From contig JAWQFM010000019.1 in the NCBI GenBank assembly GCA_033442325.1, forward strand, positions 760,823 through 824,822: 64,000 nt of DNA. Direction: 5' to 3'. Origin of the DNA: Salpingoeca rosetta (taxonomy: Eukaryota > Protista > Choanoflagellata). Every line of letters starts with the position of its first letter. The first letter of the stretch is position 1. Both the position numbers and the translations under genes were made by a program. Shown one piece after another: positions 1 to 64,000 of the stretch. The notes under the pieces were generated by a model. The model had not been told where the DNA came from, did no database searches, and saw nothing but the letters and a program-made list of their open reading frames with translations.

Positions 1-1804
1 ATCGCCTCGAAAACAGCAAACTGCAGATGGTCGCCGGCCCGCTCAAGGGCCACACAGGTGTGTGCGTGCGTGTGTGTGTGTATGTGTATTTGCGTGTGCG
101 CACGTCTGTGTGATTGTGTGTGTGTGTGTGTCATCACCTGCCCCACCTCATCACCTGACTCCACTGACCTGCTTCCCCGTGGTTCCTTCACAACACCTAA
201 CACGTACCCCTTGTACCAACACACACGCACACGCGCGAAGGCTCTGTGCGTGCGCTGTCGTGGGCTGCGCAGAAGAAGTGGCTGTTCTCGGGCTCCTTTG
301 ACCAGACGGTGATTCTGTGGGACATTGGCGGTCAGAAGGGCGAACGCATCGAGCTCAGATGCCACACGTGAGAACTAATGTTGTGTGTGTGTGTGTGTGT
401 GTGTGTGTCTGTGTCTGTGTCTGTGTCTGTGTCTATTCTGTTGTTGGCCACAATCATCCATCACCTCTTCCTCTCACCCCGCCACCACCACCATCCCTGC
501 CACTTCCTCACCACCACCACCGCCGCCACCACGTCTGTCGTCACCGCTGCGACCAGGTCGCGAATCAGCACGCTGGTGCACCTCCCCGAGGAGCAGACGC
601 TGCTGTCGCTCGGAACAGACGGGCTCCTCGTCATATGGGACCTCAAGACACAGCGCACACCGGTACACACAAACGCATGCACACGTACTTGCCGTGCTGA
701 CTCACGTGTACTGGTCTGCTATTGGGCTTCTCCAGTTCTCCCTCTCCACCTCATGTTCAATTCGCGCATTGCACCCATCCACCCATCTATCCGTCCATTG
801 CACCCATCCACCCATCTATCCGTCCATTGCACCCATCACCTCCACCAGTGTCCCGATTGGGAGGAGAGTGACACGTGCCAGCTGTGCGAGCTGCCGTTCT
901 TCTGGAACGTCAAGAAGATGTGGGAGAACAGGAGCGTCAGTGTCCGTCGCCAGCACCACTGCAGAATCTGCGGGTGCGTTCTGCCTCTGGCTGGCACGTT
1001 GGTGGGGGGGGGAGTGTGTCTGTGTGTGGGCGTGAGTGTGGGTGGCTGTGTGTGGGTGTGTGTGTCTGTGTGTCTGTGTGTATGTGCCTGTGTGTCTGTC
1101 TGCCTGTCTGTATGCCTGTCTGTCTGTCTGTATCCATGTCTCTGTGTCCGTCTGCTTGGCTACAACACAGCCGCGCAGTTGCTGCTGTTCAAGCGACTCA
1201 CCCACCAACCTTCCCCTTACTCTCCACCCCGCCTTACCTGCCTCTGCAGCAAGGCTGTGTGCGACGAGTGCTCGCTCACGCGCTGCACATATCCGATCAT
1301 GGGCTTTGAGACGCCTACGCGCGTGTGCAATGCATGCAAGGAGGACGTTATGAAGGCAGAGTACGCTGATGGGGATGGTGTTGGCGTGTCTGTTGTTGGT
1401 GCTGGCTGCTCGCTGTAGATATTGCTGTGATGGCTGTGGTATTGCTTGGTTGTCCCTTGTTGCAGGTACCATGTCGCGTGCATTAAATAGGCAACATCAC
1501 TTACTGCTCACGCCGTCTCCACCACCACCACCACCACCACCACCAGCCGCACCCCCTTGGCCAAGCGCTTCCCGTCGATTGCGGCCGCTGCCCGCGCGCG
1601 CGTGGAGACGAAGACCAACACGCTTGTCATTTCCTGTGACGACGGCAGCGTCAAGGTCTGCACCCGGGATGGTGGTGGAGGTGCTGTTGGTGATGGGGAA
1701 GGGGTTGAGACGGTGGACACGATTTCGTGCGTCTGTGCGTCTGTGTGTGTCTGTGTGTCTGTGTGTCTGTGTGTGTCTGTGTGTCTGTGTGTCTGTGTCT
1801 GTGT

Positions 1805-1863
<59 letters not shown>

Positions 1864-2189
1864 TCCCCCCTCCCGGTCATCATCTCACGCTGCTACCCCT
1901 TACCCATCACACCAACCCACCACCACCCCACCACCCCCAAAAAAAAAAAATCAGCTCATGGACCTGACGCCAGTGCTGCACCCCGATGCCCGCGGCCTCG
2001 CGTCCTCCGACAGCCCCTCCTCCCACCATCACCACCATCGCCAACAGCACGCGTCGCTGGACGAGGTTGCGCAGCAGCAGCGCGCCCCACCAACAGGGGC
2101 CGCGCTCACGAGTGTCGTCGATCTGACGAAGCGCCCGGACAGCGACGATGATGACGACGACGGCACTGGTGCGTTGCGTTTGTGTGTTG

Positions 2190-2236
<47 letters not shown>

Positions 2237-2273
2237 GGTGAGTGCGTTTGTGTTGGTGAGTGTGTGTCTGTGT

Positions 2274-2317
<44 letters not shown>

Positions 2318-2621
2318 GGTGAGTGTCTGTTAGTGAGTGTGTCTGTGTTGGTGAGTGTCTGTTAGTGAGTGTGTTTGTGTGCGTGCGTGTGTGTATCTGT
2401 CTGCCTCTGTGTGTGCGTGTGTGCCCCTGTCTGCCTCTGTCTGCCCCCTTTCTGCCTCTGTATGCGTGTGTGTGTGCGTGTGTGCACCCCTGCCAGCACC
2501 CAATCCACTTCGCGCCTCACTGCACGTATGTCTCTCGTTATCATTCCCCTTCTTGTTATCAGACTTCTTTTCGCGCATGGACGAGGCCGAAGACGACGAC
2601 CAGTTTACAAAAGCGGCATGA
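1..2621 (+). CDS. WDFY2: WD-repeat and FYVE domain protein (WDFY1/WDFY2-like), 3' part; 5' end lies outside the window
   Basis: Spliced exons (~1-57, 273-367, 557-662, 849-973, 1249-1359, 1547-1655, 1954-2168, 2562-2621) give WD40 repeats ([20 protein letters not shown]; [15 protein letters not shown]) and a FYVE finger with the WDFY-type insert ([25 protein letters not shown]...[17 protein letters not shown]...TRVCNAC). Stop TGA at 2619-2621. Confidence 0.9.
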
Positions 2622-3014
2622 TGCAATCCCACGCACACACATGCACATTCACACATACACACACACACACAACGCCCGTTGTCTTTCTGTACACACAATG
2701 TATACGCCCCCCCCTCCCCTTTCTCTCTCTTTCTCTTGCCGTCATGCCCTTGCCTTGTTTGATTGCATCTGCATGTGTCACGCGTGCGCGATTGCGTGCC
2801 ATCACTGCTTGTCTCGCTTCTTGTGTACATTTCGTGCTGGTGCTGTTGGTGTCAGAATGCGTCATGCCACCATCATTGCTTTGCTCATTCGTTTAGTGGA
2901 TGCGTTTGACAACGAACCAACACTTGTCTCGCCAACGCACGCAACAACCATGACGTGTGTGTGCGTGTATGCGAGTGTGTATGCGAGTGTGTGTGTGCGT
3001 GTGCGTGTGTGCAC

Positions 3015-4123
3015 TTAGCGGGTGAGCGCGGCTGCGTGGTGTTTGATGTGCTGCTCAATGAACGACGCAATGAAGTAGTAGCTGCAATTGGAAACCCATA
3101 TGTGAAGAAGAGATGAGAAAAGGATTCAGTGGAAAGCAAGCAAGGCATTTTTGACAAATGGGTACACACACACACACACACACGCACACACACACACCTG
3201 TGGTCGTATCCCTCGTGCATCTCCAGCCGGATGTTCTTGTGCTTTGGCAGCGACGACGGGCGCAGCTGCGACTCGAGAAACTCGTCAGCCAGACCCTGAT
3301 GATCATGGTGATGGTGGATTGGTGAGGGATGAAGATGACGCGAGACAGTGAGGAAATCAAGATGTGTGTCTGTGTGTGTGTGTGTGTGTGTCTGTGTGTG
3401 TGTGTGTCTGTGTATGTGCGTGACCATCCATCTCTCTCAGTACACGTGTGAAACAATGCCAGCAACAACGACGAAAGCGCCACAAGCGACTACGAAGAAA
3501 CGTACTACAGTATGTACCACCATCATCTTCAACGCCATCATTGGACCAACAGGCCACATCCACAACGTCGCGCTCACCTGTGAAATGAGTATTTCTGGCA
3601 GAGCGTCCAAGTCCGTCTGCGAGAGAAGCATGCATGGATCCCACGCCTGCACACACACGCACACACACGCACGCACAAGGGAGTGAGAAACAGGGTAAAT
3701 GCCCTCATCTATGGTCGCACAACAACGCTTAAACAACAAGCACAAACACTGGAACGCAAATCCATCACACATACACACAACACCGCATAAACAAATAAAC
3801 AAACAAACAAACAAACAAACAAACACGCGCAACAAACCAACCAAGCCCCGACAACACACGCATTCCGGGCAAACGCACCTGCCACGTTGCCTCGTCGTCA
3901 CCGAGGTAGCCACGGAACGCCTTCTGGCCCCAGGCGCAATTGATCGGATTGCAGATGGGAGAGAAAGCGGACACGGTCTTGTACTGCGTTGGGTTCTTCA
4001 GGTACAGGTTGAGGGCACCAAGACCACTGTTTGTGGACGTGGAGCATTGTGGAATGGTGATGGTGGTGGTGGTGGTGGTGATGGTGGTGGTGATGATGGT
4101 GGTGGTGATGATGATGGTGATGG

Positions 4124-4158
<35 letters not shown>

Positions 4159-5848
4159 GTGATGATGATGGTGCATTGTGGTGATGGTGGTGGGGGTGCA
4201 TTGTGGTGGCAAGGTGATGTGATGGAAGGAGACGATGTGCATCGAGGAAGCACTGCAGCAATAACAACTGATGACACTTGGCATGCAAACACATGTTGAC
4301 ACACATGCATGTGCGCACATGAACACATGCACATGAGAACGTCCGCGCATGCGCACATGCACATGCACAAGCACATCGCCATCAACATCTCCACCACCGC
4401 CATCGATCAACACCGCACCCCATGCTGTGGCCGAGGATGGAGCGGGCAGCGGGGAGGGCGGGGAGGTGCTGCTCAACAAACGACGGCAGCTCCTGTCCCC
4501 ACACACACGCGCGCGCGCATTTCAATACACACGCACATACCCACATACCCACATACCCACATATCCACACGCACACACACACACACACATGCATGTAAAT
4601 ACACATACACGCCCACCCACGTGTTCACGTGCTTGTGATTCGGCAAACGTGTGGTGTCGCTTACCTGGGTGATGTACTCGTACATGTGGTAGTGGTCTTT
4701 GTAGTGCTCCGTCGTTGCCGAGATGTAGAACCCAGCGCCTGACAATTGCACGTGCGACGGCGGGAGACGTGCAAAGCGACACGTGGGCGCTTCTTGTGAA
4801 CACTCGCAGCAAACAAGCTTTCATACACTCACACACTCACACACTCACACACTCACTCGCGCAGGGCTTCACATGTCCAAGACAACTCCCGTCCACAGCG
4901 TCACGGACCGGTGCCAAAGTCGTACGCGTCGTCCTCGCCAGGAAGGTTGCATCCACCTGAAGATGCGAGTTGGCACGTGATGAGCACAGCTGTATCATTC
5001 AATGAAACAAGTCCTCACGTCCACACACATCCACACACACACACACAGGCGCGCATACATACAAGCGTGCACCACGCACGTACCAACAAGCCTCACACTT
5101 ACGAGGGCTGGTATCTGGGCACACAACCATGAGGTTGTTCTCTGCCAGGTACTTCTGAGCACCGGCTTTGGTGATGAAGTTGGTATCATCGCAGGTCAGT
5201 CCCGACAGCCAATACATGGTCTGTGGCACAATTCAACAGCCCCAAGCAAGATGAGAAGATTGAGCTGCAGCGCAATCGAAGAACACGCGAGCGTGCTGCA
5301 GTTATAATCTGCAGGCAATAGCCACAACTGACGTCCACGTCAGCAAGCAAATGGACTCACGACGAACAGCAAAAACAACTTCGCGCTGCGATGGAAGTAC
5401 GACACAGAGAGTGTAACTCGCAGGAACAGCCGTGAACGCACTGGGCATTTGGCAGCAGGGTCTGTCTCGCAAACGGGGGGCGTGTAGACAGCAAAGCCCA
5501 TGTCGCACTTGAGGGTCTCGGCATAGTGCCTGTATCGGGTAACGTATCCGCCAAAGCTCTTGCTCCTCGCAACAATCTCCAGCGCAGCATCACTGCCGCT
5601 GGCCTTGCTGCTGGCCAGGCGCACACCACCTCCACGCTGTCGTCAAAGAATACAACAACAGGAAGTTCATGAGTACGTTGGGGGACTGCATGTTCGGTTG
5701 TGTGTGTCTGTGTGTGTCTGTGTGTGTCTGTGTGTGTCTGTGTGTGTCTGTGTGTGTCTGTGTGTGTCTGTGTGTGTCTGTGTGTGTCTGTGTGTGTGTG
5801 TGTGTCTGTGTGTGTCTGTGTGTGTGTGTGTGTCTGTGTGTGTTGGCG

Positions 5849-5881
<33 letters not shown>

Positions 5882-6035
5882 GCCTGTCTGCCTGTCTGTC
5901 TGTCCAACGATTGTGTTGCATCATTTTCAAGCAAACAAGTACGAGCCCATAAAGGCGACAACACCGCCTGCAGGATCGTACCAGCAGGGCAGGCACAACA
6001 GTGCCAGTGGCCCGAGCAAGACGAAGCAGTGTCAT
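3015..6035 (-). CDS. ESD: S-formylglutathione hydrolase / esterase D, about 10 exons
   Basis: Exons encode [53 protein letters not shown], the nucleophile motif [15 protein letters not shown]...WGQKAF and [13 protein letters not shown]. Stop TAA at 3015-3017. The ATG at 6035 joins in phase 0 to the exon starting near 5636; the start is less certain than the body. Confidence 0.93.
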
Positions 6036-6167
6036 CGCCTTCCTTCTTTCGCGCTGCCAATTGTAGAAAAGTTGTGGAAATTGTACACAACTTTCAAGCC
6101 AAAGAGGCACAAAAGACAACATCCAACCAATCCATCCCTCTCTCTCTCTCTCTCCTTGAGACGACCA

Positions 6168-7874
<1,707 letters not shown>

Positions 7875-8291
7875 CCCTCATGTGTGTGTCTGTGTGAGAG
7901 AGATAGAGAGAGAGAGTGTGTGTGTGTGTGTGTCTGCCTATGCTTCTGCGTGTGTATGTGTGTCTGTGTGTGTGTGTGTGTTTCTGTGTGTGTCGACGTA
8001 TCCCCTGTGGTTGTTCAATCGCCACTGTGGCGTCTCGACAACGCTCTTCGAGTGGTCTCAATGCATCAAGCAGCAGTCACGTGCATTTATGGTTATCTGC
8101 ACTCTCGCTCCCTTGCGCTGTTACCTTTATTCCCACACTTCTTTGCTCTTGCTCCTCTGTACACACGCAGCAATGAATCCTAACATAAACGCGTCAGCAA
8201 CCACACTCAACATCACATACACACAAACATACCCACGTCATTACGTCATTGTGTGTGGGTGTGTGTGGGTGCGTGTGGGTGCGTGCGTGCG

Positions 8292-12897
<4,606 letters not shown>

Positions 12898-12985
12898 CTT
12901 GCTTCTTGCTTGCTGTTTTCTTGGCTTGCTTGCTTCTACTTCTTGCTTTTTTTTTCTTGTGAGTGTGCCGACTGTGTGTGTGCTG

Positions 12986-13048
<63 letters not shown>

Positions 13049-13326
13049 ACTCTGTGTGTGTGTGTGCGTGAGTGTGCTGGCTCTATGTGTGTGTGTGTGT
13101 GTGCGTGTTTTGGACGGGTGGAAGCACCGTGTTGGGCACTAGGGTATGCGGAAGAGGGTCAAAGTTCATGGCTCACTCACGCCTGTGACGCTGTGTCTCC
13201 CTTTGGCCATGCATCAACACCCAGCCTCCAGACACAAGCATCAACCAGGGATCGGAAAGGGATCGCTCGCTCGCTGACTGCCTGCGCACCGGGCCTTGGA
13301 CAAGTTGTGGATCAGACGACACGACC

Positions 13327-15790
<2,464 letters not shown>

Positions 15791-16845
15791 ATTTGGTGTG
15801 GGTCCGACTTTCAAAGTCGCCAAGCTTCCCCAACACGTTTCCTTCCCACAAACCTGCGCCCACCAGCACCTGCGCCTGTTTTGCATGTACCTCTTCGCAG
15901 TGCGTGCGAACACGTTGTGTGTTTGCTTCTCGAGCTGCGTGCATTTTTTGTGTTCGTTCTTCGCTCGCAGTCCCTCCTAGCAAAGCCCAAACCCGCCAAC
16001 TGCAATACAGCCACCCGTCCAACGGTGCTCCGTATTGCCCCCACTACCCTACCAGTTTGTCCCGCATCACATCTGCACGTGATCGGCTTTGAAAGCCAGT
16101 CCCACCGTCAGCATTCGGAAGGTGTGTCCCACACTGCCTGTGCATGCAGAGATGCACGGGAGTAGGTCAAGCACTTCCATGCAGTTGATTTTGTTGCGTG
16201 TTGTGATGGGACATCATTGGTCGCGCGTGTTCGTGACCACGCACATGCGCGCTCATGAACATCGGCTTTGGAAGTGTCGGCAGCACACGCTCGTGCCTGC
16301 GTGCCGTTATGTGCGGTTGTGCGCGCCGTTGGTTGTTCAAAACGAAAACGATCCAACCACACCACACACTCTCTCCTTCTCATCCACAACCGAAACGATA
16401 CCAACAGCACGCACAGCATGCATACATGCATGCTGCTTGCTAACTTCTTCTTGTGCTGGGTTTCATAATGTGAGGGCAGCACACATACGCACATACGCAC
16501 ACATCTTCTCACCTTCTTCCCTCTTACCATGCGTGCCACCATGCGATGTCGTTGTTCCCCGCTTCCCGTGTGCGCAGCACGGCACAGGAGATTCGTTGGA
16601 AGAACCTGAGCGCGTTTGCATGCAGTTCACGCCTCCAAGCAACAACTGGAACGAAACTACCAGCAGGTGCGCGTCCCACTCGCCACTTGCACATCCGCAT
16701 GTCCACGTATCGAAACATTCCACCGAGACAAAGACGCCTGAGATGTGGCGTTGCATGTGCCACCTAAACACATCACCACAACTGGAGTGGGGGTGGCTTG
16801 GTTCGCGGTTTGTGTGCAACCACCACGAGACAATCCCCAACTCTG

Positions 16846-16905
<60 letters not shown>

Positions 16906-18470
16906 TTTGTGACAGGTGTGCGTGTGTATACTAGTTGCGTGTGTGTGTGTGTACTTTCATCGCGTTCTTCGTTTGATCACACTCCACCTTCACACTATGA
17001 CAAACCAAGCTCCCAACCGCACACAGCCACACAAACGCACCCCCTCACTCGCACCCTCACTCGCGCCCTCACATTTACACGCACGCAGATGCTGATCAAG
17101 CTCCGCGAGTGATCAGTCGTTCATTCAAACTGTGGATCAACCATTGTCCAAGACTGCTTCGGCTTGTCCCCGCTTCGATCACCAACCGCAGCCACCCACC
17201 CCAAGAGCAGCTAAACATTCTGCGTCGCCGTTTGTCCACCTCGTGGCTCGCACCTTGCATCCACCACGTCCAACACGACGCAAGACGCGAAGGCGCTTTC
17301 CCCTTTTCTTCCTTTTCCTTCGCCTCCCAACCCGCCAACTCCGTGAGTCAGCCAGAAGCCATTGGCTGCGAGCAACCTGGCAGCGCGCACTGAGGTCATT
17401 TTCTCATGCACTGGAGTGAGACATCGCTGTGGCTGTCTTCTTCCTGCGTTTCCCTCCTTCCTCTGCGCCCTTCCCTTTCACGCCTCTTGACTTGTAAGCG
17501 CGTGACGGTGACTGTGAGTGGTACTCGAGTGGTGGCGCAGTGATCCTCACCTCCACATGTGTGTGATCGACACAAAGACGCGCCATGCCTGGCGCTTCCT
17601 CCCTTCACACGTTTCTTCTCCCTACACATGTTCTTCTCTCCCTTGCTTTGTCCCTGTCTAACCCCCCACCTCGCCCGATCATTCCACATCGCCGTTGCTG
17701 CATCCCAACTTTGTGCTCATTCACACCTTCCACCAACCCCACCTTCTTCTTCCTTCTCCCGCTCTCCTCTCAGGACGGTCACCCCACGACGTCAGAAGTA
17801 CACCAAAAAGCACCAAGCACCGCCAATCCACGGATTTGTCCTTCTCTTTGAAAAGAGGGATATTCATTCCTCCTCATCCTCATCAGGTAAGCATTGCACC
17901 ACCGCTTCCTTTCCCTTTCCCGTACAAGCACCACAGTCATTGTCACCCATGGGCCACCTCCCTTCGCCCCTACAACCATTTCAAACGGCAACGACGTCCT
18001 TCTTTCGTTTTGACAATTTTGACTGGACTTGTCTGTTGCGTGCCTTCGTGGAAACCGTGTCCCCCAACCTCATATGGGCCTGTCTGTGCAAATGCACCTC
18101 TCTGCACCAAAGCCAGACAACACAACATAACAACCACGCCCGCGCTTTTCAGCCGTGCTCATCAACACTCAACTCACCTGTATGTCTCCCTTCAATGTTG
18201 AATTCCTTGTTGATGGACGCACTCGTAGGCACACGCAGACTCGTGATCAGCCGATCAACCAAAACCGAAAGGCACGTCGCCCAAAACAACCGTTCTCTCA
18301 TCAGCATCCGCGTATCGTCATTCCCTCTCATCCGACAAGACCCCCGTCACTTTGACTCTTCGACCTTCAGCCCAATTCCAAGCCGTTAATCGCCAACAAC
18401 AACAGCAGCAGCAGCAGTAGCAGCAAAGGCATTAGCGCTCTGCTGATCAGCCAATCACTTCAGTCCGAAG

Positions 18471-18663
18471 ATGGACGGCCAGCAGCAGCCGGCACCGGCG
18501 CAACACGGTGCCCCTGACGCAGCCCTGCTCTCCCAGCTGCTCAGCCAACTCAACTCCACCGCATTCCCGCCAAGCAGCGCCGCAATGAACGGACAAGCAC
18601 AGGACGTCGTGCTTCTGCAATACCTTCAGGCCCTGGTGAACCAAGCCCAGCAGCAGCAGCAGC

Positions 18664-18709
<46 letters not shown>

Positions 18710-19151
18710 GCAGCAACAGCAACAACAACAACAACAGCCGCAGCCGCAGCCGCAGCCGTCGCAAGCGCATCAAGCCCAAGACCAGCACGGTCACGGTTTT
18801 CGGGTACAAGCACACGACCCCTCCTTGCAGAGCCAATTTGCGCAGTCAGGCGTGCCAGCAAATCAGAGCGATCATGCTCAGCTTCATCACCACCATCCCA
18901 CGCATAGAACGCAGCCCACACCAGGACCCTTTGCAGATGCGGCACTGGCCCCGCAATCCACAGCGGCAATGGCCCAACATGCTGGTCTGCAACCGCAGCA
19001 GCATCAACATCAACAACCACAACATCAACAATGCGCAAGGTGGCCGTCCTCATCACCGCCCCACTCACTCCCATCAAGCGTGTCGACGCAAGCTGGCCCG
19101 GCACAGTTGCTGGACTTTGGCACTTTCGGCTCGCAGCAGCCACAGCCACAA

Positions 19152-19189
<38 letters not shown>

Positions 19190-19883
19190 TTTGGACAGAC
19201 ACGCCAATCCCTTTGCCCTCCCTTTGTTGACGTCATCAGGGCCGTCGACAAAAGCGCCATCGCCGCCATCAACGCTGTTTCCGCTGACAGCAAACGTGCG
19301 TGATCTGGCAGATGCGCAGCGACAGGACGACGACCATCTTCGCTTTCTGCAACAGATGGCCATGACCAGCCCATCGCCCATGAACCAATTCAGCCACCAC
19401 CATCAGCCACAACAGCAGCAGCAACAAGCGCAACCCCCGCAACCCCAGCCTGTCACGGGCCACGCAAACTTCATGCACATGCAGCCGACCACACTCTTTG
19501 GCGGCCCCAGCGATGCTGGATGTGTGGCACAGCATCCGCTGCCAATGCCGCTCCCGATTCCCCTCGTCACCACGACGCCGGCCGCTCTCGTGTCGACCGT
19601 CGGGCACGTGCCCACGCTCATGCCCTCGATGCCGTTTGCCACAGGCTACTCCCACCACCACCACCACCAAACGTCGTTCTCGCCTGCAGGAGGCCTGGAT
19701 GCGCAGCACGGCGGCCACCGACGTGGAAATGGCCGACACGGCCGGCGGCCCCGAGGGGAGCCATCGGCTGAAGCGCACATCCGCCAAGTCTGCGAGGGTT
19801 GCGGAAGCGTCAACTACGTCACCAGGTATGCTAACATGCATAGTGTTGGCGTGGCGTGTGCTGTGTGGACAAGGCTTGCCACA

Positions 19884-19914
<31 letters not shown>

Positions 19915-20046
19915 CAAACAACAGACACACAGCTGACGATACCTTTTTCGTTTCGCTCAGATCTCATTCGTCACTTGCGATTTTTTTCCAACAGGGCTCC
20001 ACCAAAAGACAGGAAAATCATTTGCAAGCAATGCCGAAAGTCAGTA

Positions 20047-20091
<45 letters not shown>

Positions 20092-20446
20092 TTATCTGTG
20101 GTTGGTTGTATGATGGCTGGTGGGCGAGTCTGCTGAAGCTTTGATCCACCGTGTGTGTGTTCTGCATTTGGGTGGTTTGCCTCCCTTTTCGACTTTTCGT
20201 TTCGCCCACTTGCTCACTCATCACCACCACCACCACCCTCTCCTCTCTGTCACTTTCGTCGTGCTGTCTTGCTGCGTGAGCAGCAGCCTGCGCCCACGGG
20301 TGCAGCGCGTCTTCAAGAACATCAAGGCGCATGAATTCGCCGACTTCACCGTCAAGGACCTTGTGAAAGGTACGCCGTCGCTTGTGCTGCACTGCGACCG
20401 AGACATGTCCGACAGAGGGAGGGGAGGATGAGAGACAGACAGATAC

Positions 20447-20529
<83 letters not shown>

Positions 20530-21878
20530 TATTTGTAGAGTGAAACACGTTTGCATGTCTCGAAACGCGTCATGGCTTTCCCTGCTCTGCTCCTCTCACT
20601 GTGTTCCCGTGTCCACCTTTCTGTTAATCCATCTGCGTGTTTCACATTCCCATCCATCATCGCCCGCAACCACACATGCGCCCATACACGCAACTCCCTC
20701 ACCCGCGTGCACACTCTGACCCTGGCTCGCACCCTGACTCTGACGTGCGTTTTGCGTTTTTGTGTTCCAACAGCCATCACGGCCATGGCTGCCCCCTGCC
20801 CAACAGGCTTCAAGTGCCCCGTTGACATTTTCCAGAACCAAAAGTGTAGGTTGTCATGAAGCATAGATGCCCGCTCCCTTGCTCAAACCACCAATGCGAT
20901 CGGATTGCTCTGCTGTACCTTGATCATGGCGCCAAGCAAGTCCCTTTCATTCCTTTGTTTCGTCAGAGCTGTTGTCTGTCACTGCGCGCACGGATGTATA
21001 CATGTGTGCGATTCCTTCGTTTTGCTATGCCAAAAGAACCACACGAACTGCACCAACACTCACTCGTTCATCCCTCTCCGTCATCTGTGTGTGCTCTGCA
21101 TGCTCTGCATGTGTTTGCCTCTCCTTCAGCCCGCTGCGTCACCTGCCACGCCCTCCATTTCACCCGCGTCTTCCCCGACGAGACCGCTTCACGTGAGTGC
21201 TCACTTGTGTATGTGTGCGTGTGTGTGCGCGCGCGCAAGTGGGCGTGTGGTGGCTGTCTGGGCAAGCGCACATACGGGTGAATATGCAGGTGTGCATTTC
21301 TCGAACTGTTGTTCTCTGTGTGTTGTGCCATCACGAGCTCAGGTTTGGGCGCGGCTACCATCCCTTGTTCATGTCATCGACGGTTGCTCTCACGTCACCG
21401 TCACAGCACTTTAATCAATCAACACTTACCCATCAATCAAACTAACCCCACGACAAAACTCGCTGTTCCATCTAGTGCTGCGGGTGTTCAAGAAGCGCAT
21501 TTGTCGCTCCGTGGGGTGCCAGACAAACGGCCGACCGGAAAACGCTGTCGTGCGCGTGACCGATTTGTTCAAGAAGGACTCCAAACGCCGCCCAACATGC
21601 TTTGAGGTCGGCACCAGCACACCGGAAGAATGGGCCGATCTGCCTGCCCTCAGGGGAGGCGGCCGTGTGCAAGGCGGACAAGACGACAGCAGTGCACGCC
21701 CGTTGCCGCCAGCGCCGCTCTCGCCCACACCATCCTCGATGGAGCGCATGCTGTTTCCCTTCTCTGCGCAGGACGGCGACGGGCCCATGGATGACATTGT
21801 TGATGACGACGACTTTGCTGTTGACGACTTTGGTGGCGGTGGCGGCCGCGTCGATGTTGGTGATGACGATGGTGCCAG

Positions 21879-21909
<31 letters not shown>

Positions 21910-22202
21910 GGTGGTGGTGGTGGCGCTTGTGGTCTGGCTGACGTTGGTGGCCGCCGTGTCACTGCCACCAGTGCTGGAAGTGCCACAACCACAGGTCTCC
22001 TTGACCGCGGCATCTGCGACACAGACTCGGACGAGATGCTGGCCGTTCGCCTGCCCGGAGCAGACGCCGCCACGGGCACGAAGGGCACGGCACCGCGCTT
22101 CTCGCGTGCGGACGGATCTCGCTTGTCCGTGTCACCGCCACAGCGGCGATCTAGCGACACCAACACCAACATACTGCTGGCGGCGGTGCGGGACCTCATC
22201 CC

Positions 22203-22234
<32 letters not shown>

Positions 22235-22530
22235 GTGTCAATTTCAACAATGGCGACGATGATGGCAGCCGCCGCCGCGGTGACCGTTTCGTCAATGGCG
22301 AGCAGGTGGCCAAACGCGCCCGATACGCGAGCAGCGCCGGTGCGAACGTGGACGGCAGCCAAGCCATGGAGAACACGGTATTCAACGGGTACGAGCCACT
22401 GCTGCAGACACCAAGCGCGTCCACATCCATGCAGTTTGTCGGGCCTGACGCTGGCGGCGATGACGGCATTGTCGATGGTAAAGATACCGCTGACTTTATG
22501 GCGTCTGTCGACGCATCATCCAACCTCTGA
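18471..22530 (+). CDS. Uncharacterised ~890-aa polyQ/Pro-rich protein with two C4 zinc-finger modules; putative transcription factor
   Basis: Six phase-consistent GT-AG exons: 18471-19825, 19995-20039, 20287-20369, 20774-20845, 21130-21192, 21476-22530 (2673 nt, divisible by 3). Core: CEGC-x17-CKQC...CPTGFKC-x11-CVTC. Q-rich N-terminus, acidic D/G-rich C-terminus. Confidence 0.75.
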
Positions 22531-22571
22531 CGACTTTATGGCGTCTGTCGACGCATCATCCAACCTCTGAC
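22492..22571 (+). repeat. Perfect 40-bp tandem duplication spanning the stop codon
   Basis: gactttatggcgtctgtcgacgcatcatccaacctctgac occurs twice in tandem (22492-22531 and 22532-22571). Confidence 0.95.
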
Positions 22572-23708
22572 GGCGACTCAAGCATGGCTGCTGGGTCGCT
22601 GAACGCTGTTGCTGCTTGTTATGTTACACCTTTTTCGCTCCTTCGCTGTTGCTTCGCTGCTGTTACCGTGAGGTGCTTGATTCCTGCATCCGTGTGTTTG
22701 GAAAACGAGCCAAAGCATTCCTTGTTCTCTTCTCCCCTTATCTTCTTCATGCAGTGCATTGAATGGCGCGGGGCTGTGTTGTGTTGTGCTTCACATCAAC
22801 TTTTGTAGTGGGATTTGGTGTCGCTTCTTTTGGTTTTGCTTCTTGTCTTGATTTGCGTTTCGCATTTTGTTGAAGACGGGGCCATGTCCTGGCTGATCAT
22901 GGATCTATGACGATGCAGACCGGACCGTGATGCCACCGCTCGTTTTCAGCTCATGTCTGCACCCCATTGTCTGACGGGTTTTGGGTTTGCATTCTGAGCA
23001 CGTGCCCCATGCCCGCCATGCCATGTGCCCCATGCCGAAACGCAATGTCATGCATGGGTCCATCGGATTGTGCTGCCTTCTGCCTTCGCTCTCGCCGCTG
23101 CTCTTCGTTTTTCTTTTTTGTTTGTTTTGTTCCATCTCTATTCCCATCCATACGCTGACTTTGGCTTGCCCTTGCTGCCAGCATGTGTTGGTTGGTTGGT
23201 GTGCGTGTTTATTTCTATATCTGAAGACCCACGGCGCGCGCCCCACACATGTTATGTTGGCTTGCTCTCTGCCACTGCTGTCGTTTCCTGTGTGTCTTGT
23301 GCTGTTTCCCTGTTTCCTTGTGACCTGTTACGCCTACGTCACGGTGCCACAAACCCTTTTCTTCCTCCTCGCGCTCGCTCCCAAGGTGGTGGCTGCGCGG
23401 ATGCGTCACATGGCACGTCATGCCACGCGTGACGTCACGTGGTTGTGTCATGCATGGTTGGTTGGTTGGTGCTTGGCCACTGTGTTCATTGTGTCTCAAC
23501 ATGTAACACCAACATAAAAACATCATTTTCCACCACCACAACGGTCGGGTGCCTTGCAGAATCGCATACACAACAATCAAGAGCGAGCAACACGAGAGAG
23601 AGAGACAGAGAGGGGAGACGCTGGGAAGAGGGTGAGCGATAAGCAAACAAGCAAGAAAACGAATGAATGAACAAACAAAGAGAGGCGCGCACCGATAAGC
23701 CTGAGCTG

Positions 23709-25664
<1,956 letters not shown>

Positions 25665-26942
25665 CGTGACACCAGAAGGAGAAGTGCAGCCGTCGAGCAG
25701 ACGATCCGTTGTTGCTTGATTTGAGTGTCTTTGCTTCTTGTGCGTGTGTGTGTGCTCGTGTGTTTTCGTCTTTGCATTTGTGTGGTTGCCTTCTTTTACC
25801 ACATCCACAGTGGCAAATAACAAATTCCCAACCTAATTTCTTTGGAGAGGCACTTCGATTTCCCAGGATAGGTCAGCCTATCCACACCGATGTGGTCCTG
25901 TCTGAAAATCAGGACAAATCGCACATTCTTTTGCCTGTGCTTGATGGCTTGACCCGCACGACGGCGCTTGATTGATGATTTTGATTGACCCCGTGCTTGC
26001 GACGGGTGTGGCGTACGTGGGAAAAGTGGTGGAGCGAACACCACGCTTTGGTGCTTTGACGCTTGCTTGTGCTTTGCGTTGCTGCAACCCTCGCTGCTTG
26101 CATATGCGTGTGTGTGCGCGCGGGGTGCGTGAATGTTTTGCTGCCGCTGCAAAGTGCCAGGAAAGAGCGGGGGAAAAGCAAGCAACACAGGCAGAGAGAC
26201 ACAGACGAGTGCTGTCGGTGGGGGTCGTTGGCGTGTGCGTTTCCCTTTCGGTTGGGCGCGGATTTTGATAATTTTGCGGCCCTTTCCAAGCACCAGTCAG
26301 CCCACCACCACCCAACAACTCTGGTGAGTCAAGCGAGCGAGCGAGTCAGGCCAAGCAATACACGGGCCCAGGCAGAGAAGACAGGCACTGTGTCAGAGGG
26401 AGTGAGAGAGGTGCGAGCACTTGACAGAGAGTGAAGGAGAGGTGCAAACGCTTTGCCTGCCTGAGAGATCGGCCATCCACTTCGTGCACACACACACACA
26501 CACACACACACCATCCAACACAACAATAGCAGTTTGGGCTCTATTTCACCTGCACCAGCACGCGCTTCCGTGCTTGCACGTCAGTTGTTTTGGTTGTTTC
26601 AGCACACACATACACACACACACACAGTCACACAGCCACAACCACTGCAGTCGCAAGGCGAGAAGTCACATGCGCACCGCCGTTTTGCTGTCTTGCTTTG
26701 CTTGTTTGCCTTTACCTATCCTTCCGCTTGCAGGAACACAAATCACAGCCTCCTCGTCCCGTAAACAACGACGATCAGGCGAAGTGCCAAGCAGACTCTG
26801 ACACTCGCTCGCTCTCCGTGCAAAGTCAGCAGAAACCACTGTGGTGAGTCGGTGTCAGTGTGTACTGCTGTCGACAGCCTGCACATGTGACCTGTGTGCG
26901 CGTGTGTGCGTGTGCTCATGCGTGTGTGCGTGGGCCTCTCTC

Positions 26943-26984
<42 letters not shown>

Positions 26985-27819
26985 GGCCTCTCTCTTTGTG
27001 TGTGCCTCGGCTTTGTGTGTTGAAGTGGGCGTCGTGCTAGCCCTGCCTCCCTCAGTGCCTTGGCTCGGCCTATTGTGGTTGATCCCTTTGTTTGGCCTAT
27101 GGCCGCCTTTTTCCTTGCGTGCTGCTGACGCTTCGCCCACGTGTGGCTGTGCCTCCCGCTCTTCCCCCTTGCTGCCACCCAGTGCCACTGAACACCGAGT
27201 TTGCGCTAGACCAAAGACAGAGGACACGAGGTGACGACTATGCAACACGTTCACGCCATCGTTCACTGGCCACTTTCCACATTCGTTTTGGCTGCAGCCT
27301 CCAAACACAAACACGCACACACACACATGCACACACACACACACGCATTGCACACAGTGCTCCGTTTACTAATGTATCATTCACATGCACACACTGGCTG
27401 GCGCGTGTGCTGATGGCACGACACCGCCCCTCATCCCTGTGCCCCCTCCTTGCTCTTTGCTCCTTGTTTGGCTCTCTTTTCGTTTGCCTCGTTTTTGCAT
27501 ATCTGACAGTGCCCGCTGTCAACGCTGAGCAAGTGCACCGCTCCTGAGGCAGTCCCCGACACGCACCGCCTTCTTGTGCTGACCTCGTGGCTTTGCCTCG
27601 GCTCTCTGCTTTGTGTGTTTGTTGTTCACCATTACCATCACAACGGAGGGGGGCACGCCACACCAGCGCGCCTCTGGCAGAGCGCACGGACGACCGTCCG
27701 ACAGTCAAGACCCCCATTTCGGTCTACACCCACACCAGCAGCAACAGCAGTTCCTGCAGCAACAGCAGCACCAGCAGTACCAACAACAGCACCAGCAGCA
27801 CCACCCCAATCCTGGAAAC

Positions 27820-28411
27820 ATGTCTGCTGTGCCCAACGCTTCCCCCACGCGCCGCGATCGTGACGAAAACAACAGGTGCGGGTGTGTGGGGGAGGGGGGT
27901 GTCTGCCTGTCTGCCTATCTGCCTGTCTGTCTATCTGCCTTGCTGGCTGGCTGGCTGGCTGGCTGGCTGGCGAAAAGGATGAGGAGGGGCAGCCATTTCT
28001 TGACGCCTTCGCTTTGTCTGTGCTGCAAGCTGTACATGGCGTTCCAATATTATTCACAACGTGCCATCAATCTCCCCGTATCACCCGTGCCTCAGGAAAA
28101 TCTTCGTCGGCTCACTCGATCCCCGCACAACCAGAGGTATACGGTGTTGTGAAGTTGACACGCTGCTTCCTTCTGCCTTGACTTATGCCTTGTGTGACAG
28201 ACACTCTCAAATGTGCGCAAGCACGCGCGTGCGCGCACTCTCTCACACACTCACCAACTCGCTCACGCTCACTCACGCTCACACTCTCTCGCCCATTGCT
28301 TGTGATGCCAGAGCAACTGGTAGACTACTTTGACAAGTTTGGCAACATTGTCGACTGTGTGGTCATGACAGATGCGCAAGGAACACGATCCCGGTGGGCA
28401 GCAGTTGGGTG

Positions 28412-28458
<47 letters not shown>

Positions 28459-28767
28459 TGTGTGTGCGTGTGTGCGTGTGTGCTATTTTGTTCGTGTGCA
28501 TGTGGAAGCGTGCTTTGTGATTGTCGGTGGCTCCATTCGGGCGCATCGTTCAGGGTATGTTGTGAGATCGCCCTCTGCCAACGTCCATGCCCCCCCCCGC
28601 GCTCATACCTACCACTTGCATTGTCTTCACCGTCAGCGGATTCGGCTTTGTAACGTTCAAGGAGGCTGCCTCTGTTGAACAAGTCCTTGCCTCGGGCCCG
28701 CACGAGATCGCAGGGCGCGTGGTGAGTGTTGTGGGTGCAGCGGTGATTACATTCTTGCCGGGATCGC

Positions 28768-28833
<66 letters not shown>

Positions 28834-29066
28834 TTCGTTCCTCCCCCCCTCCCCCTCTTGTGTTGTTCGCCTTTGTATGGTACCTGCACGCCCTGCATAT
28901 CAGCGCCATTTCAACCTTCATCGCGCCTCAAGTAATGTTTTGACAATTGCCCATGTTTTTGCTCGTTGTTCGTTGCGTCACAAAGATTGACCCAAAGCGC
29001 GCCTTGCCCAGACATCACCACGACGACCCACACCAGGTACCAGGCAGTGCACCTGTTGTTGTTTGA

Positions 29067-29151
<85 letters not shown>

Positions 29152-31100
29152 GAGTTGTTGCTGTTGTTGTTGTGTCTCGGTATTGAGTACCTGCTTGCTT
29201 GAGTGCCTGGCTTCGCTTCTGCCCCACCACTTCCGTCTCGTTTCTCGTCGGTTCACGCGCGCATTTATTCACACAACGCCCTCCACGACACCACCGCCTT
29301 CAACGGACTCCCGCTCATCACCACAACATCCATGCAATACAGCAGCAGCAGCAGCAACCGCAGCAGCATCGCCAGCCGCGCGTACGCAAGGTGTTTCTTG
29401 GCGGTCTGCCCCATGACGCAAAGGAGGAGGAGATTAAGGACTTTTTCTCCAAGTATGGTGATGTTGAGGACGTCATCATCCAGTACGACCGCATTTCAGG
29501 CCGTCCGCGCGGCTTTGGCTTTGTTGTGTTTGAGAATGACGCAACCGTGGACCAGCTCGTCACGTCCTCCGAACGCGTTTACGTCGAATTCAAGGGCAAG
29601 CGGGTACGAGCACACGCCGTGTTTGTTTGGTGTGCTTTGCTTTGTTCGGCTACGTTTTGCTATTTGCTTGTTTGTCTGTGGGGTTGTGCCTGTGTCTTGC
29701 TTGCTTGGTTCAGTGGGCCTTGCCGCTGTTTGTTTGTTCGGTAACCTCTTGCTGCATTTCGTCGCGCGGTGCTGTGCATCTGTGGAATGGCCCACCATGG
29801 TCAGCTTACCTTTTTTGCCTGCAGGCAATGTTCAGTTTTACTTTTGCAACAGCACAGCTCTCACCGTCTTCGAACCACCCATCACACCTTTCCCGAACAC
29901 AACCGCACACAAACAAACAAACAAACAAACAAACAAACAAACACCCCACGCATGCCTCAGGTTGAGATCAAGCGGGCGTTCCCAAAGGAGTCGGCACCCC
30001 GGTCCTCCACCGCCCGCCAATACCAGCAGCAGTTCACATACCGAAGAGCTGGTCCGTCTTTGCGTGTGGTGTGTCTGTGCCTGTGCCTGTGTGTTTGCAT
30101 GGGCATCTGTGCCTGCAGCACACCTGCCCCCCTCCTCTCACGCATGTACACGCATGATGCCTTGCCTGTTCCAACTCGCGTTGCTGTCCACAGGCGAGGC
30201 ATACGTGCCCACTGCGCCGATGGTGCGGCCAAACTACCGCCAGCCGCTCACGCCGTTCCCGCAACCGCCTTACCCGGCCGCCCAGCAGATGATGCAGCGC
30301 TATTACCGTGCGTTATCACTCGCCACCCGCAAAGAAGAACGCGTGTGAATGTCCATCGGTTTTCATGTCGTGTGTTATTTGCTTTGCTTGTTTTTGTTTT
30401 GCTTTGCTTTGCTTTGCTTGTTTCTTGATTCTCTTTTCCTCACACCTAGCCTTTGCACCGTTTCTGCCACATCTGCGATGGCTGCTGCCGCCATCATGAC
30501 ACAGCCTCTCCATATTATCCGCAATTCTCCCCATATGCTGCCCGCCCCTCATTTGACCAGTTCCCCGTGCAGCAGCAGCAGGTGCAGCAGCCACAACAGC
30601 AGCAGCAATTCTACGACCCAACAATGGGCCAGCCAGGTGCGTCTGCACAACGGTTTCTGTGTGTGTGCACGTGCGTGCGTGTGTGTGCCTGTGCGTTTGT
30701 GTGTGTCTGTGTGCTTGTCCACATCTGTGTGTGCTTGGACTTGTACCTCTCTGTACGTGTGTTTGTTTGGTTTCATGCCCCTTCTCACGTTTCTTCTTGC
30801 TCTCGCCTGTCGTCGCCACGTCGCCGATTCCCCCCTCCCCTCTTCAACTTAGTAGGTATGGAGATGATGCCTGATGATGGGATGCAGCCTGCCCAGGTGC
30901 AGTTTCCTACCGCGTACGACCCCACGGCACCTGTCGCCTACATGGCGCCAACGATGCCCATGATGGCGCAGACAACCGCACACACGCAGCCGAGTCACAT
31001 GGCCGTGCCCATGCAGCAGGCGCCCCCACAGCTCGCGCCGCACCCGCAGGGCGGTGTCATGCCCTCCATGCAGCATCAGCAGCACTTCCCGTACTCTTGA
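27820..31100 (+). CDS. Two-RRM RNA-binding protein, Musashi/DAZAP1/hnRNP A/D class; N-terminus uncertain
   Basis: RRM1: KIFVGSL...YFDKFGNIVDCVVMTD...RSRGFGFVTF...HEIAGRVIDPKRA. RRM2: KVFLGGL...FFSKYGDVEDVIIQYD...RPRGFGFVVF...VEIKRAFPK. P/Q/Y/M-rich C-terminus. Stop at 31098-31100. Confidence 0.9.
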
Positions 31101-33510
31101 AACAGCACCAACCCTGCACCAAGAATACACGCCTTTTGCCCCCCCCCCCCTCTCTCTCTTGGGCAACACAATGCACCACGCCCATGGCTACCTTCGCTAT
31201 CTTCACTGCCATGAACAATCGCCACGTCCTTCAGACCTTCCTTGTTTTGAACAGCACCGACATCATATCTTCAGTCAGCAGCACCAGTTATCACCATGTC
31301 CAGCCTGTCCAGCCAGCCTCTCGCCGTGAAGGCCCCCCACCAAGCATGTTCTTCATCGTCATTATCACCACCACCGTGTTGTTTCACAACCACAGCAACC
31401 TCAGTTCACTACCACCGCTACCACCGCTACCACCACTACCGTTGCTGCGAGGACACTCATCACCTGCACAGCGTACACAACGTCAACAGCGTCAACGTCA
31501 ATATGACCATCGCCCCAGCATGGTCCTCCCTGCTCCTACTTCCCCCCCCCACCAAATGGCTCCATTGCCCTTCCAGAACCGCGCACGCAGAGAGTTATAA
31601 TTGTTACGTGAATGCATGGCCAAGACTACACCGACTTACAGCCTCAGGATCATTGTTCCCCAGCAGCAGCTCTGGGTTTCTGTGTTACGTTGTTCTTTCA
31701 CATGCCCCTGCCCCCTTTCCTTTTCTTTGTTTTCCACCTTGATCGCAAGTTACACGTGCAACTGTCACAGGCGTGCTTTGTGCATATGCACACGCAGCAC
31801 ATGTCCACAACCCCTTCCGTGGTTTTTATTTTGCTGTGTGTCTCCTTTGCTGTGTGATCTGCTTGCGTTTGGGTTTTGCGTTGTCTCAGTTTCATATTGT
31901 TGTCTCAGTTTCATAAGCGTCTCTTCGTTCCTCTGGGCTTGCTGGCACATGTGCTTGCAAGCAAGTGATGATGGTGTGTCTAGCACGTGCTGTGCTCGCT
32001 GTAACAGCCTTCCGTCCTTTCTCTCTTGGTTGTCGCCTTGCCCTTGCTGCTTTCTTTTCGCTTGGTTTGTGCTACCGTTCGCTGTAATTGCACTTTATTA
32101 ACTAAAGTGCTTTCCTCGTGCTTCTCTTCCTATCCTCCACCAGGGAGGGCCTTTCTTACTTCCACTTGCTTCATTTCGCCTTGTTGTTTGTTGTTGTATG
32201 AACCCACTGTGGGCCATTCTTGCAACAACGCCCCTTCCAACCACACACACACACACATACACACACACACACGTGGTCGCTGTGTCTCTCTTGCCTGTTG
32301 GTGTGTCTTTGTTGTCTGTTGATGTGTTTCTGTCGCTGTTATCCCTGCGCCATCACTGCGCGTTCACCATCATACGATCACTCCATCATGCTGACGCAGT
32401 GCGCACAATTCTGCCATTTGTGTGCATTCATACTTGCGTCAGTCTTTGCTCTTCATCGCTCGCCACTCTCTCCTGGATTTGCCGTTTTGCTTTGTACACT
32501 CTCAGCCTGCACAGGTTTGCTGCTCTTCTAATGTGAATAGCAGGGTATGTGTGTGTGCATACCGTCACACGACTCCTTTGTGTGAACTGTGTATGCTCAC
32601 TTGGCTTGTCGTTTCCGATACGAGTACAACAGCAGGAGTGCCTGAATCACCTGTGCAAGGGGAGGCGGTTTGTGTGTGTCTGTGAGTGAGTGCGTGTGTG
32701 TGTGTCTGTCTGTCTGTCTGTCTGTCTGTGTCTGTGTCTGTGTCTGTGTATGAAACGAACAGAGCGATAGTGATGTAACATTCCGAACGCAGAACCATGC
32801 ATGATACAATACCTCGATGCATATGCCTTCGTTTCCTCTCCTTGAGTTCAACAAACATCATGGATCAGCCATGTTGAGAGACGACCAGGTTCAGAGGTTC
32901 ATCACTATTAATTGTTGGTGGGTGAAAGTGTCAAAAGGAACATGAATACAAACACCACCCAACACAAACCACCAGCACCATGTCACATCACCCGTCTTTC
33001 AAGTGGGCTCATCAATTGAGTTTTCGTGATGGTGAGCAGTGTTGTTCACATCAACAACGACAAACGCTCGTGTGAATGAAGCAGAGGATTAGGCGGATCC
33101 TGTACTTTCGTCCTGTTGGACGCGGCGACTCATGTGCTTGAAGAGAGAGATAAAAGATTTGTTCGGCTGGCAGAGAGCATTGTTTGGTCAAAAATGTAAC
33201 CATGTTTGCATTCACACCACATGATGGGGTATTGTTGATTGTTGGTTCATGTTGTATTTACATTAATCAAGCCACTTTTGTCGGGGCTCGCCTTGCTAGT
33301 TATCGCGACCTTGTTAATGTCAGTTCACATGTAACACACCTGCAATGACAGAAACACGCAGTACCAGTTTGCTTCGTATGTAACTCTTTGCAGCATTGCG
33401 TGGCGTGGGCCACCTACTGTCATTGTCTTGAACTGACACGTGTTTGCTCGTGTGCGGACGGTTGACCTTTCAAGCTTGCCTGCCTATACTGCCCTCCCCG
33501 AGTGTTGCCG

Positions 33511-39632
<6,122 letters not shown>

Positions 39633-39769
39633 CACTGTCGTCGTGGATGATGGTGGCAGCAGTTGTTTGGCCGGCTGGACGGTTACACTGGTTTGAACAC
39701 CATGAAGTGCATTTTTCATCAGACGGACTGTCATCCGACACCACAAAAAGGGTTGCTGCCAACACCAAC

Positions 39770-41731
39770 ATGCTGCGGGCAACGAGGGTGCTGCGCTCCC
39801 AAGCTTGTGCGTCTTGGTGTGCTTGTGCTTGGTGGTCATGCTTGGTGGTAATGCGAATGCTTTTGCAGTCAGTGATGCTGGCTGCTCCGCTGTGCTGCGC
39901 TGTGCTGTTGCTTGTAGCTGCGTTGGCTTTGGTGCAGTCTTGCGGTTGTTGCTTGTCATCGCACTCACCTGCTGACACTTGTGTTGTGGGTGGTTAGCCG
40001 TGCTTGCGGAAGACATTGGACACAAGTTCATCTTTGGCACCATCCCGGCTTCCTCCGCGTTGACTGAGGTGCGCTGTTGACTTCGCCCTTTGCGCGCCTC
40101 TCTTTGTCTACTGCTCGCTGCTAAGGTAGGGGCGGGGTGCACTGTCAATTGAGCTGATGGGCTCACATGCATTACACGCACACGCGTCCTCTCTCTCTCT
40201 CTTGCACTTGTCACTGCCTTTGACATGAACAACAGGTGGTCGAGGCTTGTCAATCGCCGTCGGACCTGGACGAAGTGAAGAAGGGCCTCTTTGAGTAAGT
40301 GAAAACACCTCCAGCCAACTTCTGTGTGTCTGCGTGTGTGTGCGTGCGTGTGTGCGTGTGTGCGTGTGCGTGCGTGCGTGCGTGCGTGTTGTGTGGTTCA
40401 GTGGTCGTTTTCCGGGCTTTGTTTCTGGTCCCTTTTCAAGTGTCTTGTCGTCGTTTGAAGGCAGCATCCTCCCTCATGACTCACACAGGAGCAACACGAC
40501 ACCTCCATTGTCACTGCTTGTGAATGTCTGCAACGCAGGTTCAGATATCATGGGATCCACGTCAAGACTGGTGTTGCTTCTGCGCTGGTCAACAAGTGCA
40601 TCGACATGGGCGAGGTGAGTGTTCAGCAAGCTAATAAGCAAGCAAGCTAACAAGCAAGCATGCGTGTGGACAGAAATACTCAAGCAAGCATGCCCACGAG
40701 AGCGAGCAGATTTGAGGCAGTTGCACAAAACCGGGTTGGAGTCGGCATGTTCTTGTGTCCACGCGCGTTCTTACATGTACGCGTGCCGTTGTGTTGGTGC
40801 GTGGTGCGACTGTTCCAGACCGAGACATTGGTCGACATGCTGAAGAACAAGCCACAGTATGGGCTATTCCCTACACCATCGGACTACAACAACCTCTGTG
40901 CACACCTCAACGACAAGAGCGAGTTTAGACGTGAGTGTTTGCTGCTCCTACCCTCTTGTATGTGTGTATGTATGTGTGTGTATGTATGTATGTGTGTGTA
41001 TGTATGTGTGTGTATGTGTGTGTATGTATGTGTATGTGTGTATGTGTGTATGTGTGTATGTGTGGGTGTGTTTTTACCATCTGTGGCACCACTCACTCTT
41101 CCCACTCATGTCGTGTTATGTTGTATGCGCGCGTGTGTGCGATTGCAGAAAGCAAATCCATGTTTGATCAGCTTGTGGTTGACAGGCACTTTTCGCCAAA
41201 CGTCATGAGCTACCACCACGTTTCCCGCGCAATGCTCTGCACTGGCACCACCTCCATGTGCACAAAGGTGGGTGCGTGCGTGTGTGCGTGTGTGTGCGCT
41301 GTGAGATGCAAGAGCACACGATCATACATCAGCACATCACATACCTGCTCTCTTCACCTCAAACTTGACATTCCTTCCTCTCCCACACATCCCATCACAT
41401 CCACTACCGCTGCCATCCTCACCTCAATTCCCCCCTCCCTCCAACCCGACAGCTGCTGGCATACGTGACCGCGGGCCAAGCCGACGGCGTGCGCATGACT
41501 GCCAACACCATGCATCGCGCTGCTGCCGCCGCCGCCATCAGGAAGCAGCAGGACGAGGCCGCCGCATATTGGACCACAGCCGCCACCTCCCGTGATGTCC
41601 CCAACGACGTGGCAGTGAGTACATTCGTGTCGTGCCTGCAAAGGAGGAATCGGGATGGGTGCGTGGAGATTGCTTGTTGTTGTTGATTGTGGTGGTGGTG
41701 GCGGTGGTGGAGTTTGTTCCTGAGATATGTA

Positions 41732-41805
<74 letters not shown>

Positions 41806-41899
41806 GAGAGCGAACGGTGGTCTTGTTTTGCTGTGTGAAGCTTGATCGCGCGTTGTGCATTGTGCGTTGCCATTGACGTCTGAGTAATCTCAAACACAT

Positions 41900-41943
<44 letters not shown>

Positions 41944-43016
41944 CCGTTCGTGTTGCTCTGTGTAGGTGACTGCGGCATGCAAGGCGATTGTGAATGCCAT
42001 GGCGACAAACGAAGCCGGCCTCAAGAAGGCAGTCAACAAACTCATCTCCCTCAACACGCTTCCGCCAGAGGTACGCGCTGTGCTTACGGACACTCTCACT
42101 CACTGTGTGTGTGTGCGTGCGTGTGTGTGTGTATCTGTGCATGTGTGCGTGTGTGTGTGCGTGTCTGTGTGTGTGTGTGTGTGCGCGTGTGTGTGTGTGT
42201 GTTTAACTGCCGTCAACTGTCGTCAATGCGGTGGAGCGGTTCCATTGCCGACCGTGCGCTTGCTCATGCTCGCATTATGTGTTGCTGTCGCCGTTGCTGT
42301 TGGTGCGGTGCAGGCTGCCGTCTGGTTCCCGCACATTCCAGAGCGCAACCCTGACATTGCAAAGGTGACACCTCCACGTGTGTTGTGCTGCGTTATGCTG
42401 TGTGTTGCATCGGGAAGTGGCGGATGGCGTTGCTCCACTGTCTGTTGTTTCCCAGCCACATTTTCTCACTGCATACTGGCACGTGCACACACCCCACCAA
42501 CGCCACCACTGCTACAAACAACAACCCAAACCACCACCGATCGCCCTGCCCACACGATGTCTTGTTTATGGTGACGAATGGCGTGACGATGACGAACAGG
42601 CAATGGAAAGTGCAATCGCGGCGTTGGAGGCGGCGGGTCTCAATGTGCCGGATATCTCCCCGCTCACGTGTGTATGACATGGCGGTGGTGTTCGTGATGA
42701 TGTTGATGGTGGCGGTGTGTATGCGCTGAGGCGTCTCCATACACGCGGCCGTTTTCGTGAGACACACAGACACCACGCACACACACACACAGACACACAT
42801 ACGGACAGACAGATAGACAGACAGACAGACAGACACACACAGACACAGACACAGACAGACACACAGACATACTCACAGACACACACACACACAGACACAC
42901 TCACAGACACAGACAGACAGACAGACAGACACAAGCGCTCACCCTTTCCCTTTCGAAACGCATGCGCTTTTTTCAGGCTGCCAGACGCTGAGGAGGACGA
43001 GGAGAACAAGGAATGA
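39770..43016 (+). CDS. MRPS27: Mitochondrial PPR-type protein, ribosomal protein S27 (mS27)-like
   Basis: Arg-rich presequence [10 protein letters not shown]. The segment [16 protein letters not shown]...[36 protein letters not shown] matches the recalled MRPS27 signature (NKVQYGIFPD..FNLL). Stop at 43014-43016. Confidence 0.7.
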
Positions 43017-43465
43017 CTGGCGTGTGTGTGTGTGTGTGAACTCGACTTTTCGCTTTGTGTGCTGTTGTTCTGACTCTAGTTTGTCATGAGTGTAACAAAG
43101 AGCTCTGAATGTGGACGGTAGTGTTGTGTTGCGTTGTGCTTTGTATGTGGTGTGCCGGGTTGCATGCTCATGTGCGTGCGTGTCGTGTCAATAAAACATG
43201 CAGAGGTTTGCGTTCTAATCATCCAAGGTCACACTGTTCTGTTTCGTTCGAACGACGAAAAGCAGTGATGTGATGTGATGACGACAACAGCTATCACCCA
43301 AGCACGACAAATACGGCAACCTTCTCCCCGGCTTGTTGTGTCTCATCATATGTACAACACCGATGATCACCAAACACTTCCGTGTGCTCACACCCATAGC
43401 ATCACCACCATCCCAACAGCACCCGCTATCCAACAAACCGCACATGGCTCCACCACAGCTCACTT

Positions 43466-48411
<4,946 letters not shown>

Positions 48412-48957
48412 GCTGGTTGTCGTCTGCCTGCTGTGTGGGTGCACCTGCGGTGTCTTGCTGGTGTTGTTGTGCTGGTGTTGCTGTGCTTGCTTTGTCACTC
48501 ATCCACTCCACACACACACACACACACGAAAACGGTTTTCTGCAGTCCTTCCAGCCAGACTGAAATGCCAACTGTTGCTGTTGCTGTTGTTGTTGCTGGG
48601 CGTGGTTCATTGGATGTGGTTGGCTTTGGGGTTGGTTCATTGGGTGTGGATGTGGACAACAAGAACGCAAGCGGGGGCAACTGCAATGCAAGCAACACAG
48701 TGCGTAAACACTTTCAGCTCACAGCAGAACAAAGCAACACAAGAGAAGCGAAGGGAAGTGGTTGGCAAACGAACACAAAATGTGATGAATGGCTCAAGGT
48801 CAACATGAACAGACACAGATACAGTCACAGATAAACACAGACACACAAAGCACAGACAGACACAGACACACAGACACACACACACGCGCGCGCGCAGGCA
48901 AAGAAATAGACACACACAGAGACACAGACACAGACACGCAAAGCAAACACAATGTAC

Positions 48958-51312
48958 TCAAGTGAGCTCCTCCACCATGTGCTTGGAGAAGCACGATGTG
49001 CACACGCTCTTGGCCGGCGTACACACACAGTAGTGGCGCGTCTTCTTCTTGCAGTACTTGCACCGCCGCTGCACCTGCTGCACCTTGAGCGTCTTCTGCC
49101 ACGCCTGCCCGTCCCACGTCGAGTGGAACGGAATGCTTTCCAGCCGGTGCGCCGCGTTCACCTTCGCGCGCTTCATCACCTGCATGTGCCCGGCCGTCAC
49201 GCCCTCCTCGTGCGCCAGCATCATCTCCTCCTCCTCCGCAAGGTAGTGGTTGGTCATCAGCTCCTTGGCCAGGAGCTTGCGGAAGCTCGTGTGTGTCATT
49301 GCGCTGCCGCCTTTCTTCTGCACAAACGTCGTGTACACAAAGTACGCGTTCGCCTCTGCCAGCCCGAGGAAGAAGGCAAAGTGCCCGTGCCAGAACTGCT
49401 TCTTCAGCCACACGTCCTCCACGGGCCGCCACTCGTGGCGAAGGGACTCATTCACCCGCGCTGCCCGTCGCACCGCGAGATGGTTGTGCACAACCTCAGG
49501 GTACTGGAACGACACGCGCGTACCGCCCGCCATGCGGTGCTTGTGCTTGCCGACGGGGATGATGCTGCCGTACGTCGACAGCTGCATGAGGATGTTCGCC
49601 GTGTCACGCACGCCCGCAAAGTACAAGGGCTGCTCCTCGCACGTGGCGGGTCGGCACAGCGTGTTGCCGACAGGCTGCTCGCGCAGATACTGCTCAAAGG
49701 CAGACTGCGGCACATCTGGCATGGGTCTGCCGGGCGACAGGGCCACGCTGGCGTACACGTGCTTCTTGCGCAGCTCCACCATGGACAGCAGCGACCCGTA
49801 CTCGCTCGGCACATGCACGACCTTGCCGGTGGAGACGAGGCCCGCCTGGTCTGCGCACCGCAGCAGGCGCGCGGTGTTTGGCTCAAACACGTCTGTGTAC
49901 GGCAGCGGCCCAAGCTGGGCGGGGCGCGCCGGCCCCTCGTCAAGCTCGGCCCAGTACACGACGTTCGTCTGCCCGTCGGCCAGCACAAAGTACGAGTTCT
50001 GGTGGGGCGGGCAGCGCTTGGGGACGGCCATAAACTCGGACGCGTGGAACTTGTTGGCGTAGAGGCAGTCCACGCGGTCAAGCACGCTGATCCAGGACGA
50101 GCGGTACACCTTGCTCATGTTCGCGTTCCACGCAGCGACAAAGGGCCGCATGTGCGCGTAGCGGTCGGTGAAGGTGGTGGGCATGGCCTGCAGCGGCACG
50201 ATGGAGAGCGCCGCCAGGATATCGGAGAAGCGTTTCTTCGTCATGTACTTGTTGACGCGCGGCGCCGTGAACAGCTCGCTCTTAGTGGGCGACCAGAACA
50301 CGGGCACCTCCTCCTGGTAGCAGCTGAACAGGAACCACAGCCCAAGGAAGCGCATAAACTCCCCGTACTGCACCGGCATGAAGTTCTCAATGTCGCGCCC
50401 GGCGTCGTTCGTGGCAGGCAGCACCGTGTCCATGATGAAGTCCTTGGGCATCATGGCCTCAAAGGTGTTGAACACGCTGTAGTATGACGTGTTGTCTGTG
50501 CTCAGACGCGCCGTCTCCTTGCCAAAGTGTGCGCTGCGGTAGTCGTTGGTGACTTGGGCCCAGTCGTGCCATGTGGGCAGGCAGCTTGACTTGACGCCAC
50601 CCGCCGTCGTCGTCGTGGTAGAAGGTTGTTGTTGTTGTTGTTGTTGCTGTTGCTGCTGCTGTGCGTCCTTTTGTTGTTGCTGGGCGCCATTTTGTTGTGC
50701 CTGGCCCATCTGCTGCTCGGACGGCGAATGGCCGTTGCCACTGCTGGAATCCGCCTGCACACCCGCGGCCTGTTGCTGCCCCTGCTGTGCGCCCTGGGCG
50801 TCCGTTGCCGTGCTTGGCGCGGTGGAGGACGCTGGTTGCATTGGCTGTGGTTGTGTGGCCTGCGTTTGCGTGGTGGGGGATGGCAGGTGCGGGATGGGCG
50901 GCAGGAGCGCAGCGTCTGGGCCCGAGTCCTCCTCCACGTTGTCGTCGTCGCTGATGTAGTTGAAGTGGTCTGGCTCGTCTGTGGCAAACAGGTCTGCAGA
51001 ATTGAAGGTGAGATCGCCAAAGGAGATTGAGTTGGCGGTGAGGAAGTACTTGTCCGCGGGCCCAGGCGTGATGAGCTTGAGCATGGTGGGCTTGGCCCAC
51101 AGCTCCATCGTCGGGTTCTGCGACCAGCGCAGCTTCACCATGTGCTCCATGTCCGGGCCCGTGGTGATCCCCACCACTTGCAAATCTGACAGCACCATGC
51201 TCAGGTAGTCCTGCGGTGAGAACATCGCCGCCACCGTGGCTTCCGGGCGCAGGTTCTTCACTGCCGCCGCCACAACCGCGTCCAGCCCAAGCCGGCGCGC
51301 AACACGAGGCAT
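48958..51312 (-). CDS. Intronless piggyBac-transposase-derived protein (PGBD-like, DDE_Tnp_1_7 plus C-terminal Cys-rich domain), ~784 aa, probably catalytically inactive
   Basis: GEFMRFLGLWF, FWS, YMTKKRFSDILAALS, RPFVAAWNANM, WISVLD, VPKRCPPH, VVYWAELDEG, LLR, YPEVVHNH, FAFFLGLAEANAY, FRKLLAKELM and the terminal CKYCKKKTRHYCVC...CTSC. No TIRs or TTAA seen at the flanks. Confidence 0.85.
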   Translation of the reverse strand: MPRVARRLGLDAVVAAAVKNLRPEATVAAMFSPQDYLSMVLSDLQVVGITTGPDMEHMVKLRWSQNPTMELWAKPTMLKLITPGPADKYFLTANSISFGDLTFNSADLFATDEPDHFNYISDDDNVEEDSGPDAALLPPIPHLPSPTTQTQATQPQPMQPASSTAPSTATDAQGAQQGQQQAAGVQADSSSGNGHSPSEQQMGQAQQNGAQQQQKDAQQQQQQQQQQQQPSTTTTTAGGVKSSCLPTWHDWAQVTNDYRSAHFGKETARLSTDNTSYYSVFNTFEAMMPKDFIMDTVLPATNDAGRDIENFMPVQYGEFMRFLGLWFLFSCYQEEVPVFWSPTKSELFTAPRVNKYMTKKRFSDILAALSIVPLQAMPTTFTDRYAHMRPFVAAWNANMSKVYRSSWISVLDRVDCLYANKFHASEFMAVPKRCPPHQNSYFVLADGQTNVVYWAELDEGPARPAQLGPLPYTDVFEPNTARLLRCADQAGLVSTGKVVHVPSEYGSLLSMVELRKKHVYASVALSPGRPMPDVPQSAFEQYLREQPVGNTLCRPATCEEQPLYFAGVRDTANILMQLSTYGSIIPVGKHKHRMAGGTRVSFQYPEVVHNHLAVRRAARVNESLRHEWRPVEDVWLKKQFWHGHFAFFLGLAEANAYFVYTTFVQKKGGSAMTHTSFRKLLAKELMTNHYLAEEEEMMLAHEEGVTAGHMQVMKRAKVNAAHRLESIPFHSTWDGQAWQKTLKVQQVQRRCKYCKKKTRHYCVCTPAKSVCTSCFSKHMVEELT

Positions 51313-51466
51313 CTTCGCAGTGTTGCTGGTGCTGCTGTTGTTTTGCTTGTTGAGGTTTTGGCGCCTCGACTTGCGTAGGCCGGTGCGACTACAAAAAGGC
51401 CAGAGAAGGACGGGGAGTTTTTGTGCCAAGAAGGAAACTTGTGGTGTCGCAGGCGATACGTTTGAG

Positions 51467-51599
<133 letters not shown>

Positions 51600-51632
51600 G
51601 TTCGTTCTCGGGGCATGCCGTTCGTGTTGTCA

Positions 51633-51700
51633 TTCATTCAATGCTGTTCGTGTGTTGTTGTTCATTCAATGCTGTTCGTGTGTTGTTGTTCATGCAATGT
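51633..51700. repeat. 28-bp tandem repeat (~2.5 copies)
   Basis: ttcattcaatgctgttcgtgtgttgttg at 51633-51660 and 51661-51688, plus a degenerate partial copy. Confidence 0.9.
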
Positions 51701-52178
51701 TGGTTGTTCCTGTAGCGTGATGGATGAAGATGGTGGTGGATTGTGTGCGATGAAGACCATCCAGCTTGACAGTGACCACGCCTCGTCTGTCACTCGCGTC
51801 ATACACATAGCCCTGGTTCACAAATTCCAACTTGATGGGCAATAAGGAGAGCAAGGCCACAAGGATAACCGCGCACGAGCGCATCAGTGTGAGTACATGT
51901 GTGCATGAGTACATGCGTGTGAGTGATGGCGATTGTTCCAAAATGAGCGAGCGCTTGCATTCTTGTCATGGGCGTCGCAGGCAAGGCAGGACAAACAAGC
52001 AAGCTTACGTCCTCCACGGTGGTGTACTGCGGCAGTGCGTTGCTATCCTGCAGCACGTCCGAGACTGCGCCCGTCACGTGTGCCGTCACCTCGTAGAACC
52101 GCTGGCCAGATTGAAGTGTTTGATTGGATGATGGATCGGTGAGGCGTGGGGCAGTGGCGTGGGTAGGCAAACCAAGAC

Positions 52179-52217
<39 letters not shown>

Positions 52218-52890
52218 CACATCCACACACGAAGCGCACAAACTGACAGACAGACAGACGGACAGACAGACAGACACACACATAACGCACACACACAAAA
52301 CACACACACACACACACACACAGACACAAGGCACACACACACAGACAGACCCACCCACCCACCGTGTCATTGATGGTCTTGTATGATCCAACAAGAGGAC
52401 CAATGACAAGCTCCACAACGCCATGCCGTGCGTTCATTGTAAAGTTCTGCTGGGCAAACGCGCCCTTCTCGTGCTCGCGTGACAGCCCGTCATCTGTACA
52501 CGCGCGTGGGAATCAAGTGGATGCCATGGTGCAAGAGCAATGGAGAGGATTAGGCTGTGTGCGTATCAGAGACACGTTGGCTGCAGGATTATGGCGCTTG
52601 CGATTGTGGTTGTGGCGTGATCAGTGAAAGAGACGCAAAACATCACATGTGTGCGTGTGCATGTGGTGGTGTTTGTGTCACACCTTCGTAGAGGGTGAAG
52701 CTGCTCACGCGCGGGTCATCGCTTCTGTCGTGCGGAGGAGATGGTGTGAGGTATGAGCGCAGCAACTTTGGTACATCCGCTTAACGGGGAAACAACATGA
52801 GCTGACCTCACAAACACACAGACAGGTAGACGAACCAACAAACACACACACACACACACGTAGACCTACACAGTCACACACAGACAAACA

Positions 52891-52927
<37 letters not shown>

Positions 52928-52954
52928 AGACCTACACAGTCACACAAACACATG

Positions 52955-53021
<67 letters not shown>

Positions 53022-55030
53022 GTTCAACTGACGCAGAGATGGTTGGCGGGTACACGTCGAGAGTGATGGGAACACGAGGCAGCTCGTAGAAATAGTTCAT
53101 CGCAGGCCACATTGGAATGATGGCGCCAGCCTACAGATGGTGGTGGTGGTTGAGTTGTGACAAGGGTACGTGTCGGGATTTGATAACTTTGCTTGTTGCA
53201 AGAAACAAAAACCAAGGGAAGTGTCTTCGAGTGGACCTTGACGAAGACGGGGAGGATGGCAAGTGGCGCGTAGTAGTTGTTGATGGTTTGGGGACCCTGC
53301 AACGGCGCGAACAATCAATCAGGTGCACGTCGTGTACACGGTGTGAGAGCAGAAGAACGGCGGTGCGCGACGCCACTGCAGCACAGCCATTGCACAATGT
53401 GCACAGCAAGCAGCCTGTTGGGGGGGGGGGAGGATGTGAGCTTGCAGCATCACTGCATGATATCGCACACAACCTCATATCGGGTGCCGTTCCAGTAATC
53501 AATAAACTCGTCAGCAGGAAGATAGATGCCATCACGGCGATCACTGTACACGTGAAGGTGAAGGTTGTTGGTTTGAAGAAGACGTTGTTGTGTTGAAGTT
53601 GTTGGTGGTGTGTATGTGGTTGCGTGAATGTAAGACTGCGATCGCGTGTGTGCGCGAATGTAAGACTGCGTTCGTGTGTGTGCGTGCGTGCAAGCCTGCG
53701 CGTGTGTGTGGTGTTTTGAACACGTAGAAGCGTCGGCTGTTGTGATTGTTGCACGCGCAAACACACCAGCAGCCACGACCACCATCACGCCAACACCGCC
53801 ACCATGAAAAGCATTCGCCTTGGCGATGAAGACGTACCCCTTCTCAAACATGGGCGCAACAAGGAGCCACTCGCCGCTGAAGAACTGGTAGGCGGTGGTG
53901 TTGTCGAGCGCAATTGGATCGTGGGGATATTCCAGCACCGTTGCACGCGCTGGTGGCGTACCGGTGCTGATCACGCAGCAATGACAAGAAGGTGAAGGAA
54001 GGAGGTGAGGCGTGGAGGCGGGGGAAGGGGGAGACAAGGGGTGCGTTGACAGCAGTGATGGGGTGATGGTGATGAAAGTGATGGTGATTGATATGGCAGT
54101 GGCATTAAAAAATTATGTCGATGGTGGTAGTGATGGGCTTGATATTGTCGTTGGTGATTACACGCATCACACGCACAGCATTCAATCTGTTCAAGTGACA
54201 AGCACAGCGGCAGCAGCAACGATGGCACCATCACTCACGTGTGGGCGATGTACGAGTAGGTGTACTGGTAAGGCAGCAGGCGCATCTTCAGCTTGAGGTA
54301 TTTCCGGCTGTAACCTGCAAAGGGAGGGGAAGTGATGAGATCACAGGACGTGTGAGCAAAGGGAATAAAAGGAGGGACACGGGCATGGAGGGAAAGCGGC
54401 AGGGAGGCCGCAGATGCACAAAACACAAGCACGCACATACGGAGAGAGCTACAGACACACAACGTCAGCCAGACAGATACACAGATGCATAGACAGACCG
54501 TCACACAGACCCAGACCCAGACACAGACATAGACGCACACACAAAACACGGACACATACACCCAGACGCACTTGTGTAGGGTTCACCCCGGCGCCAGGGC
54601 TGTTTGTCATAGCGCGCCCACCCGCTCATGGTCATGAGCACCGTCAGGAAACACTTCCACTGGATGTCTCGAACATATGTCTCCGCGCTGCCAGCGAAGA
54701 TGCCGTCAATGTCACCGGACGTGTGGGCCTGTGCGGAGAGGCCCGACCCGAGGACGGTCGGAATCTGCAGCCAATGCGAACGTGATATGAGTGTGTGTGT
54801 GTGTGGTTGCATGTGCACGTGCATATATGTATGTGTAGGTGTCAATGCGAGTGTGCGCGAGTGCGCACATGCACGTGTGAGTGCGCATGAGTGTGCAGTT
54901 CGAGGTCAACATGAAGAACACGTTTACACGCGTGCAAACATGGACAGGCCGAGTGGCGAAGATTCCGCATGCGCACAACCACCATTTACAACACTACCAC
55001 CACCTCCTACAACAACAACCAACAACAACC

Positions 55031-55104
<74 letters not shown>

Positions 55105-56071
55105 CTAACAGCAACAACAACAACAACAACAACAACAACAGCAACAACAACTAACAACGAACAAGAACAACAACAACAACAACTAACAACAACTAACAAC
55201 AACTAACAACCAACAAGAGCAGTAGGCTCGACCTGGAAGCGGATGTACTCCCAGGAGCCGCCATTGTCGCCGTTCCACATGACGGCATACGCGTGTGTTC
55301 CCGCCCATCCACACACGCTCCACACATACCGCCGCTCGCTCGTGTTGTCTGGGCAGCGAGAAACAAAGGGCGACAAGGAGGAAGGTACAAAGGAAGGTGT
55401 GCAGGAAGGATTCTTGATGAACGGCGATGCAAGCGACGCCAGCGCACATGCACACCCTTGCAAGTCTACACGCTTACATCCATTTGTGATCAGCAGCAAG
55501 CAGCGCCCATCTCAAAGAGGCGACTGCTGCACGGGTTTGGCGGTTTCGCACCTTCGATGAGGGACGAGGCGAGTTTGACAGCGTCGAGCTCAAATTTGTA
55601 CCCGGCACCGACCTGTGGACATGTTGACGATGGCCGCGATGACATGTACGGGTCAACACAGAGCATTGGTATGAGCAGCGCAGTGCAGAAGCAATATGTG
55701 AATGAAGAGCAAAGGGGAGGAGGTGGCGTGAGGCACACAACGCTGCAATCAACAGCCATGTTGAAAGGCAGGGAACGACAATGAGCCATCACTGACGACA
55801 ATGAGACATGACTTTGTTACATTGCTTACCCAGCCGACATCTGTCTTGATACCGCGGCTACCGGCCGTGCCTGAAGTTGTTGTGACGAGCATGGAGGCAA
55901 GTCGGGCAGCAAGAGGGGAAGGAGTTAGGAGACCAGGCAGACACACATGTGCACAAGACAACACCCACACACGCACACACACACACAGCCTAAGACACAA
56001 ACCACAGACACAAACCACACACACACGCACACACACGCACACACAAGTGCACAAGACAATACACACACACA

Positions 56072-56160
<89 letters not shown>

Positions 56161-56487
56161 ACAAAACGCAACCAACACCCACCAATTTCCCATGTTGCGT
56201 TTGCGAGCCCCGTCGAGGTCCAGAGGGCGGTGTATTTGCCCAGGTCGTGCAGCTGCGAAATGACATACGCGAGACGCGTGTACCCGCACCCGTACCCGTC
56301 ATTGGGAATCATCCACCCGCCTGAGCAGCAGCACCAGCAGCAGCAGGGGTGGTAGTTATGGCGGTGGTGATGGCACGCGACAAGCGCGAAAAGAGCATGC
56401 GACACGCAGCATCAGCGCGGGAGTTTGTTTACCCAGACTGAGCACGCAGTTGCCTCAACTCACCTGGGATGTCGTAAGCCGAGTAGT
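51690..56487 (-). CDS. GH31 glycoside hydrolase, alpha-N-acetylgalactosaminidase (Nag31)-like; 5' part missing
   Basis: [18 protein letters not shown], nucleophile [65 protein letters not shown]...[43 protein letters not shown] and FTLYEDDG. No N-terminal domain or start found upstream. Confidence 0.88.
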
Positions 56488-56611
56488 TCTTAAAGTACGC
56501 GCACACCAAGTTACACCGAACAAATAGAGGGACACACACAGACAGACACGCTGACACACACACACACACAGACGGACACACACACACAGACAGACAGACA
56601 CATACACAGAC

Positions 56612-56648
<37 letters not shown>

Positions 56649-56796
56649 CACACACACACAATTGGTGCTTTGCTACGTGTATTTTGTCAGTTGTAGAATA
56701 TTGTTCGTCCAACCTTCCCGCTCATTCTTGTGTTTGTGTACCGTCCTCTCCCCTCTTCCACACGCTTCCCCCCTTTGTTGTATGTACATGTGGCAG

Positions 56797-57535
56797 ACAC
56801 ACGTGCATTGTGAAGTACAAGACTGCCTTCTACTCGTTCTACCTTCCTGTTGCCGCCGCCATGCACATGGCCGGCATTAAGGACGAGAAGGCCTTTGCCA
56901 ACGCCCAGGTGCGCTGCTGCTCGTGCTGCGGCTGCTTGTGTGCTTGCTTGTTTGTGGTCTTATTTGTTTGCTTGCTTGCTTGCCTGCTCGTTCGTGCGAG
57001 CATGGTACTGTGCTATAATGTGTGTCTGCAACGCAAGCTGACCACCCTCCATATCCCTCTCTTTGGTCTAACCCACCACCACCCCCATCACGGCTGCAGG
57101 AGATTCTGCTTGAGATGGGCGTGTTCTTCCAGGTGCAGGACGACTACCTCGACTGCTACGGCGCCCCAGAGGTCATCGGCAAGATTGGCACAGATATCGA
57201 GGTCCGCTTGTGTACGTGTGTACGTGTGTGTGTTCGTGTGTGCTCGTGTGGATGCGTGGTGTGTGTGTTTGCGTGTTGTTTGCTTGTGTACGTGCGTGTG
57301 TTCGTGTGTTTGCGTGATGTTTGTATGTGTATGACACCCGCATGCACGCCTCATGCGTGCCAATGAGCGTGCCCAAGGCCCTTCCTTACGCTGCCTCTGT
57401 CTTCGATGAGCAGGACAACAAGTGCGGCTGGCTGGTGGTGCAGGCCCTTGACCGCGTCACCCCGGAGCAGCGCAAGATTCTCGAGGTCAGTGCTGCTGTT
57501 GCTGTTGGTGGTGGTGGTGGTGGTGGTAGTGGTGG

Positions 57536-57587
<52 letters not shown>

Positions 57588-58300
57588 GGTGGTGGTGGTG
57601 GTGGTGGTGGTGGTGGTCAATCGTGATGGAGTTGACATGGCTCACGTGATGGCAGTGCTATTGCTCGCAACCGGCTTCAGTGTTTGTCTTGCTGACACAC
57701 GCGTGTGCATTCCTTGCACCTGCATGTCGTACCCATGCGCGTGTGCTCAAGGCATCACCACCACCTCAAACCACTATTGACACTCGGTCCCCCTCTCCAA
57801 TATGTACTGTCCACATGTCAGGAGAACTACGGGCGCAAGGACCCCGAGTGCGTCAAGCGCATCAAGGAGTTGTACAAGGAGCTCGACCTCGAGAAGGTAC
57901 GTCGACGGTGTCATCATGGTGGTTGAATGGTGGTGCCATGGTGGTGACACGGTGGTGCCATAGTTATCGTGTTGGTCGCCACGGTCTTGGTGGTGGCAAT
58001 GTGCATGTCTCCCTACCAACACATGCACCTTTGAAATGCTGTCTTACTTCCATCTTGTGCTTTGGGTACACACATGTTTCCTCACAACCCATTCCTCCAC
58101 TCCCAACTCCCCCCCCCCACCCACGCCGGCCGCTTCTGTCTGCTTCATTGTCCCACGCGCGACGCCACTGCCAGCTGTACCACGAGTTTGAGGAGGCGAG
58201 CTACCAGAAGCTGATGAAGATGGTTGAGGAGAAAGCCGGCGACCTTCCAAAGGGTATCTTCACAGACTTTGCCGCAAAGATCTACAAGCGCCAGAAGTAA
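56797..58300 (+). CDS. FDPS: Farnesyl diphosphate synthase, 3' half only (5 exons)
   Basis: [14 protein letters not shown], second Asp-rich motif [21 protein letters not shown]|[16 protein letters not shown] and KIYKRQK*. The first Asp-rich motif and N-terminal exons are absent. Confidence 0.92.
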
Positions 58301-58315
58301 CCCGGATGCACAAAA

Positions 58316-58381
<66 letters not shown>

Positions 58382-58666
58382 CACACACACACACACATAT
58401 TGTTGCATCCCTCTCAAATGCACGTGTGTTCGATGCAGTCCGTGTTCAGCCGTAGTTTGGTGTTGTTCGTTGTATGTACATGAGTGATTTTGTCTCGCTT
58501 TGTTTGTCGCGTCATGTCTTTATTGTTTCAAATAAACAACAGCAACAACACGCACACGCACGCACACACAAGCGCCGCATGGGACTCAACACACGCACAC
58601 ACACGCACACATGTGGGTTGACAGCCATCTCCTGTTCCCACCCACCCACACCGCTTCTCGTCTCTT

Positions 58667-61550
58667 CTATTCGCCCTTCTTCCCCTTCTTGCTCTTCTTC
58701 TTCTTCGTCTTCTTCTTGCTGGCTGTCTTCTCCTCGCTGTCAGCATCTCCAGTTTTGCTCTTCTTGCTCCTCGGCTCACCATCACCAGCATCACCAGCAT
58801 CATCATCATCACCACCACTGCCCTCGCCCTCCTCGTTGTCGTTCTTCTTCTTGTTCTTCCTTTGCTTCACCTCTGCGTGTGCATCGTTCTCATCATCACC
58901 AGCATCGTGTTCCTTGTTCTTGTTCTTCTTCCCCTTCTTTTTCTTCTTCTTCCCCGCCGTCAGCGCGTCCGAGATGAACGCCAGGTCCTTGAACTGCTTC
59001 GACTTGTTCTTCTTCCTCTTCTTCGCAGACGCCGCCGCGCTAATCTCCGCACCATCACCAACATCCCCATCACCATCATCGTCACCATCATCAGCGCCGC
59101 TGTCGTCAGCTTGCTTCTTCGCCTGTTTCTTGTCCTTGTGCTTCTTCTTCCTCTTCGGCTCGTCCTTTGCGTCAAACATCTCGTCAATTTCGTGCTTGGG
59201 CTCTGCAAGGGGCGAATACAGGGCGTGCGGAGGTGTGATGAGGTGAGGGGGTGGGGTGCAGGGGTGTAGGGGTGTGGGGGTTGTGGCATGAAGTACGTGT
59301 GCGTGGGAGGAGAAGCACAGGGCAAGGCAGGGGTGCGGTGAATGAGCCGATCTCAGCCAGACACACACGCACATGAAAAACCTTACAGCTACAGTATGGC
59401 AAACACACACACGCACGCACATGAAAAGCATGCAGCTACACTTCTTCTACAGCACAAACACACACATAGACACACACATGCACACAGAAACAAAACAAAT
59501 AAACGCACACACACACACACATGCACGTCACAGCACCTGCTGCTGCGTCCTTGGCGGCTGTGGCGGCCTGCTCTTCTTGCTCCTCCTCCTCATGGCCAAT
59601 AATGTCCTTGAACATCTTCGCCTTGCGTGCGTTTGCCTCTTGCTTCTGCATCCACTCTTGCTTCTTCCACTTGAAGTGCGCCAGGCGGCAGTTTCGCATG
59701 ACAGTGCGCCCCTGCGGGGATTCCTTCAACTTGGCCTCTGCAGCAAGCAGCCTGCCCGCCACGGCCTCCTTGAGGTTGACGTCAATCGCCGCCCACATGC
59801 TGTCAATCACGTGCGACCCGGCAGAGTGACACGCCATTGCGCTGATGGCCGTGTCGTGTTTGCTCAGCACGCGCGCCACCTTGGCCTTCTGTTTGGCGCC
59901 CACGCTCGCTGAGGAGAAGAACTTCTGCATGGCAAAGCTGCCAAACCTCTTGCAACTCAGCTTTACAAGCTGGTCCGCGGTGAGGCGCAGGAAGCCTGCA
60001 AGCACGACTGTGATCTCCTCGGGCTCAAAGTCGAGCAGGGCCTGCACCACCTGGGAGCCGACGGCGTTGCATGCAATGTCGTCTGCGCTGTACTCGCCGC
60101 TGCTCAGCAGCTCTTTGTAGTGGTCAAGCGTGGTGAGGGAGAGGAAGAGCGGCAGGCACTGCACCAGCTCCGCCTGCGGGATGTGGAACGCCGTGAGCAT
60201 GGCCTTGAACAGCTTGCGCTGGCCCCTGGCGTGGCGGGCGGCGGCACGCAGCATCTCCACCACGACCGAGGAGCGCTGCTCTGCGAGAATGTCCTCAATG
60301 TGCGGCATGAGCTCCTGGTTGAGCAGGGCGCAGTCGTCGCCGCTCATGTGCTGCAGCAGGCGCTGCACCACAAAGTTGGTCACCGGGTGCACGGCCATGT
60401 CCACCGCCTGGTTGCGCACGCCCTTGACGTAGATGTCGTGCACCACGTCGGTGGTGCAGTCCTTAATCACCTTCTCCAGCAGGTGGCTCGCCGCCTTGTC
60501 CTTGAGCAGCAGCGGCAGTCGCAGGGCCGCCTTCTCGTTCACTTCCTCACGGGCCGTCTCTGTGAGGTACGTGCCCAGGAGGCCGCGGCAGAACGCCGAG
60601 CACGCCGGCTTGCCCGCGGTCACCGTGACCACGTCCATGGCAGACTGCAGCACAGGCCCCGCCAGCGAGTCTGTGATCCACGTGCGCGCCTGTGGGCTGT
60701 CTCTGAGGGCGTTCAGCAGCTTCTGGCGCACCTCCGCCAGCTCCTCGGGCACGCTGGAAGGCGTCGCCGTGTGCTGCATGTGCTGGGCACTGCTGCTGTG
60801 GCTGCTGCTGCTGCTCTGGTTTGGCAAGTAGGCATGGCCGTGCTTGTTTGTGTGGAACTGCCGACCACGACCACGACCGCGGCCGCGCGCGACACTGCCA
60901 CCGCGGTGCCGGCCCCCGTCTGTGTTGAACGCCTTGCGATAGGAGGCCGATGTGAAGGAGCGCAGGAGGTCGTTCTCGCTGGGCATGCCCGCTGTGGCAA
61001 AGAGCAAGGAGCGGACGACATGGCTGGCGTAGGTGTCTGCGACCAGGCTGTCGACGTGCTCGATGACGGTGTTGGCTAGGTTGACGATGTGCGGGACGAG
61101 GGCGTGCGGGTGCTCGTCGCCGCTCTGCTTGGCCTCGTCGATGCGCTGCGCCTTGTCGATGAGGGCCTGCAGGACGTGGCTGGAGTAGCGGTGGTACACG
61201 GCGTCCTGCATGAAGGGCTGGATGCTCTCCAGGATGGTGGCGGTGCTGGTCATGGAGAGGTGGTTGATCATCTTCTCCAGGACGCGGCTGCCGCGCAGAT
61301 CGCAGGACACGCGGTACAGGCTGTCCTTGAGCTCCTCCAGCACGTTGCTGAGGAAGACCTGTTTGTCTTCCTGGTCCTCAAAGGCCATGGCCAGCGCGGG
61401 ATCGTTGGCCATGTCATCATCATCCTGACCCTGATATTGCTGTTGTTGTCTGGCTTCAAGCAGCGCGGTAGCGTCAAGTCGTTCCTCCACTCGGCGCATG
61501 TAGTCCAGCAGCTCCTGCCGAGACTGCTCCACCTCTGCTCCCCCTTCCAT
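58667..61550 (-). CDS. NOP9: Nucleolar protein 9 (pumilio-repeat 18S rRNA maturation factor)
   Basis: A ~2-kb exon (61550 to ~59537) with DYMRRV and Puf-like repeats GSRVLEK, YSSHVLQAL, YASHVVRSL, ASHLLEK, NFVVQRL, GSQVVQALL, GSHVIDSMW, ending in ..F..KKQEW. A K/D-rich second exon (~59202-58667). Confidence 0.9.
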
Positions 61551-62902
61551 GATGAAATGAAGGCAAGCTGTGTGTGTATGTGTGTGTGTATGTGTGTGTG
61601 TGTGTGTTTTGTGTGTGTGTGTGTGTGTGAGTGAGGGGTGAGTGTGTGTTTTGTGCTTTGTGTACTCTGGGATGCTGGCTGCGTGTGTGCTTTGTGCACG
61701 ATGCGTGAGTTGATTCTGCTGCGTCTTGTGCACGTGTGTGCGTCCTGTATTGTGGTGTCGCTGACAGAATTACAAAACAATACGACCGTGGCGCTGTGAT
61801 TCCATGCGGTTTTATTGAGAGTGTGGCGAATCTGTTTGAAGGTTTTGCTCGCGCAGGACTTGCTTGCTTGCTGAGGCGAACCTGAGTGTGCCTTTTTTTC
61901 TGTTGGTTCGTGGAGCAAACCAAACCGTTTCGAGACACCAGTGGCGTTGGTCAGGTGAGAGGGTGCGTTGTTGAGAAACGTGCGTGCGGTCTTCGGTGGA
62001 CCGTAGTGGGTGTGGGTGCGTTCTCGTGACTTCTCTGCACGCAGCGCTTTGCTTTGCCTTGCTTGCTCAGTGCGCGCAAAAAGTCGTGAGCCAACAATCA
62101 CACACACAGCCAGCGGCACAAGCAAGCGGCAAAGTCGCACAAGCAATGCGCACCTCACACAAAAAAGCACACACACACAAACAACGCAACGCACACCTTT
62201 CCCACCATCATCCCATCACAGCATCACACTTTGAATCTGCACGAGCTGCGTGCGACTTGGTTTTCGAACCTCTCGGCTCTGAAAAGCAGCAGCATTGTGT
62301 GTGCAGCAGCATCACCCCCCCCCTAACCAACTAACGCTGACGCCGTCGTCCATAATTAGAGCAACCACACAACAACAACAACAACAACAACAACACCAAC
62401 GACAACGACAAGGTGCGTGAATGCAAACGGCAACTGCAACAACGACGACGTGCATCCCTTGGTCTTGTTTGTGTTTTCGTGTGTACAGTGTTGGTTGTTG
62501 TTTATGTTGTTGTGACATTCCCTCGATCCCCCAGCCAGCGCGCTAAGCGAGTGAGCAAGCAAGATCAATCCCCACCCCCCCACACACACACCAACCAAAC
62601 CAAAGCCCCTTCTCGCACCCAAACGCGACCAACAAGCAAACAAGCAAAACTGTCGCGGCCTGCCATTCATCTGCAAGCCCCCACCCCAATTCCCAACCAA
62701 GCCCCTCGGCCTTTTCTCTGTCTCCCATTCACGCTTGTCCATCGTTCTTGTGCGTGCCTGTGTGTGTGCCCTGTGGAACCAGCCGCCCGTTGCTGATTTT
62801 CAAAACCTTCGCCTCGGCCACGTTGTTGCTTCACTTTTCAAAGCCGCCACACCGGTACGTTTGCTTGCTGCTGCTGCTGCCCATGATTGGCAAAAGGGGT
62901 AG

Positions 62903-64000
<1,098 letters not shown>

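Follow-up and report, generated by a model that had tools for sequence, protein, structure and literature searches.

The window analysed here, a stretch of 64,000 nucleotides from Salpingoeca rosetta (positions 760,823 to 824,822 of contig JAWQFM010000019.1, assembly GCA_033442325.1), contains a six-exon gene whose central Cys/His-rich block, searched exon by exon, matched no known family and is conserved from exon 3 onwards in one homologue. With somewhat better than even confidence, we read this gene as encoding a sequence-specific regulator that belongs to a new and very narrowly distributed zinc-domain family. It would be a single-copy protein gene of ~890 codons in which selection is confined to a central block of ~160 residues. 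The first zinc site would be a C4 site formed from exons 1-2, the second would come from exons 4-5, and the third, of the Cys/His type, from exons 5-6. The central basic block would contact nucleic acid or chromatin, and the Gln-rich N-terminus and acidic C-terminus would recruit the transcription machinery.

The gene lies on the forward strand at 18471-22530. Three-frame translation and splice signals gave six exons with a single open frame of 890-891 codons, and the exons total 2673 nt in one frame (890 codons). All five introns have GT-AG borders and pyrimidine-rich acceptors, with lengths of 169-404 nt. The surrounding genome is GC-rich (~55%), eukaryotic and intron-containing. The features are the following.

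18471..19825, forward strand: exon 1, with the ATG at 18471 and the donor cag/GTATGC; based on the open frame, the composition and the translation of its tail
19995..20039, forward strand: exon 2, 45 nt, with the second Cys pair CKQC; based on splice signals and frame alone
20284..20369, forward strand: exon 3, 86 nt (83 nt with the acceptor at 20287), a basic linker; matched in the homologous contig L002
20774..20845, forward strand: exon 4, with the third Cys pair PCPTGFKC (C-x5-C); matched in L002
21130..21192, forward strand: exon 5, 63 nt, with the fourth Cys pair and two His directly after it (RCVTCHALHF.R.FPDE); matched in L002
21476..21622, forward strand: head of exon 6, L.VFKKRICR.VGCQ ... 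FKKD.KRRPTC, strongly basic, with three further conserved Cys; matched in the homologous protein P0001 and in L002
21623..22530, forward strand: remainder of exon 6, an acidic, Gly/Asp-rich low-complexity tail with 59 D+E in 302 residues; stop at 22528-22530
22492..22572, forward strand: perfect tandem duplication of a 40-bp unit across the stop codon (2.0 copies, 100% match)

The translations of the individual exons read ...QVCEGCGSVNYVT (exon 1), APPKDRKIICKQCR (exon 2), LRPRVQRVFKNIKAHEFADFTVKDLVK (exon 3), ITAMAAPCPTGFKCPVDIFQNQK (exon 4), RCVTCHALHFTRVFPDETAS (exon 5) and LRVFKKRICRSVGCQ... (exon 6), and the codons split by introns are ag/g (R), aa/c (N), g/cc (A), t/cc (S) and c/tg (L). 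Together with the GT-AG introns and the uninterrupted 2673-nt frame, these translations reproduced the six-exon splicing, the peptide and the Cys spacing of the original prediction. In exon 1 (452 codons), ~425 residues of Q/P/H-rich low complexity with 24% Gln precede a basic segment, and CEGC, the first Cys pair, is at the 3' end. The acceptor of exon 2 is ttttttccaacag/ and its donor is aaa/GTCAGT. The exon 3 linker, (S)LRPRVQRVFK...FADFTVKDLVK, is probably helical. The tail encoded by exon 6 is 20% Asp+Glu. The Q/P/H-rich N-terminus and acidic C-terminus described earlier were both recovered.

The acceptor of exon 3 is a tandem cag/cag, so that the exon begins at 20284 or 20287. With 20287 the spacer between the second and third Cys pairs is x37, as originally predicted. 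The homologue, however, favours 20284 by both length and sequence; this acceptor adds one Ser, and the spacer becomes x38. For exon 4, a donor at 20844 was not accepted, since its use disrupts the frame and destroys the conserved RCVTCH.

The homologue was found with exon 6. A HMMER search of 1.84 billion representative proteins returned a sole match, P0001 (315 aa, E 5.4e-5), which is 52% identical to exon 6 across the first ~49 residues. P0001 is encoded by two Logan contigs (runs SRR14727189 and SRR14727191) that are nearly identical and AT-rich (introns 31-39% GC, exons ~42% GC). The reference for the comparison was L002, a 2526-bp unspliced Logan contig, and it has counterparts of exons 3-6 in the same order on one strand.

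Exon 3, L002:173-256: 61% identity, tblastn E 2.4e-10
Exon 4, L002:382-447: 50% identity, tblastn E 2.1e-5, both Cys kept
Exon 5, L002:915-974: 75% identity, tblastn E 3.0e-10, first ten residues identical
Exon 6 head, L002:1212-1352: 52% identity, tblastn E 1.5e-14

Across exons 3-6 the intron positions (by codon) and phases are the same in the gene and in L002. Exon lengths are 86/86 nt (exon 3), 72/69 nt (exon 4) and 63/63 nt (exon 5) for the gene and L002, respectively, and a tandem NAG-NAG acceptor precedes exon 3 in both. DNA similarity is restricted to the exons, while the introns are unalignable. The collinear homologue, the shared intron phases and the confinement of similarity to exons strongly indicate that exons 3-6 exist as modelled, are joined correctly and evolve under purifying selection.

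In exons 4-6 all seven Cys and both His are kept in the homologue. This includes Cys 5-8 of the original prediction, the two His right after Cys 8 and the three Cys that follow. The conserved strings are (S)LRPR.QRVFK ... FA..T.KDLV in exon 3, PCPT.F.C..D.FQ in exon 4, RCVTCHALHF.R.FPDE in exon 5 and L.VFKKRICR.VGCQ ... FKKD.KRRPTC in exon 6; the homologue has a spacer of x10 where S. rosetta has x11. The C-terminal tails of the two proteins show no relatedness. The comparison also places the conservation in the Cys/His-rich block and not in the low-complexity arms.

Exons 1 and 2, with junctions 1-2 and 2-3, are predicted from splice consensus and frame alone. L002 reaches 171 nt beyond the 5' end of exon 3 and contains no sequence resembling exon 2 or the tail of exon 1. 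The 5' half of the gene model could consequently be wrong, or the locus might not be expressed as modelled, and the first "finger" would then be an artefact of splicing by hand. This is very unlikely: with its strong polypyrimidine acceptor and GT donor, the 45-nt exon 2 fits between exon 1 (452 codons) and the conserved exon 3 so that the reading frame is kept exactly.

In the joined exons the cysteines follow the pattern C-x2-C-x17-C-x2-C-x37-C-x5-C-x11-C-x2-C (x38 for x37 with the acceptor at 20284). The spacing had been given correctly for an eight-Cys domain, but the conserved block runs on past Cys 8, with CH-x2-H in exon 5 and C-x4-C-x26-C in the first 41 residues of exon 6. Eleven of the 15 Cys of the protein fall within ~163 of its 890 residues, which is clustering beyond chance. 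The block is also basic (K+R 32 vs D+E 14). When Cys 1-4 are included, there are 13 candidate ligands (~11 Cys and 2 His), therefore enough for three zinc sites, and the central module would probably bind that number of zinc ions. Introns sit between the ligand pairs throughout, so that each putative site is spread over more than one exon. From composition and conservation we infer zinc binding, three sites, a nuclear location and DNA binding; transcriptional activity is likewise a prediction.

Alternatively, the CVTCH of exon 5 might be a CXXCH site at which c-type haem is attached, with the Cys-Pro dipeptides serving as haem-regulatory motifs; this would then be a haem protein and not a zinc protein. 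The CXXCH motif is present and conserved in the homologue, exon 4 contains CP dipeptides, and a 15-residue stretch of the exon 5 profile, with CxxCHAL inside it, aligns with cytochrome c549/PsbV (E 0.022). However, this is a 15-residue match with a non-significant E-value from a 20-column profile. No cytochrome family was found in Pfam, the surroundings of the motif have no likeness to a cytochrome fold, and one CP alone is kept in the homologue. Covalent haem attachment requires export to the mitochondrial intermembrane space or the periplasm, and by inspection the 425-residue Q-rich N-terminus is unlike such a targeting signal. A haem protein is thus extremely improbable.

The original prediction had proposed, as one of two alternatives, a divergent pre-animal relative of the nuclear-receptor DNA-binding domain (zf-C4, PF00105). 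In receptors this domain has the spacing C-x2-C-x13-C-x2-C-x15..17-C-x5-C-x9-C-x2-C, with HYG in finger 1, CEGCKGFF(R/K)R at Cys 3-4 and RNxCQxCRxxKC at Cys 7-8. The S. rosetta module resembles it in having eight Cys in four pairs, of which pairs 3-4 read C-x5-C ... C-x2-C, and in the basic segment after the second pair. Three of the seven spacers nevertheless differ (x17, x37-38 and x11 vs x13, x15-17 and x9). By inspection, the FFRR, the HYG, the P-box CEGCKGFF and the RNxCQxCRxxKC context are all absent. CEGC occurs at Cys 1-2, whereas in receptors it belongs to the second pair; here Cys 3-4 read CKQCRN(S)LRPR and Cys 7-8 read RCVTCHALHF. The CPVD and RC letters of S. rosetta coincide with finger 2 of NR4A, but the PVD behind this claimed likeness is not kept and reads SPD in the homologue. 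The conserved His and the three extra Cys after the eighth Cys also exceed a two-zinc domain.

Profile searches added no support for the receptor reading. PF00105 had no match on any exon translation at E<=10, every finger being split by an intron, and in a six-frame scan of the genome (E<=10) the locus was not among the matches. The genome scan did return two matches on other contigs, at 24.1 and 16.8 bits (the Pfam gathering cut-off for PF00105 is 21.1 bits), and these look non-coding or degenerate and lack the required Cys. A DNA-level pattern for receptor-like Cys spacing was overwhelmed in this genome by (TGT)n microsatellites. The 350 residues of exon 6 contain no Pfam family, the ligand-binding domain (Hormone_recep) included, and the tail is acidic low complexity, in agreement with the earlier statement that no ligand-binding domain is evident.

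Kinship with animal nuclear receptors is therefore not supported by the sequence comparisons. A structural relative of the receptor domain that bears insertions and has diverged, with two treble-clef C4 modules and a helix after each, is a separate proposal, and an unlikely one. The pairing of the cysteines and the basic segment speak for it, as do the stand-alone zf-C4 Pfam matches detected in some choanoflagellates, from which the domain was concluded to be older than animals (Lopez-Escardo et al. 2019, PMC6792448). The spacers, the missing signature residues, the silence of PF00105 and the surplus ligands speak against it, and exon-by-exon searches of the S. rosetta genome turned up no paralogue. 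Slightly less probable still is a loop-expanded, divergent relative of the two-zinc receptor-type fold that acquired a third Cys/His site; if it were true, the receptor DNA-binding architecture would predate animals. The literature is divided on this point: receptors have been stated to be absent from choanoflagellate genomes (Bridgham et al. 2010, PMC2950128), in contrast to the zf-C4 matches of 2019. With those matches on record, a positive result here would not be the first such claim. The zf-C4 proteins are not listed in the supplement of PMC6792448. Those stand-alone matches are stronger candidates for a pre-animal receptor-like domain than the S. rosetta gene, which on present evidence leaves the view of nuclear receptors as an animal invention unchanged.

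A composite of known zinc modules, missed by exon-sized queries, was also considered. It would combine a GATA/XPA treble clef or a zinc ribbon with a RING/PHD-like cross-brace (C2-C2-H2-C2), and it would function mainly in protein-protein or chromatin binding. GATA and XPA fingers have the spacing C-x2-C-x17-C-x2-C, which Cys pairs 1-2 share, and in both cases a basic stretch follows. A weak, sub-threshold Pfam match to Zn_ribbon_Nudix covers CEGCGSVNYV (E 0.098). In exons 4-6, C-x5-C-x11-C-x2-C-H-x2-H-x21-C-x4-C supplies the four consecutive ligand pairs (C2, C2, H2, C2) that a cross-brace requires. However, although Cys 1-4 have the GATA (PF00320) spacing of C-x2-C-x17..18-C-x2-C, the GATA signature (T-x-L-W-R-R, C-N-A-C-G) is missing, no piece has a Pfam match to this family, the signature residues of XPA are lacking as well, and two of the three putative sites would be left unexplained. 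In the other half the spacing is atypical for RING or PHD: the C-x2-C and H-x2-H pairs (pairs 2-3) abut without a gap, the knuckles are C-x5-C and C-x4-C, and no family match was obtained. A composite of this kind is possible but rather unlikely, and a new zinc-domain family remains the preferred reading. THAP, TAZ, integrase-HHCC, ZZ and HNH domains were also considered and rejected; each would need a ligand spacing or a His that the module lacks, and none has a Pfam match.

The distribution of the family appears to be very narrow. Exon by exon (E<=10), no Pfam family was significant on any translation. PDB-sequence profile searches with each exon produced chance matches only (BamA, tubulin over CPTGFKC, and PsbV over CxxCHAL), and the head of exon 6 had no usable match in a feature search of the ESM atlas. 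In 5.8 billion clustered proteins no match was found for the exon 1 frame or for exon 6, and the gene's own S. rosetta protein did not appear either. P0001 as a query returned P0001 alone, and its 90% cluster has one member. Metagenome contigs gave no match by protein pattern or by a degenerate DNA pattern for RCVTCHALHF, and the same two scans of viral contigs were both empty. Six-frame searches of the 55.4-Mb, 68-contig genome with the exon 1 tail, exon 3, an exon 4 profile, exon 5 and the exon 6 head found no paralogue; they returned the locus itself, and one additional match was noise (E 1.4). The best-supported interpretation of these searches is a family known from two members, which would be very narrowly distributed, unclassified and single-copy in S. 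rosetta. The second alternative of the original prediction, a novel lineage-specific zinc-finger family, fits all that was found: no match in Pfam, PDB or the atlas, no paralogue, and one homologue.

Flanks that are Q-rich or acidic are frequent in S. rosetta proteins and are no proof of a transcription factor. Cys/His-rich basic modules may also bind protein or RNA. S. rosetta is amenable to genetic manipulation, and in this tractable species the gene adds a conserved, unclassified and probably multi-zinc domain with a layout like that of a transcription factor.

All of the domain introns (introns 1-5, window 19826-21475) are placed between ligand pairs, which leaves every small exon with a single Cys/His knuckle. 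The positions and phases of introns 3-5 are the same in the homologue found on the 2526-bp Logan contig L002. Introns 1-3 of the S. rosetta gene each contain a long microsatellite, and the start of exon 3 has a tandem NAG-NAG acceptor, which is common to both species:

Window 19883-19914, intron 1: (AG)16 microsatellite
Window 20050-20089, intron 2: (TG)20 microsatellite
Window 20281-20289, exon 3 start, S. rosetta: tandem acceptor cag|cag
L002:166-175, exon 3 start, homologue: tandem acceptor cag|tag
Window 20433-20529, intron 3: (AGAC)24 microsatellite

If the two acceptors are alternatively used, the segment linking the second Cys pair to the basic helix would gain or lose a single Ser.

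The homologue contig terminates in 15 A, about 375 nt past the stop codon (L002:2150-2526). Because of this terminal run, L002 may derive from an unspliced polyadenylated transcript and not from genomic DNA.

In exon 5, the conserved CVTCH (window 21135-21149) is formally a CXXCH haem-attachment motif. When the exon 5 profile was compared with PDB sequences, a 15-residue match to cytochrome c549/PsbV was found (E 0.022). The haem reading of both the motif and this match was judged to be a coincidence.

Elsewhere in the genome, six-frame translation uncovered a match to PF00105, the nuclear-receptor DNA-binding domain (zf-C4), on another contig (L004:1501-1662, G000:C31:210311-210472), with a score barely over the Pfam cut-off (24.1 bits, E 0.0026 for the genome). 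The match includes FLRRS and RC....LQDCL, and by hand alignment two of the zf-C4 Cys positions appear to be substituted. It is surrounded by poly-Leu and poly-Glu, and the sequence is non-coding in appearance. The match is probably spurious or a relic.

At the 3' end of the gene, a perfect tandem duplication (40 bp, 2.0 copies, window 22492-22572) spans the stop codon (22528-22530), and the final 12 codons and the stop therefore recur directly downstream. Upstream of the gene, an open frame on the + strand (window 13296-13994) has a sub-threshold match to CDP-alcohol phosphatidyltransferase (20.7 bits against a cut-off of 22) and is probably an exon belonging to a neighbouring gene.
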